DNA from: Escherichia phage vB_EcoM_WFL6982
Length of the DNA stretch: 64,000 bases
Strand: one strand, 5' to 3'
Sequence record: MK373774.1
Made by a program: the position numbers and the translations under genes. Below, one piece after another: positions 1 through 64,000 of the stretch (position 1 is its first letter; each line of letters opens with the position of its first letter). Below the pieces are notes generated by a model. The model did no database searches and was not told where the DNA came from. It saw only the letters and a list, made by a program, of their open reading frames with translations.

Positions 1-1491
1 TCAAACTGGACTGCCGAAATGTCTGGGTCTTCTTCTGGTCTGTCTGCAGTAATTACTATTGATTCCGTTATAATGGATTCGGGTATTCTGTTAACTGAAG
101 TTGAAACTTCTGAAGAAGCTATTACTTCTCTAACTTTCCAAGAATCTATTAAAAAATATGGTGTCCCAGGCATAGTTGCTCTTTATCCTGGTGAACTTGG
201 CGACCAGCTCGAAATTGAAATCGTATCTAAAGCAGACTATGACAAAGGTGCTTCAGCCCAGTTAAAAATTTATCCTGATGGTGGTACTCGTGCATCTACT
301 GCTAAAGCAATCTTTGGGTACGGCCCACAAACTGATGACCAATATGCAATTATCGTTCGTCGTAACGATGCTGTAGTCCAGAGTGTAGTTCTTTCTACTA
401 AACGTGGTGAACGAGATATTTATGGTAGCAATATCTTCATTGATGATTTCTTTGCTAAAGGCGCAAGCAATTATATTTTCGCTACGGCACAAGGTTGGCC
501 AAAAGGTTTCTCTGGTGTAATCAAACTGAATGGTGGCTTATCATCTAATGAAACTGTTGAAGCCGGTGATTTAATGGAAGCTTGGGATTTGTTTGCTGAC
601 CGTGAATCGGTTAATGCACAGTTGTTTATTGCTGGTTCTTGTGCTGGTGAATCTTTAGAAGTTGCTTCTACAGTTCAGAAACATGTTGTAGCAATTGGTG
701 ATTCTCGTCAAGATTGCTTGGTTCTTTGCTCGCCTCCACGTGCAGCTGTAGTTGGTATTCCTGTTAATCGTGCAGTTGATAATCTGGTTGATTGGCGTAC
801 AGCGTCAGGAACTTACACCGATAATAACTTTAATATAAGTTCTACTTATGCTGCTATTGATGGTAACTATAAATATCAATATGACAAATATAACGATGTG
901 AATCGTTGGGTTCCATTAGCTGCTGATATCGCCGGTCTTTGTGCTCGAACAGACAATATTTCTCAGCCTTGGATGTCTCCAGCCGGTTATAACCGTGGAC
1001 AAATTCTTAACGTTATTAAGCTTGCAATTGAAACTCGTCAAGCACAACGAGATCGTTTGTATCAGGAAGCTATTAACCCTGTTACTGGTACCGGTGGTGA
1101 TGGGTATGTTCTGTACGGCGATAAAACTGCCACTTCTGTTCCTTCGCCATTTGACCGTATTAACGTTCGTCGTTTGTTCAATATGGTTAAAACGAACATT
1201 GGTTCAGCATCTAAATATCGCCTTTTTGAATTGAACAACGCATTTACCCGTTCTTCTTTCCGTACAGAGACTTCTCAATATCTACAGGGTATTAAAGCTC
1301 TTGGTGGTGTATATAACTTTAAAGTTGTTTGTGATACTACCAATAACACTCCAGCAGTTATCGACCGTAATGAATTTGTAGCTACTTTCTACTTACAACC
1401 TGCCCGCTCGATAAATTATATTACGTTGAACTTTGTAGCAACAGCAACTGGTGCCGATTTCGACGAACTGATTGGTGCTGTAGGTGGTTAA
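1..1491 (+). CDS. 18: Tail sheath protein gp18, C-terminal part (5' end lies outside window)
   Basis: Open frame from position 1 in phase with ORF 19..1491; position immediately upstream of gene 19 as in T4; followed by hairpin terminator. Confidence 0.85.
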   Translation, partial: SNWTAEMSGSSSGLSAVITIDSVIMDSGILLTEVETSEEAITSLTFQESIKKYGVPGIVALYPGELGDQLEIEIVSKADYDKGASAQLKIYPDGGTRASTAKAIFGYGPQTDDQYAIIVRRNDAVVQSVVLSTKRGERDIYGSNIFIDDFFAKGASNYIFATAQGWPKGFSGVIKLNGGLSSNETVEAGDLMEAWDLFADRESVNAQLFIAGSCAGESLEVASTVQKHVVAIGDSRQDCLVLCSPPRAAVVGIPVNRAVDNLVDWRTASGTYTDNNFNISSTYAAIDGNYKYQYDKYNDVNRWVPLAADIAGLCARTDNISQPWMSPAGYNRGQILNVIKLAIETRQAQRDRLYQEAINPVTGTGGDGYVLYGDKTATSVPSPFDRINVRRLFNMVKTNIGSASKYRLFELNNAFTRSSFRTETSQYLQGIKALGGVYNFKVVCDTTNNTPAVIDRNEFVATFYLQPARSINYITLNFVATATGADFDELIGAVGG

Positions 1492-1503
1492 TAAGACGCC
1501 TGA

Positions 1504-1523
1504 TGGGCTATTTCGGTAGCCCA
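1504..1523 (+). terminator. Hairpin (tgggcta...tagccca) after gene 18
   Basis: Inverted repeat directly downstream of gene 18 stop. Confidence 0.45.
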
Positions 1524-1531
1524 TATAAATA
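1524..1531 (+). promoter_or_regulatory. T4-type late promoter TATAAATA (gene 19)
   Basis: Exact TATAAATA ~70 nt upstream of gene 19 start. Confidence 0.6.
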
Positions 1532-1603
1532 TACTATATCGTTTAAAAATTAATTCTATGGGCATCCGGTTAATCCTAAGCCCATATTACTACAGAGGCT
1601 AAT

Positions 1604-2095
1604 ATGTTTGTAGATGACGTAACTCGTGCCTTCGAATCTGGTGATTTCGCTCGCCCTAACCTGTTCGAAGTAGAAATCTCTTATCTTGGGCAAAACTTTA
1701 GCTTCCAGTGTCGTGCTACTGCTCTTCCTGCTGCGATCGTTGAAAAGGTTCCTGTTTCTTATATGAACCGTAAAATTAACGTGGCCGGTGATCGTACATT
1801 CGATGATTGGACTATTACAGTAATGAATGATGATGCTCATAGCATTCGTCAGAAATTTGTTGATTGGCAAGGTATTGCAGCAGGACAAGGTAATGAAATT
1901 ACCGGTGGTAAACCTGCTGAATATAAAAAGTCTGCTATCGTTCGTCAATTTGCTCGTGATGCTAAAACGGTCACTAAAGAAGTTGAAATTGTCGGCTTGT
2001 GGCCTACTAACGTTGGCGAAGTATCTCTTGACTGGGACAGCAATAACGAGATTGAAACGTTCGAAGTAACTCTTGCTCTTGATTGGTGGGAATAA
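1604..2095 (+). CDS. 19: Tail tube protein gp19
   Basis: 163 aa, same length and synteny as T4 gp19, between 18 and 20. Confidence 0.9.
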   Translation: MFVDDVTRAFESGDFARPNLFEVEISYLGQNFSFQCRATALPAAIVEKVPVSYMNRKINVAGDRTFDDWTITVMNDDAHSIRQKFVDWQGIAAGQGNEITGGKPAEYKKSAIVRQFARDAKTVTKEVEIVGLWPTNVGEVSLDWDSNNEIETFEVTLALDWWE

Positions 2096-2102
2096 TCTGG
2101 TT

Positions 2103-2116
2103 GGGGAGAAATCCCC
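2103..2116 (+). terminator. Hairpin gggga-gaaa-tcccc after gene 19
   Basis: GNRA-loop stem-loop in 19-20 intergenic region. Confidence 0.4.
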
Positions 2117-2143
2117 AGCTTCCCGTGATGACGGAGAAGTCCA

Positions 2144-2151
2144 TATAAATA
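2144..2151 (+). promoter_or_regulatory. Late promoter TATAAATA (gene 20)
   Basis: Exact TATAAATA 29 nt upstream of gene 20 ATG. Confidence 0.6.
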
Positions 2152-2179
2152 TAACTATAATTCCCATTCGGAGAATACA

Positions 2180-3751
2180 ATGAAATTTAATATCTTAAGT
2201 TTGTTTGCTCCATGGGCAAAAATGGACGAACGTGATTACAAAGACCAAGAAAAAGAAAATTTAGAATCTATCACCGCACCAAAATTAGACGACGGCGCTA
2301 AAGAATACGAAGTATCTGAAAATGAAGCACAGCAAACATATAATGCTATGTTTCAGAGAATGTTCGGTAGTCAAGAACCAGGGCTCAAATCAACCCGTGA
2401 ATTAATCGATACGTATCGAAATTTGATGACGAACTATGAAGTGGATAATGCAGTCTCTGAAATAGTTTCCGATGCTATTGTATATGAAGATGATACAGAA
2501 GTCGTTTCTATAAATTTAGACAACACAAAATTTAGTCCAAATATAAAATCAATGATGTTGGATGAATTTAACGAAGTGTTGAATCATTTATCTTTCCAAC
2601 GTAAAGGTTCAGACCATTTTAGGCGTTGGTATGTAGATTCTCGAATTTTCTTCCATAAAATTATTGACCCTAAACGCCCTAAAGAAGGTATTAAAGAGCT
2701 TCGTCGTTTAGACCCACGTCAAGTTCAATATGTCCGTGAAGTTATTACAACCACTGAAGCCGGTGTTAAAATAGTCAAGGGTTATAAAGAATATTTCATT
2801 TACGACACATCACACGAATCTTATGCTTGTGATGGTCGCATATATGAAGCTGGCACAAAAATAAAAATCCCTAAAGCCGCGATTGTTTATGCCCATTCTG
2901 GTTTAGTTGATTGTTGTGGTAAAAATATCATCGGTTATTTGCATCGGGCTATTAAGCCAGCGAACCAATTAAAACTTCTTGAAGATGCTGTCGTAATTTA
3001 TCGTATTACTCGTGCTCCCGATCGTCGTGTATGGTACGTTGATACAGGTAATATGCCTTCAAGAAAAGCAGCAGAACATATGCAACATGTTATGAATACG
3101 ATGAAAAACCGTATTGCATACGATGCTACTACAGGCAAGATTAAAAACCAGCAGCATATTATGTCGATGACCGAAGATTATTGGTTACAACGACGTGATG
3201 GTAAAGCAGTAACAGAAGTTGACACATTACCAGGTGCAGATAATACTGGAAATATGGAAGATGTACGTTGGTTCCGTAATGCGCTTTATATGGCTTTACG
3301 TATTCCTATTACCCGTATTCCAAGTGACCAAGGTGGTATACAGTTTGATGCTGGTACTTCTATTACACGAGATGAATTATCATTTGGTAAATTTATTCGT
3401 GAGCTGCAACATAAATTTGAAGAGATATTCCTAGACCCGCTTAAAACTAATTTAATTCTTAAAGGAATTATTACAGAAGATGAGTGGAATGATGAAATAA
3501 ATAATATTAAGATAAAATTTCATCGGGATAGTTATTTCTCGGAATTAAAGGATGCTGAGATTCTGGAGCGTCGCATTAATATGCTTCAGATGGCCGAACC
3601 ATTTATTGGTAAATATATTTCTCACAGAACAGCTATGAAAGATATTCTTCAGATGTCTGACGAGGAAATTGAACAAGAGGCTAAGCAAATTGAAGAAGAG
3701 TCGAAAGAGGCTCGTTTCCAAGACCCCGACCAAGAACAAGAGGATTTTTAA
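2180..3751 (+). CDS. 20: Portal vertex protein gp20
   Basis: 523 aa; T4 gp20-like size and position upstream of 67/68/21/22/23. Confidence 0.92.
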
Positions 3752-3987
3752 TGGACGATTTAATTCAAGCTATTAAATCAAACGACCTCGTTGCTACTCG
3801 AAAGTTTTTTGAAAGTGCAATGGCAGAAAAAACGGTTCGTTTGATTGAAGCACGCAAAGCAGAAATCGCTTCTCAATTTTTGATTGAAGGCGAAGAACCT
3901 GAAGAAGAAAAGAAAGCTAAAGCTTCGGAAGACGACGCTGATGAAGGCGATGACGACGAAGACGAAGATGATGAGGACGATGAATAA
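3751..3987 (+). CDS. 67: Prohead core protein gp67 (acidic C-terminus)
   Basis: 78 aa with poly-Asp/Glu tail, start overlaps gene 20 stop; T4 synteny. Confidence 0.8.
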
Positions 3988-4412
3988 TGTATCTTATCCC
4001 TGAATCTTATGAATTGGTACTCGAAAATGTCGAAGCACTTATTCCTGAAGCACAGGGCCGAATCGATGCATTGTCTTCTGCTCTCGATATTGACGATATA
4101 AATACTATTATCGAGAACATGCTTGAAACTGAAACGGATTTAGCTGTTGCAATGGCTTCCATTATTAATGAAGAACAGTTAAATGAGTTTATCGTTAAAC
4201 ATGTTTCTTCTCGTGGTGAAGTCACCCGCACTAAAGACCGTAAAACTCGTGAACGTACCGCGTTCCAAACCACCGGTCTTTCTAAAGCAAAACGTAGACA
4301 AATCGCTCGTAAGGTCGTTAAAGCTAAAAAAGCTAACCCTTCAGGCCAAGTTAAAGGCTTGCGTAAGCGTAAAAAAGCTCTTAAACGTCGTAAAGCATTA
4401 GGATTAAGCTAA
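3987..4412 (+). CDS. 68: Prohead core protein gp68
   Basis: 141 aa, basic C-terminus, coupled between 67 and 21. Confidence 0.8.
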
Positions 4413-5053
4413 TGAATAAACCCGAGTTACTTATTGAAACTTGGGGTCAACCCGGTGAGATTATTGATGGTGTTCCAATGTTGGAATCTCATGATGGAAA
4501 AGATTCTGGCTTAAAACCAGGGCTTTATATAGAAGGTATTTTTCTTCAGGCAGAGGTTGTTAACCGAAATAAACGTTTATATCCTAAACGCGTTTTGGAA
4601 AAAGCAGTAAGTGACTATATTAAAGAACAAGTCGCAACCAAACAAGCCCTTGGAGAATTAAACCATCCACCTCGTGCAAATGTTGACCCTATGCAAGCCG
4701 CTATCATTATTGAAGATATGTGGTGGAAAGGAAACGATGTATATGGACGTGCTAGAATTATTGAAGGAGACCATGGTCCCGGTGATAAATTAGCTGCTAA
4801 TATACGAGCTGGTTGGATTCCAGGTGTTTCCTCTCGTGGTCTTGGTTCTTTAACCGACACCAATAAAGGGTACCGTATCGTGAACGAAGGATTTAAATTA
4901 ACCGTCGGCGTAGATGCCGTATGGGGACCTTCTGCTCCAGATGCTTGGGTTACTCCTAAACAAATATCAGAATCAGAAAATTCGGTGGAAATCACCAAAA
5001 ACAGTGCTGACGAAGCATTTAAAGCTCTCGCAGAGAGTTTAAAAGCATTATAA
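4412..5053 (+). CDS. 21: Prohead core scaffold protein and protease gp21
   Basis: 213 aa; N-terminus LLIETWGQPGEIIDGVPMLESHDGKD matches T4 gp21. Confidence 0.9.
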   Translation: MNKPELLIETWGQPGEIIDGVPMLESHDGKDSGLKPGLYIEGIFLQAEVVNRNKRLYPKRVLEKAVSDYIKEQVATKQALGELNHPPRANVDPMQAAIIIEDMWWKGNDVYGRARIIEGDHGPGDKLAANIRAGWIPGVSSRGLGSLTDTNKGYRIVNEGFKLTVGVDAVWGPSAPDAWVTPKQISESENSVEITKNSADEAFKALAESLKAL

Positions 5054-5056
5054 ATA
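5049..5056 (+). promoter_or_regulatory. Late promoter TATAAATA (gene 22)
   Basis: Exact TATAAATA ~30 nt upstream of gene 22. Confidence 0.55.
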
Positions 5057-5086
5057 ATAATGTAATCTAAACCACAGGACACTAAA

Positions 5087-5899
5087 ATGATCAAAGAACA
5101 ACTTTTGAAAGAAGCTCAGAACATCGAGACTTCAGTTGCTCTTAATAGTGTTTTCGAATCAGTAGAACTGTCTCCGGACGTTAAAGCTAATTTCAGCACT
5201 GTATTCGAAGCCACCGTTAAGCAGGAAGCAGTCAAACTTGCTGAATCTCATATCAAAGCCATCGCCGAAAAGGCCGAAGAAGAAGTTGAAAAGGCTAAAG
5301 AAGATGCTGAAGAGAAAGCTGATAAAAAATTGGCTGAACAAGCTTCTAAATTCCTAGACCATCTTGCAAAAGAATGGCTCGCAGAAAACCAAATCGCAGT
5401 TGATAAAGGCATTAAAGCTGATTTGTTCGAATCCATGCTTGGTGGTCTGAAAGAACTGTTTGTTGAACATAACGTTGTTGTTCCAGAAGAATCTGTAGAT
5501 GTTGTAGCAGAAATGGAAGAAGAGCTGGCCGAACATAAAGAAGAAACCGCTCGTTTGTTCGAAGAAGTTACCAAACGTGATGCATATATCAATTACGTTC
5601 AGCGTGAAACCGCTATTAATGAAAGCGTAAAAGACCTGACTGAATCTCAGAAAGAAAAAGTTATTGGCCTGGTTGAAGGTATGGATTATTCTGACGCATT
5701 TGGTACTAAGTTAACTGCTATTGTAGAAATGGTTAAAGGTTCTACTAAAGAAGAAGCCGCTATTACCGAAAGTATAAATACAGTTGACAATGACGCTGCC
5801 GGTCTTAATTTTGTTGCCGAAGCAGTTGACACTACCACAACTCAGGTAGAACAGAATTCTAATGTAAGTTTATATGCGAAAGTCGCATCTCGTTTCTAA
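5087..5899 (+). CDS. 22: Prohead core scaffolding protein gp22
   Basis: 270 aa, Glu/Lys/Ala-rich coiled-coil-like sequence; T4 synteny. Confidence 0.9.
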   Translation: MIKEQLLKEAQNIETSVALNSVFESVELSPDVKANFSTVFEATVKQEAVKLAESHIKAIAEKAEEEVEKAKEDAEEKADKKLAEQASKFLDHLAKEWLAENQIAVDKGIKADLFESMLGGLKELFVEHNVVVPEESVDVVAEMEEELAEHKEETARLFEEVTKRDAYINYVQRETAINESVKDLTESQKEKVIGLVEGMDYSDAFGTKLTAIVEMVKGSTKEEAAITESINTVDNDAAGLNFVAEAVDTTTTQVEQNSNVSLYAKVASRF

Positions 5900-5916
5900 T
5901 TTAAAGGTTAACACAA

Positions 5917-7485
5917 ATGACTACTATCAAAACTAAAGCTCAGCTCGTAGACAAATGGAAAGAACTGCTGGAAGGTGAAGGCCTGCCGGAAATCGCTAAT
6001 AGCAAGCAGGCTATTATCGCTAAAATCTTCGAAAACCAGGAAAAAGATTTCGAAGTATCCCCTGAATATAAAGACGAGAAAATCGCTCAGGCATTTGGTT
6101 CTTTCTTGACCGAAGCTGAAATTGGCGGTGACCACGGTTATAACGCTCAGAACATCGCAGCAGGTCAAACCTCTGGTGCAGTAACCCAAATTGGGCCGGC
6201 AGTTATGGGTATGGTTCGTCGTGCTATTCCTAATCTGATCGCTTTTGATATTTGTGGTGTTCAGCCTATGAACAGCCCTACCGGTCAGGTATTTGCTCTC
6301 CGTGCAGTATATGGTAAAGACCCTATCGCTGCCGGCGCTAAAGAAGCTTTCCATCCGATGTATGCTCCAGATGCGATGTTCTCTGGTCAGGGTGCTGCTA
6401 AGAAATTCCCAGCTCTGGCTGCTAGCACACAAACCACAGTAGGTGATATCTATACTCACTTCTTCCAAGAAACTGGTACTGTATATCTGCAAGCTTCTGC
6501 TGTCGTAACACTTGATTCTGGTGCAACTGATGCAGCTAAATTAGATGCAGAAGTTAAGAAACAAATGGAAGCTGGTGCACTGGTAGAAATCGCTGAAGGT
6601 ATGGCTACTTCTATCGCTGAACTCCAGGAAGGTTTCAACGGTTCTACCGATAACCCATGGAATGAAATGGGCTTCCGTATCGATAAACAAGTTATCGAAG
6701 CTAAATCTCGCCAGCTGAAAGCTGCTTACTCTATCGAATTAGCACAAGACCTCCGTGCAGTACACGGTATGGATGCTGATGCTGAATTGAGTGGTATTCT
6801 GGCTACAGAAATTATGCTAGAAATCAACCGTGAAGTTGTTGATTGGATTAACTACTCTGCACAGGTTGGTAAATCTGGTATGACCCTGACTCCGGGTTCT
6901 AAAGCTGGTGTATTTGACTTCCAGGACCCGATTGATATCCGTGGTGCTCGTTGGGCCGGTGAAAGCTTTAAATCTCTGTTGTTCCAGATTGATAAAGAAG
7001 CAGTTGAAATTGCTCGTCAAACCGGTCGCGGTGAAGGTAACTTCATTATCGCTTCCCGTAACGTAGTTAACGTACTGGCTTCAGTTGATACTGGTATTTC
7101 TTACGCTGCACAGGGTCTGGCTTCTGGTTTTAATACCGACACTACTAAGTCTGTATTTGCCGGTGTCCTTGGTGGTAAATACCGCGTATACATCGACCAG
7201 TATGCTAAACAGGATTACTTCACCGTTGGTTACAAAGGCGCTAACGAAATGGATGCAGGTATCTACTATGCTCCTTACGTTGCACTTACCCCGCTGCGTG
7301 GTTCCGATCCTAAGAACTTCCAGCCGGTAATGGGCTTTAAAACTCGTTACGGTATCGGTGTTAACCCGTTTGCTGAAAGTTCCCTGCAGGCTCCAGGTGC
7401 TCGCATCCAGTCCGGTATGCCGTCTATCCTGAACAGCCTTGGTAAGAACGCTTACTTTAGACGCGTCTACGTTAAAGGAATTTAA
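5917..7485 (+). CDS. 23: Major capsid protein gp23
   Basis: 522 aa; T4 gp23 size; followed by strong hairpin terminator. Confidence 0.95.
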   Translation: MTTIKTKAQLVDKWKELLEGEGLPEIANSKQAIIAKIFENQEKDFEVSPEYKDEKIAQAFGSFLTEAEIGGDHGYNAQNIAAGQTSGAVTQIGPAVMGMVRRAIPNLIAFDICGVQPMNSPTGQVFALRAVYGKDPIAAGAKEAFHPMYAPDAMFSGQGAAKKFPALAASTQTTVGDIYTHFFQETGTVYLQASAVVTLDSGATDAAKLDAEVKKQMEAGALVEIAEGMATSIAELQEGFNGSTDNPWNEMGFRIDKQVIEAKSRQLKAAYSIELAQDLRAVHGMDADAELSGILATEIMLEINREVVDWINYSAQVGKSGMTLTPGSKAGVFDFQDPIDIRGARWAGESFKSLLFQIDKEAVEIARQTGRGEGNFIIASRNVVNVLASVDTGISYAAQGLASGFNTDTTKSVFAGVLGGKYRVYIDQYAKQDYFTVGYKGANEMDAGIYYAPYVALTPLRGSDPKNFQPVMGFKTRYGIGVNPFAESSLQAPGARIQSGMPSILNSLGKNAYFRRVYVKGI

Positions 7486-7512
7486 TGCTTTAACGTTAAA
7501 ATACATAACCTT

Positions 7513-7539
7513 ATGGGAGACTTCGGTCTCCCATTTTTG
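7513..7539 (+). terminator. Rho-independent terminator after gene 23 (atgggagac-ttcg-gtctcccat + T-run)
   Basis: Perfect 9-bp stem with UUCG loop followed by TTTTT. Confidence 0.75.
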
Positions 7540-7542
7540 GTT

Positions 7543-7812
7543 TTATTTCTGTGCAATTTCGATGTAAGTTTTCAAAATATTTTGCCAATTAGGCATACCT
7601 TCTTGGGCATATGCCGGAGAACCATCTTTGTTTTTGAATGATGCAAGTTTATCAGTGGCCCAATAACCTTTAGCTCGAGCTTCAGAATCAACTTTCATCC
7701 ATACTTTGTTGAAGGCATTACCATTAACTTTTGCACCATATTTTTCTACTAACTTAACTGCTTCAGCTTCCAGAACTTTTAAAGTATCTCGTAAGAAACG
7801 TGCTTTAGTCAT
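7543..7812 (-). CDS. Hypothetical early protein (89 aa) antisense between genes 23 and 24
   Basis: ORF preceded by GTTTAC-type early promoter and Shine-Dalgarno GAGGAG; occupies the locus where T4 has segD but has no endonuclease motifs. Confidence 0.55.
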   Translation of the reverse strand: MTKARFLRDTLKVLEAEAVKLVEKYGAKVNGNAFNKVWMKVDSEARAKGYWATDKLASFKNKDGSPAYAQEGMPNWQNILKTYIEIAQK

Positions 7813-7837
7813 TTTGTTTACTCCTCTGTAGTTGATA

Positions 7838-7875
7838 AGTCTATAGTATCACATACCAAATACGTTGTAAACAAT
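7838..7875 (-). promoter_or_regulatory. T4 early promoter (-35 TTTACA, 17 nt, -10 TACTAT)
   Basis: Minus-strand reading gtttacaacgtatttggtatgtgatactat. Confidence 0.5.
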
Positions 7876-7878
7876 CTT

Positions 7879-7886
7879 TATAAATA
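7879..7886 (+). promoter_or_regulatory. Late promoter TATAAATA (gene 24)
   Basis: Exact TATAAATA 28 nt upstream of gene 24. Confidence 0.6.
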
Positions 7887-7913
7887 ATCTATATCACATA
7901 AGGAAAAAATGCA

Positions 7914-9197
7914 ATGAGTAAAATCCAAAAATTATTGCGTGAATCTACAACGTCTACTAGCAACTCAATTGGTCGCCCAAATCTCGTTGCTTTGACTCGC
8001 GCTACGACTAAATTAATATATTCTGACATTGTAGCAACACAAAGAACTAATCAACCTGTTGCTGCTTTTTATGGTATCAAATATCTTAACCCAGATAACG
8101 AATTCACATTTAAAACTGGCGCTACTTATGCTGGTGAAGCTGGATACGTAGACCGAGAAAAAATTACTGAGCTCACAGAAGAATCAAAAGTCACACTAAA
8201 TAAAGGCGATTTTTTCAAATATAATAATATCGTCTATAAAGTGTTAGAAGATACACCATTTGCAGATATTCAAGAAAGTGATCTAGAATTAGCTCTTCAG
8301 ATTGCAGTCGTTCATTTAAAGGTACGGTTATTTTCAGATGCAGCGGTAACAAGCAAATTTGAAAGCTCTGATAGCGAAATTTCTGATGCAAGATTCCAGA
8401 TTAATAAATGGCAAACTTCAGTCAAATCTCGTAAACTTAAAACTGGTCTCACGGTTGAATTAGCGCAAGATTTGGAAGCGAATGGATTTGATGCCCCTAA
8501 CTTCTTAGAAGATTTGCTTGCTACTGAAATGGCAGATGAAATTAATAAAGATATTCTTCAGTCTTTAATTACTGTATCGAAACGTTATAAAGTTACTGGA
8601 ATTACTGACACCGGATTTATTGACTTGAGCTATGCATCCGCTCCAGAAGCAGGTCGTTCGTTATATCGAATGGTGTGTGAAATGGTATCACACATCCAAA
8701 AAGAGACAACTTATACTGCAACGTTTTGTGTAGCCTCAGCTCGTGCAGCTGCTATTCTTGCTGCTTCCGGTTGGTTAAAACATAAGCCAGAAGATGACAA
8801 GTATCTTTCACAAAATGCTTATGGATTCTTGGCAAATGGATTACCTCTTTACTGCGATACCAACAGCCCGTTAGATTATGTTATTGTGGGTGTTGTAGAA
8901 AATCTCGGCGAAAAAGAAATTGTAGGGTCCATCTTTTATGCTCCATACACTGAAGGAGTGGATTTAGATGACCCGGAACATGTCGGTGCATTTAAAGTTG
9001 TAGTTGATCCGGAAAGCTTGCAACCGTCTATTGGATTATTGGTTAGATATGCTTTATCAGCAAATCCTTACACAGTAGCAAAAGATGAAAAAGAAGCGAG
9101 AGTAATTGATGGCGGGGACATGGATAAAATGGCGGGACGTTCAGACTTGTCTGTTTTACTCGGTGTTAAATTGCCTAAAATTATTATAGATGAATAA
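7914..9197 (+). CDS. 24: Capsid vertex protein gp24
   Basis: 427 aa, gp23 paralog, T4 length and position. Confidence 0.92.
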   Translation: MSKIQKLLRESTTSTSNSIGRPNLVALTRATTKLIYSDIVATQRTNQPVAAFYGIKYLNPDNEFTFKTGATYAGEAGYVDREKITELTEESKVTLNKGDFFKYNNIVYKVLEDTPFADIQESDLELALQIAVVHLKVRLFSDAAVTSKFESSDSEISDARFQINKWQTSVKSRKLKTGLTVELAQDLEANGFDAPNFLEDLLATEMADEINKDILQSLITVSKRYKVTGITDTGFIDLSYASAPEAGRSLYRMVCEMVSHIQKETTYTATFCVASARAAAILAASGWLKHKPEDDKYLSQNAYGFLANGLPLYCDTNSPLDYVIVGVVENLGEKEIVGSIFYAPYTEGVDLDDPEHVGAFKVVVDPESLQPSIGLLVRYALSANPYTVAKDEKEARVIDGGDMDKMAGRSDLSVLLGVKLPKIIIDE

Positions 9198-9208
9198 ACA
9201 AAAAAAAA

Positions 9209-9224
9209 GGGACCGTAAGGTCCC
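9209..9224. terminator. Bidirectional terminator hairpin gggacc-gtaa-ggtccc flanked by A-run and T-run
   Basis: Between convergent genes 24 (+) and rnlB (-). Confidence 0.7.
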
Positions 9225-9233
9225 TTTTTTTCG

Positions 9234-10232
9234 TTATGATACTAATTCAATCCATGCAGGACGCAGAACATCTTGCACCATTCGGACTAATTCTTTCTTA
9301 ACAAGATTCGGATTATCAGATGATGTTAATACAATACCTTCACGAGAAGTTTCTTCCAGAATATCTTGAACAGTCAATCCCATCACTTTGCCAAAAGATT
9401 TTGGCGTTACAGCCCCAATCTTAGAAATAACATTATTAACACGATTTAATGTAACATAACAAGCTAGAACATCAAGCAAGTTTTTGTCAATTTCGGTTAA
9501 TGGAACCTGAGTTTTAATAGGCTTATCAGACTTTTTCTTTTCACTGAATTTAGAGTTCTTGCACTTAATAGCTACACGAGTACCGTTTGGCAGCCATTTA
9601 GGGAAACAAGGCTTCAGAACATAACCTTCTGCCGTATTATCGCCAATAACATTAGCATCAAATACACAATTATTTGCTTCGACAAGGTCTTCTGACGCAG
9701 TAGCATTATAAGCGGCTAAGACGGAATCAAGGTCATTTGGAATCATGATAAGAGAATCAAATGTTCCACGACCAAGCATTGGTGCCATTTTAAAACCGAA
9801 TTCATTACAGAAATCTTGCATTTCGTAATCGGTCAAATACGTATTATCACCACTTTCTGTATTGATAAGGATATCGAACACATAAAAATCTTTTTCACCG
9901 TAGTCAACACCTTTCTGGATTCCACCACCAGCAAATTCACCGAATACTTGATATGATACGGCTCGAGCTGTGTACATGAATTCCTGAACGGCTTTAATAG
10001 CTTTATCATACTTCTTGAGTACGATTTCATAACCATAAAAATCTTCTGCTGGAAGAATAGGGCCTGTGCGCTTGGCGCATGTGACGTTGCCACGTTCAAT
10101 TATTAACGAGAAGTTGGTCCCATGGATTTTCTCACGTGCTACCCAAACACCAGTAGTCAAACCATTAGTGTAGAGTTTTTCAATAAACTTAGAGTTGTAG
10201 TGGTTTTCAAGACTGCTGTATTTCTTAAACAT
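9234..10232 (-). CDS. rnlB: RNA ligase 2 (Rnl2)
   Basis: 332 aa; nucleotidyltransferase lysine motif KIHGTN near N-terminus; T4 synteny. Confidence 0.9.
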
Positions 10233-10319
10233 AAATCACCATTATAAATAATAATATCAAAATAATTAGCAGAGACTCTATCTCTGACCGGATGTTTAAT
10301 TTGAATGGATAGAACCTAG

Positions 10320-10352
10320 ATTCATTATACCATCAAAAAATGTAAAGCATAC
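10320..10352 (-). promoter_or_regulatory. Middle promoter (MotA box TGCTTTA + TATAAT)
   Basis: Minus-strand reading tatgctttacattttttgatggtataatg upstream of rnlB. Confidence 0.45.
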
Positions 10353-10603
10353 TAGAACTTGATTTCTATCCAGTGCCCATCACGCTGGTCGTGATTAATT
10401 TTGTACTGAAAGCCGTTATCACGAAGCCATTGACCGACTTGTTCAGTTATAGTTAAATCGTTCTTTGACGGGTAGTACGTGAATTGTGTCTGGCCTTTAT
10501 CAGCGGCTTTCTCTGCTATCACAGAGAAGTTAGTAATAAAATCACTCAACAAATTAGCTTTAGCGGCCAGAGCCCTTTCTCTTAATTCCTGTGCAAAACT
10601 CAT
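10352..10603 (-). CDS. Hypothetical protein (24.2 position)
   Basis: 83 aa ORF, synteny between rnlB and hoc. Confidence 0.55.
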   Translation of the reverse strand: MSFAQELRERALAAKANLLSDFITNFSVIAEKAADKGQTQFTYYPSKNDLTITEQVGQWLRDNGFQYKINHDQRDGHWIEIKF

Positions 10604-10800
10604 TTCTTCACCTTTTTGTTAATCAAACGTTTACGGTATACAACTTTTTCTTTTGCTTTAAACTTTGACCGAGCTGTCTCGGCTTTAGTCCATAGTAATC
10701 CAACTTCTTTAGGTTGTAAACCAATTTTTTGAGCAATTTCTACGAATGAAAATCCCGCCTCATGTAATGTATAAACTTCAACTTCAGCTCTCATAATCAA
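10600..10800 (-). CDS. Hypothetical small basic protein, HTH-like (24.3 position)
   Basis: 66 aa; FSFVEIAQKIGLQPKEVGLLW resembles helix-turn-helix; overlaps next gene by 4 nt. Confidence 0.55.
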   Translation of the reverse strand: MIMRAEVEVYTLHEAGFSFVEIAQKIGLQPKEVGLLWTKAETARSKFKAKEKVVYRKRLINKKVKK

Positions 10801-10875
10801 TCCCGTATTATTTGGTTTGTGCCATTATATACATCAATCTCAAGATGTGTTTTGTATGCTTTAAAAACGAAGAAA

Positions 10876-10889
10876 GGGGCCGAAGCCCC
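10876..10889 (-). terminator. Hairpin ggggc-cgaa-gcccc after hoc
   Basis: Stem-loop followed by T-run on minus strand. Confidence 0.55.
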
Positions 10890-10893
10890 TTGA

Positions 10894-11388
10894 TTATGGA
10901 TATGTATAGATGATACCAGTTTCCAAAGCAGTTTTATGGATGATGTATCCATTACGTGATTCTTGAACATCAACTTCTGGATAGTCTTTCATCATCTTCT
11001 GAAGCGTATAACGATGCAAGTAATACTTACTATCTGGATCTTCAGTTTTCCAATCTTTACCTTCTTCAGTCATTTTTTGGATTTCATCCATAACCCACCA
11101 ACCGCACCAGATGTAAGCTGAAGTACGATGTGGAAGAGGATGAACATAAGGTAATTCACCTTCTGGAACTGTATTTGTTGCAACTACTTTAATAGTCTTT
11201 TGACCGGCAGGTCCTTTTAGTACATAACTAAAAGTTGCTTCAGCTCCATCTTGCGGAACATCATCTACAGACCAAGCATATGTAATAGTTCCACCTCCAG
11301 TTTCACCACCGGGAGTAGCAGTAAACTGCTTAGTCTCATCTATAACTCCAGTAGGTGTTTTAGGAGTTATATCAACTGTAAAAGCCAT
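10894..11388 (-). CDS. hoc: Hoc-like outer capsid protein, short form (one Ig-like domain + capsid-binding domain)
   Basis: 164 aa; N-terminus MAFTVDITPKTPTGVIDETKQFTATP and C-terminus YIWCGWWVMDEIQKMTEEGKDW...IIYTYP match T4 Hoc termini as recalled. Confidence 0.8.
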   Translation of the reverse strand: MAFTVDITPKTPTGVIDETKQFTATPGGETGGGTITYAWSVDDVPQDGAEATFSYVLKGPAGQKTIKVVATNTVPEGELPYVHPLPHRTSAYIWCGWWVMDEIQKMTEEGKDWKTEDPDSKYYLHRYTLQKMMKDYPEVDVQESRNGYIIHKTALETGIIYTYP

Positions 11389-11397
11389 AAGTTATCC

Positions 11398-12066
11398 TTA
11401 TTTTAATGTTACGAAAGAAGAATTACGAGTTTCACGAATTAGAACTGATCCATCGCGATTAATATAATAAATTAAGCTAAATAATGTTTGGTGAGCAGAA
11501 GCGTGCACAAAACTGGTTGGGCGAGATTTCCAATCTGGGGTTTCGGCTATCCATTGATAAATCCACCAAGGAACAGTAACATATCCTGGGCCTTTGCCTA
11601 ATTTAATGAGTGTAGGACTAAAATTTTCAGGCAGAACAAATTTTACTTCTTTATTTACCTCTGGATCAGGCTCTTTTTCAGATTCAACAACCTGAGTAAT
11701 TGCTTCTTCGAATTTATCATGGTCGAATTCTTTTTCTTGTTCGACAACTTCTAATACTTCAACTTGTTCTGTTGGAGAATCAAACAACAGAATAGCTTCT
11801 TCTTTAACTTCTTCGTTGGTGAAATTAACACCGTCCACATCATCTGCGGCAGTAATTAAATCGGTGATAGATAATCCATCGGTTTCAGGTAATGGTTCAT
11901 CAGCCAGTGCGTTAAGAGCTTCTTCGATATCAATAACAATATTATCGAATGATTTTGTTTTCTTAACACTAATGCCAAATTGTTTCGCATATTCGAACAG
12001 TTTAGCTTTGGCTTCCTTTTTATCAGAAAGAGCACGTAACTCTTCAATATAGTCTTTATCGATCAT
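11398..12066 (-). CDS. inh: Inhibitor of prohead protease Inh
   Basis: 222 aa; position after hoc as in T4. Confidence 0.75.
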   Translation of the reverse strand: MIDKDYIEELRALSDKKEAKAKLFEYAKQFGISVKKTKSFDNIVIDIEEALNALADEPLPETDGLSITDLITAADDVDGVNFTNEEVKEEAILLFDSPTEQVEVLEVVEQEKEFDHDKFEEAITQVVESEKEPDPEVNKEVKFVLPENFSPTLIKLGKGPGYVTVPWWIYQWIAETPDWKSRPTSFVHASAHQTLFSLIYYINRDGSVLIRETRNSSFVTLK

Positions 12067-12079
12067 GGTATTTCCTCAT

Positions 12080-12087
12080 TATAAATA
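12080..12087 (+). promoter_or_regulatory. Late promoter TATAAATA (uvsW)
   Basis: Exact TATAAATA 30 nt upstream of uvsW. Confidence 0.55.
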
Positions 12088-12116
12088 TAACTATATTTAT
12101 TACATGGTAATTTGAC

Positions 12117-13631
12117 ATGACTGACATTAAAGTACATTTTTATGATTTTAGTCACGTGCGCATTGAATGCGACGAAAGTACGTTTTACGAACTTCGTGAC
12201 TTTTTTAGCTTTGAAGCTGACGGGTATAAATTTAACCCAAAATATCGCTATGGGAACTGGGATGGTAGAATTCGACTTTTAGATTACAACCGTTTGTTAC
12301 CATATGGACTTGTAGGACAAATAAAAAAGTTCTGTAGCAATATGAGTTATTCTGTATGGATTGACCCTAAAATCTTTGAGACCGAAGACCTTACCAGAGA
12401 AGATTTTGACGCATGGCTTTCTAAACAAGAAATTTATTCAGGCAACGCCAAAATCGAACCACATTGGTATCAAAAAGATGCAGTATATGAAGGACTAGTT
12501 AATCGTCGTCGAATTTTAAACCTTCCGACATCAGCAGGTAAATCACTAATCCAAGCACTTTTAGCTCGATATTATCTAGAGAATTATGAAGGTAAAATTC
12601 TCATTATCGTCCCTACAACAGCATTGACAACCCAGATGGCTAATGATTTTGTTGATTATCGCTTGTTTAGTCATTCGATGATTAAGAAAATTGGCGGTGG
12701 TGCTGATAAAGCAGACAAATCTAAAAACGACGCTCCAATTATTGTTGGCACATGGCAAACAGTAGTTAAGCAGCCTAAAGAATGGTTCTCTCAGTTCGGT
12801 ATGATGATGAACGATGAATGCCACTTAGCAACAGGCAAAAGTATTTCTTCAATCATCGCAGGATTAAATAATTGTATGTTTAAATTCGGTTTATCTGGCT
12901 CATTAAGAGACGGAAAAGCCAATGTAATGCAGTACGTAGGTATGTTCGGCGAAATCTTCCGTCCTGTTAGCACGTCTAAATTAATGGAAGACGGACAGGT
13001 AACTGAGCTTAAGATTAACAGTATTTTCCTTCGTTATCCGGACGAATTCACCGTTAAATTAAAAGGTAAAACATACCAAGAAGAAGTTAAAATTATTACC
13101 GGACTAAAACGACGTACAAAGTGGATTGCTCAACTTTCAGTCAAATTGGCTAAGAAAGACGAGAACGCCTTTGTAATGTTTAAACACGTTACACATGGTA
13201 AAGAAATATTTGAAGCTATTAAAGAGCTTGGATACGAAAAAGTTTATTACGTATCGGGTGAAGTTGATACTGAAACACGTAACGCGCTTAAAGTCATGGC
13301 AGAAAATGGTAAAGGCATTATTATTGTCGCATCATATGGAGTATTCTCTACTGGTATTTCAGTCAAGAATCTTCATCATGTTATTTTCGCTCATGGTGTT
13401 AAATCAAAAATTATCGTACTTCAAACCGTAGGTCGCGTACTTCGTAAGCATGGTTCTAAAGCTGTTGCTACAGTTTGGGATCTCATCGATGACGCAGGTG
13501 TAAAACCTAAATCATTAAATACTAAAAAGAAGTATACTCATCTTAATTACTTGTTAAAACACGGTATTGATCGTATCCAACGTTACGCTGATGAGAAATT
13601 TAACTATGTAATGAAAACAATTAATTTATAA
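12117..13631 (+). CDS. uvsW: UvsW DNA/RNA helicase
   Basis: 504 aa; N-terminal domain and SF2 helicase motifs (LNLPTSAGKS Walker A, DECH box). Confidence 0.92.
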   Translation: MTDIKVHFYDFSHVRIECDESTFYELRDFFSFEADGYKFNPKYRYGNWDGRIRLLDYNRLLPYGLVGQIKKFCSNMSYSVWIDPKIFETEDLTREDFDAWLSKQEIYSGNAKIEPHWYQKDAVYEGLVNRRRILNLPTSAGKSLIQALLARYYLENYEGKILIIVPTTALTTQMANDFVDYRLFSHSMIKKIGGGADKADKSKNDAPIIVGTWQTVVKQPKEWFSQFGMMMNDECHLATGKSISSIIAGLNNCMFKFGLSGSLRDGKANVMQYVGMFGEIFRPVSTSKLMEDGQVTELKINSIFLRYPDEFTVKLKGKTYQEEVKIITGLKRRTKWIAQLSVKLAKKDENAFVMFKHVTHGKEIFEAIKELGYEKVYYVSGEVDTETRNALKVMAENGKGIIIVASYGVFSTGISVKNLHHVIFAHGVKSKIIVLQTVGRVLRKHGSKAVATVWDLIDDAGVKPKSLNTKKKYTHLNYLLKHGIDRIQRYADEKFNYVMKTINL

Positions 13632-13643
13632 GGGCTTCGGCCC
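13632..13643 (+). terminator. Hairpin gggc-ttcg-gccc between uvsW and uvsW.1 (attenuator-like)
   Basis: UUCG-loop hairpin, no T-run; RBS for uvsW.1 follows. Confidence 0.35.
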
Positions 13644-13656
13644 TTAGGAGATAAAA

Positions 13657-13890
13657 ATGGTACTTGAATTTAAACAATTTTTATACGAAGCATCTATTGA
13701 CGAATTCATGGGTAAAATTGCTAGTTGTCATACCTTAGAAGGGCTTGAAGAATTGGAAGCTTATTATAAGAAACGTATAAAAGAAACGGAATTAAAAGAT
13801 ACAGATGATATTTCTGTCAGGGATGCCTTAGCAGGTAAGCGTGCCGAACTTGAAGGCGACGATGATGAGGATGAGGAAGAAGACTTCTAA
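13657..13890 (+). CDS. uvsW.1: UvsW.1 small acidic protein
   Basis: 77 aa; acidic C-terminal tail; T4 synteny. Confidence 0.7.
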   Translation: MVLEFKQFLYEASIDEFMGKIASCHTLEGLEELEAYYKKRIKETELKDTDDISVRDALAGKRAELEGDDDEDEEEDF

Positions 13891-13898
13891 TTAAAAAA

Positions 13899-13921
13899 AG
13901 GCCCTTCCAAAAAGGTCGGGC
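13899..13921. terminator. Hairpin ggccc...gggcc between convergent uvsW.1 and uvsY.-2
   Basis: Inverted repeat in A-rich context. Confidence 0.4.
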
Positions 13922-13947
13922 CAAAACCATAGGCAAAAAAGGTAACA

Positions 13948-14115
13948 CTATAGTAAAAGTTTGGTTTCGTTCAATTGCTCTTCTGAACTTTCTGAAACCG
14001 GCATTTGTTGGACATAATTATAACAAGGCCCAGGATGTGCTGGACCTTTGTCTGTTTCAACAACCAATACAGAATCGATTGGAGTTTTACAGACAACACA
14101 AATCTTATCTGACAT
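13948..14115 (-). CDS. Hypothetical zinc-ribbon-like protein (uvsY.-2 position)
   Basis: Start moved to internal ATG with AAGGAG RBS; CVVC...C motif; minus-strand TATAAATA upstream. Confidence 0.5.
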   Translation of the reverse strand: MSDKICVVCKTPIDSVLVVETDKGPAHPGPCYNYVQQMPVSESSEEQLNETKLLL

Positions 14116-14140
14116 GATTGTCTCCTTTTGAATATAGTAA

Positions 14141-14148
14141 TATTTATA
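14141..14148 (-). promoter_or_regulatory. Late promoter TATAAATA (minus strand)
   Basis: Plus-strand tatttata is TATAAATA on minus strand. Confidence 0.45.
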
Positions 14149-14238
14149 AACCCATTTTAATCCGCATTTCTTGTACACGGATTAAGCAAGCTTCCATCTC
14201 TGCTAATAGTCGAAATACTTCTTTATAATCTGTCATAT

Positions 14239-14466
14239 TTACCCCATATCTCTCATATGCATATCAATGCCCATATCTTTTGTATAAAAATACTCGTCGA
14301 TGTACCCAGCAAACTTCCCTTTAATATAAAGGACGTCTTCACCACAGGGGTGGTCTGCCAGGATACGAATATCCTGACGTCGTAGACGATACTTTTCCAT
14401 TAAGAATTTAATTTCAGTTTCAAATTCTTCATCATTATTAAAGGCATCTTCAATTGAATAACGCAT
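14239..14466 (-). CDS. Hypothetical protein (uvsY.-1 position)
   Basis: 75 aa ORF immediately downstream of uvsY. Confidence 0.55.
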   Translation of the reverse strand: MRYSIEDAFNNDEEFETEIKFLMEKYRLRRQDIRILADHPCGEDVLYIKGKFAGYIDEYFYTKDMGIDMHMRDMG

Positions 14467-14879
14467 TATTGTCCCGCTTCAAATTCTCGCATATCTTGAA
14501 TATGTTTAAGTGCAAAACTACGAGACTTGACTGCATCAAGTGCACCACTACAGAACTCAAGTAAAATTCCCCAGTATTGTAAAGTAGTCTCTATTTTAAG
14601 CACATCTTTATCTGCGGCCAGGACAGTTTTCATTTCAGATTTCTCATATCGGTCCATACTGAATTCATCACCGTCACCTCGTCCCGAGTAGTAGTCTAAT
14701 CTTGCTTTTAGAGCAGTTTTCTTCTGAGTCTCTATACGCAACATTTCTTTACGAATAAATGAGTGCTTACGTAGCCATTTGCTGTATAACTTAACATTAT
14801 TCGCCGTCTCGTATTGCAACTTTGTCGTATCAATAGCTAAGTCTGCGTCTAACTCTTCCTGTAAATCTTCCAGCTTCAT
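14466..14879 (-). CDS. uvsY: UvsY recombination mediator
   Basis: 137 aa from internal ATG (MKLEDLQEEL...); matches T4 UvsY length and sequence; ORF-track N-terminal extension rejected. Confidence 0.88.
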   Translation of the reverse strand: MKLEDLQEELDADLAIDTTKLQYETANNVKLYSKWLRKHSFIRKEMLRIETQKKTALKARLDYYSGRGDGDEFSMDRYEKSEMKTVLAADKDVLKIETTLQYWGILLEFCSGALDAVKSRSFALKHIQDMREFEAGQ

Positions 14880-14959
14880 AATGTTCTCTCTTTTAACTAA
14901 TAATCTCCCGGCTGTATCGGAAGGACCTAAAACCATTATACATAGGTTGCCTTGAAGCA

Positions 14960-15358
14960 TTACACTCTATTGCTTGAAGCCAACTGAAGTTTAATTTGTT
15001 CAATATCGTCAGGGTTGTCTACGACCGAAAATCTAATCTCTACTATAACCGTATAGTCATCATATACTGGCGTTACACTTACAGAAAGTTTGTCGATGCG
15101 TGGCTCATAGTTACGAACAGCTGCCTGGATATTACGCTCAATCGTATCGGCTGTAAGTGGTGTCATGTTCTCGAAAAGTTCATCGACCAAATCACATCCA
15201 AATTCAGGGTCGAAGGGGCGTGAGCCTTTTCTAGTTGTCACTATGCCAAGAAGACTATTTTTAATAGAACGAAGTCCTACAGAACGAGCAACGTCCTTGT
15301 TCCAATCCATACGCATTTCTGGGTCGATATCTGAATAAAGTTTATTGATATTAGACAT
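14960..15358 (-). CDS. 25: Baseplate wedge protein gp25
   Basis: 132 aa, T4 gp25 length and N-terminus. Confidence 0.9.
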   Translation of the reverse strand: MSNINKLYSDIDPEMRMDWNKDVARSVGLRSIKNSLLGIVTTRKGSRPFDPEFGCDLVDELFENMTPLTADTIERNIQAAVRNYEPRIDKLSVSVTPVYDDYTVIVEIRFSVVDNPDDIEQIKLQLASSNRV

Positions 15359-15984
15359 TATAGTAACTCAAAGAATTCTTTGAGGCCTCGTATTGTGTGA
15401 ACGTGTGACGCCCCACATTTGGGACATTTAATAGGGGTTGCTAGATAAATTGACGGTGATACTAAAAGATTTTTAATATTGATCATGTCATCTTCCGTTA
15501 TAAGGCCATAAAGGTCGTTTATTTCTGCTTCAGTTAAATCTTCAACAGGGATGGACTCTCCATTGACAAAAACGGCCTCAATACATGAAGCAATCATTAA
15601 TGCGATATTTTTATCGTCAAATAATTTAGGTTGACGGAACTTAATTTTAATACCACTGAACGAATACCAGGGATCGGCCTGTTCATCTAATTGAGTGTGC
15701 AATAAATTCATATAGACTTGAAATGAATGCCCACAGGAACAATTCCAGGTGTGTTCTTGATTCACTTCACCTAATGAATGGGCCCACAGATTTACCAACA
15801 ATAACTCGGCTTCTTGTTTAGTCAAGTTTTTAGCGTTAGAACAATTAGTGATAATATTGTTCACTGCGGATTCAATAGTACCGGTAGCCCGCGCACCTAT
15901 GAGTCCTAAATATTCTTTTAAAGTAAAGGCTCTACAATTCACTTCTTTATCGCCTAAACGTACGGTAAACGTATATTTGTACAT
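15358..15984 (-). CDS. 26: Baseplate hub protein gp26
   Basis: 208 aa; coupled to gene 25 (1-nt overlap). Confidence 0.85.
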   Translation of the reverse strand: MYKYTFTVRLGDKEVNCRAFTLKEYLGLIGARATGTIESAVNNIITNCSNAKNLTKQEAELLLVNLWAHSLGEVNQEHTWNCSCGHSFQVYMNLLHTQLDEQADPWYSFSGIKIKFRQPKLFDDKNIALMIASCIEAVFVNGESIPVEDLTEAEINDLYGLITEDDMINIKNLLVSPSIYLATPIKCPKCGASHVHTIRGLKEFFELL

Positions 15985-16002
15985 GTTAACTCCTTTATTG
16001 TG

Positions 16003-16014
16003 TATTTATAAATA
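16003..16014. promoter_or_regulatory. Palindromic bidirectional late promoter TATTTATAAATA (genes 26 and 51)
   Basis: 12-nt palindrome giving TATAAATA on both strands between divergent late genes. Confidence 0.55.
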
Positions 16015-16031
16015 ATAGAAAAGGAGTAATT

Positions 16032-16784
16032 ATGGCTAATATAATTCGTTGTAAATTACCGGATGGTGTTCATCGTTTTAAGCCGTTCACCGTGGCGGAT
16101 TATAGAGACTTTTTACTAGTTAGAAATGATATCGAACATCGTTCGCCACAAGAACAAAAAGAAATAATTGCCGATCTGATTGATGATTATTTTGGCGAGT
16201 ACCCTAAAACATGGCAACCATTTATATTCCTGCAAGTTTTTGCAGGCTCTATAGGCAAAACAAAAGTTCCCGTTATTTTCACTTGCCCTAAATGCTCTAA
16301 AGAAAAAACTGCGCCATTTGAGATATATCAAAAAGAACTAGTCGAACCTGAACTTGATGTTGCTGGTATAAAAATACGTTTTTCTTTCCCTGAAAAGTTT
16401 TATGACAACAAAGCATTAATGATAAGTGAAAACATAAAAGAAATATATTATAATGATGAATGGTACCCATGGAATGATTTGACTGAAGAGAACCAAATCC
16501 AAGTAATAGAAGCAATAGACATTGACTCACTCGAGAAGGTTATTGCTTCTATGAACCCTATTAATTTGACCCTTAGATTAGGTTGTTGTGAACGTCATGT
16601 TAAAACATATACTGATATCTTAGAGGTTTTTAAATTGTTAGTTAACCCTGATGAGATTTTTACATTCTATCAGATAAACCATTCACTAGTAAAGAGTCAA
16701 TACACATTGGATTCTATTATGCAAATGATTCCTGTTGAACGTGGTATTGCTTTAACATTAGTAGAAAAGGACCATAAAAAATGA
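16032..16784 (+). CDS. 51: Baseplate hub assembly protein gp51
   Basis: 250 aa; T4 synteny. Confidence 0.85.
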
Positions 16785-17953
16785 CAGTATTCCAACGTCC
16801 AGGATATCCTAACTTAAGCGTTAAATTATACCAAGATTATTCAGCTTGGCAAGAAAATAGATACGTTGAACTCGCGGCAACAATAACAACTTTAACCATG
16901 CGAGATTCGTTATATGGAAGAAATGAAGGGATTCTTCAATTTTATGACACTAAAAACATCCACACTAAAATGGATGGTAGACAGATAGTCCAAATCTCTG
17001 TTTCAAATTCAAACACACCTCTCCAAGTTAGAACTCGAATTTACGGATGCAGACATTATTCTGTGTCTGTGGACTCAAAAGGTGACAATATTATTGCAAT
17101 TGAGCTTGGAACAATACATTCTATAGAGAACCTTAAATTTGGGCGTCCATTCTTCCCGGATGCAGGCGAATCTATACGTGAAATGTTAGGTGTCATATAC
17201 AAAGACCGTGCGTTAATTACTCCGCCAATAAACACTATTAATGCTTATGTTCCTGATATCCCTTGGACAAGCACATTTGATGATTATTTGGCATATGTCA
17301 GAGAATTAGGACTTGCTACAGCGAGTGATAAGTTCGTATTCGTATGGCAAGATATTTTAGGCGTAAACATGATTGACTACGATACTCTTATTGGTCAGGA
17401 AGGCATTAAGATGATTGTAGGTGAGCCAAATACTGTAGGTCAGTATATTCAAGAGCTTGAGTATCCATTAGTATGGGATTTTACCTGGATGACTAAAGCC
17501 AACCAATTTACAAGAGACCCTATTAAAAACGCCACGATATTCGCTCATTCATTTTTAGATACATCTATTCCGGTTATTGTTACAGGCGATGGTGATAATG
17601 CTATTCTTGTGTCAAGATCCGGTGGATATTCCGAAATGACCTATCGTAATGGATTTGAAGAAGCAAGTCGTCTTCAGACAATGGCTCAATATGACGGATA
17701 TGCTAAATGCACTACTACAGGCAATTTTAACATAACGCCTGCTACTAAAATTATATTTGTTGACCAAAAGAACCAATTCAAATCCGAATTTTACGTAGAT
17801 GAAGTTATTCATGAGTTATCAAATAACAACTCACAAACTCATCTGTACATGTTTACCAACTCAATGGTGTTAGAACCTGTTAACCCAGTTAAGGTTAAAA
17901 ATGAACTTAAATCTGATTCTACCTCTAAAGAAAATAATTCTACCACAGTCTAA
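16781..17953 (+). CDS. 27: Baseplate hub protein gp27
   Basis: 390 aa; T4 synteny. Confidence 0.9.
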
Positions 17954-18434
17954 TAAAAAGGTAATGATTCCTAAATTAGGGCTCAAACATTATAATCTTT
18001 TAAAGGACGTTAAAGGCCCTGATGAAAACATGAAAATCTTAGCTGATTCTATTTGTAAAAATATGAGTCCCGCAGATTTTGATTTTGCATGTCTACACAT
18101 ATTGGAATTTAATAACAAACTTAAGTCTGAAGTTGAAAAAGATGGATTCACTTATAAACTAGATGACGTCTATGTATGCCAACGAACAGAATTCCAATTC
18201 CAAGGTAATACTTTTTATTTTAGACCCCCAGGCAAATTTGAACAATTCGCTACAATCAGTGAAATGCTATCAAATTGCTTAATAAAAGTTAATGACGAAG
18301 AGAAAGAAATTTCTTTCCTTGAGATGCCTGCTTTTGTAATCAAATGGGCAGAAGACCTTTCGACAACTATTGCTATTCCAGGCCCTAATGGTCCTATTAA
18401 GGGTATAGCAGAAATTATTGGATTGCTTGAATGA
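17901..18434 (+). CDS. 28: Baseplate hub distal protein gp28
   Basis: 177 aa (T4 length); overlaps gene 27 end by 53 nt; alternative start at 17964 possible. Confidence 0.75.
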
Positions 18435-20203
18435 AACCTGAAGAAATGAAATCCATGCGTAGAAATAAGGTCATTGCCGATAATAAACCACAAAAAGTAG
18501 CTGCAACAGCAGCTACCGATTCATTAGAAGCATTGAATGACATTTCATCAAAACTAGACGATGTCCAAGCCGCGTCTGAACTCACATCACAAAGTGTAGA
18601 AGATAAAGGCAATGGAATTATTGAATCAATTGGAGACTTAAAGAATTCGACAGATAATACTGCTGAAGGCACAGAGCTTATCGCAGAAGTTATTGAAAAA
18701 CAAACTGAAGTCACTAAAAGTATAAACGAAGTTTCTAGTGCAATAAGCTCTAAGTTAGACCGATTAGCTACATTATTAGAGCAAAAATTACAAACATCTA
18801 CCGCTATTCAAAATACAGGAGGCACCTCTCTTGAAGTAATTGAGAACGCAATACCTGTTAAAGTTGTTGAGAATGAAACTTCTGATGAGCTGTTTAAAGC
18901 ATTCCCTACACCTGAAAAGATTGATAATAAGCCAGACGAAGATTTCTTCCCAGCACCGGTTCAAGAAAGTGCTAATTCTACTTCTGATTCTAAAGGCGGA
19001 ATTAGCTTTAAATTGAGCGATAAAATTGCAATGCTCACCAAAACAGTTCAAGCCGGGTTTAATAAATCAATATCAATTTCAGACAGAATTGCTGGAATGC
19101 TTTTCAAATACACTATAACGGCTGCTATTGAAGCAGCAAAAATGGCCGCACTTATTCTTGGTATTGTTATCGGTATTGATTTATTGATAGTCCATTTCAA
19201 ATATTGGACAGACAAGTTCACTTCTGCCTGGGATTTATTTGATGAAAACTTTACTAAATTCTCTGATGAAGCTAAAGAGTGGGGTAAATTCTTAAGTGAT
19301 ATATTCACTTCTATTGACTCTATAAAACAATTGTGGGAAGCTGGAGACTGGGGTGGTTTAACCGTTGCTATTGTCAAAGGTGTAGGAACAGCATTAATGA
19401 ACTTAGGTGAACTAATTCAATTAGGAATGGCTAAACTCTCTGCGTCTATATTGCGTGCTATAGGTTTTGGCGATACCGCGGACGAAATAGAAGGACGTGC
19501 TTTAGAAGGATTCCAAGAAACTACTGGGAACAAATTAAAGAAAGAAGACCAAGAGAAAGTCGCTAAATATCAAATGAAACGTGACGATGGGGAATTAGGA
19601 ACCGTTTCTAAAGGTCTTGATATGTTACAACGCGGCAAAACATTCGTTACTAACTGGGTTCGTGGTAATGACAATAAAGAAGAGTTTAGTACAAGCGATG
19701 AGCGTGCTGCGGAATCAGCAAAATTAAAAGAGTTACCTGAAGAGGAGCGTAAAGAGGCGTATATAAAAGCTAATGAAACTCGTGCGGCACTGGTTAGATT
19801 TGAGGATTATATCGATAAAATCGATATGACTAACCCAGAAAATGCTAAAAACGTCGAGAAGTCTTATGCTGATTTAAGTAAACTTATTAAAGACCCTGAA
19901 CTTAATAAAACTCCTGCTGTTAAAAAGGAAATAGATGCTAGATTTGAAAAGCTAAATAATAAAATGGCTGAAGCCAAAAAGGCTCAGACAACAGTTAAGC
20001 CTGAATCTTCGTCTAAATCTCCGGAAGCAAAACAAGTTCAGTCAATAGAGAAAGGACGTGCTTCTGAATCTAAACAACAGCAACCGGTAGCGGCGATTAG
20101 TAACACAAATAATGTCGTCAAAAAGAATACCGTAGTCCAGAATATGACCCCTGTAACAAGTACAACGGCTCCTGGAATTTTCCATGCCACCGGTGTTAAT
20201 TAA
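18431..20203 (+). CDS. 29: Baseplate hub / tail length determinator gp29
   Basis: 590 aa; T4 gp29 length. Confidence 0.88.
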   Translation: MKPEEMKSMRRNKVIADNKPQKVAATAATDSLEALNDISSKLDDVQAASELTSQSVEDKGNGIIESIGDLKNSTDNTAEGTELIAEVIEKQTEVTKSINEVSSAISSKLDRLATLLEQKLQTSTAIQNTGGTSLEVIENAIPVKVVENETSDELFKAFPTPEKIDNKPDEDFFPAPVQESANSTSDSKGGISFKLSDKIAMLTKTVQAGFNKSISISDRIAGMLFKYTITAAIEAAKMAALILGIVIGIDLLIVHFKYWTDKFTSAWDLFDENFTKFSDEAKEWGKFLSDIFTSIDSIKQLWEAGDWGGLTVAIVKGVGTALMNLGELIQLGMAKLSASILRAIGFGDTADEIEGRALEGFQETTGNKLKKEDQEKVAKYQMKRDDGELGTVSKGLDMLQRGKTFVTNWVRGNDNKEEFSTSDERAAESAKLKELPEEERKEAYIKANETRAALVRFEDYIDKIDMTNPENAKNVEKSYADLSKLIKDPELNKTPAVKKEIDARFEKLNNKMAEAKKAQTTVKPESSSKSPEAKQVQSIEKGRASESKQQQPVAAISNTNNVVKKNTVVQNMTPVTSTTAPGIFHATGVN

Positions 20204-20211
20204 GGATTATT

Positions 20212-21321
20212 ATGATTAGTGTAAAAGAAATAGTAGTAGATGCAAAGGATTTAAATAAAGCGATACCAGTCACAGAAAGTGCTGGGCAAAGCACTAAAAC
20301 CGAAACAACTACTAAAACTTATGTTGCTCAATTTCCTACAGGAAGAGCAGCCGGAAATGACTCCACAGGAGACTTCCAGGTAACAGACCTTTATAAGAAT
20401 GGATTATTATTTACCGCGTACAATATGTCTGCACGCGATTCAGGATCCCTCAGGAATTTACGTCCGGCGTATGCCGGGACTTCATCTAATGGTATCATAT
20501 CAGATTTAACTGATAACGTGAAAGATGCAGTGACTAAATTCTCAAATGGCTTGCTTCCTGCCGGAGCTAATAAGTCTACTATAAACAAAACTCCTGTTGC
20601 TAATATACTTTTGCCACGTTCCAAATCTGATGTTGATACAACTTCACATCGTTTTAATGATATCGGTGATAGCCTTATTACTAAAGGTGGAGGTACTGCT
20701 ACGGGTGTTTTAAGTAACATTGCTTCTACTGCAGTTTTTGGTGCATTAGATTCTATTACTCAAGGGCTTATGGCTGATAATAACGAACAGATTTATACGA
20801 CTTCTCGTAGTATGTATGGCGGTGCTGAGAACCGTACTAAAGTCTTTACATGGGATTTAACTCCACGTTCAACTGAAGACCTTATGGCTATTATAAACAT
20901 TTACCAGTATTTTAACTATTTCTCATATGGTGAGACCGGTAAATCACAGTACGCCCAAGAGATTAAAAGTTATTTAGACGAATGGTACCGTTCAACGTTT
21001 ATTGAGCCTATGACGCCAGATGATGCAGTAAAAAATAAGACATTGTTTGAAAAGATTACTGCGTCATTAACAAATGTATTAGTTGTAAGCAACCCTACAA
21101 TTTGGATGGTTAAAAACTTTGGTTATACGTCTAAATTTGATGGATTAACTGACGTATTTGGTCCATGCCAAATTCAAAGCGTACGTTTTGATAAAACTCC
21201 AAATGGACAATTTAATGGTCTTGCTGTTGCTCCTAACTTACCATCAACATTTACGTTAGAGATAACAATGCGAGAAATTATTACATTAAACCGTTCTTCA
21301 CTTTATGCGGGGACTTTCTAA
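20212..21321 (+). CDS. 48: Baseplate tail tube cap gp48
   Basis: 369 aa; synteny. Confidence 0.85.
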   Translation: MISVKEIVVDAKDLNKAIPVTESAGQSTKTETTTKTYVAQFPTGRAAGNDSTGDFQVTDLYKNGLLFTAYNMSARDSGSLRNLRPAYAGTSSNGIISDLTDNVKDAVTKFSNGLLPAGANKSTINKTPVANILLPRSKSDVDTTSHRFNDIGDSLITKGGGTATGVLSNIASTAVFGALDSITQGLMADNNEQIYTTSRSMYGGAENRTKVFTWDLTPRSTEDLMAIINIYQYFNYFSYGETGKSQYAQEIKSYLDEWYRSTFIEPMTPDDAVKNKTLFEKITASLTNVLVVSNPTIWMVKNFGYTSKFDGLTDVFGPCQIQSVRFDKTPNGQFNGLAVAPNLPSTFTLEITMREIITLNRSSLYAGTF

Positions 21322-22283
21322 TGTACTCTTTAGAAGAATTTAATAACCAAGCTATAAATGCAGATTTCCAACGAAACAATATGTTTAGTTGTGTATTTGC
21401 TACTACACCATCAACCAAATCGTCTTCACTAATTTCGTCAATTGGTAGTTTTGCTTATAATAACTTAGGGTTGGATTCAGATTGGCTAGGATTGTCTCAA
21501 GGTGATATCAATCAGGGCGTAACAACCCTGATTACAGCAGGAACACAGAAATTAATTCGAAAATCAGGTATAAGTAAATATCTGATTGGAGCAATGAGTC
21601 AACGTACGGTACAAAGCTTGTTAGGTGAGTTCACAGTAGGAGCTTATCTGATAGACTTCTTCAATATGGCATATAATAATACAGGTTTAATGATTTATTC
21701 TGTAAAAATGCCTGAGAACCGATTATCTTATGAAACGGATTTCAACTATAACTCACCGAACATCCGAATTACCGGCCGTGAAATGGACCCGTTAGTAATA
21801 AGCTTTAGAATGGATTCCGAAGCATCTAACTTTAGAGCAATGCAAGACTGGGTAAACTCAGTCCAAGACCCTGTAACAGGTCTTCGCGCTTTACCACAAG
21901 ACGTCGAAGCAGATATTCAGGTTAATTTACATGCACGAAATGGTTTACCACATACCGCTGTCATGTTCACTGGATGTATTCCTGTTAGTGTCTCTTCTCC
22001 TGAGTTAACGTATGATGGTGATAATCAGATAACAGTTTTTGACGTAACATTTGCCTATCGCGTTATGCAATCAGGTGCTGTAAATAGACAGGCTGCTTTA
22101 GAATGGCTGGAATCAGGACTTATTAGTAGTGTTTCAGGAATGTTTGGAAATAATCAGAATGATTCTGGACTAGGAAGTGCAGTATCAAGACTTTCTAGAT
22201 TAGGTGGGACTGCTGGTGGTGTGTCTAATATAAACACATTGACAGGTGTGGTGAATTCTGCGTCAAGAGTTTTAGGACTATAA
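21321..22283 (+). CDS. 54: Baseplate tail tube initiator gp54
   Basis: 320 aa (T4 length); synteny. Confidence 0.88.
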   Translation: MYSLEEFNNQAINADFQRNNMFSCVFATTPSTKSSSLISSIGSFAYNNLGLDSDWLGLSQGDINQGVTTLITAGTQKLIRKSGISKYLIGAMSQRTVQSLLGEFTVGAYLIDFFNMAYNNTGLMIYSVKMPENRLSYETDFNYNSPNIRITGREMDPLVISFRMDSEASNFRAMQDWVNSVQDPVTGLRALPQDVEADIQVNLHARNGLPHTAVMFTGCIPVSVSSPELTYDGDNQITVFDVTFAYRVMQSGAVNRQAALEWLESGLISSVSGMFGNNQNDSGLGSAVSRLSRLGGTAGGVSNINTLTGVVNSASRVLGL

Positions 22284-22289
22284 GAAAAA

Positions 22290-22306
22290 GGGAGACGTTG
22301 TCTCCC
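22290..22306. terminator. Bidirectional hairpin gggagac-gtt-gtctccc
   Basis: Between convergent gene 54 (+) and minus-strand early genes. Confidence 0.6.
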
Positions 22307-22315
22307 TTTAGGGGT

Positions 22316-22609
22316 TTATTTACGGAATGAAAGGAATGCTGGTGCTCGGAATGGAGTATCATCTTTAGAGTATTTAACTAATACGACCATTGGTACCTCT
22401 GTTTCTAAATGACCTGTCACTACACCGACAAAAATTTGATCAGTGTGCTCAGGGTCACGAAAGTTTTTAAGAGGTTCCATAGCAATATGGAATGCACCTG
22501 GGAATACTCGATTCAATTCGTCAATCACAGCTTCGTTAAAAACATCATCTGCCGGGATAGCATCTTCAACTACTAGTTCTTGACCATTAAAGCGAAGCAT
22601 AGATTTCAT
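22316..22609 (-). CDS. Hypothetical early protein (alt.-1 position)
   Basis: Start moved to internal ATG (MKSMLRFNG...) because early promoter and GAGGAAA RBS lie within the ORF-track N-terminal extension. Confidence 0.55.
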   Translation of the reverse strand: MKSMLRFNGQELVVEDAIPADDVFNEAVIDELNRVFPGAFHIAMEPLKNFRDPEHTDQIFVGVVTGHLETEVPMVVLVKYSKDDTPFRAPAFLSFRK

Positions 22610-22635
22610 AACGTTTTCCTCATGTTGTTGATAGG

Positions 22636-22670
22636 ATAATAGTATCACACATCCATGTGTTTGTAAACTA
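22636..22670 (-). promoter_or_regulatory. T4 early promoter with spacer inverted repeat
   Basis: Minus strand gtttacaaacacatggatgtgtgatactat. Confidence 0.5.
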
Positions 22671-24755
22671 TCCTTGGACAAATTTAAACGGAACTGATTC
22701 TAAATCCATTAAAGATGCTAACAATTTCAAACCTTTAGGTGCACTAGTTTTTTCTACAAATGAAGAGAACGATACCGGCTCATCCGATTCGATTTCACCC
22801 GTCATAGCAACCACCTCGCCTGTTTCCATGAGAACATCACCATCGTAAATGACAGCTTCATCCAACTGGTCTGAGGACATGACTTCAGCTTGAATAAATT
22901 TAAGGTTAGATTCTAAACCTGCACCAGTGTCAGATGACGCATCTGTAATTTTATTTATCTGCAAGAGAATGCCTCTAGGCAAAATAATTTCTTGCTCATT
23001 AGGGTGATTACTCAACTGTCCTGGATAAATCACGTTAACTTTATGGGCGCCGTCAATAGCCCATCCAACGTTAACACGGATTTGTTCTGGCGCATGCATA
23101 GCGGTACGCACCAGACTAGGAGAAATAGTAACACCTTCATCATTATTGTCAATGTTAAGCTCTTTGCGAACTTCTTCAGGAGCAAGTCCAAGGGCAACGT
23201 TCTCTTTAAACCCACCGAAAATAATAGGAGCTAGTGAAGTGGAAACATAGTTTCTGAAGTAGAATACCTTATTTTTAACCATTGCTTCGTAAATAGGCAT
23301 TCTGATAGACTGAGCTCTATATAACGTTAGTCCTTCAGGTAAACGGTCTCCATTTAAAAACGCCGAATCAAGACCATCAATAGCGCGTTTAACTTCATCT
23401 TCATCTGCAACATCGTAAAAATCTGGTTTATAACGACCTAACAACATATTATTGATATCGGTATACGCAGAAGAGGCATATTCACGAATAGCTCGTTTTT
23501 CAGCAACAGAGTATTGTTTAGGGTCCCGATTCATTGTTATATTAAAGGTGCCTCTAGCCGATTCTCGTGCATAAGTATACATCACACTAGACAAGAACGC
23601 TGATTTACGTTGTTTCCAAGTTTTTTCAGATACTTCAGCTAAAACATCGTCGGCCAGTTGGAAATTATCACGTCTAAAATCTTCAAACCATTCGTCTTTA
23701 ATAGAGTCCGCAATTTCGTTTGCAGCTTCAACAAAAGCAGCTAATGCTTTAACAGATGTTGTTTTTTCAGTTTTAATTTTCTTAGCAAACTTTTCTAAAG
23801 TTGGCTTAATAACACTACCATAAGAAACTTCATCAGCAAATCTAAAGGATTCATCAATACGATTATAAATCTTATTTTCGATATCAGCAACTAAAGTGCC
23901 TTTTGCTGTGGATGATGCTTGGGCTAGTACGATTTCATATGCTTCAGGAAGTAATTCGGCTGTAGCCGGGCCACTAACTTCTTTAGCAGAATTTTCGTAT
24001 TTCTGGAATAACTCACCTTCTTGGCGGTCAGCTTCTAAAGATTGGCTTGCGGCAATAGCACGACGAGAAATTTTAGTACGAGCAATAACAGGCTTATCTT
24101 TACGTTTTTCTTCTACAGCAGCAATAGAACCGGCGATAGCCGTTTCTTTGGTGACCTTTTCGCCAGTCTTTTTACTCACATAAACTTCGCCAACATCAGA
24201 ATCTACTTTCGCGTACAACTCTGTGTTAATGTTAGGGATGCCTTTAATATCTTCAATGTTGGCATTTTTACGAACCATCATCACATAGGTGTGTTTACCT
24301 GTGAATTGATACATTGCCGACAATACTTTAAAACGACCACCGGTTTTAGTAGAAACTAAACGAGCAAGAAGAGTTTGAAGCTGCTGTCCACGTCCTTTCA
24401 ATTTCTTGGTAGGGAATCGGAATAGAACCGCATCCATACGAAGAGCTTTAACCTGTTCATATACTGTATTGAAAATGGTGTTGATTGCATCAATAGGAGC
24501 AGGACCAAGGCCATTTTTCAATTCAGCGAGATTACCCTTTTCAGACAGACTCATAATAACAACATGAGCGTATTTGTCGCCAAGTTTAACTTGTTTTACA
24601 GCGTCGCCTTCGGAAAGGTAAGAGAATAAACGAACTACGATGTTTGTATCAACATCACCAATTTTCCAGACTTGTGGAACTTTAGCTTTAGGGTTCAAAT
24701 TGACGACAGGAAGACTGCCTTCAGATTCAAACACTTCATTTAATTGTTCAGACAT
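22668..24755 (-). CDS. alt: Alt ADP-ribosyltransferase (packaged early-acting enzyme)
   Basis: 695 aa; size and position between gene 30 and gene 54 as in T4. Confidence 0.85.
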   Translation of the reverse strand: MSEQLNEVFESEGSLPVVNLNPKAKVPQVWKIGDVDTNIVVRLFSYLSEGDAVKQVKLGDKYAHVVIMSLSEKGNLAELKNGLGPAPIDAINTIFNTVYEQVKALRMDAVLFRFPTKKLKGRGQQLQTLLARLVSTKTGGRFKVLSAMYQFTGKHTYVMMVRKNANIEDIKGIPNINTELYAKVDSDVGEVYVSKKTGEKVTKETAIAGSIAAVEEKRKDKPVIARTKISRRAIAASQSLEADRQEGELFQKYENSAKEVSGPATAELLPEAYEIVLAQASSTAKGTLVADIENKIYNRIDESFRFADEVSYGSVIKPTLEKFAKKIKTEKTTSVKALAAFVEAANEIADSIKDEWFEDFRRDNFQLADDVLAEVSEKTWKQRKSAFLSSVMYTYARESARGTFNITMNRDPKQYSVAEKRAIREYASSAYTDINNMLLGRYKPDFYDVADEDEVKRAIDGLDSAFLNGDRLPEGLTLYRAQSIRMPIYEAMVKNKVFYFRNYVSTSLAPIIFGGFKENVALGLAPEEVRKELNIDNNDEGVTISPSLVRTAMHAPEQIRVNVGWAIDGAHKVNVIYPGQLSNHPNEQEIILPRGILLQINKITDASSDTGAGLESNLKFIQAEVMSSDQLDEAVIYDGDVLMETGEVVAMTGEIESDEPVSFSSFVEKTSAPKGLKLLASLMDLESVPFKFVQG

Positions 24756-24795
24756 AGTGTTTTCCTTTTAGTAATAATTTATATTTATGCCAAAA

Positions 24796-24811
24796 AGAGC
24801 CCGAAGGCTCT
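24796..24811 (-). terminator. Hairpin agagcc-cgaa-ggctct + T-run (minus)
   Basis: Downstream of small ORF 24811..24999. Confidence 0.5.
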
Positions 24812-24999
24812 TAATCCACAATCGGAAGCAAAGTACGATAAACTTCAAAATTAGAGCCTTTTTCGTACTTATCGAAATTGTCCATAAAAATATGATAGGA
24901 ATCGTTATTAGGAAAATCTAATATAATCTGAGAGCAAGAGGTGGAAACATCTCCACCATCCTTCTTAGCTACAATAACTGTTTCTAAATAAGCTTTCAT
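24811..24999 (-). CDS. Hypothetical small protein coupled to DNA ligase stop (TAATG overlap)
   Basis: 62 aa from internal ATG overlapping ligase stop; followed by terminator. Confidence 0.45.
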   Translation of the reverse strand: MKAYLETVIVAKKDGGDVSTSCSQIILDFPNNDSYHIFMDNFDKYEKGSNFEVYRTLLPIVD

Positions 25000-26492
25000 T
25001 ATAAACCTGTCTGGGACCACGGTCCAAATACGTCTTCAAACGAATCCGCTTCTGTTTTATCAAAACGGAACCCTTTAATAATTGGGAGGAAAATACCTAC
25101 AGTGCCTTCACGTCCTTTAGAATGAACCCAACCATTGCATTCACAATCAGCAATACGTCCAATCAATTTACCTTCACGAGCTTCGGTCATTAATCGTTCA
25201 CGGTCCAAATCATGTCGCTCATCTAAAGGAATAAGAACCTTTACACCATCAACTGTTTTATGAGTTGTATCTTTAAACCCTGAACCACAATCGGTTGTAA
25301 TACGACGACAACGTGATACGAGTTCGACACCACCTAATTTGTTAGGGTCTTTAGAGTGTTCATAGTATCCTACAACTTCTAAAGCGATATCAATAACTTC
25401 TTTAAATTTAATTAGGTTCTTAGAACGTTTGTTTTCCCAATATGAATCACGGTTTTTAAGGATAATACCTTCAAGACCTTGGTCAACATATTTTTTATAA
25501 ACCACTTTAGCTTCGTCAAGATTACGAACTAACTGATTTTCAATTGGCTCAATTCGTTTAAAGCCTTCAGCCATATTTTCAAGAGCAGCAAAACGAACAT
25601 CGTATTTCTGACCTTTAATTTTGCCATCAGAATAGACTTCATCTAAAGGAACATAGTCCCAGGCTTGAAGAACCATACCTTCAGCTTCTTTAGGAGAAAT
25701 AGTCCCTTGAAGAGATTTATTTGCTAAACCGTTTGAAGTGCTACGGTCCGCAACTTGTACTTCTTCGGATTCTTCATTATCACCAAATAAGAACGACAGG
25801 TCATTTCCTGAGCTCACAGCCTTTTTAATATCAAATGAATGGTAAACTAATTCACCGTCGATTAAAACCCCATTAGGGTGTCTTTCACGAGCTTCTTTAG
25901 TCATTTCCATTAGTTCATCCGCTAATAGAGTAAGACCATGATATTCGTTGCCGGCACGAGAAAAGAATTGAACACCATCATCGCGAACTTCAGCGAAACA
26001 ACGAGCACCATCTGCTTTTAATTGGGCAAATGCGGGCCATTTAATATTTTTAGTAATCAATTTCTCGTCATATGCAGATGCTAACATCTGTGGTTGCAAT
26101 TGAATAAGTCCAGGCCACACCTTATTCGCGATAGACACTGAAGCACCTACTTCAAGATCGCGCATCATTACACGACGAAGGACTTCTACATCATCAGGTT
26201 TACCATCAGCGATATAACCCATGAGCTCTTTAATTGCAGCATTACCAGTGAGTTTACGAGTGGCTAATGTGAACTCAATAAAATCCAACATGTCATCTAA
26301 TTCAAGAAGACCATACGCTTGAGACCTTTCACCTGGTCCTGGCCATTTCTTAATATAATACTGGATACCACGTGCATATGTTAAACGATACACACGTTCA
26401 AGTAATTTGTTGTCCTTATTTTTCTTAAGGATTTCCTGTTTTGTTTTAGTAGAACCAATCGCAGCTATTTGGTTTAAAATATCTAAAATCAT
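24999..26492 (-). CDS. 30: ATP-dependent DNA ligase gp30
   Basis: 497 aa; active-site motif KADGAR; N-terminus matches T4 ligase. Confidence 0.95.
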   Translation of the reverse strand: MILDILNQIAAIGSTKTKQEILKKNKDNKLLERVYRLTYARGIQYYIKKWPGPGERSQAYGLLELDDMLDFIEFTLATRKLTGNAAIKELMGYIADGKPDDVEVLRRVMMRDLEVGASVSIANKVWPGLIQLQPQMLASAYDEKLITKNIKWPAFAQLKADGARCFAEVRDDGVQFFSRAGNEYHGLTLLADELMEMTKEARERHPNGVLIDGELVYHSFDIKKAVSSGNDLSFLFGDNEESEEVQVADRSTSNGLANKSLQGTISPKEAEGMVLQAWDYVPLDEVYSDGKIKGQKYDVRFAALENMAEGFKRIEPIENQLVRNLDEAKVVYKKYVDQGLEGIILKNRDSYWENKRSKNLIKFKEVIDIALEVVGYYEHSKDPNKLGGVELVSRCRRITTDCGSGFKDTTHKTVDGVKVLIPLDERHDLDRERLMTEAREGKLIGRIADCECNGWVHSKGREGTVGIFLPIIKGFRFDKTEADSFEDVFGPWSQTGL

Positions 26493-26758
26493 TTGATGTC
26501 CTCGATTTTGGTTACGGTTCTATTATAAGCCACTTCATCTAGAAGCGATTTCAGCGTTTTCTGATAAGTTGTAATCCATTTACCGAGTCCTTCAACATAG
26601 TATTCTGAAATGTAGATGAACCCTTGTTCAACACACTCTTTAAATATTTCTGCGTCTTTTACTGAACGAAACAATGGCCAGTCTCGAAAGAACATGTTAA
26701 CGTGACCGTAGTCACGTGTGGTATTTTTGCCATCTGTAATATCATGAACTACAAACAT
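26489..26758 (-). CDS. Hypothetical protein (30.1 position)
   Basis: 89 aa, coupled to ligase start. Confidence 0.55.
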   Translation of the reverse strand: MFVVHDITDGKNTTRDYGHVNMFFRDWPLFRSVKDAEIFKECVEQGFIYISEYYVEGLGKWITTYQKTLKSLLDEVAYNRTVTKIEDIK

Positions 26759-26767
26759 AATTAACCC

Positions 26768-27592
26768 TTAACAATTTATAGACCAAGTCCATTTAGACGA
26801 ATCTAAAGGAAAGTTTTGAATCGTCCACCACGGCTGCATATCAGTTGGTCCTGGGGTTCGCCAGGTATATGGAGTACGTGTTGTCGAGGGGCCACCAATT
26901 TGATTAGGCCATGCACCTGGACTTGTTGCACCAGATTCTTTAAGCAAATCCGCCAATCGTTTTAAAAGGTCTTCACGATCTGAATCTGAATTATTCTTAG
27001 GCAGAACCAAACGAGATTCAATATCATCCCACGTGTGTACACGTTGTGCAGTACGAGGAATGGCATCACGTTCACCACGAGCCAACCAATAAATCGGTAC
27101 ATTAAGAATTTCTGCCGCATGGTCACAATGATGAGCTAAATCGTCAACGTAACAAATTACGTTATATTTTGTTTTAGCTAGTTCGAATAATTGTTCCTTT
27201 GAAGAATCATGACCACACATCATTACTTCAGAGAAAGCGCCTGGGAACAAAGCATTCAAATTAAATTGTCTATTCAATCGAGCATCAATTGAATCACCTA
27301 GCGCCGTCACGGCTACAAAATTATAGTCTTCTTTTAGTTTATTGATAACTCGAAGAGCATCAGAATAAGGCGCTAAGTAACGAATAAAATCAGAGCTATT
27401 ATATTTTTCTATTAATTGTTTACCAAGGTTATCGTCGGTGTTGAACAGTTTACCAGGAGAAATAAATTTTTCGTCCTGAATCATTTTTAAAATATGTTCT
27501 AATGGAAGGTTATATTTTTGGGCAAAATAAGGAAGTCCAGATTGCCAGCTTAAACATACACCATCAATATCAGTCAAAATAGTAGGCTTCAT
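26768..27592 (-). CDS. HAD-superfamily hydrolase-like protein (30.2 position)
   Basis: 274 aa; N-terminal ILTDIDGV (DxDx[TV] HAD motif I). Confidence 0.6.
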   Translation of the reverse strand: MKPTILTDIDGVCLSWQSGLPYFAQKYNLPLEHILKMIQDEKFISPGKLFNTDDNLGKQLIEKYNSSDFIRYLAPYSDALRVINKLKEDYNFVAVTALGDSIDARLNRQFNLNALFPGAFSEVMMCGHDSSKEQLFELAKTKYNVICYVDDLAHHCDHAAEILNVPIYWLARGERDAIPRTAQRVHTWDDIESRLVLPKNNSDSDREDLLKRLADLLKESGATSPGAWPNQIGGPSTTRTPYTWRTPGPTDMQPWWTIQNFPLDSSKWTWSINC

Positions 27593-28056
27593 AAAGAGTC
27601 TCTTAATAGGTTTAACACGTCAATAAATTCATCTTCAGTTAGTATTGTATCATCTTTTGTTAGGTGGCTGGCCATGCTGTGCTTCAAAATTTTTCCTTTA
27701 GAGGCTTGTAAGGCATCACGAAACCCCTTGTTTTGGATCGCGGCTTCAAAATATGCATTTGTGTATAATTCTTTCCATGCTTCGGAGTATCTTGAAAATG
27801 GAACTCCTAACCAGAAGAGAGTCCCACGGTCCTGAGCTCTTGCGTAAGACCTTCCAGCTTGCTGTGCAGCCAATCCAGACAACCAAAATATACGTCTTTG
27901 TTGTTCAACATTTTTCACCTTACATCCTTGGAGAAATCCTTCAAGACCTCCGAATTGAATACCATCCATAACAAAAGGCCATTGAGCAAAGTTACTTAAT
28001 GCACATGACGGCCATTTGAAATTACTTCTTATTTCTAATTCAGACATCTTTAACAC
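27589..28056 (-). CDS. NADAR/YbiA-like (DUF1768) protein (30.3 position)
   Basis: 155 aa; LSNFAQWPFVMDGIQFGGLEGFLQ and YFEAAIQNKGFRD resemble NADAR signatures. Confidence 0.6.
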   Translation of the reverse strand: MLKMSELEIRSNFKWPSCALSNFAQWPFVMDGIQFGGLEGFLQGCKVKNVEQQRRIFWLSGLAAQQAGRSYARAQDRGTLFWLGVPFSRYSEAWKELYTNAYFEAAIQNKGFRDALQASKGKILKHSMASHLTKDDTILTEDEFIDVLNLLRDSL

Positions 28057-28258
28057 TTATAATTTCAACATCAGCCCAATGTCCGTATCCAGGTATACGG
28101 TCTTCGATAGATAAATTTCTGTCATTTTTAGGCATTTTAATTGACGTAACGTATGGTTCTAAACGGTTTTCCGCGTAATATGGAAAAACGTCGGTTACAC
28201 GATAAGTAACTTCAATCATTTCCGTACCAAACAATTTCTGGATTAATTTATTCAACAT
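28040..28258 (-). CDS. Hypothetical protein
   Basis: 72 aa ORF in 30.x early cluster. Confidence 0.45.
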   Translation of the reverse strand: MLNKLIQKLFGTEMIEVTYRVTDVFPYYAENRLEPYVTSIKMPKNDRNLSIEDRIPGYGHWADVEIISVKDV

Positions 28259-28445
28259 GTTTCAACCCTTTAATAGGAGATAACTCTTTACCCATACGTA
28301 TGTCAGAAGTCCCATCAACCCATTGAACAGCATACGCTTCATTGATAATTCCAGCGGCAGTTTTAAATTCGTTGAGAACTTTAAAAATCATCCCAGGGAT
28401 TCCAACACCTTTTAATTGGACTGTTTGTGCTATTAAAAATTTCAT
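28248..28445 (-). CDS. Hypothetical protein
   Basis: 65 aa ORF downstream of early promoter. Confidence 0.45.
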   Translation of the reverse strand: MKFLIAQTVQLKGVGIPGMIFKVLNEFKTAAGIINEAYAVQWVDGTSDIRMGKELSPIKGLKHVE

Positions 28446-28467
28446 ATTTTTCCACTTACTAAAGAAA

Positions 28468-28500
28468 TCATTATACTCTAATCCGTCCTTGGATGTACAC
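28468..28500 (-). promoter_or_regulatory. Early promoter variant (-35 GTGTAC / -10 TATAAT)
   Basis: Minus strand gtgtacatccaaggacggattagagtataat. Confidence 0.4.
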
Positions 28501-29114
28501 TACTTAATGAAATTAATTTCTACCGGATGAACAACAGGTTGAGCAGTGATATATTGAGTAATTGCTTTCATGACTAGAGCTTCAGAACCAGGATTTTTCT
28601 CAACGAATTCACGTGCTAGGTTATGAGCTTCGAGTTCACTCAATAAACCGGAACGCTGGCATCCACGGTCTTGAGTACCCTGTTCAGATAAAAGGACTAC
28701 TACATATTTTTCATCGTCGTAGGGCTTAGCCAGTTGAGCAAATGTTCCTTTACTTCCAAAAGGAGAGTTATGTCGCCACATCACGCCGTGAGGAGTTTCA
28801 ACCTTCGTATATTCGTGCGGTCCATTTTTCTTAGTTTCTTGATGTGGAACTTCATAGACTTTAGGGTTAGGACATTCAATAAAATGCTCATCTAAATCGG
28901 TCGAGAATATTAAAGTAAAACAATTACTGAATTTACCAACACCGGCCTGATAAATTTTACCTTCAGAAGTTCTAATTTCACAAACTGAGCCGGCATCAGT
29001 AACTTCTAAAACTTCAAAAGGCTCAATAAGGTCATATGAGAACATGTTTTTAAGGCGTGGAGTAATATCCCCATTTTTAAAATTCATTTTATAAAAAGTA
29101 TTAACTTTAAACAT
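28500..29114 (-). CDS. Hypothetical protein (30.5/30.6 region)
   Basis: 204 aa from internal ATG (MFKVNT...); ORF-track extension overlaps terminator hairpin. Confidence 0.55.
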   Translation of the reverse strand: MFKVNTFYKMNFKNGDITPRLKNMFSYDLIEPFEVLEVTDAGSVCEIRTSEGKIYQAGVGKFSNCFTLIFSTDLDEHFIECPNPKVYEVPHQETKKNGPHEYTKVETPHGVMWRHNSPFGSKGTFAQLAKPYDDEKYVVVLLSEQGTQDRGCQRSGLLSELEAHNLAREFVEKNPGSEALVMKAITQYITAQPVVHPVEINFIK

Positions 29115-29126
29115 AATTTCCTCAGT

Positions 29127-29142
29127 GGGAGCCGAAGCTCCC
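29127..29142 (-). terminator. Hairpin gggagc-cgaa-gctccc
   Basis: GC stem with GNRA-like loop after upstream ORF stop. Confidence 0.5.
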
Positions 29143-29149
29143 AATTAAT

Positions 29150-29515
29150 TTAGATATCAAATTCGTTAAGAACTACATCAAAGATTGCTTCGAGATGTTC
29201 AGGTTTAGCTCGGTTACTCAGGATATGACGAATCCAAGTTTTAACCAGAAGTTTACGATTAACACCATTCCAGCAAGGATGAGTACCTAAATCACGCTGA
29301 CGGAAATCATCATCTAATGCAATTTTAAAATTTGAACCTTCCATCGTGATTGAAACCGTGATACCATTTTCAAATCGCATATAAACGTAATTAGGAGTCA
29401 TGCACTGTTCGATTTCACAAACTGTACCGTTTTCGTGTTTCCATAAGCAAATAACTTCAGAAGAACCAGCAATACCGTTAGAAACATATTTACGTTCGAA
29501 GTTGGTGTAGTTCAT
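29150..29515 (-). CDS. Hypothetical protein (30.7-like, 121 aa)
   Basis: Start moved to internal ATG with GGAG RBS; early promoter lies within ORF-track extension. Confidence 0.55.
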   Translation of the reverse strand: MNYTNFERKYVSNGIAGSSEVICLWKHENGTVCEIEQCMTPNYVYMRFENGITVSITMEGSNFKIALDDDFRQRDLGTHPCWNGVNRKLLVKTWIRHILSNRAKPEHLEAIFDVVLNEFDI

Positions 29516-29539
29516 TTTATTCTCCAGATGTTTAAGTTG

Positions 29540-29578
29540 TTTGTTGGTACAGGTCTCTATAATAACATAACCTGTACC
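29540..29578 (-). promoter_or_regulatory. Early promoter (TTTACT ... ATTATA)
   Basis: Minus strand gtttactttggtacaggttatgttattatag. Confidence 0.45.
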
Positions 29579-29591
29579 AAAGTAAACTGTT

Positions 29592-29960
29592 TTATGCAAC
29601 TTTAATCCAATTGTCTAAATTTAAAACACCTTTGGCTTTCATTTTTTCTATCAGGTTATCTGCTGTAATGCGTCCATTTTGATACCATGTAACATCTTCA
29701 GAGTAACCAGTTTCTTCGTCAACATATGTTTCTGAACGAATTTTACCGGTAATAATAGTTTTTAATTCGTATGTGTCACCTGTGAAAAAGTTTGCTAACA
29801 CAATTTTCCAAGAGAAATCATCAGAAGGACCTTCAGGGGTCATACAACCTACGAACTCAAATTGCTCTTTGTATAACATCCACTGGAATTCTTTAATTTC
29901 GATAGCTTTATAACCATCGTGGTCTTTACATTTGATGTATGAGTTCAGATTGATTTTCAT
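29592..29960 (-). CDS. Hypothetical protein (30.8/30.9 region)
   Basis: 122 aa ORF preceded by early promoter. Confidence 0.55.
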   Translation of the reverse strand: MKINLNSYIKCKDHDGYKAIEIKEFQWMLYKEQFEFVGCMTPEGPSDDFSWKIVLANFFTGDTYELKTIITGKIRSETYVDEETGYSEDVTWYQNGRITADNLIEKMKAKGVLNLDNWIKVA

Positions 29961-29999
29961 TTTGTTCTCCAGGTTGTTTTATTGATTAGATGGTACAAG

Positions 30000-30033
30000 T
30001 CTATAGTAACACATCCTACAGGAGAGTAAACAT
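30000..30033 (-). promoter_or_regulatory. Early promoter with spacer inverted repeat
   Basis: Minus strand gtttactctcctgtaggatgtgttactatag. Confidence 0.5.
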
Positions 30034-30067
30034 CTTTTTAAACTTTTTCTGCCCTAAACGCACAAAA

Positions 30068-30085
30068 GGGAGACCGAAGTCTCCC
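30068..30085 (-). terminator. Terminator hairpin gggagac-cgaa-gtctccc + T-run (minus)
   Basis: Immediately downstream of 59-aa basic ORF stop. Confidence 0.6.
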
Positions 30086-30090
30086 TAAAA

Positions 30091-30270
30091 TTATGCAACA
30101 ACCTTTCCAAAACGAGAAGCATCATCTCGAAGAACTGCACGTGCTCTGCGCATGATCTTCTCAACTGTTTGATTAATACGAGAGTTCGACCCACGCTTGT
30201 ATCCAGCGCGTTTAGAGGTACCATCAACTTTCTTTTCAACTGCTTTCTTTGCTTTAGCTTGTTTTGCCAT
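30091..30270 (-). CDS. Hypothetical small Lys/Arg-rich protein (59 aa), not in ORF track
   Basis: Manual translation MAKQAKAKKAVEKKVDGTSKRAGYKRGSNSRINQTVEKIMRRARAVLRDDASRFGKVVA; ATG to TAA; terminator follows. Confidence 0.5.
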   Translation of the reverse strand: MAKQAKAKKAVEKKVDGTSKRAGYKRGSNSRINQTVEKIMRRARAVLRDDASRFGKVVA

Positions 30271-30565
30271 TATAAATTCTCTTTAAATGAAAATGCAGGA
30301 CTTATTGACATTGCCTGCGCAAGCCCTCAAGGGGAACATAGGTTTTGGATATTTAACGACAGGATAACCATAAACCCGTCATCATACCAACCACGACTTA
30401 GACAGATAACCTTTTTCTGACGCGTGATAGTACAAAATACATTCAAGAGGTACACCGTAAAACTGCCGGGGCCTTAAAACTATAATGATTCGCAAATCAT
30501 TAATCAGACAGTTCGACGGCTCCTCGATTTTCTAGCCGCACTTAAGGTAGCGAATCACCTAAAAC

Positions 30566-30814
30566 TTATTTAAGGGTAATAACAAAATGACGTACTGCTT
30601 TACGAGCTGCAGAAGCCAAAGGCTTAGCATATTTCAGTTCATCTTTTGCTTCCAGTTCAGAGGCCAAAGCTGCCTGTACCGGGTTCAGATGTTTGAAATA
30701 ATGCAGGATTTCCAGTGCTTCGGCTTCAACATCAATCGACGCGCCGTAGTTTTCGTGACCGTTATTCCATGCGTTTCGTTGCAGTTCAAGAGCGTGTTGT
30801 AATTGTTTAATCAT
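30566..30814 (-). CDS. rIII: rIII lysis-inhibition accessory protein (by position and size)
   Basis: 82 aa (T4 rIII length), immediately downstream of gene 31. Confidence 0.65.
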   Translation of the reverse strand: MIKQLQHALELQRNAWNNGHENYGASIDVEAEALEILHYFKHLNPVQAALASELEAKDELKYAKPLASAARKAVRHFVITLK

Positions 30815-30930
30815 TTTAAATTCTCAATTCGAGATAATATTTAGTAGCCACGTTCGTCTGAATTTCACCTTCTTTCGACAAGTCTCTCAGTTGTAGGCTA
30901 CCGCTTAGAAGAGTGTTCTCTTCATATAGT

Positions 30931-30938
30931 TATTTATA
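30931..30938 (-). promoter_or_regulatory. Late promoter TATAAATA (minus strand) upstream of rIII
   Basis: Plus-strand tatttata just after gene 31 stop. Confidence 0.4.
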
Positions 30939-31271
30939 TCACTTATAAAGACACGGAATAGCTTTATAGTGGCATGTTACGAATTTCTGTTTAATTTCTT
31001 TAGGTTGTTTAAGTCCCAAAGCCACAAATGGATGTGGAACATTTCGAATTTGTCCAACTGGTAGTGGAGTCAAATCACCGACTTCAACAAAACCTTCAGG
31101 AACATCAGGACCTACAGAATGAACTACACATAGTTCAGGAACTTCACCTTGAACACGTTTACCAATCACAAGTCCTGATTCGGTAACTTCTTCATCACCT
31201 GCTTGAGCGGGTTCAGAAACCAGAATGACATATTCACCAACAGCACGAATTGGGAGTTGTACTTCAGACAT
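30939..31271 (-). CDS. 31: Co-chaperonin for GroEL (gp31)
   Basis: 110 aa; [34 protein letters not shown] matches T4 gp31. Confidence 0.92.
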
Positions 31272-31289
31272 CTTATTTCCTTGTTGTTT

Positions 31290-31328
31290 GACGATAGATT
31301 AATAATACCATACTATTCGTAAAGCATA
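31290..31328 (-). promoter_or_regulatory. Middle promoter (MotA box TGCTTTA) upstream of gene 31
   Basis: Minus strand tatgctttacgaatagtatggtattatta. Confidence 0.45.
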
Positions 31329-31637
31329 TTACATAAGAAGCAAACGTTCTACCGGAGTACCATCAACCGAAATTACTTTATCAAGGCGGAAAGAACGCCA
31401 CTGACCTAACTTGGTATCGAATGCTCGAACTGATTCACGAGGTTCAGAACGAACTTCTGATGCCGGATTGTTATTTTCATATTTGACTTCAAGTTCATCG
31501 CGAGAAGCAAACATAGTGCGTACCTCACCGTTAGCCTTTTCAAATACAACACAATGAACGCCTACAGACAGAATAGTTTTAATACGTTCACGAAGAACCA
31601 TAGTTTCTTGTTCAGTTAAAATCATATTATTCACCAC
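31329..31637 (-). CDS. Hypothetical protein (31.1 position)
   Basis: 102 aa ORF between cd and gene 31. Confidence 0.55.
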   Translation of the reverse strand: MVNNMILTEQETMVLRERIKTILSVGVHCVVFEKANGEVRTMFASRDELEVKYENNNPASEVRSEPRESVRAFDTKLGQWRSFRLDKVISVDGTPVERLLLM

Positions 31638-32208
31638 AAAAGTTTCGGATTTGTTCCCAATTCAGAGAACGAAGATTATTACGAGAGTACTGAATTACTT
31701 CAATACCGGCTTGTTTTAGAATGTCTGCCCAATTTTCAGGAGATCGGTCGTATAATTCTGCATATACAACCTTTTTAATACCTGACTGTGTAATAGCTTT
31801 AGTGCAATCAGGACACGGAGAAAGCGTCGTATATAACGTAGCACCTTCAATAGAATTACCTTTACGAGCTGCAAATAAAATTGCATTCAGTTCAGCATGG
31901 ATTTCATTATTAGCAGACCATGCACTATGAGCGGCCCGATGTTCTTTAGCCAAAACAAAATTATCCACCCGTCCAAATGCTGTAGTGCCTTCTTTATGCC
32001 CAGCAACGATGACCGGGCTTGGTTTATTCTTCAACCAACCGTTTTCGGATGCATGTTCGCAACAGTTTGTACCACCTGAAGGAGAGCCATTATAACCTGT
32101 AGAAATAATGCGTCCATCTTTTTCAATGACGGCGCCAACTTTCCATGAACAACATTTTGATTCTTGAGAAATCAGATATGCAATCTGAAGGTATGTGCTA
32201 GCTTTCAT
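31627..32208 (-). CDS. cd: dCMP deaminase
   Basis: 193 aa; zinc-binding deaminase motifs HAE...PCxxC. Confidence 0.92.
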   Translation of the reverse strand: MKASTYLQIAYLISQESKCCSWKVGAVIEKDGRIISTGYNGSPSGGTNCCEHASENGWLKNKPSPVIVAGHKEGTTAFGRVDNFVLAKEHRAAHSAWSANNEIHAELNAILFAARKGNSIEGATLYTTLSPCPDCTKAITQSGIKKVVYAELYDRSPENWADILKQAGIEVIQYSRNNLRSLNWEQIRNFCGE

Positions 32209-33200
32209 TATTGAACCTTATTAATATAAGTTAACAGCTCTTTAGTTTGTTCCCAACTGATGCACGCATCGGTAACGGAAACGCCATAGGACATATTATC
32301 AGAAATTTTTTGATTTCCTTCATGTAGGAACGATTCTATCATAATTCCTTTGACCAAATCATTAGCTGCTAAATTTTTACCAATACCAATTTGATTGCTA
32401 TAATGCCCATCAGCGTTTGCATGGCTACAGTCAACCATTACATAATGATTCAGACCTACTGCCCTTGCTTTGTTAGAAGCTTCTTGAATATCAGAAGAAT
32501 GATAGTTCGGGCCGTTGGTCCCGCCACGCAATACGATATGCGTATTCTGATTACCTTCAGCTTCAACAATGCCTACAGTACCATCGACGTCCATACCCAT
32601 ATACCGATGAGGCCAGGCGGCACTATACATCGCGTCTATAGCTACTTTAATAGAACCATTGGTTGCGTTCTTGAAGCCTACGCACATCGGTAGACCTGAA
32701 GCAATTTCACGATGTGTCTGACTTTCAGTCGTACGGGCGCCAATAGCAACCCATGAGAAAATACCAGAAAGATACTTAATCGTGAATGGGTCTAATACTT
32801 CAGTTGCTAATGGAAGTCCCATACGTAGAAGTTTACGACACAATGTTCGTGCAACTATAAGACCGTGGTTCATATCAAAACTTCCGTCAAGATATGGATC
32901 ATTTACAAGACCTTTCCAACCTACGGTAGTTCGAGGCTTTTCAAAATAAACGCGCATCACTAACAGAACATTAGGAAGACGAGTTTGAAGTTCAGCCAGA
33001 CGTTTGCCGTATTCAACAGCAGCAATAGGGTCATGAATTGAACAAGGACCTACAACGATAAGTTTGCGTGGGTCTTCACCATTCATAATCGAATTAACTT
33101 GTTCGCGATGAGAAGCCACTTGTGATGCGTAAGCTTCCGACAAAGGAATAATCTCAGCCAGTTCTTTTGGAGAAATAAGTTTTCCGACGACAGGTAACAT
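32208..33200 (-). CDS. 3-deoxy-D-arabino-heptulosonate-7-phosphate (DAHP) synthase, class I-alpha (AroG/AroF-like)
   Basis: 330 aa; motif blocks LIVVGPCSIHD, MRVYFEKPRTTVGWKGL, AIGARTTESQTHRE, VMVDCSHANA, IMIESFLHEGNQ, VSVTDACISWE; AGGA RBS; 1-nt coupling to cd. Confidence 0.9.
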   Translation of the reverse strand: MLPVVGKLISPKELAEIIPLSEAYASQVASHREQVNSIMNGEDPRKLIVVGPCSIHDPIAAVEYGKRLAELQTRLPNVLLVMRVYFEKPRTTVGWKGLVNDPYLDGSFDMNHGLIVARTLCRKLLRMGLPLATEVLDPFTIKYLSGIFSWVAIGARTTESQTHREIASGLPMCVGFKNATNGSIKVAIDAMYSAAWPHRYMGMDVDGTVGIVEAEGNQNTHIVLRGGTNGPNYHSSDIQEASNKARAVGLNHYVMVDCSHANADGHYSNQIGIGKNLAANDLVKGIMIESFLHEGNQKISDNMSYGVSVTDACISWEQTKELLTYINKVQ

Positions 33201-33208
33201 AACAATCC

Positions 33209-33334
33209 TTAGGAGATATAAACAGATTCTGATTCAACAATACCTTTAACCGGATTAGACAGGCTAAGTTGGTAGTGCTCAGATTTATGACCATTCTCGA
33301 TAGTAATGAGATAGCTCTCATTATAGTGTTCCAT
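33209..33334 (-). CDS. Hypothetical small protein (start uncertain)
   Basis: ORF-track 33209..33397 overlaps upstream gene; shortened to internal Met. Confidence 0.3.
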   Translation of the reverse strand: MEHYNESYLITIENGHKSEHYQLSLSNPVKGIVESESVYIS

Positions 33335-33557
33335 ATACTCGAGTTGCTTCAACAAGACCATCACTGCATAATTTAAGATTAGTAATTTGGTCACCATCTT
33401 TAGGATTAACGATTATGAGAAAAGAACGTGGAGATTCTTGAATAACTCGTAATGTTGCATCTTGGAAACGTTCAGACACTTTATTGATGAGTGCTTGAGC
33501 AAATTCTTTTACTTTAATCTGAAATTCGTGTACTGTAATTGGGTTTTCACTTAGCAT
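33321..33557 (-). CDS. Hypothetical early protein (cd-pseT ORFan cluster)
   Basis: 78 aa; preceded by early promoter and conserved leader ccaacaaatgaggaaa. Confidence 0.5.
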   Translation of the reverse strand: MLSENPITVHEFQIKVKEFAQALINKVSERFQDATLRVIQESPRSFLIIVNPKDGDQITNLKLCSDGLVEATRVYGTL

Positions 33558-33582
33558 TTCTATTTCCTCATTTGTTGGTAGA

Positions 33583-33616
33583 GTTATAGTATCACAACTC
33601 CACCATGTTGTAAACC
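33583..33616 (-). promoter_or_regulatory. Early promoter with spacer inverted repeat
   Basis: Minus strand gtttacaacatggtggagttgtgatactat. Confidence 0.5.
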
Positions 33617-33617
33617 A

Positions 33618-33893
33618 TTAAATTGCTTTGCATTCAATTTTTTGTGTACCGAAATTGATATCACATTGGATAACTAAATCGCCGTCAAGATCAAATACCA
33701 CGATGACGTGTGCAGACCCAGGGAGAAGAGTAATAGCAATAGAATCTACTTGGTCTGGGAGCAAAGCATTGAGTACATGAGTTACTTGAGCATGAACTCT
33801 GAGTTCGGCTGCATTATCAAGCACTTCAAACATATTATTAGCAATAATCTGACTGAAGACTACCTTTACAATTTCAGAATAAGTTGGGAACAT
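33618..33893 (-). CDS. Hypothetical protein (cd-pseT ORFan cluster)
   Basis: 91 aa ORF. Confidence 0.5.
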   Translation of the reverse strand: MFPTYSEIVKVVFSQIIANNMFEVLDNAAELRVHAQVTHVLNALLPDQVDSIAITLLPGSAHVIVVFDLDGDLVIQCDINFGTQKIECKAI

Positions 33894-33900
33894 AATTACC

Positions 33901-34125
33901 TCAGTGCACAGTATTTACTTTAACTCGAACAACAAATCGCTCGGTTGGTTCACCTACAGGAACAAACTCTACATGATATTCACCTTTGTAACGAGTATTC
34001 AGATCATTACGAATTCCTGCGAGTTTGTTGATTAATGTAGGACTCATATTAAGTCCCACTAGTTTACGAAGCATTTTGTATGCTTCATCTTCGATTTCAT
34101 GATGTTTATCGTACATAGTTTTCAT
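33901..34125 (-). CDS. Hypothetical protein (cd-pseT ORFan cluster)
   Basis: 74 aa ORF. Confidence 0.5.
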   Translation of the reverse strand: MKTMYDKHHEIEDEAYKMLRKLVGLNMSPTLINKLAGIRNDLNTRYKGEYHVEFVPVGEPTERFVVRVKVNTVH

Positions 34126-34297
34126 TTAACCATTCAATTGCCTGGTCGACGTTATCAAATATACCGCCGTCCAAACGTTCTTCATGCTCATAGTCCAGCA
34201 CATCAATACCGAACTGTCCATTTACTAAAGGCCAGGCAACAAACAAATATTCTTTATGCTGTTCGATGGCCTCAATCACTTCATATAATCGTTTCAT
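34106..34297 (-). CDS. Hypothetical acidic protein (cd-pseT ORFan cluster)
   Basis: 63 aa ORF coupled to pseT stop. Confidence 0.45.
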   Translation of the reverse strand: MKRLYEVIEAIEQHKEYLFVAWPLVNGQFGIDVLDYEHEERLDGGIFDNVDQAIEWLNENYVR

Positions 34298-35384
<1,087 letters not shown>

Positions 35385-35385
<1 letters not shown>

Positions 35386-35684
35386 TATTTGATTCCTAAG
35401 AAAGCTTCAAGAATACGAATGTTGAGTTCGCGCCGGTCTTTATTAATTTCAGCAACGTTTTTATTAATTGACGTACTTCTAACGTTTGAAGAAATAAATT
35501 TAATCATATGACTTTTGAGTTGTTGCAAATCCAACCCTTTTTCTTTAGCAGCTTTACGAAGAGCTTTACCTGCTTCATCTAGTGCCTTTGCTGCATCTTT
35601 GTCATAATCTACAAGTGTCATTCCACGGCAGATATCAATATACTCATCAGACCGTTTGATGTAATTCTCTAGTAATGTTTTCAT
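35385..35684 (-). CDS. Hypothetical protein
   Basis: 99 aa ORF preceded by early promoter. Confidence 0.5.
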
Positions 35685-35709
35685 TTAGATTTCCTCAATT
35701 ATCCATAGG

Positions 35710-35743
35710 AGCATTATACTCTGCTCCCGAGAGTTTGTAAACT
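35710..35743 (-). promoter_or_regulatory. Early promoter (-35 TTTACA, 17 nt, -10 TATAAT)
   Basis: Minus strand gtttacaaactctcgggagcagagtataat. Confidence 0.55.
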
Positions 35744-35966
35744 ATTTTACTAAAGATTCAATATACTCATGAAGAGCTTTAGTCGCTACTGCCCACTTAT
35801 TCTGATATTCATTTTTCAGATTAGCACGAGACTGAACTAACAAGCGGTCATTAGTCGGAGGCAAAGATTCTAATCGTTGAATCTGGCGTCCATAAATCAT
35901 AGCCGCCATTTCAGATTCATAGATAAGCCCTTTAATGTATTCATGCTGTTCTTTAGTCATTGGCAT
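35742..35966 (-). CDS. Hypothetical protein
   Basis: 74 aa ORF. Confidence 0.5.
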   Translation of the reverse strand: MPMTKEQHEYIKGLIYESEMAAMIYGRQIQRLESLPPTNDRLLVQSRANLKNEYQNKWAVATKALHEYIESLVK

Positions 35967-36247
35967 TTTTCCTCTTTTAAACCACTACGATAATAACATA
36001 ACATAGTCTTCTGGTCATGTATATATCTTTTTACGTCGTTTAACCAGATACGAAATTCTTGAGAGTCTTCAAATGGCATTCCAACCCACGGATTACCATC
36101 AATAACCTTTACTTGCCATTTCTGGTTGTATTCGGAAATAGGCGTAGGCCATGAAGGATGTAAAGTTTCTTTAGGGCTTACTGGCACATCCTGAGTACAT
36201 CCAACTAGGAGACCAATAGATAATACAGCCACAGTTAATTTAATCAT
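35957..36247 (-). CDS. Outer-membrane spanin lipoprotein (Rz1-like o-spanin)
   Basis: 96 aa; signal peptide plus lipobox LLVGC; adjacent to i-spanin; corresponds to T4 pseT.2 position. Confidence 0.7.
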   Translation of the reverse strand: MIKLTVAVLSIGLLVGCTQDVPVSPKETLHPSWPTPISEYNQKWQVKVIDGNPWVGMPFEDSQEFRIWLNDVKRYIHDQKTMLCYYRSGLKEEKCQ

Positions 36248-36600
36248 TCTGAGAGCTTCCTGAGGTCTTCTGCAAAGGAATCGAAGGACCTGTTGATTTG
36301 TTTTTCGACCAATCCTGGCTTACTTGCCACCACGTTCTTCTTCTTCGAATCCTTACGGAGCTTTTCATTTTCAGCCTTAAGTTGGTCAACTAAAACACGG
36401 TTCTTATAAGTCATTTCTTCGATTGACTGATATTGAATCTTGAAGTCGTCTAATACTTTAGCATTGTTTTTAGCAGTCTCTTTAACAGAAGCCAATTCAG
36501 TATTCAGCGAATCGACTTTATGGTTCAGAAATGCTATTGTTACAGTAGCAACAACTGCAAAAGCTGCCACTACAATATATGATGCATTTACTTTAAGCAT
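36244..36600 (-). CDS. Inner-membrane spanin (Rz-like i-spanin)
   Basis: 118 aa; N-terminal TMD YIVVAAFAVVATVTIAFL, then coiled-coil-like region; corresponds to T4 pseT.3 position. Confidence 0.7.
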   Translation of the reverse strand: MLKVNASYIVVAAFAVVATVTIAFLNHKVDSLNTELASVKETAKNNAKVLDDFKIQYQSIEEMTYKNRVLVDQLKAENEKLRKDSKKKNVVASKPGLVEKQINRSFDSFAEDLRKLSE

Positions 36601-37088
36601 GTTTGAATAATCTCAATGATTTCGTCTCGGGATAATCCATTGATAAGAACTGTTTTAGGCCCGTCAGTTTGGATTTTGTATGATTCAAACAATACACACA
36701 ACTCTTCTGCTGTATGATATGGGCTTGAGATTCCGAGACGGTTGAATTTGTCGGTAAGAGGGTCGCAAATAATATAGAATTTGATACCTGCGATATGTAC
36801 GTTTGGTTGACTAATATTAATGAACACATTAGCGTCATATTTAGTCAAATTGTTTTGAAGAAATTCTACCATAGAATTAACTGCTTCTGGCATCGCTTCG
36901 CGTTTCTCTTCAGCGTATCGGGTTGAATACTCTTTTTGTTTTACTTTCTTTTTAAGATTTTTGGCCAGTGTAACACGTAGGTCAGTAAGATAACCAACTG
37001 GACGTCCTTTCTTAAAGACCCGGATTCCGTCAGTTGTGTCTCCAAAAGCGTTTACGACCATATCGTTAGTAATCAATTGCATATTCAT
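36588..37088 (-). CDS. alc: Alc (inhibitor of host transcription on dC-DNA), by position and size
   Basis: 166 aa from internal ATG with GAGGAG RBS; ORF-track extension covers promoter/leader. Confidence 0.7.
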   Translation of the reverse strand: MNMQLITNDMVVNAFGDTTDGIRVFKKGRPVGYLTDLRVTLAKNLKKKVKQKEYSTRYAEEKREAMPEAVNSMVEFLQNNLTKYDANVFINISQPNVHIAGIKFYIICDPLTDKFNRLGISSPYHTAEELCVLFESYKIQTDGPKTVLINGLSRDEIIEIIQTCLK

Positions 37089-37114
37089 AATTTTCTCCTC
37101 GTGTTGTTGATAAA

Positions 37115-37148
37115 CCCATAGTATCACCATCCTTGGTGTTTGTAAACC
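37115..37148 (-). promoter_or_regulatory. Early promoter with spacer inverted repeat
   Basis: Minus strand gtttacaaacaccaaggatggtgatactatgg. Confidence 0.5.
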
Positions 37149-37149
37149 G

Positions 37150-38283
<1,134 letters not shown>

Positions 38284-38297
38284 TCAGTTAGTTTTTT

Positions 38298-38331
38298 TAA
38301 ATTGTACCACAATCCTTGTGGTATGTAAACT
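38298..38331 (-). promoter_or_regulatory. Early promoter (TTTACA ... TACAAT) with 8-bp spacer palindrome
   Basis: Minus strand gtttacataccacaaggattgtggtacaat. Confidence 0.5.
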
Positions 38332-38740
38332 ACTTTTTCTTATGTTGGATATTCCAAGGCGGGTTGAACTTTTTGATAAAAAGTGGTTCTTCAAGGTCCA
38401 TTGTTGCGATGGTCATTGAACCAAGTTCGTTGGTGACTGAAAGGTCAAAACATTGGCGGGCCCAGAATTCAACCTTTTTGCCTTGCATTAAGGCATCCAA
38501 AATCATAAGTGATTTTCTTGAATCTGAAGTCTGGTCTTTTCGATTTATGGCTGTTCGATAATAGTTAATGCGTTTCTTTAAATTCTTGGTTTTACCAATA
38601 TACACGAGTTCGTCATCTATAGCAATAGCATATATGACATTTTTCTTATTAGGGACATCAACTGTTTTAATTGTTGCATCTTCTAATAGCTCCAATTCTG
38701 TATATTTAATAAAGGAATATTCGGCGGCGATATCTTTCAT
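38330..38740 (-). CDS. denA: Endonuclease II (GIY-YIG family)
   Basis: 136 aa; VIYAIAIDDELVYIGKTKNLKKRINYYR GIY-YIG-type motif. Confidence 0.85.
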   Translation of the reverse strand: MKDIAAEYSFIKYTELELLEDATIKTVDVPNKKNVIYAIAIDDELVYIGKTKNLKKRINYYRTAINRKDQTSDSRKSLMILDALMQGKKVEFWARQCFDLSVTNELGSMTIATMDLEEPLFIKKFNPPWNIQHKKK

Positions 38741-38748
38741 AATAAAGT

Positions 38749-38762
38749 GGGACCGAAGTCCC
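38749..38762 (-). terminator. Hairpin gggacc-gaa-gtccc after nrdB
   Basis: Stem-loop just downstream of nrdB exon 2 stop. Confidence 0.5.
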
Positions 38763-38766
38763 GTCC

Positions 38767-39269
38767 TTAGAAATATTTTTTGTATGAATTGATTACATTT
38801 TGGTCTACATCATTATCAATTTGTGCGACAAGATAAGAACTGATTTCAACTTCCTGAGGAGCTGCTTGAACTAAATCAGAGTTCAGATATTCACGAATCC
38901 AAGGATACGGATGCTTGGTCGGAGCATCCGTAATTGGACATGGCAAACCACACTGTTTCATACGAGACACAGTCAAGTAATCAACAAAAGCACACATACT
39001 CTGCGTATTGATACCTGGACATGTACCATCTTTAAAGAGGTGTGCAGCCCATTCCTTCTCTTGACTATTTACTTCCATAAAAATGTCAACTGCTTCTTGT
39101 TCACATTCTTTAGCAATTTGAACCCACTCATCACCGTCAGTACCAGATTGAAGTTGACGGATAATGTACTGAGTACCCTTGAGATGGAGTTGTTCGTCAC
39201 GAGCAATGAACTTCATAATCTTTGCATTGCCTTCCATAATTTCCATATTCTTGTGGAAGTTAAAGGTAC
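38767..39269 (-). CDS. nrdB: Ribonucleotide reductase small subunit NrdB, exon 2
   Basis: Frame continues TFNFHKNMEIMEGNAKI...; joined to exon 1 gives FYVSFA-C-TFNFHKN, colinear with E. coli R2 FYVSFACSFAFAERELMEG. Confidence 0.85.
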
Positions 39270-40360
39270 CGTTATGTTCGATTGAGCTCGCTAATTCTCA
39301 ACCCGTTCTCTTATGAACTGCTACATATTACTATGCAGACCAGACTATATCACAATCCCAGAGGGATTCTCCCCATTTCGAGTCGCTTGACCCTACGTCC
39401 GAAGACTAGTCGTTGAACCTTGCTTTGCAATTGTCGCCGTGCCATCGTTTATATGTTGATGGTGATAAATCTTTCTTATCACAATATGGACAATTCAATT
39501 GAATTCTATTTGGATTTAATTTACATCTGTCATTATGTTTTAGATAAAATCCAGGACCTTTACCAATGTGACCACAAAAATCACACGTGATTTCTTTTTG
39601 TGCAGGATGGGTCCCGTTCTTAACCATTTCTAATGTTTTTGCTGATGTTCTTTTCTTATGGTCTTCTGATAAGAAATGATGTGAACCGTCATTTACCCGT
39701 TTTGATTGAGTTTCTGACTGCATTTTACCACCGCAAAATACATGAGTACCTTCTTTTATAGCTGCAATATTGCGTTCTTTAACTTTTGCAATATGCTCAG
39801 CTTGTTGAAAATTATGTATACCTAATGCAACTCTATTTAAATTAGATTTACGCTGTATTTCACCGTCTAAAAGATGAAATGTACCATTTTCTATCTTAGA
39901 TTTAATAGAGGCAATATTTTTAGCTCGTACTTCAGGGATATTAAAAATCTGGATTTCTCTAGATTTTGCGGCTTTAGAAGCTAATTCAGAAATTTCTTCA
40001 GGAGAATATTTCATTCTAAGCTTTATAGCATGACAAGCCTGGTAATCTTTTTGAGCTAAATGTATATCATAATGTTCCTGTATAGAAAGGCACATCAAAT
40101 TATCTAAATCATTATTTTCACGGTTACCGTCTTTATGATGGATTTCATATGTTCTTCCATCAGAATCTTTAGGTATAGGTCCGTTAGCATCTATCCAAAT
40201 TTTTCTATAGTTCAATTGTGCATCCTCTTAAAAGTATAATCATATTTATATTATACTAATTAAAGGTGCAAGCAAAACCTTGGCTGCTAGTTTTCCTATA
40301 AAGGACTTTCCAGCAATTAAAGGAGTTTTCGATAAACGTTACCGTTTAAAGGCGCATTTT
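39270..40360 (-). mobile_element. Group I self-splicing intron in nrdB (about 1091 nt) carrying HNH endonuclease ORF
   Basis: Interrupts nrdB; 3' core cgtagggtcaagcgactcgaaa and 3' end gaacataacG resemble T4 td intron P7-P9 and terminal G; 5' exon ends in U. Confidence 0.8.
39406..40215 (-). CDS. I-TevIII: Intron-encoded HNH homing endonuclease (I-TevIII-like, full length)
   Basis: 269 aa; HNH motif EIHHKDGNRENNDLDNLMCLSIQEH; C-terminal Cys-rich zinc-finger-like region; inside nrdB intron. Confidence 0.85.
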   Translation of the reverse strand: MNYRKIWIDANGPIPKDSDGRTYEIHHKDGNRENNDLDNLMCLSIQEHYDIHLAQKDYQACHAIKLRMKYSPEEISELASKAAKSREIQIFNIPEVRAKNIASIKSKIENGTFHLLDGEIQRKSNLNRVALGIHNFQQAEHIAKVKERNIAAIKEGTHVFCGGKMQSETQSKRVNDGSHHFLSEDHKKRTSAKTLEMVKNGTHPAQKEITCDFCGHIGKGPGFYLKHNDRCKLNPNRIQLNCPYCDKKDLSPSTYKRWHGDNCKARFND

Positions 40361-41036
40361 ACGCAAAAGATACATAAAAACGAATAGCTTCTAAGGCATT
40401 AATAACGTGCAAACAGAGGTAAAGAGATTTCATTAGCTCACGCTTCCAATATGTCTCATGCTCAATAGCATCTTCAATAACGTCTTCGTCTGCATTAATT
40501 TCTTTTTGGTATTCGATATCGGCTTTAGCGTTTTCCCAATAACGAGTTTTAACCAGAACATCATCGTAATATTTACCTATTGATTCAGCTCGTTTCATGA
40601 TTGCTTCGTCTAATACAATCTCATCAAATACCTTAGATGGGTCTGTATAAAGATTTCGCATAATATGAGTGTACGAACGAGAGTGAATAGTTTCACTGAA
40701 TGTCCATGTTGCAACCCATGTATCTAATGAAGGGTCGGAAATCAGTGCCATAAGTACCGCAGATGGGGCCCTGCCTTGGATAGAATCTAATAATGATTGA
40801 TACTTAAGATTGTTTGTAAAGATGTCCTGTTGGAACTGAGGAAGCTTATTGAACTGCGCAGAGTCCAACATCAAGTTTACCTCTTCTGGGCGCCAGAAAA
40901 ATGACAATTGCTTTTCAATAAGTTCTTCAAAAACTTTATGTCGCTGAATATCATAACGTGCGAGGCCAAGACCAGAACCAAAGAACATTGGTTCATTCAA
41001 AACATCGACTTGTTGTGTGTTAAAAACTGTACTCAT
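40361..41036 (-). CDS. nrdB: Ribonucleotide reductase small subunit NrdB, exon 1
   Basis: 225 aa segment ending ...EAIRFYVSFA; di-iron R2 family N-terminal half. Confidence 0.88.
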
Positions 41037-41091
41037 TATATTTTCTCACTTAGTTATTAACTCATCCATGAGTAAATTATAATCAAAAGTC

Positions 41092-43356
41092 TTAAAGCTT
41101 ACAAGCAGAACAATCTTCAGCTTTAGGTGTTTCTAATTCATAGTCATCTGTACCTGACCCATCACGAGTGTTATGATAGTAGAGGTTTTTTCCGCCAAAG
41201 TACCAGAAGTAAAGCAGATCGTCAAGCATTACCGACATTGGCACTTTACCTTTCTCAAATACTGCAGGGTCATAGTAAGTATTAGCAGAAGCAGATTGGC
41301 ACACCCATTTCAACATGATAGCAACTTGGGTCAAATAAGGTTTATTACCTTTCTTAGCAAGTTTCCACGCGTAGTCGTAAAGACTCATGTTATGTTCTAT
41401 ATTAGGAACAACCTGTCGGAAGTTGCCTTCTTTAGATTCTTTAATACTTACTGGACCGCGTGGGGGCTCAATCCCGTTTGTAGAGTTCGATACTTGACTG
41501 CTTGACTCACAAGGCATGAGTGCAGACAACGTTGAGTTACGAATTCCATGTTCTTTGAGTTCAGCTCGAAGTTCTTCCCAATCACATACGTAGTTCGGGG
41601 CTGCGATTTGGTCAATCTTTTTATTGTACCAGTCGATAGGTAATTCGCCTCTAGACCATTTAGTGTCTGAATAATACTCGCAACATCCTTTTTCTTTGGC
41701 GAGTTTGATTGAAGCTTTGATAAGGCCATATTGCAATCTCTCAAACAATTCATGAGTCAAATCGTTAGCGTCTTCATATGAAGCGAAGTTAGAAGCTAAC
41801 CATGCAGCATAGTTCGTAACACCAACACCAAGATTACGACGCTTTTTGGCTTTTAAAGCTTCTGGAACCGGATAATCTTGATAGTCTAACAGGTTATCAA
41901 GTGCACGTACTTGTACTTCAGCAAGTTCATTAATTTTATCTTGGTCTTGCCAATCAAATTTATCTAACACGAATGCAGATAACGTGCATAAACCAATTTC
42001 AGCATCAGGACCATTCACATCATTAGTTGGAATAGCGATTTCACAACATAAGTTACTCTGACGAATTGGAGCTTTTTCACGAATAAACGGAGTGTAGTTA
42101 TTCGTGTTATCAACAAACTGTGGATAAATTCGAGCAGTACCAGAGCGTTCAGTCATGAACAATTCAAAGAGTTCTAGTGCTTTGATTCTTTTCTTTCTGA
42201 TTGTTGGGTCTTTTTCAGCTTTCTCATAAAGCTCACGGAATTTATCTTGATCTTCAAAGAACGAGTAGTATAGTTCGCCTGACATTTCGTGAGGGCTAAA
42301 TAAAGTAATATAATCATTTTTACCAAGGCGTTCCATCATAAGGTCATTAATCTGAATTCCGTAGTCCATATGTCGAATACGGTTTTCATCCACGCCTTTG
42401 TTATTTTTCAGAACTAATAGGTTCTCTACTTCTAAGTGCCACATCGGATAATACGCTGTAGCAGCACCACCACGAATACCACCTTGAGAACAAGATTTTA
42501 CTGCAGTTTGGAAATGTTTCCAGAATGGAATAACACCCGTATGTCGAACTTCACCCATACCGATCTTAGAACCTTCTGCACGAAGCATACCAACGTTGAT
42601 ACCAATACCAGCTCGTTTAGAAATATATTCAATAATTGATGCTGAAGTTTTGTTAATAGATTTTAACGAATCACCGGCTTCAATAACTACACAACTAGAG
42701 AACTGGCGAGTTGGAGTACGAGCACCTGCCATAATTGGGGTTGGCAATGAAACTTGATGAGTAGAAACGGCATTATAAAAACGAATAATATGTTTCAAAC
42801 GGTCATGAGTTTCGTCTTGGTGTAAGGCCATGCCAATAGCCATGATAGCAAACTGGGGAGTTTCATAAATCTTCCCAGTTGTTTTATCTTTAACTAGATA
42901 TTTTTCTTTAAGCTGCATAGCACCAGCATAAGTCAGGTCAAAGTCTCGTTCATGTTTAATCTGTGAATCGAGATAAATGATTTCTTCTGCTGAATATTGA
43001 GACAACAGCTCAGGGTCATATTTGCCTTCATTAACACAATAAGAAATATGGTCGATAAAAGCAGGCGGTTCAAACTGCCCATATACATCTTTACGAAGTG
43101 CAAACATTAGCCCTTTGGCGGCGACATACTGATAATCAGGTTCTTCGACAGAAATCGAGTTAGCTGCAACTTTAATACAAATCTTCTGGATATCTTTGGT
43201 GCTCATCCCGTCGACAAGATGGGTCTTAATTTCTTCATACAATTCATATGGGTCAATTTGTGTTCCTTCACATTGCCAAGTTAAGACTTGAATAATTTTC
43301 TGTGCATCAAAATTTTGGGATACACCTGAATTTTTCACTACTTTAAAATTATACAT
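41092..43356 (-). CDS. nrdA: Ribonucleotide reductase large subunit NrdA
   Basis: 754 aa; class Ia RNR; C-terminal CSACKL. Confidence 0.95.
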   Translation of the reverse strand: MYNFKVVKNSGVSQNFDAQKIIQVLTWQCEGTQIDPYELYEEIKTHLVDGMSTKDIQKICIKVAANSISVEEPDYQYVAAKGLMFALRKDVYGQFEPPAFIDHISYCVNEGKYDPELLSQYSAEEIIYLDSQIKHERDFDLTYAGAMQLKEKYLVKDKTTGKIYETPQFAIMAIGMALHQDETHDRLKHIIRFYNAVSTHQVSLPTPIMAGARTPTRQFSSCVVIEAGDSLKSINKTSASIIEYISKRAGIGINVGMLRAEGSKIGMGEVRHTGVIPFWKHFQTAVKSCSQGGIRGGAATAYYPMWHLEVENLLVLKNNKGVDENRIRHMDYGIQINDLMMERLGKNDYITLFSPHEMSGELYYSFFEDQDKFRELYEKAEKDPTIRKKRIKALELFELFMTERSGTARIYPQFVDNTNNYTPFIREKAPIRQSNLCCEIAIPTNDVNGPDAEIGLCTLSAFVLDKFDWQDQDKINELAEVQVRALDNLLDYQDYPVPEALKAKKRRNLGVGVTNYAAWLASNFASYEDANDLTHELFERLQYGLIKASIKLAKEKGCCEYYSDTKWSRGELPIDWYNKKIDQIAAPNYVCDWEELRAELKEHGIRNSTLSALMPCESSSQVSNSTNGIEPPRGPVSIKESKEGNFRQVVPNIEHNMSLYDYAWKLAKKGNKPYLTQVAIMLKWVCQSASANTYYDPAVFEKGKVPMSVMLDDLLYFWYFGGKNLYYHNTRDGSGTDDYELETPKAEDCSACKL

Positions 43357-43996
43357 AATAATTCCATGTTGGATAATTTGATGATTTTAGCCGGCGTCTA
43401 ACCGTTTGGGTGCTCATAGATAAAACTATTGACGCTTCATTTAATGTATCATATATTACGTCGTTTATAATTACTTTCTTTGCAAATGGATTCTTGGCTC
43501 CTATCATAGCATTAGAAATAGCTTGCTTAGTTGATTCTTTTAATGGGACTCCTTTAGAAATTTTTGTTTTAATTTTTATATTGTATTGTCCGCGTTTTTT
43601 ACCTAATAAAGAATTTCGTATCTTTTCTTTAGTCTCTTCAGATTTAACATGTCCTAGTTTGGAACGAGATATTTTATCTTTTGTTTTTTGGTCTAATTTT
43701 CGCCCTTTAAGCAAATCAACCATTTTTGCTCTAGCCCATCCAAATTCTTTATTATTTCTAGAACTCATTAAATTAACCGCGGTTGCTAAACCTAAATTGT
43801 TCGGATATATTTTTAATAAAAGAAGATGAGCCAAATAATGTTCTGAATATGTTAATTTAACTAGATTGTATGACTCATTGGTGCCACCTAAACATTTTGG
43901 GATTATATGATGCCATTCACCATCTATATCTTCAAAATTTCTTTCTTTATTTACCAAGTTTTTATATATTTTTAAATAATCCATAGTATAATCCAC
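43349..43996 (-). CDS. Free-standing HNH homing endonuclease with NUMOD3-like repeats (Mob-like)
   Basis: 215 aa; HNH motif GEWHHIIPKCLGG...N...EH; repeated KISRSKLGH / KIRNSLLGKKRG / ISNAMIGAKNP; stop overlaps nrdA start by 8 nt. Confidence 0.8.
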   Translation of the reverse strand: MDYTMDYLKIYKNLVNKERNFEDIDGEWHHIIPKCLGGTNESYNLVKLTYSEHYLAHLLLLKIYPNNLGLATAVNLMSSRNNKEFGWARAKMVDLLKGRKLDQKTKDKISRSKLGHVKSEETKEKIRNSLLGKKRGQYNIKIKTKISKGVPLKESTKQAISNAMIGAKNPFAKKVIINDVIYDTLNEASIVLSMSTQTVRRRLKSSNYPTWNYYV

Positions 43997-44011
43997 TTTG
44001 TAGTATCAACG

Positions 44012-44040
44012 GGATAGTATTTATCCCGTTAATTTATTAT
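44012..44040. repeat. Perfect 9-bp inverted repeat aacgggata-gtatt-tatcccgtt
   Basis: In intergenic gap just upstream of HNH endonuclease start. Confidence 0.5.
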
Positions 44041-44059
44041 ACACTTTTAAACTGAAGCG

Positions 44060-44314
44060 TTAATTATCCACAGCAATAATTTCTTCATATTCTTTAGGTG
44101 TCAAGACTGTGATATTGAAATAAACCAACGGTTCTTTTTCTATACCGAATCCACCACAAAATTCACGATATTCATAAATTCGTTCATGTGAATAGCAAAT
44201 GAATCGTTCACCTTTAACTGTGATTTCACTATTCGGTGAAGGGATATCTAGTTCGGTAGGATTTTTCATTTCAAAAATTGTGGTGCCATATGAATTAATA
44301 AAACGTAAAATCAT
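44060..44314 (-). CDS. Hypothetical protein (nrdA.1 position)
   Basis: 84 aa ORF coupled to td stop. Confidence 0.5.
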   Translation of the reverse strand: MILRFINSYGTTIFEMKNPTELDIPSPNSEITVKGERFICYSHERIYEYREFCGGFGIEKEPLVYFNITVLTPKEYEEIIAVDN

Positions 44315-45175
44315 TTATACCGCCATTTTAGCTTTGATAGTTGGATGAGATTCATAATTTTTAAGAACGAAATCAGAATGTGTCATAGTTCCAGTAACCC
44401 AGTCCATTTGGATTTTTGTAGGCCAATTCTCAAAATTACTAGGCCAATTAATTTCAAGAGAACATAACTCTTTAGGTTCACGACGAAGAACTTCTTTGCA
44501 TTGTTCTATATGATTGCTGTAGATATGCGTGTTGCCGCCTGAGAACACTAAATCACCTGGGATAAGATTACACATCTTAGCCACAATATGCGTCAAGGCA
44601 GCGTACGAGGCAATGTTGAATGGCAATCCCAAGAAAACATCTACACTGCGTTGATACCATTGTAAATCAAGATGCCCATTACGCACATTAAATTGATAGA
44701 ACATATGACAAGGAGGAAGAGCCATTTGGTCAATTTCGGCCGGGTTCCATGCAGAAACTATTTGACGACGATCATTAGGAAGAGCTTTAATACGGTCGAT
44801 AGTTTTGTCCAATTGGTCTACACCACCAAAATCACGCCATTGCTTACCATAAATAGGACCAAGTTCGCCGCTATGATACCCAAGGTCTTTTGCCTGATTT
44901 TCATAGTTGTCGTCCCAAATAGTTTTACCTTGAATAAGACTACCATGAGTACGAATACGCAAATCATTAACATTGGTAGAACCAGACATGAACCACAGTA
45001 ACTCGGCAATACAAGCTTTCCACGCTAATTTCTTAGTTGTTACCGCAGGGAATCCTTTAGTCAGATCCCAACGTAATTTAGTTCCGAACAGGGCAATTGT
45101 TCCTGTGCCTGTACGGTCGTCTGTTTCGTAGCCATTTTCTAGGATATCATTAATCAGGTATTGGTATTGTTTCAT
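44315..45175 (-). CDS. td: Thymidylate synthase (uninterrupted, no intron)
   Basis: 286 aa contiguous ORF with TS active-site motif ALPPCHMFYQF. Confidence 0.95.
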   Translation of the reverse strand: MKQYQYLINDILENGYETDDRTGTGTIALFGTKLRWDLTKGFPAVTTKKLAWKACIAELLWFMSGSTNVNDLRIRTHGSLIQGKTIWDDNYENQAKDLGYHSGELGPIYGKQWRDFGGVDQLDKTIDRIKALPNDRRQIVSAWNPAEIDQMALPPCHMFYQFNVRNGHLDLQWYQRSVDVFLGLPFNIASYAALTHIVAKMCNLIPGDLVFSGGNTHIYSNHIEQCKEVLRREPKELCSLEINWPSNFENWPTKIQMDWVTGTMTHSDFVLKNYESHPTIKAKMAV

Positions 45176-45759
45176 TTATATACGCTCTCAGTAATTTCGG
45201 TGAGTTCATCGATTCTGTAGTAATGAGATTCTACCATAGAACGTTGAAGCATAATATCTTGGACGAAATCTTTATCAAGTTGAACATCGGAATTAACACG
45301 ACATTTCTTAATGATTTTAGTCATCACGATTTCATCGGCATAAGGCAGTGCTTGTTTTAATAGAGCAGGACCGCCGATAACAGATACATTAACATGTTCA
45401 GTAGAAAGTTTAAACGGTACATCAGTTGCAGGGCTAAACAGGTTAATTTCACCACCTGTTACCAAGGTAATAAATTCAGATTGGGTGATATAGAACCGTG
45501 CAAGTTCATCAGTTTTAGTCCTAGGCAGTTTTCTGGCCATATCAGTGACAACCACATGAGTACGATCTGGGAGTAGACGAGGTAATGATGCAAAAGTCTT
45601 AGCACCCATAACCATTACAGTGTTTTTAGTGCGAGCAACAAAGTTACTCATATCTTGTTTGATATGCTTCCATGGAAGTCCATCACCTAATCCAAAAGCA
45701 TATTCCAGTTTATCATCAACTGTTTTAGATGGTGCGCATGCGAATACTAATTTAAGCAT
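45172..45759 (-). CDS. frd: Dihydrofolate reductase
   Basis: 195 aa; T4 Frd-like (LEYAFGLGDGLPW...), coupled to td. Confidence 0.9.
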   Translation of the reverse strand: MLKLVFACAPSKTVDDKLEYAFGLGDGLPWKHIKQDMSNFVARTKNTVMVMGAKTFASLPRLLPDRTHVVVTDMARKLPRTKTDELARFYITQSEFITLVTGGEINLFSPATDVPFKLSTEHVNVSVIGGPALLKQALPYADEIVMTKIIKKCRVNSDVQLDKDFVQDIMLQRSMVESHYYRIDELTEITESVYK

Positions 45760-46002
45760 TTTTAAGTCCTTTAATAACTTTTTGGATTTGTGATTTAGAC
45801 GAAACTAGTTCTGTCTGAATTTCCAAACCATCGGTTTGGTCAAATGTTGTAACACAAACACGAGGTTTTGTTGTGTATCATCCAGACAAATCAAATGCAT
45901 CACCAATGAATTCGGCCAAATCCGGATGGTCTAAATTAACTGAAGTATAAACTTCATATCCGACATCAGCGCCTTGAGAGTATTCAACAACAACATTCAT
46001 AA

Positions 46003-46314
46003 TTATTTCCTCAGATTTTTCTTAACAACTTTCCAATCGGCTTTGAACATTTCAACATCAGAGTGGCAAATCCAGAATCCTGCACTTTCACCATCTTCGT
46101 AGAGTGGACATCCATCACATTCTTCGTTCCAACCCATTTCGCGTAAAGCTTCTTCAGCTTGTTCAAGGAGTTCAGCATCTTTACCAACGATGTTGAAGTA
46201 CCATTTACCTCTAACTTCAGAATCTTTGATGCTCTGTCGTTGCAATCTCATTTTATTCTCCTTCACTTTTGATTTGATAGGGCTACTATAACATAACCCT
46301 ATCTGATTGTACAC
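46003..46314 (-). CDS. Hypothetical protein (frd.2 position)
   Basis: 103 aa ORF. Confidence 0.5.
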   Translation of the reverse strand: MYNQIGLCYSSPIKSKVKENKMRLQRQSIKDSEVRGKWYFNIVGKDAELLEQAEEALREMGWNEECDGCPLYEDGESAGFWICHSDVEMFKADWKVVKKNLRK

Positions 46315-46706
46315 TACTTTTTAAAAGTTTTTTGCAAAAGTTCGATGATTTCGTCGACGTTGGTTTCATCTACGATACAATGGATTTTTGTTACACCTAA
46401 AGCTATACCTTCGTTAGTAGGTTGAGGCTTTACTATATCTACCTCAGTAAAGTATTTGAACTCGTCAGGATAAATCTCAAAATAAGTTTCAATTTCACCA
46501 CCGGCAGAACATACAGTACCATCTTCCATAGTTACACTTACTACGTTTGACGTATCGCTATCATAATCAGGTTCCATTCCGTTTACAACAAAACTAGGCC
46601 CGTGAAGTTCAATCAATTTTAACATCTTAGCGTTATTGTGTGGTGCTTCTTGAACAAAGTCATCTTTAAATAAAGGGTTAATGATATAAGATTTTCCGAT
46701 TTCCAT
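46314..46706 (-). CDS. Hypothetical protein (frd.3 position)
   Basis: 130 aa ORF preceded by early promoter and conserved leader. Confidence 0.5.
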   Translation of the reverse strand: MEIGKSYIINPLFKDDFVQEAPHNNAKMLKLIELHGPSFVVNGMEPDYDSDTSNVVSVTMEDGTVCSAGGEIETYFEIYPDEFKYFTEVDIVKPQPTNEGIALGVTKIHCIVDETNVDEIIELLQKTFKK

Positions 46707-46733
46707 TTTGATTTCCTCATGTTGTTGATAGGT

Positions 46734-46766
46734 CTATACTAACACATCCAGGGAAGAAGTAAACAA
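46734..46766 (-). promoter_or_regulatory. Early promoter
   Basis: Minus strand gtttacttcttccctggatgtgttagtatag. Confidence 0.5.
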
Positions 46767-46795
46767 CTTTTTCGGCAATTTACAGATACTCAAAA

Positions 46796-46813
46796 GGGAG
46801 ACCGAAGTCTCCC
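46796..46813 (-). terminator. Terminator hairpin gggagac-cgaa-gtctccc after gene 32
   Basis: Perfect GC stem downstream of gene 32 stop. Confidence 0.6.
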
Positions 46814-46819
46814 AATTTA

Positions 46820-47722
46820 TTATAAACCAGCTAACAGGTCATCGAGGTCGCCATCATCAGAGGATGAGGTAGAGCTCATGAAGTCATCTTCAGTTTTTGC
46901 AGAACTAAAGGCTTCCATGTCTTTATCAAAATCGTCAAGGTCAGAAGCAACTTTATCTGCAACAGAAGCTGCTGCGGCTGCTGCACCACCAAGAGCGGCA
47001 GTACCAAGAACCTTAGCGAAAGATTCATTTAATTTTTCAAAGGATTTGAACTGGTCTTTAGCCGTCAAAGTAGTAAGGTCTACCATCTGGTCATATAGTT
47101 CTTTCTGGAATGCTTCATCATTAATACGAGGAATTTCAGATTGACCCAAGAATTTAGATTCGTCATAGTTGCTAAAACCGGAAACCTGCTTAGCTTTCAG
47201 AACGAAGTTGGCACCTTCAAACGGACAAGTAACATCAACTGGAGTTTCACCCATTTCGGTATCAACAGCAATCATTGCATTGATTTTGTCCCAAATCTTT
47301 TTACCGAAACGATATTTAAATACTTTACCTTCGTTATCTGGAGCTTGAGGGTCTTTAACAACCAGAATATTAGCCCAATAAGAAGTTTTACGTTTCAGTT
47401 GAGAATATTCATTTTTGTTGGTATTGTACAGGTCATTTTTACTAATGTACTGACATACAGGACAAGAGTCATAATCACCATGTGTAGAAGAGCAATTTTC
47501 AATATACCATTTACCATTTTTCTTGAAACCGTGGTTAACAAGAATTGCAAATGGTAGTGCATCATCAGTTTTTGCTGGCAAGAAACGAATTACCGCTTGA
47601 CCATTACCGGATGCATCTAGCTTCAGCTTCCATTCGCCTTTATCTTCTGAAGAGAAACCTTTGTTACCATTCAGTTTAGCCATTTGAGCAGCGAGGTCAG
47701 CAGTAGATTTACGTTTAAACAT
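46820..47722 (-). CDS. 32: Single-stranded DNA-binding protein gp32
   Basis: 300 aa; zinc-binding region and acidic C-terminus; T4 gp32-like. Confidence 0.95.
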
Positions 47723-47815
47723 GGATTATTACCTTTTATTTAGATTATTTAATTTATTTACAGTTGGTTGCTACGACACTTATACCTCGTAGCTGGTATG
47801 TTTTATTTATACGGT
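47723..47815 (-). promoter_or_regulatory. Gene 32 leader: A/U-rich translational operator with upstream hairpin, and late promoter TATAAATA
   Basis: Minus strand gctacga-ggtataagtgt-cgtagc hairpin then AU-rich tract before ATG; TATAAATA at 47804..47811. Confidence 0.5.
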
Positions 47816-47840
47816 AATTCTAACACAGATAAAATAAAGC

Positions 47841-48494
47841 TTAATACTTACATGATTTGATTGTTTCTATGAACAATTTCTTAGCAGCATTTCCATCGAT
47901 TTGAAGTATTTTTCGATATGCCTTTAATTTGATAGAATAATTTTGCCAGACTAAGTTATCGGTGAGTTCGTCGTGCTTATTTATAATATTCAAAAACGAG
48001 TCCAACAATAAGAAAGTCTCAAATGAAATTATATTGCTTTGTAGCAATTTGAATATGTAGCTCGACTGAACGTTGTTATTATAATCAAATATCTCTTGAA
48101 GCGCACTAACTTCAACTTTCTTACTGAAATAGTAGATGTTGCGTACGTCTTCAGCAAACGTCTCTTTAGCTTGTTTGAGACGTCCAATATATTCCCTATA
48201 GAAAACTAATGCATCAGCGTCTGATATCTCACCAATCCATGCGTCTTGGTTAGCAACTAAGTTGCTTATGAATATCAAGGTGAGTTCCTTCAATTTATAT
48301 TTCTCTGCTAGTTTTTCAAAGAAATATTTATCTCGGCGTTTTTGATACGCATTATCCGAAACACGCATGCACCAGTTATATTTGATTACGTCATACCGAC
48401 CATTAAAATGTTGTTTGCACATCAAGTATAGTTTGTATACCGATTTTCCGTTAATATAACGTTCTCCATCAGGAGGCATGCGTATTTTAATCAT
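47841..48494 (-). CDS. 59: Helicase loader gp59
   Basis: 217 aa (T4 length); synteny. Confidence 0.9.
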   Translation of the reverse strand: MIKIRMPPDGERYINGKSVYKLYLMCKQHFNGRYDVIKYNWCMRVSDNAYQKRRDKYFFEKLAEKYKLKELTLIFISNLVANQDAWIGEISDADALVFYREYIGRLKQAKETFAEDVRNIYYFSKKVEVSALQEIFDYNNNVQSSYIFKLLQSNIISFETFLLLDSFLNIINKHDELTDNLVWQNYSIKLKAYRKILQIDGNAAKKLFIETIKSCKY

Positions 48495-48829
48495 AATAAG
48501 AAATCTAACGTATTAGTTTTTTCACCACGAGCAACTGATGGGCGAAGCATGTTTTCGTCAATTGCTTCGCTTGTAATTTTTTCAACAATTCCTGTAGGAA
48601 TAAATTTAGCAAATTGTGTTTCTGGAATAGAATTTTCTTCCAAGAAAGCAGTTGTTGCTTCTAAATAAGACATACCAAATTGTTCAACCATGGATTCGAT
48701 AATGAATCCGTTTTCTTGTCGGTCAAGCAATTTAGCGATATCATCTTTATCGTGTTTTACTGCTAATTCTTGTTCAGATAAACCGGCCTCATCAACCGGT
48801 TTAATATCACTTAGTGAAAACTGTGTCAT
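48491..48829 (-). CDS. 33: Late transcription accessory protein gp33
   Basis: 112 aa (T4 length); synteny. Confidence 0.88.
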   Translation of the reverse strand: MTQFSLSDIKPVDEAGLSEQELAVKHDKDDIAKLLDRQENGFIIESMVEQFGMSYLEATTAFLEENSIPETQFAKFIPTGIVEKITSEAIDENMLRPSVARGEKTNTLDFLL

Positions 48830-49076
48830 AAAGCTCGACTACCTCTTCATTTTCAGCTTCAAATTGATCACGAGCGTCTTTATGATAAAGAGCTAACAAA
48901 CGATTAAACATTTTTCCATCGACACCAAGCTCTTCTTTAGCACGAGTACGAATGTCTTTAATCAGTTCATTATAACCAGAAATTTTAAGTTTGTTATCGG
49001 AAGCTTCCTTGACTAGTTTAGCCAGTTCTTCACCGTGCACATCTTGATTAAATTCAACTGCTTCTTTCTTAGCCAT
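48807..49076 (-). CDS. dsbA: dsDNA-binding protein DsbA
   Basis: 89 aa from internal ATG with GAGG RBS; position between rnh and 33. Confidence 0.7.
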   Translation of the reverse strand: MAKKEAVEFNQDVHGEELAKLVKEASDNKLKISGYNELIKDIRTRAKEELGVDGKMFNRLLALYHKDARDQFEAENEEVVELYDTVFTK

Positions 49077-49083
49077 GTTTACC

Positions 49084-50001
49084 TCAGAATTCATTAATTA
49101 CACTTGTTAATTTAGAAAGACCAGATTTTACAAAGTATGAATAAATCTTGCCTTTAGGTTGTTGTTTATATGAGTTATAATACTCTATAATGGTTGAAGC
49201 AATATTATCAGGGATATAATCAAAATCAATGAGAACCAAATTTTCTTGATACCGTTTATATTCTTCAGCACTTAATAATACTTCAGCTTGAGAACGGTCA
49301 TTGGCAATTGCTTCAATAATCGATGTTTTCATACTCGGAGTTCGTTCACCATCAACTCTGGTAAACCAGAAGTCGCCACGAACTCGAACAGATGCAACAC
49401 CATCCTTACGGTCACCTTTAAGAATTTTAGTCATGCAATCAATTTCAGCAGAACCATTCTTAATTTTAACCCATTTTTTCTGTGGTGGCGACCACTGTTT
49501 AACGTTAGGATATTTGTGTAATTGTGTAAAGTCACCATCTGATGCAACAATACATACTTTATGTCCAGCTAATGACAAATATTTAGTTAATACACCGATA
49601 TGGTCATCCGCTTCATACTTGTCAATATCCATTACAACGTATGGCATGTATTTCTTAATCTCATCAACAACTTGATGGAGTGCAGTAAAATATCCTTCCC
49701 AATCCCACTTTGAAGCTTCACGATCGGTTTTACGATTTTTCTTGTAATAGTAAGCAAAGTCACGACGCCAATAACCCGAAGTAGCATTATCCATACACAA
49801 TACAAATTTTGTATAGCCTTGCTTACGGAACATCACTACGTTTTTACGAATTGAATTCAAGATTACATGGCGAACCATCGGAACGGTAATTTTATCGCCG
49901 TCTTCAAAGTTGTTTAATGCGGCTGCCAATGCAATGTTACTAAAGTCAGCAAGTGCAATACCTTCTTTGTAATCTTCATCCAACATCATTTCTAAATCCA
50001 T
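49084..50001 (-). CDS. rnh: RNase H (5'-3' exonuclease / flap endonuclease)
   Basis: 305 aa (T4 length); synteny. Confidence 0.93.
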   Translation of the reverse strand: MDLEMMLDEDYKEGIALADFSNIALAAALNNFEDGDKITVPMVRHVILNSIRKNVVMFRKQGYTKFVLCMDNATSGYWRRDFAYYYKKNRKTDREASKWDWEGYFTALHQVVDEIKKYMPYVVMDIDKYEADDHIGVLTKYLSLAGHKVCIVASDGDFTQLHKYPNVKQWSPPQKKWVKIKNGSAEIDCMTKILKGDRKDGVASVRVRGDFWFTRVDGERTPSMKTSIIEAIANDRSQAEVLLSAEEYKRYQENLVLIDFDYIPDNIASTIIEYYNSYKQQPKGKIYSYFVKSGLSKLTSVINEF

Positions 50002-50040
50002 ATGAACCTCTTGTTCAGTTAGTCAACTTGTCTATAGTAA

Positions 50041-50074
50041 CACACTCATTTGAAAGCGTAAATAGTCTTTTACT
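50041..50074 (-). promoter_or_regulatory. Early promoter
   Basis: Minus strand tttacgctttcaaatgagtgtgttactatag. Confidence 0.5.
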
Positions 50075-50088
50075 CATTTATAAATAGT

Positions 50089-50096
50089 AAAATAGA
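50089..50096 (+). promoter_or_regulatory. Late promoter TATAAATA (gene 34)
   Basis: Exact TATAAATA 25 nt upstream of gene 34. Confidence 0.6.
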
Positions 50097-50120
50097 ACAC
50101 ATAATGATAAGAGGACTACC

Positions 50121-53100
50121 ATGGTTGACATCAAACGTAAGTTCAGGGCCGAAGATGGTCTTGATGCAGGCGGTGATAAGATAGTTAACGTTGCGCTTGC
50201 CGACCGCACAGTTGGCACCGATGGCGTGAACGTTGACTTTTTGGTGCAAGAAAACACCGTACAGAATTATGACGATACGCGCGCGTATACAAAAGATTTT
50301 ATTGTTCTTTATAATAATCGTTTTTATCAAGCTTTAAGCGATATTCCAGCTCCGGCAGGCCCTTTCTCTTTGGTTAAATGGAAGGCAACTCGTGCAGATG
50401 CAGAATGGATTACAGTTCAAGGCGGAGATTTCCAATTATCAGTAGGTAACTCTATTGCGGTTGATACTTCAGCTGGCACTGATATTAATTTCACTTTGCC
50501 TCAAAATCCTTTAGATGGCGATACAGTTATTTTGTCTGATATTGGCGGTAGAGTAGGCTATGTAAAAGTTCAAATTACGGCAGAGGCTCAAAGTATTGTA
50601 AACTTTAGAGGACAACAGGTTCGTTCAGTTTTAATGACGCACCCAAAATCTAAAATGGTCTTCATTTTTAGCAACCGCCTATGGCAAATGTATGTTTCTG
50701 ATTACGAACGTAATGCAGTCACAGTAACTCCTGCTACGCCATATCAAGCACAACCTAATGATTTTATCATTCGACGTTTTACATCAGCCGCTCCTATTAA
50801 TATTACATTGCCTCGTAATGCTAATAATGGCGATATTATTAATTTAGTGGATTTAGACAAATTAAACCCATTATATCACACAATTGTCAAAACTTACGAT
50901 GATACAACTTCTATACGAGAAGCTGGTGTTCATGTAGCAGAAGGACGTAATTTTGCTGATGCTCTTTTTATTTTTGATGCAGCATCTAGTTTGTGGAGAG
51001 TTTGGGAAGGTGACCAGAAATCTCGTTTACGTATAGTTCGTAATGATACTGATTTACGCCCTAATGAAGAAGTTCTTGTTTTTGGAACTGATAATAATAC
51101 AATCTCGACGGTAAATCTTACTTTGCCTACAGATATTTTGTCTGGCGATACTGTTAAAATATCGTTGAATTATATGCGTAAAGGGCAAACTGTAAAAATT
51201 AAAGCTGCTGAAGGCGATACAATTGCTAGCAGTATTTCTTTATTACAGTTCCCAAAACGTTCGGAGTATCCACCTGATGCACAATGGGTTTCTGTTAGTG
51301 AGCTGGAATTTAATGGCGATACTTCGTATGTACCTGTACTTGAGTTAGCTTATATAGAAGATTATTCATCTGAAACAAAATATTGGGTAGTTCAACAAAA
51401 CACTGTAACCGTCGAACGAGTCGATGCATCGAGCAATACAACTCGAGCTCGTTTAGGTGTTATTGCTCTTGCTTCTCAAGCGCAAGCAAATGTTGATTTA
51501 GAAAATGCTCCTGGTAAAGAACTGGCTATTACTCCGGAAACATTAGCAAATCGTACAGCAACTGAAACTCGTCGTGGTATTGCTCGTATTGCAACAACTG
51601 CACAAGTTAACCAGAATACCGATTTTGCATTCCAAGACGACTTGATTATTTCTCCTAAGAAATTGAACGAACGTACAGCAACTGAAACCCGTAGAGGTGT
51701 TGCTGAAGTTGCAACTCAGGCTGAAACTAATGCTGGAACAGATGATACCACTATTATTACTCCTAAGAAATTGGATGCCCGTCAAGGTTCTGAAGTTTTA
51801 TCTGGTATTGTAAAATACACATCTACGACTGGTACTACAGCTGCTACTATTCGTGGTAATGCTGGGACTAACGTTTATAACAAAGCCGTAGATAATTTAA
51901 CTATTTCTCCAAAGGCCCTTGACCAATATAAAGCTACCCCTACTCAGCAGGGTGCAGTAATTCTTGCTATTGAAAGCGAAGTTATCGCTGGCGAATCACA
52001 AGCTGGTTGGGCTAATGCTGTAGTGACCCCTGAAACTCTGCATAAGAAAACTTCTACTGATGGACGTATTGGTTTAATTGAAATTGCTACGCAAGCAGAA
52101 ACTAACACTGGAACTGATTATACTAGAGCAGTAACGCCTAAGACGTTAAATGATAGGAAAGCTACGGAAGGATTATCTGGCATAGCCGAAATTGCTACGC
52201 AAGTTGAATTTGATACTGGAACTGACGATACTCGTATCTCGTCTCCACTGAAAATTAAAACTCATTTTGATTCTTCTGACCGTACCAGTGTTAATTCTGA
52301 TTCCGGACTTATTGAAGAAGGAACCTTGTGGAACCATTATACTCTTGATATTTCTAAAGCAAATGAAACACAACGTGGTACACTTCGTGTAGCGACCCAA
52401 GCTGAATCTAATGCAGGAACTTTAGATGACGTTCTTATTACTCCTAAAAAGCTTTTAGGGACTAAGTCCACTGAAACGTCTGAAGGCGTAATTAAGGTTG
52501 CTACTCAGGCTGAAACTGTAACAGGAACTTCTGCTAATACTGCTGTATCTCCTAAGAATTTAAAATGGATTGTTCAATCAGAACCATCATGGACTGCTAC
52601 TACGGCAATTCGTGGATTCGTTAAAACTTCATCTGGTTCTATTACATTTGTTGGTAATGATACAGTTGGTTCAACACAATCTTTAGAATCATATGAGAAA
52701 AATAGCTATGCGGTATCACCATATGAATTAAACCGTGTACTTGCTAACTACTTACCGTTGAAAGCTAAAGCAGCTGATAGTAATTTGTTAGATGGTCTAG
52801 ATTCTCTTCAGTTCATCCGTAGAGACATCGACCAGACGGTTAATGGTTCTTTAAGTCTTACTAAACAGACCAACCTGAGTGCTCCTTTAGTATCTACAAG
52901 CACTGCTTCTTTTGGTTCCGAAGCATCTGTTACTCGTAGATTAACTCTTAATGACTCTAGCGGTTCCGAAATATTTTTCACTAAAGGAACCCAATCTCTT
53001 AGTAATAAAGAGAATTTCGTTGTTAGAGCATGGGGCAATAGCGCTACAGATGGTGCCCGTGATACAGTATTTGAAGCGGGTGACGAAACCGGATACCATT

Positions 53101-53954
53101 TCTATTCTCAGCGCGCTGCTGATAATAAAGTATCATTTAATATTAATGGAACACTTTATTCAACAGGTATTGTTTCTACAAATGGATTAAATGTTACAGG
53201 TGTTTCTACCTTTACAGGGCCTATTAGTGCTACAGGCGAAATTGTTTCTAGTTCTCCTATTGCATTCAGAGCTATTAATGGTAACTATGGTGTTATGCTT
53301 TATAATGCTGGTAACAGTTCTTATATTGCATTAACTAACTCAGGTGACCAGACCGGGACGTTTAATAACTTACGCCCGATCACGATTAACAACGCCACAG
53401 GCTTAGTTCGTCTTGACAATGGTGTTCAAATCACGAGTGGTGCAACAATAACTACCGGTGGGTTAACTGTAAATAACAGAATTATTTCTAACGGCGTTAA
53501 AACCGCCACTGTTTATACCGATAAACCAACAGCTTCTACTGTAGGTTTTTGGTCTATTGACATTAACGATTCTGCTGTATATAGCCAATTCCCTGGATAC
53601 TGGACGCGTGATAACAAAGGTAACCGTGACCAAGAAATTAAATATCCTGGTACTTTGACTCAATTCGGCAATAGCTTAGATTCGCTTTATCAGGATTGGA
53701 TTTGTTATCCTACAGGTGCAAATGGCGGTAGCATTCGATATACTCGTACCTGGCAGAAAAATAAAGATGCTTGGACTTCATTTGCAATGGTATTTGATAG
53801 TGGCAACCCACCTTCACCTAGCGATGTCGGTGCTATCCCATCTGATAATGCTGTTATTGGAAACCTTACTATTCGAGACTTCTTACAATTAGGAAATGTG
53901 AGAATTGTTCCAGACCCGGTTAACAAAACAGTTAAATTTATATGGGTTGAATAA
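50121..53954 (+). CDS. 34: Long tail fiber proximal subunit gp34
   Basis: 1277 aa; internal ~40-aa repeats; synteny 34-35-36-37. Confidence 0.93.
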   Translation: MVDIKRKFRAEDGLDAGGDKIVNVALADRTVGTDGVNVDFLVQENTVQNYDDTRAYTKDFIVLYNNRFYQALSDIPAPAGPFSLVKWKATRADAEWITVQGGDFQLSVGNSIAVDTSAGTDINFTLPQNPLDGDTVILSDIGGRVGYVKVQITAEAQSIVNFRGQQVRSVLMTHPKSKMVFIFSNRLWQMYVSDYERNAVTVTPATPYQAQPNDFIIRRFTSAAPINITLPRNANNGDIINLVDLDKLNPLYHTIVKTYDDTTSIREAGVHVAEGRNFADALFIFDAASSLWRVWEGDQKSRLRIVRNDTDLRPNEEVLVFGTDNNTISTVNLTLPTDILSGDTVKISLNYMRKGQTVKIKAAEGDTIASSISLLQFPKRSEYPPDAQWVSVSELEFNGDTSYVPVLELAYIEDYSSETKYWVVQQNTVTVERVDASSNTTRARLGVIALASQAQANVDLENAPGKELAITPETLANRTATETRRGIARIATTAQVNQNTDFAFQDDLIISPKKLNERTATETRRGVAEVATQAETNAGTDDTTIITPKKLDARQGSEVLSGIVKYTSTTGTTAATIRGNAGTNVYNKAVDNLTISPKALDQYKATPTQQGAVILAIESEVIAGESQAGWANAVVTPETLHKKTSTDGRIGLIEIATQAETNTGTDYTRAVTPKTLNDRKATEGLSGIAEIATQVEFDTGTDDTRISSPLKIKTHFDSSDRTSVNSDSGLIEEGTLWNHYTLDISKANETQRGTLRVATQAESNAGTLDDVLITPKKLLGTKSTETSEGVIKVATQAETVTGTSANTAVSPKNLKWIVQSEPSWTATTAIRGFVKTSSGSITFVGNDTVGSTQSLESYEKNSYAVSPYELNRVLANYLPLKAKAADSNLLDGLDSLQFIRRDIDQTVNGSLSLTKQTNLSAPLVSTSTASFGSEASVTRRLTLNDSSGSEIFFTKGTQSLSNKENFVVRAWGNSATDGARDTVFEAGDETGYHFYSQRAADNKVSFNINGTLYSTGIVSTNGLNVTGVSTFTGPISATGEIVSSSPIAFRAINGNYGVMLYNAGNSSYIALTNSGDQTGTFNNLRPITINNATGLVRLDNGVQITSGATITTGGLTVNNRIISNGVKTATVYTDKPTASTVGFWSIDINDSAVYSQFPGYWTRDNKGNRDQEIKYPGTLTQFGNSLDSLYQDWICYPTGANGGSIRYTRTWQKNKDAWTSFAMVFDSGNPPSPSDVGAIPSDNAVIGNLTIRDFLQLGNVRIVPDPVNKTVKFIWVE

Positions 53955-53962
53955 GAGGTTAT

Positions 53963-55087
53963 ATGGAAAAATTTATGGCAAGGTTTGGACAGGGATACGT
54001 CCAAACGCCGTTTTTATCGGAAAGCAATTCAGTTAGATTTAAGCTAAGTATAGCGGGTTCATGCCCGCTTTCAACAACTAATCCGTATATTTTATTCCAA
54101 AATGAGCCTTTAGGGTTGCAGTCTTTTGGTATTGGACTAAATGTTAGGGTGATAAATCCGGAAAATGGAACTATAGTTGATAGTAAATTATACAATTTTG
54201 CGCCTACAAATAATGCAACTTCAGCTGCATTTATTTCGTTTGTTAATACATACGCAGATAATTTCATTTTCGCATTTATTTCCAATAACAAATTTAATTT
54301 GCCACCAGAAATAATTGAATGGTTTAAAGCTGCTGGGAGTTCAGTTATACCGTCAATTGAAGTTGCTAGTCTTGTTGATATTTCATATTCAGCGTTTTAT
54401 GTTTCAGGTAAAAATACTATTGCATTAGAACACATAAAATACAGTAATAAGAAAACAATTTCTGATTACGCAACTCCATTAGATATTGTATATGACTCTA
54501 TTGCTGATATAGGTGCTACCGGCTATCCTAGACGTACATATGAAGCTCTAGAAACGTTTTTATCTCCTGTTGGAGGAACTAACAATGAAATAAAAAGGAT
54601 GCCTACATCATCCCTTGTTACTCCTATCGCAAACTATGGATTAAAGCCTACAGATTTTCTTTATTTGAAATTTCAATTAATGGCTGATGAAGCATTACTA
54701 GAGGAAGGAACCGCAAGACTTTCAATTCGTTTCTTTAAGACTCCATCTAGCTCTCCTATATCATCTAAAGATATAAACTTTGATGGAACTGCTGGTGAAT
54801 GGAAGTTATACGAAGAATATGTTGAAATACCAGCCGAAGCCGATGGCTTTACGGTATATTGTTACCGTACGGCCCCAGTCGGTCAAGGTGGACTAAGAAA
54901 TGTTATTTTCACTGAAGTATCATGTAACGGAAGTATAGCAAAACCTGCTGAGTTTGGTATAAACGGTATTCGTGTTAATTACATTGATGAATCATTAACC
55001 GGTAATGATATAATGGACTTGCCTACTCAGTTATCTAACGACACAGGTAAGGTATTTGGGCAGGAATTTAAAGAGTACACAGAATAA
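53963..55087 (+). CDS. 35: Long tail fiber hinge connector gp35
   Basis: 374 aa; synteny. Confidence 0.85.
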   Translation: MEKFMARFGQGYVQTPFLSESNSVRFKLSIAGSCPLSTTNPYILFQNEPLGLQSFGIGLNVRVINPENGTIVDSKLYNFAPTNNATSAAFISFVNTYADNFIFAFISNNKFNLPPEIIEWFKAAGSSVIPSIEVASLVDISYSAFYVSGKNTIALEHIKYSNKKTISDYATPLDIVYDSIADIGATGYPRRTYEALETFLSPVGGTNNEIKRMPTSSLVTPIANYGLKPTDFLYLKFQLMADEALLEEGTARLSIRFFKTPSSSPISSKDINFDGTAGEWKLYEEYVEIPAEADGFTVYCYRTAPVGQGGLRNVIFTEVSCNGSIAKPAEFGINGIRVNYIDESLTGNDIMDLPTQLSNDTGKVFGQEFKEYTE

Positions 55088-55088
55088 A

Positions 55089-55108
55089 GGAGACTTCGGT
55101 CTCCTTTT
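55089..55108 (+). terminator. Terminator hairpin ggagac-ttcg-gtctcc + T-run
   Basis: After gene 35. Confidence 0.6.
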
Positions 55109-55112
55109 CGCG

Positions 55113-55120
55113 TATAAATA
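55113..55120 (+). promoter_or_regulatory. Late promoter TATAAATA (gene 36)
   Basis: Exact TATAAATA upstream of gene 36. Confidence 0.6.
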
Positions 55121-55146
55121 CTTTAATATTAATAAGGAGACACGAA

Positions 55147-55803
55147 ATGGCCGATTTAAAAGCCGGAAGTACAGTTGGTGGTTCCGTCATATGGCATCAA
55201 GGCAATTTTCCTTTAATGCCAGCTGGCGATGACATCCTATATAAAACATTTAAATTATACACCGAATATAACAAGCCAAAAGCGGCTGATAACGATTTCG
55301 TATCTAAAGCAAATGGTGGGACATATCTCAAAAAGGTAATCTTTAACGAAGGTGTTGCAGTCAAAACAGCAGATGACCAAACGAATGGCATTTTTTCTGG
55401 CGGTGGTGACGCCGCGACATTCGACCAAACAAACATGGATATTGTTTCGTGGTATGGTATTGGGTTTAAATCATCTCAAGGTACAGGTGAAAGAACTGTT
55501 GTAATTGATACTCGCACCGGTAATATAAGTTCTAAAGGCGTTATTGAAGCATCTCAATTCAGAGCCACAACGTTAGCACCTTTAAATAATTACGACCTTA
55601 CTCGCAAAGATTATGTTGATAGTCAAATAAATACAGTTAATGCTAATGCAAACAGTCGTGTACTCCGTTCAGGAGATACGATGACCGGCGCGCTAACCGC
55701 CCCAAACTTTTTCTCACAGAATCCTGCATCTCAACCCTCGCATGTTCCACGATTTGACCAAATTGTTATTAAGGATTCTGTTCAAGATTTCGGCTATTAT
55801 TAA
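55147..55803 (+). CDS. 36: Long tail fiber distal connector gp36
   Basis: 218 aa; synteny. Confidence 0.85.
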   Translation: MADLKAGSTVGGSVIWHQGNFPLMPAGDDILYKTFKLYTEYNKPKAADNDFVSKANGGTYLKKVIFNEGVAVKTADDQTNGIFSGGGDAATFDQTNMDIVSWYGIGFKSSQGTGERTVVIDTRTGNISSKGVIEASQFRATTLAPLNNYDLTRKDYVDSQINTVNANANSRVLRSGDTMTGALTAPNFFSQNPASQPSHVPRFDQIVIKDSVQDFGYY

Positions 55804-55811
55804 GAGGACTT

Positions 55812-58800
55812 ATGGCTACTTTAAAACAAATACAATTTAAAAGAAGCAAAACTGCAGGAGCACGTCCTGCCGCTTCAGTATTAGCCGAAGGTGAATTGGC
55901 TATAAACTTAAAAGACCGTGTACTTTTTACTAAAGATGACCAAGGAAATATTATTGATCTGGGTTTTGCTAAAGGTGGTAGTATTGACGGGAATGTTATT
56001 CATACTGGCAATTATAACCAAACTGGCGATTATACTTTAAATGGCACCTTCACTCAGACAGGTAATTTTAATTTAACCGGTATTGCTCGAGTAACACGTG
56101 ATATTATTGCCGCTGGGCAGATTACGACTGAAGGCGGAGAACTTATTACAAAAAGTTCAGGTACAGCACATGTTCGTTTTCATGATTCGGCTGATCGTGA
56201 ACGTGGCATTATTTATTCACCGGCTAATGATGGATTAACTACGCAAGTAGTTAATATCCGCGTTAAAGACTACGCCGCTGGTGATGAAAGCACCTATGCA
56301 TTTTCGGGCAGTGGACTATTTACTTCACCTGAAGTATCAGCATGGAAATCTATGTCAACTCCTCAGATTTTGACAAATAGAGTTATTACTAATAATAAAT
56401 CTACGAGCGATTATGACATTTATTCTATGGCAGACAACGTTCCATTGTCTGAAAGCACTACTGCTATTAATCATCTCCGTGTTATGCGCAATGCTGTAGG
56501 CGCTGGTGTATTCCATGAAGTTAAAGATAATGATGGAATAACTTGGTATACTGGAGATGGCTTAGACACTTATCTTTGGTCGTTTACCTGGTCCGGTGGA
56601 TTGAAAGCAGGCCATTCTATTTCTGTTGGTACTCCTGGTGGCAATAAAGGATACTCTGAATTAGGGACTGCTTCAATTTCTCTTGGTGATAATGATACTG
56701 GATTTAAATGGCATCAGGATGGATATTTCCATACAGTAAACAACGGAACAAGAACTTTCATTTACGGTCCTGCGGAAACACAAAGCCTTAGAAAAATGGT
56801 TATGGGTTATTCTCCGGATGGTGTTCTTATGACAACGCCACCGACAGAAAACTATGCTTTGGCTACTGTTGTTACTTACCATGATAATAATGCATACGGC
56901 GATGGTCAAACACTTTTAGGATATTATCAAGGTGGTAATTACCACCACTATTTCCGTGGTAAAGGCACTACAAATATTAACACTGCAGGCGGATTGTTAG
57001 TTACTCCAGGCAATATTGACGTTATTGGTGGTTCTGTTAATATCGATGGTAGAAATAATTCTTCTACGCTGATGTTTAGAGGTAACACAACAGGATACAG
57101 CTCAGTTGATAATATGGATATTAAAGTTTGGGGTAATACGTTTGTTGATCCAAGCGGAGGTATCCGTAAAAACATTATGGAAATTTCTGATGCAACTAGC
57201 TGGATGAGCTATATTCAAAGACTTACTACTGGCGAAGTAGAAATGAACGTTAATGGTTCATTTGAATCATCTGGTGTTACTGCTGGAGATAGAGGAGTTC
57301 ACACAACAGGTGAAATTTCATCTGGAGCAGTGAATGCTCTTCGTATTTGGAACGCAGATTATGGAGCCATTTTTAGACGTTCAGAAGGAAGTCTTCATAT
57401 TATTCCAACTGCTTATGGCGAAGGCAAAGATGGCGATATTGGTCCACTTCGCCCGTTTAGTATGGCTTTAGATACCGGTAAAGTTACTATTCCAGATTTA
57501 CAATCAAGTTACAATACGTTTGCTGCTAACGGTTATATTAAATTTGTTGGTCATGGAGCGGGTGCCGGCGGTTATGACATTCAATATGCTCAAGCGGCTC
57601 CTATTTTCCAGGAAATTGATGATGATGCTGTAAGCAAATATTATCCTATTGTTAAACAGAAGTTTTTAAATGGTAAAGCTGTTTGGTCTTTAGGTACTGA
57701 AATTAGTTCAGGTACATTCGTTATTCATCATCTGAAAGAAGATGGTTCACAAGGCCATACGTCTCGTTTTAATCAAGACGGTACTGTTAACTTCCCAGAT
57801 AACGTTTCTGTCGGCGGCGGTGAAGCTACTATTGCTCGCAATGGTAATATCTGGTCTGATATCTGGAAAACGTTTACTTCAGCAGGCGACGTAACTAATA
57901 TTCGCGATGCAATAGCTACTCGTGTTGCTAAAGAAGGTGATACGATGACCGGTAGGTTGACTTTATCTGCTGGAAATGATGCCCTTGTTTTAACTGCAGG
58001 CACGGGCGCTTCATCGCACATCCGTAGTGATGTAGGTGGTACAAATAATTGGTTTATAGGCAAAGGCGGCGGTGACAATAGTATAAGTTTTTACAGTTAC
58101 ATTACACAAGGCGGTGTAAACATAACAAATAACGGCGAAATAGCGCTTTCTACTCAAGGACAAGGAACATTTAATTTTAATAGAGACCGCCTTCATATAA
58201 ACGGTACACAATGGACCGCACACCAGGCTGGCGATTGGGGAAATCAATGGCGCCAGGAAGCTCCTGTATTTGTGGATTTTGGTAATGTCGGTAATGATAG
58301 TTATTATCCTATTATTAAAGGAAAATCTGGTATTACTAATGAAGGGTATATATCTGGTGTAGATTTTGGTATGCGACGCATTCCTAATAACTGGGCACAA
58401 GGTATTATTCGTGTAGGTAATCAGGAAAACGGTTCCGACCCACAAGCTATCTTCGAATTCCACCATAATGGAAACATGTACGTTCCTGACATGGTTAAAG
58501 CTGGAGTAAGAATATCAGCTGGTGGAGGTGACCCTGCATGGACAGGCGCATGTGTTGTTATTGGTGATAATGACACCGGATTAGTTCATGGTGGTGACGG
58601 CCGAATCAATATGGTTGCCAATGGTATACATATTGCAAACTGGGGAGCAGGCTATCAATCTCATCCTGGGCTTTGGGATTCAACCGGTGCTTTTTGGACA
58701 GAAGTTGGAAGAGCTATCGTTTCTCATGGGCATCTCGTTCAGGCAAATGATAGTTATTCAACGTTTGTCCGTGATGTTTATGTCCGTTCTGATATTCGTG

Positions 58801-59123
58801 TTAAAAAAGACCTTGTTAAATTTGAAAATGCTTCTGAGAAGCTTTCAAAAATTAATGGTTACACTTATATGCAGAAGCGAGGCCTAGATGAAGAAGGTAA
58901 TCAAAAATGGGAACCTAATGCCGGTTTAATTGCCCAAGAAGTTCAAGCTATTTTACCTGAATTAGTTGAAGGCGATCAGGATAGTGAAGCTTTACTTCGT
59001 TTGAACTATAACGGTGTAATTGGTTTAAATACAGCTGCAATCAATGAGCATACTGCAGAAATTGCAGAACTTAAATCAGAAATTGAAGAACTTAAAGCAT
59101 TAGTTAAATCATTGTTAAAATAA
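55812..59123 (+). CDS. 37: Long tail fiber distal subunit gp37 (T2 type, with C-terminal intramolecular chaperone domain)
   Basis: 1103 aa; last ~111 aa begin at SDIRVKK and contain [15 protein letters not shown], resembling peptidase S74 self-cleaving chaperone domains. Confidence 0.93.
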
Positions 59124-59128
59124 TAAGA

Positions 59129-59142
59129 GGGGCTTCGGCCCC
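59129..59142 (+). terminator. Hairpin ggggc-ttcg-gcccc between 37 and 38
   Basis: UUCG tetraloop hairpin; RBS GGAGG follows. Confidence 0.45.
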
Positions 59143-59949
59143 TTGGAGGTTTATATGGCAGTAACAGGACCGTGGGTAGGATCGTCTGCAGTAGTTAATA
59201 CAGGACAAAATTGGATGGGCGGCGCGGCCCAACGATTAAGAATGGGTGCTCCATTTTGGATGAGTAATATGATAGGTCGATCTGTTGAAGTAATTCACAC
59301 GCTTGGAGCAGACCATAACTTCAATGGTCAATGGTTCCGAGATAGATGTTTTGAGGCAGGTAGTGCACCTATAGTGTTTAATATTACTGGAGATTTAGTA
59401 TCATATTCTAGAGATGTGCCACTTTTCTTTATGTATGGGGATACGCCTAATGAATATGTTGTTCTTAATATTCATGGTGGTGTTCATATGTGGGGTCGTG
59501 GTGGTAATGGTGGATACACTCACTCAGGAGGCGACGGTAACGGTACACAAGGCGGTCATGTTATTCAAAATGATATCGGTGGACGGCTTCGTATTTGGAA
59601 CTACGGTGTTATAGCTGCTGGTGGTGGCGGTGGTGGTGGTATTGCATATCGTCCACACTCAGGGGCAAACTGGCAAGATATCGGTGGCGGTGGTGGTCGA
59701 CCTTTCGGTGGCGCTGGCGGCGGCGGCGTACGTGGCGGTGGAGCTTCTTATGAAGGTCCGGGTGGTGGATATAACTATGGTAACGCTCACTCTGGGCAGG
59801 GTGGCAATGCTGGTGCAGCCGGACAAAACGCGTGGTCTGACGGCGGTAAAGTTCTAAAAGTTGGAGCAGGTGGTGCGTCTGGTCATGCAGTGTTTGGATC
59901 TTCTCCAACTTGGGGTGCTGTTGGAACAATTTACGGACCAAGAGTATAA
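59143..59949 (+). CDS. 38: Tail fiber adhesin gp38 (T2/T6 type with glycine-rich motifs)
   Basis: 268 aa; poly-Gly islands GGGGGGG, GGGGG, GGAGGGG separating variable segments. Confidence 0.88.
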
Positions 59950-59979
59950 TTTGAATAAATATCCTTAAAAGGAGGGTCT

Positions 59980-60636
59980 ATGGCAGCACCTAGAATATCA
60001 TTTTCGCCCTCTGATATTCTGTTGGGTGTTCTAGATCGCTTGTTCAAAGATAATGCTACCGGGAAAGTTCTTGCTTCCCGGGTAGCTGTCGTAATTCTTT
60101 TGTTTATAATGGCGATTGTTTGGTATAGGGGAGATAGTTTCTTTGAGTACTATAAGCAATCAAAGTATGAAACATACCGTGAAATTATTGAAAAGGAAAG
60201 AAATGCACGCTTTGAATCTGTCGCCCTGGAACAACTCCAGATAGTTCATATATCATCTGAGGCAGACTTTAGTGCGGTGTATTCTTTCCGCCCTAAAAAC
60301 TTAAACTATTTTGTTAATATTATAGCATACGAAGGAAAATTACCTTCAACAATAAGTGAAAAATCACTTGGAGGATATCCTGTTGATAAAACTATGGATG
60401 AATATACAGTTCATTTAAATGGACGTCATTATTATTCCAACTCAAAATTTGCTTTTTTACCAACTAAAAAGCCTACTCCCGAAATAAACTACATGTACAG
60501 TTGTCCATATTTTAATTTGGATAATATCTATGCTGGAACAATAACTATGTACTGGTATAGAAATGATCATATAAGTAATGACCGCCTTGAATCAATATGT
60601 GCTCAGGCGGCCAGAATATTAGGAAGGGCTAAATAA
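59980..60636 (+). CDS. t: Holin T
   Basis: 218 aa; N-terminal TMD VAVVILLFIMAIVW and large periplasmic domain; T4 T-like. Confidence 0.93.
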   Translation: MAAPRISFSPSDILLGVLDRLFKDNATGKVLASRVAVVILLFIMAIVWYRGDSFFEYYKQSKYETYREIIEKERNARFESVALEQLQIVHISSEADFSAVYSFRPKNLNYFVNIIAYEGKLPSTISEKSLGGYPVDKTMDEYTVHLNGRHYYSNSKFAFLPTKKPTPEINYMYSCPYFNLDNIYAGTITMYWYRNDHISNDRLESICAQAARILGRAK

Positions 60637-60909
60637 TTATTTGTTCGTATACATCTCTAGATATCGATATACACTCTCAAACCCCTCGTTGAATTCGTCG
60701 ATGAGGGTTTTCTTATCTTCTTGAGTTAATTCAGAAACAATTTTACGGAATGAATTCTGATTTAATTTTCTACCTTCATGCGTTACTCCAATCTCATTCA
60801 GAAATGCAATAAAATTAGCACGATTTTCAACAATATCTTCTCTGGAAAATTTAATCAAAATAGATGCAACAGTAATAATTTCACGAACTGTATCAATGTT
60901 TTTATTCAT
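60637..60909 (-). CDS. asiA: Anti-sigma-70 factor AsiA
   Basis: 90 aa; MNKNIDTVREIITVASILIKFSREDIVENRANFIAFLNEIG matches T4 AsiA. Confidence 0.93.
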   Translation of the reverse strand: MNKNIDTVREIITVASILIKFSREDIVENRANFIAFLNEIGVTHEGRKLNQNSFRKIVSELTQEDKKTLIDEFNEGFESVYRYLEMYTNK

Positions 60910-60921
60910 TAACTATACCAC

Positions 60922-61074
60922 TCAATTAGTTGACTTTGTTATAATATCATCAGACACTTGATTTGTAAACTGGTCTGTGTTATTTTCTTCAAAAATTTTT
61001 TCTACGAATTCCTTGAACGACTCACGTTCCTGAGCTGCATTATGCTCGATTACCATTTCAAGATTATGACTCAT
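60922..61074 (-). CDS. Hypothetical small protein (asiA.1 position), not in ORF track
   Basis: Manual translation MSHNLEMVIEHNAAQERESFKEFVEKIFEENNTDQFTNQVSDDIITKSTN (50 aa); ATGA overlap with arn stop. Confidence 0.45.
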   Translation of the reverse strand: MSHNLEMVIEHNAAQERESFKEFVEKIFEENNTDQFTNQVSDDIITKSTN

Positions 61075-61349
61075 TCGAAATAATCTTCAATTTCGTAATC
61101 ATGGACATAAATCATTATAGTTTTTAATACATCATCAATACTTTTTCCTGGAGCTGGAATTACGTAAAAATATCCTGCTTTTGAGAGGTCTTTATAAGTT
61201 CCAACCAAGAAATCATTATTCTCGAGATGTAGTTCTTCAACTAATTCATTAACAATTGAGTGGTATAAATTTGGTAGAAACTTATATAGCTTTTCTAGAA
61301 TATCAATTTTGATTGTGTATTGAACCACAGACTGAGAATCAATAATCAT
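61071..61349 (-). CDS. arn: Arn, anti-restriction (McrBC inhibitor)
   Basis: 92 aa; T4 Arn length and position after motA cluster. Confidence 0.8.
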   Translation of the reverse strand: MIIDSQSVVQYTIKIDILEKLYKFLPNLYHSIVNELVEELHLENNDFLVGTYKDLSKAGYFYVIPAPGKSIDDVLKTIMIYVHDYEIEDYFE

Positions 61350-61432
61350 AGACCTTCCCCTTATGTTTCTGTTTGCGATTAGATTCTTTAAACGCTTTCT
61401 TCTTATCTTTATGAACAGAAGCTTTATTAAAA

Positions 61433-61651
61433 TTATGTTTTGCGACTAAATTGTTCATAGTGCTGAATTACCTCTCTCAAACATTTGCATGTGAATGAAA
61501 ACTTTTTAGCTACACCACATTCAAATATATGTTCTCTTAAATCACATGTATCGGTATATCCCATCTCAACAATAAAATGCCGTATTAGATTTTTATCTTT
61601 ATCATTGAGAGAATTAAAATAATCAGATTTTGAATTAATTTCCCTGGCCAA
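61433..61651 (-). CDS. Hypothetical Cys-containing protein (arn.x position)
   Basis: 72 aa ORF. Confidence 0.5.
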   Translation of the reverse strand: MAREINSKSDYFNSLNDKDKNLIRHFIVEMGYTDTCDLREHIFECGVAKKFSFTCKCLREVIQHYEQFSRKT

Positions 61652-61931
61652 ATTGAATCACCTTCAGTTGACGTTTTAGTTCTTTTATCATTTCTTCGTT
61701 CATCGCAATATAAAGATCGCGTAAAGCAGGTTTTAGCATTCCATTTACCGGAGAACTAAATGGGCATACATAATCTTTTCCTACGAGCTTTTTAGTGAAT
61801 TCCATATCACAGAACTGAAATGCCGGTTCATTGGCATAAATTCCCCAATTAGTTGACATCATTTTATTGGCATATTCCAACGCCTGGATTTGATTCATAA
61901 TTCCATCAATTTGAAACTTTTTAATATTCAT
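61635..61931 (-). CDS. Hypothetical protein (arn.x position)
   Basis: 98 aa ORF. Confidence 0.5.
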   Translation of the reverse strand: MNIKKFQIDGIMNQIQALEYANKMMSTNWGIYANEPAFQFCDMEFTKKLVGKDYVCPFSSPVNGMLKPALRDLYIAMNEEMIKELKRQLKVIQFGQGN

Positions 61932-62392
61932 TAATAAAGGTCCTCTGAATAAAGTTCTTTCTCACTTCCACCACGTTCAATACGTACCTGTCCAGCATAT
62001 GTTGCAATAATCATTGCTTCTTCACGCGTCCAGTAATTAGAGTATTGGTCAATAAAACCTTGGTCGTCACCACAAACTTGTTGCGAGACTAATTGAGGAC
62101 CAACTATATCAAGTACTTCAGCCATATCTTTAGAGTAATGACGAACTCCAGGAATAATCAGAGTTCCGCCGCTCTTCAATTTAAACCTATTAGCTGCACA
62201 TACTATAACACGTTGAACTTTTTGGTCATTGTTCCAATAGCACGTTTGCCAACAGATTTCAGGAACTTCATTCATTATATCATCAGCAGAATAATTATAA
62301 CCGTAGGACTGGAATTTTTCTGCTAGACTTTCAGGAGTCTCACGAGACAAGGCCAAATCTAATAGCTCTAAACGTTCTTTAAATGATTTCAT
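61931..62392 (-). CDS. Hypothetical protein, possible nucleotide-binding fold
   Basis: 153 aa; [24 protein letters not shown] segment. Confidence 0.5.
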
Positions 62393-62718
62393 TTAAACCA
62401 TTCCTTAATACGTTGCCAAATAGATTTTTGTGCTTGTTTATTTACACCAATCGAACGAATAACCGGTTGTGATTGCTGATATTCTTTATAATCTTCTTTA
62501 TAGATTTCGTAAGCCGCATCAACAAATGAACTGATCGCTGCCATGTAGTTTTTACGAAGGCCAAATGGCGCATCATTATTTTCACGAATAACCATATATT
62601 GGCCTGCTTTAATCTTTACAATTGTCCCTAAATAAGCCCCGTGGTACCAAATATCCCATCCTTCCTGAGTAGGTTCTGCACATTTACGAAGTTCGTTAAT
62701 AATATTCAGCTTATTCAT
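62389..62718 (-). CDS. Hypothetical protein (motA.1 position)
   Basis: 109 aa ORF coupled to next gene. Confidence 0.5.
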
Positions 62719-62728
62719 TATGTATTCC

Positions 62729-63361
62729 TCACAGTACGTTAGTTACAAGGGTAATGATTTCTTTGGACACATTAGGGAAGTCAATGTAAGTATATTTACC
62801 ACCGATCTTAATCTTAACATCATTTTCAAGAGAAGTAAACAGCTTTGATTCAGTTTCTGACATGTTGTATGCAAAGATTCTAAGAGCGCCATCTCGACGA
62901 ATTTCGATCTGACGAATACCTAGAACTCGTTTTGCAAATCGAACTTCCAAGTTACTACGGTTTTCACCAATTTCCTTAACTTCAACTTTATCTTTAATAT
63001 TTTCAAAAACAAAGTTTGCTAGTTCATGCATTTCAGGAGTAACTCCACGTGCTTTTCTAGTGTTACGTTTCTGAAGAAGTTCTGGAGCATTTTCTTGAGC
63101 AAATAGGTCTGCAGCTTTTTGGATAATATCCATTGCTTCGCCTGTTGCTACAAGTCCATCACCAGATTTTTCGACTAAACCTTTCTTAATCAATACACCA
63201 ATGTTAGAGTTAACAACCGATGCATTGTATTCTGCTTCCAGAGCTTCACGGACATTGGCAGCAGTGGTGAAGTTGTTCTTAATGATATAAACCATTATTG
63301 CAGCAGTTTTTTCATTCAGAACGTTTTCAGAAGCTTTGATGATGTAAGTAACTTTAGACAT
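62729..63361 (-). CDS. motA: Middle transcription activator MotA
   Basis: 210 aa; N-terminus MSKVTYIIKAS... and VNSNIGVLIKKGLVEKSGDGL match T4 MotA. Confidence 0.9.
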   Translation of the reverse strand: MSKVTYIIKASENVLNEKTAAIMVYIIKNNFTTAANVREALEAEYNASVVNSNIGVLIKKGLVEKSGDGLVATGEAMDIIQKAADLFAQENAPELLQKRNTRKARGVTPEMHELANFVFENIKDKVEVKEIGENRSNLEVRFAKRVLGIRQIEIRRDGALRIFAYNMSETESKLFTSLENDVKIKIGGKYTYIDFPNVSKEIITLVTNVL

Positions 63362-63396
63362 TTTATTTCTCCAATTTGGTTGTTTTGTTTTGATAG

Positions 63397-63431
63397 GTCT
63401 ATAATATCATGTTTTAAGCACATGTAAACTG
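63397..63431 (-). promoter_or_regulatory. Early promoter (TTTACA ... ATTATA) for motA
   Basis: Minus strand gtttacatgtgcttaaaacatgatattatag. Confidence 0.5.
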
Positions 63432-63454
63432 TTTTGTGAGAAAAATGCACAAAA

Positions 63455-63470
63455 GGGAGCCGAAGCTCCC
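63455..63470 (-). terminator. Terminator hairpin gggagc-cgaa-gctccc + T-run after gene 52
   Basis: GC stem followed by TTTTGTG on minus strand. Confidence 0.55.
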
Positions 63471-63546
63471 TAATCATGCTTGTCCAACCAATACAGCCAA
63501 ATCACTAGTGCAGCTATTGCACCGAGAAATCCTAAGGCTAGGGCAC

Positions 63547-64000
63547 TCAAAGTGCCTCCAAGTCTTTAGTGTACTCTGTCACAACATCAGTAGACTTCCA
63601 ATACTCATTTTCTTCTTTCTTAGCTTTAGCTTCTTCTGCTAGTTTACGTGCTTCATCGGAAGTGATATGGAAGATGTTAAGTCCTACCAGTTTATCGACA
63701 TGTTCTTTATACATTTCGATTTGTGCTAGCTCTTCAGTCAAAGCTTTACGGGTCTTGCCCTGAATCACAATTTCGCCACTGATAACTTTTTTGATGAAGT
63801 GTGCCTTAGCAAAAGCAAGTTTAAATGCTTTTTCAGATTCAAGGATTTTGTTATCAATACGTTTCTGAACGTAAGTCTTACGGACTTCAACAAAATCTTT
63901 GATTAAGTCCACTACGTTATCGTAGACCGCTAATTTACCCTTTTCATTAATCACTGTGATGTTTTGTGAACGACGTTCGATGAGACTAAAATCTTTCATG
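63547..64000 (-). CDS. 52: DNA topoisomerase II medium subunit gp52, C-terminal part (5' end outside window)
   Basis: Open to window edge; position upstream of motA as in T4. Confidence 0.8.
   Translation of the reverse strand, partial: MKDFSLIERRSQNITVINEKGKLAVYDNVVDLIKDFVEVRKTYVQKRIDNKILESEKAFKLAFAKAHFIKKVISGEIVIQGKTRKALTEELAQIEMYKEHVDKLVGLNIFHITSDEARKLAEEAKAKKEENEYWKSTDVVTEYTKDLEAL

Follow-up and report, generated by a model that had tools for sequence, protein, structure and literature searches.

The td-nrdA-nrdB cluster of T4-like phages is a hotspot for homing endonuclease genes (HEGs), with different HEGs found at alternative sites. Free-standing examples other than T4 mobE include Hef and SegH of T4-related phages and the MobE of phage Aeh1, which lies inside nrdA. 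These occupy positions other than the one described here, and we know of no free-standing HEG between nrdA.2 and nrdA in other such systems. T4 mobE is promoterless and co-transcribed with nrdA, and it carries the middle promoter of the downstream gene, nrdB. In T2, which is mobE-less, the enzyme nicks the 5′ region of this downstream gene, and its mobility has been shown experimentally (PMC2790892). Two intron-encoded enzymes are also relevant to the present gene, namely I-HmuI of the Bacillus phage SPO1, an HNH nicking enzyme (PDB 1u3e), and I-TevI of the T4 td intron, a GIY-YIG enzyme.

We analysed a 64,000-nt stretch of the genome of Escherichia phage vB_EcoM_WFL6982 (MK373774.1; hereafter the window), an RB69-like Mosigvirus referred to below as WFK (vB_EcoM_WFK). 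The features of the locus are collected in Table 1. In our assessment the locus probably holds a free-standing Mob-type HEG. The gene is borne on a foreign cassette of 681 nt, which some RB69-like (Mosigvirus) phages, a minority, have in their nrdA leader. The HEG resembles T4 mobE in its family (PHROG 655, the HNH and NUMOD3 regions being 33% identical), in its location in the same operon and on the same strand, and in its overlap with the start and stop codons of its neighbours. Both also have signals of a downstream ribonucleotide reductase (RNR) gene aboard, which are the nrdB middle promoter in mobE and, in the HEG, the start codon of nrdA with its ribosome-binding site. However, mobE is found between nrdA and nrdB whereas the HEG is upstream of nrdA, the MobE tail is Cys-rich whereas that of the HEG is an I-TevI-type helix-turn-helix (HTH), and the HEG cassette additionally swaps the first codons of its downstream gene. 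Furthermore, nicking and mobility are experimental for MobE, whereas those proposed here for the HEG follow from analogy.

Table 1 Features of the HEG locus, in window coordinates
Feature	Position	Strand	Description	Evidence
nrdA	41092..43356	-	RNR large subunit, 754 aa; downstream gene	Pfam ATP-cone and RNR large-subunit domains
Whole cassette	43327..44007	-	681 nt; 23-nt leader, HEG, ribosome-binding site and codons 1-10 of nrdA	8 HEG+ versus 7 HEG- loci
Cassette-borne first 10 nrdA codons	43327..43356	-	MYNFKVVKNS; replaces MQVTKSS of RB69-type phages	
Homing endonuclease gene (HEG)	43349..43984	-	211 aa from ATG	ORF, PHROG 655 and MobE similarity
I-TevI-type C-terminal HTH	43358..43507	-	Putative DNA-binding domain, residues 160-209	Pfam PF20987 and Foldseek
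NUMOD3-like helical repeats	43499..43705	-	Residues 94-111, 112-128 and 146-162, with a degenerate repeat between	Pfam, pattern and model
HNH (beta-beta-alpha-metal) catalytic core	43826..43918	-	E23-H53, EWHHIIPKCLGGTNESYNLVKLTYSEHYLAH	Alignment and structure model
Host hairpin, left cassette boundary	44005..44033	-	9 perfect bp, 44008..44016 / 44022..44030, 5-nt loop; 12 bp when a G-U pair is included	
Promoter-like site	44036..44063	-	TTAACG-16-TATAAT, with MotA-box-like GCTTCA 11 nt before the -10 hexamer (TATAAT, 44041..44036)	Sequence scan
nrdA.2	44060..44314	-	84 aa, DUF5496; upstream neighbour	Pfam PF17600 (E = 2.4e-12), PHROG 2458 and RB69 annotation

Gene boundaries, position and domain architecture

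An earlier sequence-only reading of the window had proposed a 215-aa endonuclease gene. The corresponding ORF (43349..43996, minus strand), which includes GEWHHIIPKCLGG, does exist and gives 215 aa when counted from GTG at 43996, but ATG at 43984 is most likely the true start, giving a product of 211 aa. This is because the GTG has no Shine-Dalgarno sequence (duplex, +0.6 kcal/mol), whereas the ATG has a weak one (-3.1 kcal/mol), yields the N-terminus MxYxKIY typical of the family, and is the start annotated in GenBank (636-nt CDS) in 7/7 annotated HEG-carrying (HEG+) records fetched. The gene had also been placed between td and nrdA. It adjoins nrdA, but nrdA.2 intervenes on the td side and separates it from td, such that the HEG lies between nrdA.2 and nrdA, with both flanking genes intact and uninterrupted. 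As had been claimed, the insertion site differs from that of mobE, which is present between nrdA and nrdB in the T4 genome.

The free-standing status of the gene was confirmed by its intergenic position and by an Rfam search (E <= 0.1) over 38500..46000, in which the single match was the group I intron in nrdB and none occurred at the HEG locus. Most GenBank records label the gene 'homing endonuclease'. In WFK it is misnamed 'group I intron endonuclease', probably because the C-terminal part is common to the HEG and I-TevI: TIGR01453 matched the protein at 31.8 bits (cut-off 56.05) and only over profile positions 63-212, corresponding to the DNA-binding part. Pfam gave no match to a GIY-YIG domain in the HEG protein. 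The gene was thus already known as a homing endonuclease in the databases and the nrdA.2-nrdA site is the addition made here.

The protein matched PHROG 655, 'homing endonuclease' (E = 5.8e-46), and its residues 1-167 aligned with T4 MobE by BLASTP (33% identity, 178 columns, E = 7e-27), corroborating the kinship with MobE that had been suggested. Across an alignment of 54 homologues, residues H25, H26, P29, G34, N40, E48, H49 and H53 were invariant, including the catalytic His/Asn/His expected of an HNH endonuclease, and this conservation extended to MobE. In the structure model the HNH core was formed by two strands (23-26 and 41-44) and a helix (46-59), with pLDDT above 90. No Pfam HNH model scored above threshold on the HEG protein, the score for HNH_5 being 14.4 bits against a cut-off of 27.5.

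Three NUMOD3 repeats had been read from the sequence. Pfam NUMOD3 scored 25.4 bits (cut-off 20.4) over two stretches, and the repeats at residues 112-128 and 146-162 matched singly (E = 0.006 and 0.005, respectively), whereas the repeat at 94-111 (GRKLDQKTKDKISRSKLG) was recognised by eye from the pattern TKxKISxSxLG and had no separate Pfam support. The modelled helices in this region covered residues 99-110, 116-128, 133-143 and 150-161. The HTH-like tail was borne out by the Pfam model for the I-TevI DNA-binding HTH (25.3 bits, slightly under the cut-off of 27) and by Foldseek, which matched the C-terminal 50-60 residues to 1i3j_A with a probability of 1.00 (TM 0.55, 31% identity). The structure of the I-TevI domain on its operator (1t2t) was also among the structural matches. 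When the whole model was searched, TPR-like helical repeats dominated the matches because of the NUMOD3 helices; the only informative matches were I-HmuI, which was weak, and the DNA-binding domain of I-TevI. Sequence similarity to I-HmuI was below detection when the HEG protein was compared with PDB sequences using phmmer.

Judged from its sequence and modelled fold, the HEG product is a Mob-type HNH homing endonuclease, comprising an N-terminal HNH domain, NUMOD3 linkers and an I-TevI-like HTH, and it presumably has nuclease activity. It differs from I-HmuI in being free-standing rather than intron-encoded, and from I-TevI in being an HNH rather than a GIY-YIG enzyme and in having no intron.

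The cassette, the nrdA start and the transcription signals

Comparison of the junction in 8 HEG+ and 7 HEG-less (HEG-) loci revealed a replacement with the same edges throughout, in which the cassette takes the place of 56 nt (TGGAGTAATG...AAGAGCAGT) comprising the nrdA leader, its Shine-Dalgarno sequence and codons 1-7. The GC content of the cassette (28.8%) was lower than that of the window (37.8%). At the recoded nrdA start, 3/5 alignable codons keep their amino acid whilst 9/15 bases are changed, and the nrdA Shine-Dalgarno sequence is weaker in HEG+ phages (-3.3 kcal/mol) than in HEG- phages (-6.1 kcal/mol). With codons 1-10 of nrdA and its ribosome-binding site inside the cassette, and with the nrdA ATG overlapping the HEG stop, loss of the HEG by simple deletion would be predicted to disable nrdA translation.

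The reported 8-nt overlap between the HEG stop and the nrdA start was verified, the TAA (43351..43349) and the ATG (43356..43354) having the string ATGTATAA in common. Translational coupling through this overlap is plausible, and nrdA translation is probably coupled in part to that of the HEG, but this is not special to the HEG; in T4 and AV117, nrdA.1 occupies the same place and overlaps the nrdA start by 10 nt, and the AV117-type allele shares nrdA codons 1-7 with RB69. T4 nrdA.1 was considered as a possible HEG remnant and rejected, since BLASTP detected no similarity and it is an unrelated ORF. An RNA structure hiding the nrdA start (inverted repeat 43346-43379) was likewise rejected (z = -0.13, like shuffled sequence). 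The presence of the nrdA ribosome-binding site and codons on the cassette is more telling than the overlap.

Upstream of the HEG, the sequence-only reading had noted a perfect 9-bp inverted repeat. The repeat is indeed perfect, but is found at the position given in Table 1 and not at 44012..44040. The stability of this hairpin (-14.6 kcal/mol, z = -5.2) is far above chance and the hairpin was identical in 15/15 phages compared, HEG+ and HEG- alike. Since HEG-less phages have the very same hairpin, and since it is situated beyond the segment that is replaced, it was rejected as a part of the element. It was also rejected as an intrinsic terminator of the coding strand because the minus strand has no U-tract; the hairpin is terminator-like on the antisense plus strand only.

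The only promoter-like and MotA-like sites on the coding strand were those at 44063..44036. They are kept in HEG- phages, with the hairpin just downstream, and on the basis of these motifs probably constitute the nrdA promoter, which would now drive both the HEG and nrdA. Early, middle and late promoters have been characterised upstream of nrdA in T4 (PMC2790892). The late motif TATAAATA was not found within or near the locus, and no internal promoter or intrinsic terminator like those of mobE was predicted on the HEG coding strand, the latter being a further difference from mobE. As the cassette has no promoter of its own, transcription most likely starts from the conserved promoter-like site, at a point predicted ~7 nt beyond the TATAAT, and includes the 5′ hairpin, with the HEG as first cistron on the message for nrdA. 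The HEG would then resemble mobE in requiring transcription of the nrdA region, and its translation probably starts from its weak ribosome-binding site.

The HEG directly follows the hairpin and the promoter-like site of nrdA, a location also consistent with co-option by the phage, either for the exclusion of HEG-less competitors through nrdA cutting or for regulation of the nrdA promoter or leader through the HTH. The similarity of the C-terminal domain to the DNA-binding domain of I-TevI, with 1t2t among its structural matches, is in keeping with such regulation, and I-TevI represses its own expression via its HTH domain. A regulatory role was left open for MobE by its authors (PMC2790892). 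However, the presumed target had no operator-like repeat in the vicinity of the promoter, and the invariant HNH residues point to a nuclease and not to a mere DNA binder. Exclusion and homing would, moreover, be two outcomes of one cleavage and hence not truly distinct. We regard co-option as very improbable.

Distribution and spread of the cassette

The HEG was found in 11/175 related phage records, every time at the nrdA.2-nrdA site, and was precisely absent from the others. The nearest relative outside these 11 records was no more than ~44% identical, and the 90%-identity cluster of the HEG protein held 10 member sequences among ~15 billion proteins. This sporadic occurrence, as opposed to a gene found at the same position in most relatives, agrees with the mobility that had been proposed. 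In the phage collection, the NrdA N-terminus MYNFKVVKNS was restricted to the 11 HEG+ records, and a degenerate pattern of MYNFKVVKNSG had no match in viral or metagenome contigs. With respect to a donor lineage, no close HEG relative was found in IMG/VR, and the JGI metagenomes contained one distant fragment only. Homologues adjacent to nrdA in P479 and STML-198, which belong to other genera, were rejected as same-site cases because both are at the mobE position. Related Mosigviruses also have a HEG within nrdA (AV111), a HEG at the mobE position (mogra), and HEGs in the td and nrdB introns.

For 6/8 HEG+ phages, the nearest nrdA relative was a HEG- phage; WFK and the HEG- phage mogra had 1 difference in 1300 nt. 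Nucleotide diversity of the cassette (pi, 0.007) was 4-9 times lower than in the 400 nt adjoining it in those genomes (0.025-0.065). All HEG copies (8/8) were intact 211-aa ORFs, and their pN/pS of 0.25, from only 11 coding substitutions, indicates purifying selection on the HEG protein. The overall pattern fits a cassette that is foreign and has recently spread, although a young allele subject to the frequent recombination that is ordinary in T-even phages could also come to have mosaic flanks and little diversity in the cassette, without endonuclease-driven homing.

In another reading, the HEG is intact in sequence yet no longer mobile, moves only by general T-even recombination, and is kept since deletion would take away the start codon of nrdA and its ribosome-binding site. 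The nrdA initiation region and 10 codons within the cassette would select against its loss. Co-conversion of hundreds of bp is common in T4 homing; no co-conversion tract was visible beside the cassette, and HEG+ phages differed from one another within ~40-60 nt of either edge. If homing were efficient, the gene might also be expected to be commoner than its 11/175 records and its single small cluster among 15 billion proteins suggest, and the defunct I-TevIII of T4 exemplifies a dead HEG that persists and is even carried along. Set against this, every copy is full length and has all the invariant catalytic residues, the pN/pS (again, from 11 substitutions) is that of purifying selection, and the very low diversity of the cassette relative to its diverse flanks fits recent spread. 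On balance, a stranded HEG is an unlikely account of the locus.

Proposed homing into nrdA and its meaning

We favour a mobile HEG, for which nrdA is the probable target gene in HEG-less phages. By analogy with MobE, the enzyme would, during mixed infection, nick or cut the 5′ region of nrdA in a relative that lacks the HEG, and repair by recombination from the HEG+ genome would copy the cassette in. The target may lie in or across the 56 nt replaced by the cassette, as this is the only sequence consistently different between HEG+ and HEG- phages; no fixed or nearly fixed difference was found in the ~3 kb taken per side. This argument is suggestive and not conclusive, given that MobE nicks ~120 nt inside its downstream gene and that its self-immunity polymorphisms are not strictly fixed (PMC2790892).

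More tentatively, the recognition site might be the nrdA translation-initiation region itself, with the recoded copy (a new Shine-Dalgarno sequence and 10 codons) providing self-protection; we see this as possible rather than likely. If true, each homing event would rewrite the NrdA N-terminus, which forms the first strand of the ATP-cone, together with its translational control. The HEG would then be undeletable, and homing would directly make protein- and expression-level variation in ribonucleotide reductase.

The HEG leaves the understanding of such elements unchanged, as it is an ordinary selfish gene of the MobE type. Since WFK and mogra are near-identical around the site and differ in HEG content, they represent a ready donor/recipient pair. 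The nrdA.2-nrdA junction is one more occupied site in the td-nrdA-nrdB hotspot of T4-like phages, and provides a clean natural case of a free-standing HEG cassette on which the gene downstream has its first codons and its ribosome-binding site, echoing MobE and the nrdB promoter.

Locus and distribution of the endonuclease gene

A 1.4-kb query around the homing endonuclease gene upstream of nrdA (HEG) was 100% identical to Escherichia phage vB_EcoM_WFK (MK373775; Mosigvirus, RB69-like), hereafter WFK. Every gene of the locus lies on the minus strand, in the order gene 32, frd, td, nrdA.2, HEG, nrdA and a split nrdB. The sequence-only reading had placed the ORF, its GEWHHIIPKCLGG string and an 8-nt overlap of its stop with the nrdA start (ATGTATAA) correctly; the upstream neighbour, said to be td, is nrdA.2.

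Features at the HEG locus, in window coordinates unless a compared locus is named
Feature	Coordinates	Strand	Remark
frd	45172..45759	-	gene upstream of td
td	44315..45175	-	intronless in the window
nrdA.2	44060..44314	-	DUF5496
HEG ORF	43349..43996	-	between nrdA.2 and nrdA
nrdA	41092..43356	-	downstream of HEG
nrdB	38767..41036	-	interrupted by group I intron
I-TevIII-like ORF	39406..40215		269 aa, HNH, intact; in nrdB intron
Promoter-like site	44063..44036		TTAACG-16-TATAAT; MotA-box-like GCTTCA 11 nt upstream of -10 hexamer
td of L003, L004, L006, L008	about 2210..4086		intron with 738-nt homing endonuclease gene

HEG occurred in 11 of 175 related phage records, invariably between nrdA.2 and nrdA, the remaining records matching the flanks only; one further contig examined carried it in the same context. 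By tblastn the 11 copies are at least 97.7% identical, and the next relatives reach at most ~44% and mostly lie elsewhere in their genomes. The 90%-identity cluster of the protein holds 10 members among ~15 billion proteins, and a search for a donor lineage of the cassette found none. As had been proposed, the site is unlike that of mobE, the position at which both other nrdA-adjacent homologues inspected, in other genera, were found. Most GenBank records already name HEG a homing endonuclease, and literature searches, with Mosigvirus papers judged by titles and abstracts only, turned up none that apparently treats this element.

A third allele at this junction (AV117, L018 742..1513; T4, L017 2203..2746) comprises an extra 73-aa ORF and a homologue of T4 nrdA.1; in both T4 and AV117 the stop of nrdA.1 runs 10 nt into the nrdA start at that position. 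The junction is thus a general plasticity point, more than a HEG site, and the overlap is not peculiar to HEG. T4 nrdA.1 was rejected as a relative of HEG, being unrelated.

The cluster holds other such genes. The I-TevIII of T4 itself is truncated; unlike it, the I-TevIII-like ORF of the window looks full length, and an exact T4 late-promoter motif (TATAAATA, 40243..40250) lies just upstream. Four other carriers of HEG (a20, NRG-P0074, AV115 and AV109; L003, L004, L006 and L008) have a td intron, so that the three endonuclease sites assort independently among close relatives. In AV111 (L015 4430..7589) nrdA forms two ORFs with a 711-nt homing endonuclease gene (5900..6610) between them, resembling the 'genes-in-pieces' arrangement reportedly found in Aeromonas phage Aeh1.

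A Mob-type nuclease with an I-TevI-type tail

The protein matched PHROG 655 'homing endonuclease' (E = 6e-46) and was 33% identical to T4 MobE over the HNH and NUMOD3 region (E = 7e-27). Residues H25, H26, P29, G34, N40, E48, H49 and H53 were invariant in 54 aligned homologues drawn from a 5.8-billion-protein search, and in the AlphaFold model (mean pLDDT 82.9) they map to a strand-strand-helix unit, the beta-beta-alpha-metal fold, with four linker helices and then a small C-terminal domain after it. Helical-repeat proteins overwhelmed the fold searches made with the whole model. Two of the three NUMOD3 repeats previously claimed were each supported alone by Pfam, and the third only by the pattern TKxKISxSxLG. 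Since MobE has a different, Cys-rich C-terminus, the protein joins a Mob-type nuclease and linker to a DNA-binding tail of the I-TevI type.

The label 'group I intron endonuclease' on the WFK protein in GenBank probably stems from a sub-threshold match of this tail to TIGR01453 (31.8 bits, cut-off 56). No GIY-YIG domain was found in the protein and no intron at the HEG locus, the sole Rfam match at E <= 0.1 in 38500..46000 being the nrdB group I intron (RF00028, partial, 39321..39561; E = 7.6e-6, 33.9 bits with the gathering score at 50). In every respect that sequence can test, HEG conforms to the Mob-type free-standing HNH homing endonucleases, and it does not conform to the GIY-YIG intron endonucleases.

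The 215-aa frame read earlier is sound, its start less so. No Shine-Dalgarno precedes the GTG at 43996 (duplex +0.6 kcal/mol), against a weak one (-3.1 kcal/mol) for the ATG at 43984, which also yields the MxYxKIY N-terminus typical of the family and is the annotated start in 7/7 annotated HEG-carrying records fetched. A length of 211 aa is therefore the most likely.

Replacement and expression of the nrdA 5' end

Comparison of eight loci with HEG (HEG+) and seven without (HEG-) revealed a replacement, not a simple insertion. In HEG- phages the hairpin, an inverted repeat, is followed by 56 nt (TGGAGTAATGTCTATCAACCTATACTGAGGAATAT ATG CAA GTA ACT AAG AGC AGT) comprising the leader of nrdA, its GAGGA Shine-Dalgarno and its codons 1-7. 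A 681-nt cassette (44007..43327) takes their place in HEG+ phages; it consists of a 23-nt leader, HEG and a new start for nrdA, 10 codons long, and the NrdA N-terminus thereby changes from MQVTKSS-GVSQ to MYNFKVVKNS-GVSQ. The five alignable nrdA codons differ at 9/15 bases and keep 3/5 residues, and identity jumps to 100% from GGTGTATCCC on. The MYNFKVVKNS N-terminus was confined to the 11 HEG+ records. GC content is 28.8% in the cassette, 37.8% in the window and 38.9% in nrdA.

The inverted repeat of the sequence-only reading is real, though it lies at 44008..44030 and not 44012..44040 (9 perfect bp, 5-nt loop, -14.6 kcal/mol, z = -5.2). Neither hairpin nor promoter-like site differs between HEG+ and HEG- phages. 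The hairpin resembles an intrinsic terminator on the plus (antisense) strand only, where AATTTATTAT follows it; on the coding strand it would form the extreme 5' end of any transcript driven by the TATAAT at 44041..44036. It may serve as an mRNA 5' stabiliser, an antisense terminator or a recombination boundary. Because no other promoter-like site, TATAAATA late motif or terminator was predicted for the cassette's coding strand, HEG would be promoterless and would open the nrdA message as its first cistron. In HEG+ phages the last codons of HEG contain the Shine-Dalgarno and start codon of nrdA. This Shine-Dalgarno is weaker than that of HEG- phages (-3.3 versus -6.1 kcal/mol), so it is plausible that nrdA initiation depends partly on termination-reinitiation at ATGTATAA. 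RNA structure at the nrdA start was not significant.

Possible mobility and predicted target

The flanks of the cassette are mosaic. For 6/8 HEG+ phages, the phage nearest in the first 1300 nt of nrdA lacks HEG; over this stretch WFK differs once from mogra and at least 12 times from every other HEG+ phage. Nucleotide diversity (pi) among HEG+ phages is 0.007 in the cassette and 0.02-0.065 in the adjacent 400 nt per side. All eight copies are intact (12 variable sites, six synonymous; pN/pS 0.25). No fixed or nearly fixed HEG+/HEG- differences were found in the ~3 kb taken on each side, and no co-conversion tract was visible beside the cassette. These patterns fit a cassette that is young, selectively maintained and moved by recombination into diverged backgrounds; alone, they do not separate endonuclease-driven homing from the high general recombination of T-even phages. 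WFK and mogra are near-isogenic neighbours that differ at three endonuclease sites: mogra lacks HEG and the nrdB intron and has an endonuclease gene at the mobE position between nrdA and nrdB (L010 6684..7382), where WFK has none (41037..41091).

A homing enzyme has to leave the genome that encodes it uncut, and carriers and non-carriers differ consistently only in the replaced 56 nt; the site recognised or cleaved is therefore predicted to lie within, or to span, the leader and first codons of nrdA in HEG- phages. A caution comes from MobE, for which strict fixation of immunity polymorphisms is not required (PMC2790892). T4 mobE has no promoter and is co-transcribed with nrdA, MobE nicks the nrdB 5' region in the mobE-less T2, its mobility requires the HNH motif, and mobE contains the middle promoter of nrdB, hence selection against deletion of mobE (PMC2790892). 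The same logic would apply to HEG, with a stronger anchor against deletion than in mobE, since the gene itself includes the Shine-Dalgarno and start codon of nrdA. The noteworthy feature is that the cassette bears a recoded 5' end and the ribosome-binding site of nrdA.

Follow-up and report, generated by a model that had tools for sequence, protein, structure and literature searches.

A probable two-component long-tail-fibre tip with predicted OmpA specificity, encoded by genes 37 and 38 of Escherichia phage vB_EcoM_WFL6982

Introduction

In phages S16, T2, T6 and PP01 the distal tip of the virion fibre carries a gp38 monomer, which is needed for adsorption (PMC6851490, PMC3157838, PMC12892980). 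The literature describes these adhesins as having five glycine-rich motifs (GRMs) and ten polyglycine-II (PGII) helices, and the gp38 of T4 is unrelated to them in sequence (PMC6851490). The role of tryptophans in docking of gp38 (PMC6851490), as well as that of the last strand of S16 gp37 (PMC7917993, PMC6851490), has been described, and a lock-and-key pairing of the gp37 tip with the N-terminus of gp38 has been reported (PMC3157838). The S16 fibre subunit is itself processed, as gp37 is cut at DLNVS^SDRRIKK with autocleavage of its last 113 residues (PMC7917993). In the T5 fibre the cut falls at Thr1263^Ser1264, so that the serine departs with the chaperone; the dyad is Ser1264/Lys1269 with K1269 as the base, and the chaperones of both T5 and K1F have a central trimeric coiled coil (PMC4690869). 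With regard to receptor use, the dependence of FL08 and AV119 on OmpA is experimental (Lutz et al. 2025, PMC12032242), and in silico R165 of FL08 is a main predicted OmpA contact in the "type 1" adhesins (PMC12032242).

Here we describe the corresponding genes of Escherichia phage vB_EcoM_WFL6982 (Mosigvirus). All coordinates refer to the window, a 64,000-nt stretch of sequence record MK373774.1, and all features lie on its plus strand. The locus very probably encodes the receptor-recognition tip of a T-even-type long tail fibre, built from two components as in the T2/S16 kind; OmpA is the predicted receptor.

Genes 37 and 38 and their boundaries

Gene 37 (55812..59123) encodes the distal long-tail-fibre subunit of 1103 residues and gene 38 (59155..59949) the receptor-recognising adhesin of 264 residues, and the two translations are identical over their full lengths to QBQ77005.1 and QBQ77006.1 of vB_EcoM_WFL6982, respectively. 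The gene order, g34-g35-g36-g37-g38-t-asiA, is that of the T-even phages, with g38 flanked by the holin gene t and by g37, whose product has an S74 chaperone at its end. The interval delimited in the first-pass annotation, 58788-59949, proved to be exact, since the Ser993 codon, with which SDIRVKKDL opens, begins at 58788 and the stop codon of gp38 ends at 59949. In both GenBank records (WFL6982 and its sibling WFK) gp37 is labelled "hypothetical protein".

The intercistronic region between g37 and g38 contains a C(UUCG)G hairpin, GAGGGGC-UUCG-GCCCCUU (59127..59144; MFE -13.8 kcal/mol, z -1.55), which adjoins the ribosome-binding site of g38 and has no T-run 3' of it on the plus strand. The WFK record annotates the g37/g38 hairpin as a putative terminator. 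The start codon of g38 is the ATG at 59155, with a Shine-Dalgarno sequence (GGAGG) at 59145-59149. A length of 268 residues had originally been given for gp38, attributable to the mechanical open reading frame start at TTG 59143; it is corrected to 264 residues by the position of the Shine-Dalgarno sequence, by the Gp38_N profile, which opens at residue 5 of the 268-residue frame, and by the GenBank protein of 264 residues.

Domain architecture and mosaic composition of gp38

Two Pfam profiles, both covered end to end and both far above their cut-offs of 25 bits, account for gp38. The N-terminal attachment domain (residues 1-40; 59155..59274) matched PF21721 (Gp38_N; 74.8 bits, E 5e-21), and the receptor-binding part, a beta-helix with a polyglycine (PGII) sandwich (residues 45-264; 59287..59946), matched PF05268 (GP38; 226.3 bits, E 5e-67). 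In a search against PDB sequences, residues 1-261 matched gp38 of PP01 (9V85, E 3e-67) and of S16 (6F45_D, E 2e-46). Column by column, the GRMs line up with the crystallised S16 and PP01 sequences, while the variation among 12 adhesins is concentrated between them, and a PGII conformation of the glycine-rich part is predicted from this sequence alignment. Glycine makes up 26.5% of gp38 overall and 52 of the 133 residues (39%) at 113-245; the GC content is 52% at 59500-59999 against 31-42% in neighbouring intervals. Rather than the three poly-glycine islands first described, five runs of at least three glycines were counted (G7 at 156-162, G5 at 177-181, G4 at 188-191, and G3 at both 194-196 and 203-205).

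The attachment domain carries W7, W20 and W35, which correspond to the docking tryptophans W7, W20 and W36 of S16. Over residues 1-45, identity is 98% to FL08/FL31 and 57% to Ox2/T6. The protein is hence a mosaic, in which residues 1-45 are of the PP01/FL08/FL31 docking subtype and residues 46-264 are Ox2-like. The gp37 tip and chaperone are likewise of the PP01/FL08/FL31 docking subtype, and across the phages compared the subtype of the gp38 N-terminus co-varies with that of the gp37 tip in 10/10 cases. Among characterised relatives, Ox2 comes nearest by sequence in the specificity domain, and PP01/FL08/AV119/FL31 do so in the docking module. The original placement of gp38 among the adhesins of the T2/T6/Ox2/S16 kind, as opposed to the T4-type chaperones, is upheld by the adhesin families and structures matched (PMC6851490, PMC12892980). 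The accompanying description "T2-type" holds as a class label but not as a statement of closeness, as the proteins of T2 itself are distant (gp38 42%, gp37 tip 17% and chaperone 29% identical).

Receptor loops and predicted receptor

Equivalents of the five receptor loops, defined after PMC12892980, were mapped by alignment to PP01. Loop A corresponds to residues 120-129 (59512..59541), loop B to 165-175 (59647..59679; including R166, equivalent to FL08 R165), loop C to 189-193 (59719..59733; including V192-R193), loop D to 207-211 (59773..59787; NYGNA) and loop E to 227-236 (59833..59862), the last being identical in Ox2, FL08 and AV119. An alignment of the variable segments to adhesins of known specificity, the check proposed in the first-pass annotation, placed the OmpA-specific Ox2 closest (94% identity over residues 113-264), followed by FL08 and AV119 (82%). 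Over the same residues identity was at most 56% to T6 (Tsx), PP01 (OmpC), FL31 (OmpF), T2 and S16, and this ceiling holds for the gp38 binders of Tsx, OmpC, OmpF and FadL. The predicted type 1 OmpA contacts R165, R181 and R262 of FL08 (PMC12032242) are kept as R166, R182 and R263; for the further predicted contact N217 (FL08, Lutz et al.) the alignment has D at FL08 217 and N218 here, the numbering not being reconciled. A gp38 fragment of RB33 (146 residues) falls in the same 90% cluster, and RB32 and RB33 are reported to use OmpA plus LPS (PMC3157838).

The receptor is most probably OmpA because the loops are those of Ox2, which would place the protein in the type 1 class together with FL08 and AV119. 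Phage M1 also uses OmpA, and its gp38 is only 49% identical in the receptor-binding domain. The OmpA-binding "type 2" adhesins are moreover nearer to the Tsx binders (PMC12032242), and similarity is therefore an imperfect predictor of the receptor. That the variable segments set specificity, as proposed at the outset, is what published work has concluded for this family (PMC3157838, PMC12032242) and fits the restriction of coding differences from WFK to gp37 and gp38.

A private residue pair in loop C

The sibling phage vB_EcoM_WFK (MK373775.1; Korf et al. 2019, PMC6563267) is 99.95-99.996% identical in DNA over ~61.7 kb. Within this span the only coding differences are gp37 T781P and gp38 residues 192-193 (V192Y/R193S in WFK); the genomes also differ by a 2-bp intergenic indel, and gene 34 of WFK holds an adapter-derived artefact of 313 bp. 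The change Y192V/S193R corresponds to TATTCT -> GTACGT, i.e. four substitutions in six nucleotides, in frame, and is not what a sequencing error would typically produce. Residues 192-193 are Y-S in WFK, Ox2, FL08, AV119, SfPhi01 and the nine other members of the 90% cluster that were read, and the V192-R193 form was found in no other sequence examined; in IMG/VR the VR form had 0 matches and the YS form 4.

These observations bear on an alternative reading, in which Y192V/S193R, perhaps together with gp37 T781P, has shifted or extended the specificity towards another outer-membrane protein or LPS, so that OmpA would not be the receptor, or not the only one. The private character of the pair, its in-frame origin through clustered substitutions and its mapping to the loop-C position of PP01 all speak for such a shift. 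Moreover, mutations in the hypervariable regions of Ox2 gave variants of altered receptor specificity, according to the account of Drexler 1989 and 1991 given in PMC12892980, a few HVS residues suffice to change receptors in the pairs T6/PST and T2/SV76, and Ox2 and RB32 need LPS as a second receptor component (PMC3157838). Conversely, loops A, B, D and E are like those of OmpA binders (one change each in B and D relative to Ox2), the three arginines are kept, and the PP01 loops whose testing is described in the available part of PMC12892980 are B, D and E, loop C not being among those shown there to matter. A shifted receptor thus appears unlikely, and OmpA is retained as the prediction.

WFL6982 and WFK might tentatively be regarded as a natural host-range variant pair, doubtful as this is at present. 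If it were true, with an altered range of OmpA alleles or an extended receptor as in the Ox2 h mutants, the pair would offer a clean two-residue handle on loop C. We know of no functional test of loop C as yet in the gp38 adhesin family. The literature located on WFL6982 or WFK contained neither receptor data nor comparative phenotypes.

The gp37 tip and its C-terminal chaperone

The mature tip of gp37 (residues 912-992; 58545..58787) is homologous to the beta-helix tip of S16 gp37 (6F45_A, E 2e-44), the alignment beginning at query residue 20 in the PDB sequence search with the gp37 tail. Its last strand is DVYVR, the predicted docking face for gp38 once cleaved. The junction, DVY[VI]R directly followed by SD.R.K, is kept in 10/10 phages aligned. 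These 81 residues immediately precede the extreme C-terminal 111 of the 1103 residues (993-1103; 58788..59120), assigned from Pfam, PDB and AF2 evidence as a Peptidase_S74 intramolecular chaperone with predicted release by autocleavage. The S74 profile search, named beforehand as a possible refutation of this assignment, gave a match of PF13884 to residues 993-1052, scoring 48.5 bits where the cut-off is 22 (E 1.1e-12) and spanning profile positions 1-57 of 58. The catalytic motif S993-D-I-R-V-K998 (58788..58805) contains the Ser/Lys dyad with Ser+5 spacing, as in T5, and in the alignment its counterpart in the MyRF ICA domain (chain 7DC3) is ADLRAK. Among 20 homologues S993, D994 and K998 are conserved in at least 90%, and GLIAQ and PELV are invariant.

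An AF2 model of residues 963-1103 had a mean pLDDT of 82.5, reached values of at least 90 at 87 residues, and comprised the elements E55-63, E69-76 and H104-140. The last of these is the long C-terminal helix at gp37 1066-1102 (59007..59117; model residues 104-140), modelled with 10-residue block means of 92-97 (model residues 101-140; last residue 74). The tail thus contains the 15-residue stretch singled out in the first-pass annotation, and the terminal segment then called coiled-coil-like is heptad-like and modelled as one helix. The sole significant folds retrieved by Foldseek against the PDB were the MyRF ICA domain (7DC3; E 3.6e-6, probability 1.00) and K1F endosialidase (3GW6; probability 0.98-0.99); the TM-scores are modest (0.57 to MyRF), the model being a monomer of a domain which acts as an intertwined trimer. 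In combination, the profile match above cut-off, the homology to the S16 tail, the conserved dyad and the MyRF and K1F folds confirm the S74-type chaperone proposed for the gp37 tail.

The cut is predicted at R992^S993, because S16 and T5 cut before the homologous serine; the original proposal of cleavage after the serine is revised to this extent. By analogy with S16, T5 and K1F (PMC7917993, PMC4690869), we infer that autoproteolytic release would take place after trimer folding. An S74 domain surviving only as a degenerate remnant kept on the mature fibre, with gp38 docking elsewhere or not at all, is highly improbable: every invariant motif is preserved together with the Ser/Lys dyad, identity to the counterparts in PP01, FL08, AV119 and FL31, i.e. 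phages with working gp38 adhesins, is 96-98%, and a T5 fibre without cleavage cannot compete for the receptor (PMC4690869), so that retention would be expected to block function. More improbable still is a gp38 acting as a T4-type assembly chaperone outside the virion with gp37 itself binding the receptor. In its favour, the gene does occupy the T4 gene 38 position and homologues are called "distal long tail fiber assembly catalyst" in some database records, but only adhesin families and structures were matched (PF05268, PF21721 and two adhesin crystal structures along the whole of gp38), T4 gp38 is unrelated in sequence (PMC6851490), and gp37 lacks the T4 needle domain, matches the S16 tip instead and ends in a predicted self-cleaving S74 domain that would make a gp38-type chaperone unnecessary.

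Discussion

For the preferred two-component tip, the following sequence of events is proposed. Gene 37 would be expressed as a 1103-residue precursor, in which the S74-type chaperone (993-1103) makes the distal beta-helix trimerise. After folding of the trimer, Ser993 would be activated by Lys998 and cut R992-S993, and the chaperone trimer would depart, exposing the DVYVR end of the fibre. On the model of S16, one gp38 monomer would then dock on this end via its N-terminal three-helix domain, with W7, W20 and W35 inserting into three equivalent pockets. The remainder of gp38 would form a beta-helix with a projecting polyglycine-II sandwich, whose five loops between the glycine-rich motifs may contact the receptor.

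The module is an ordinary, already described T-even receptor-recognition tip, textbook biology in a deposited genome. The first-pass observation was real and its interpretation is supported as essentially right; the mechanism, the structures and the logic of receptor prediction have all been published, and current understanding is unchanged. What the analysis provides is annotation: gp37 can be annotated as the distal subunit of the fibre, carrying an S74 chaperone that cleaves itself and having a predicted mature end at R992, and gp38 as an adhesin that is Ox2-like and probably specific for OmpA. In phage therapy and host-range engineering, it yields a predicted receptor and a 45-residue docking module to keep in swaps of the specificity domain.

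Comparison with known systems

The gp37-gp38 complex of S16 (PDB 6F45; Dunne et al. 2018) shares the trimeric beta-helix tip followed by a chaperone of ~111-113 residues cut before SD..(I/V)KK, and its gp38 has the same three docking tryptophans, beta-helix and PGII sandwich. It differs in its gp38, which has an overall identity of only 43% and unrelated loops, and in the receptor, which for S16 is Salmonella OmpC. PP01 gp38 (PMC12892980) is the best PDB sequence match, shares the docking subtype and is accompanied by a gp37 chaperone 98% identical to that of WFL6982, whereas identity in the receptor-binding region is a mere 47% and the receptor of PP01 is OmpC of O157.

The specificity domain is closest to that of the OmpA-specific Ox2 (X05675.1; Henning group), with only 11 differing positions across residues 46-264 (identity 97% for 46-112 and 94% for 113-264). 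The alignment shows no change in loops A and E and one change each in B (N172K) and D (N207D). Where WFL6982 has GVR at residues 191-193, Ox2 has RYS, and Ox2 also differs in its T6-type docking subtype. FL08 and AV119, by contrast, share the docking subtype and keep the arginines equivalent to R166, R182 and R263, with a receptor-binding domain 82% identical; the 18% divergence is spread over the loops, and the two are Tequatrovirus rather than Mosigvirus.

The chaperone is of the type found in K1F endosialidase (3GW6), T5 pb1 (4UW8) and the MyRF ICA domain (7DC3), with which it has in common the profile, the Ser-x4-Lys dyad, a beta-hairpin followed by a long helix, and a position C-terminal to a trimeric beta-helix. 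Identity to these in fold alignments is low (11-26%), and the domain, with 111 residues, does not reach the length of its T5 (133 residues) and K1F counterparts. By analogy, its release would here not uncover a receptor-binding surface as such but create the site at which a second protein docks.

Locus and gene content

The interval 58788-59949 opens at the Ser993 codon of a 1103-residue ORF (55812-59123) encoding gp37, the distal long-tail-fibre subunit, and closes with the stop codon of the adjacent downstream ORF, which encodes the glycine-rich tip adhesin gp38. The surrounding gene order, gp34 (50121-53954), gp35, gp36, gp37, gp38, holin t and asiA, is that of the T-even phages. Both proteins are identical to deposited records of Escherichia phage vB_EcoM_WFL6982 (QBQ77005.1 and QBQ77006.1), and the sequence is thus already public. 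The nearest entry in the phage collection is the sibling vB_EcoM_WFK (WFK, MK373775.1), a Mosigvirus originating from sewage in Germany (Korf et al. 2019, PMC6563267); the records of both phages annotate gp37 only as 'hypothetical protein'.

Two profile matches elsewhere in the fibre genes lie just above threshold. Residues 58-131 of the hinge protein gp35 (53963-55087) match PF15711 (ILEI, 'interleukin-like EMT inducer'; E 6e-7, 30.3 bits against a curated threshold of 27). The C-terminal trimerisation domain of Gp34 (PF21446) is matched by gp37 residues 453-550 (57168-57461) with E 1e-6 and 29.4 bits, the threshold being 27, which suggests a module common to the proximal and distal fibre subunits.

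The gp37 chaperone and its predicted cleavage site

Peptidase_S74 (PF13884, 'chaperone of endosialidase') was matched by gp37 993-1052 with 48.5 bits against a Pfam cut-off of 22, and the last 192 residues of gp37 match the gp37 construct of phage S16 in PDB 6F45 (E 2e-44). A weaker match places SDIRVKK of the tail opposite ADLRAKE of the MyRF ICA domain. When gp37 is aligned with 19 homologues taken from databases, at least 90% conservation is seen for S993, D994 and K998, and GLIAQ and PELV are invariant. An AF2 model of gp37 963-1103 (mean pLDDT 82.5) displays two beta-hairpin strands and a single long terminal helix (gp37 1066-1102), and its significant PDB matches were limited to 3GW6, the intramolecular chaperone of the K1F endosialidase (probability 0.98-0.99), and the ICA domain of MyRF (E 3.6e-6). 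The S74-like character of this tail, proposed in the first-pass annotation, is therefore clear from the profile searches.

In S16, the last 113 residues of gp37 are freed by a cut between two serines, DLNVS^SDRRIKK (PMC7917993). The scissile bond of T5 pb1 is Thr1263-Ser1264, with the serine activated by Lys1269 and departing with the chaperone, as was also observed in K1F (PMC4690869). From these cut positions and the sequence at the corresponding site, cleavage of WFL6982 gp37 is predicted at R992^S993. The released piece would be exactly the 111 residues delimited at the outset, although the bond itself had been placed one residue too late, after the serine, since both S16 and T5 cut before it. 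All ten T-even phages aligned retain the motif DVY[VI]R|SD.R.K, despite three very different tip subtypes.

Start and architecture of gp38

The ORF list gives gp38 as 268 aa from TTG 59143, the length also adopted in the first-pass annotation. The true start is ATG 59155, giving 264 aa, because the match to the Gp38_N profile sets in at residue 5 of the longer ORF, GGAGG lies five bases upstream of that ATG, and the GenBank records of both WFL6982 and WFK start there. The protein matches PF21721 (Gp38_N) and PF05268 (GP38), both end to end, as well as the crystal sequences of gp38 from PP01 (9V85, E 3e-67) and S16 (6F45_D, E 2e-46, residues 1-261). Three tryptophans, W7, W20 and W35, are present, the S16 counterparts of which fit into pockets on the gp37 trimer (PMC6851490). 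Five glycine runs of at least three residues were counted, rather than the three poly-glycine islands initially described, and glycine makes up 39% of residues 113-245. In published accounts, the gp38 family has five glycine-rich motifs and four hypervariable segments (PMC3157838, PMC12032242) or, in structural terms, ten PGII helices with five loops at their distal side (PMC6851490, PMC12892980). The raised GC content at 59500-59999 (52%, GC skew +0.30), compared with 31-42% in neighbouring windows, is due to GGN glycine codons in the specificity domain. Among relatives in the gp38 cluster, phage vB_EcoM_G5211 has gene 38 split into 37-aa and 245-aa products, the cause being a frameshift close to the gene's 5' end or an error of sequencing there.

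Intercistronic C(UUCG)G tetraloop hairpins were found between g37 and g38 (59127-59144) and between g35 and g36 (55086-55107). The former adjoins the g38 Shine-Dalgarno sequence and is labelled 'terminator' in the WFK annotation; that role was rejected, as there is no T-run downstream on the + strand and the z-score is only -1.55. It is treated here as an ordinary T-even intercistronic hairpin, outside the mechanism.

Mosaic structure of the fibre tip

Against SfPhi01, FL08, AV119, PP01 and FL31, identity amounts to 80-97% in the gp37 tip and 96-98% in the chaperone, whereas tip and chaperone share only 14-30% with Ox2, M1, T6 and T2. In gp38, identity over residues 1-45 is 98% to FL08 and FL31 and only 57% to Ox2; from residue 46 on, identity to Ox2 is 94-97%. 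These contrasting values indicate different histories for a docking module (the gp37 end plus the gp38 N-terminus) and a specificity module (the receptor-binding remainder of gp38). The joint between them lies at the linker after the attachment domain of gp38.

Predicted receptor

Eleven further gp38 sequences, the majority from phages whose receptor is known, were aligned with that of WFL6982, and identity was computed per segment. Phage M1 uses OmpA as its receptor. Over residues 113-264, identity is highest to the OmpA phage Ox2 (94%), followed by FL08 and AV119 (OmpA, 82%), FL31 (OmpF, 56%), T6 (Tsx, 50%), M1 (OmpA, 49%), PP01 (OmpC, 47%), T2 (43%) and S16 (41%). FL08 and AV119 carry 'type 1' adhesins for which OmpA dependence is experimental, and three arginines predicted by Lutz et al. 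to contact OmpA are conserved in WFL6982 (PMC12032242). Furthermore, a gp38 fragment of RB33 falls in the same 90% cluster, and the receptors of RB32 and RB33 are OmpA plus LPS (PMC3157838). On the strength of the segment identity, the arginines and the RB33 clustering, OmpA is the best prediction for the WFL6982 receptor and a reasonably probable one; confidence was held at this level because small changes in the gp38 loops can alter the receptors used (PMC3157838, PMC12892980).

Differences from the sibling phage

Comparison with WFK covered about 61.7 kb. The sole difference outside the fibre genes is a 2-bp (TC) intergenic indel at 29554-29555, between the gp30.7 and gp30.8 homologues, within the inverted repeat GGTACAGG...CCTGTACC and adjoining a TATAAT. 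Gene 37 carries one SNP at 58152 (T781P). In gene 38, four of the six nucleotides at 59728-59733 are changed in frame (GTACGT here, TATTCT in WFK), replacing Y/S of WFK by V192/R193. All coding differences thus lie in the distal fibre, in agreement with the earlier suggestion that host range is set here. An apparent third fibre-gene difference, 313 extra bp at the 3' end of WFK gene 34 (MK373775.1 about 149749-150061; window 53696-53750), was rejected as an assembly artefact, since the Nextera adapter CTGTCTCTTATACACATCT stands at the start of the extra bases and a 55-bp duplication flanks them. The artefact breaks WFK gp34 into fragments, whereas gene 34 of WFL6982 is a single intact ORF of 1277 aa.

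The V192/R193 pair maps onto the PP01 position of loop C, one of the five receptor loops (A-E). YS stands at these positions in WFK, Ox2, SfPhi01, FL08 and AV119, and in the nine further 90% cluster members whose sequences were read; no other sequence examined carried VR, and a search of IMG/VR returned four matches to the YS form and none to VR. Host-range or receptor data were not found for either sibling in the text of Korf et al., which gives virion dimensions only (PMC6563267).

Relation to known fibre tips

The T4 gp38 is, as originally noted, a chaperone, and is unrelated to the adhesin (PMC6851490, PMC12892980). The label 'T2-type' holds as a class name but not for T2 itself, whose gp38 is 42% identical. 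The mosaic fits the published picture of lock-and-key subtypes plus a shuffled specificity domain (PMC3157838), and our guess is that the PP01/FL08 docking subtype corresponds to the 'K3-like' subtype of Trojet. The gp37/gp38 tip is a well-understood module, with structures solved and the genome deposited; just one item is mildly new, the private variant in loop C that separates the two sibling phages.
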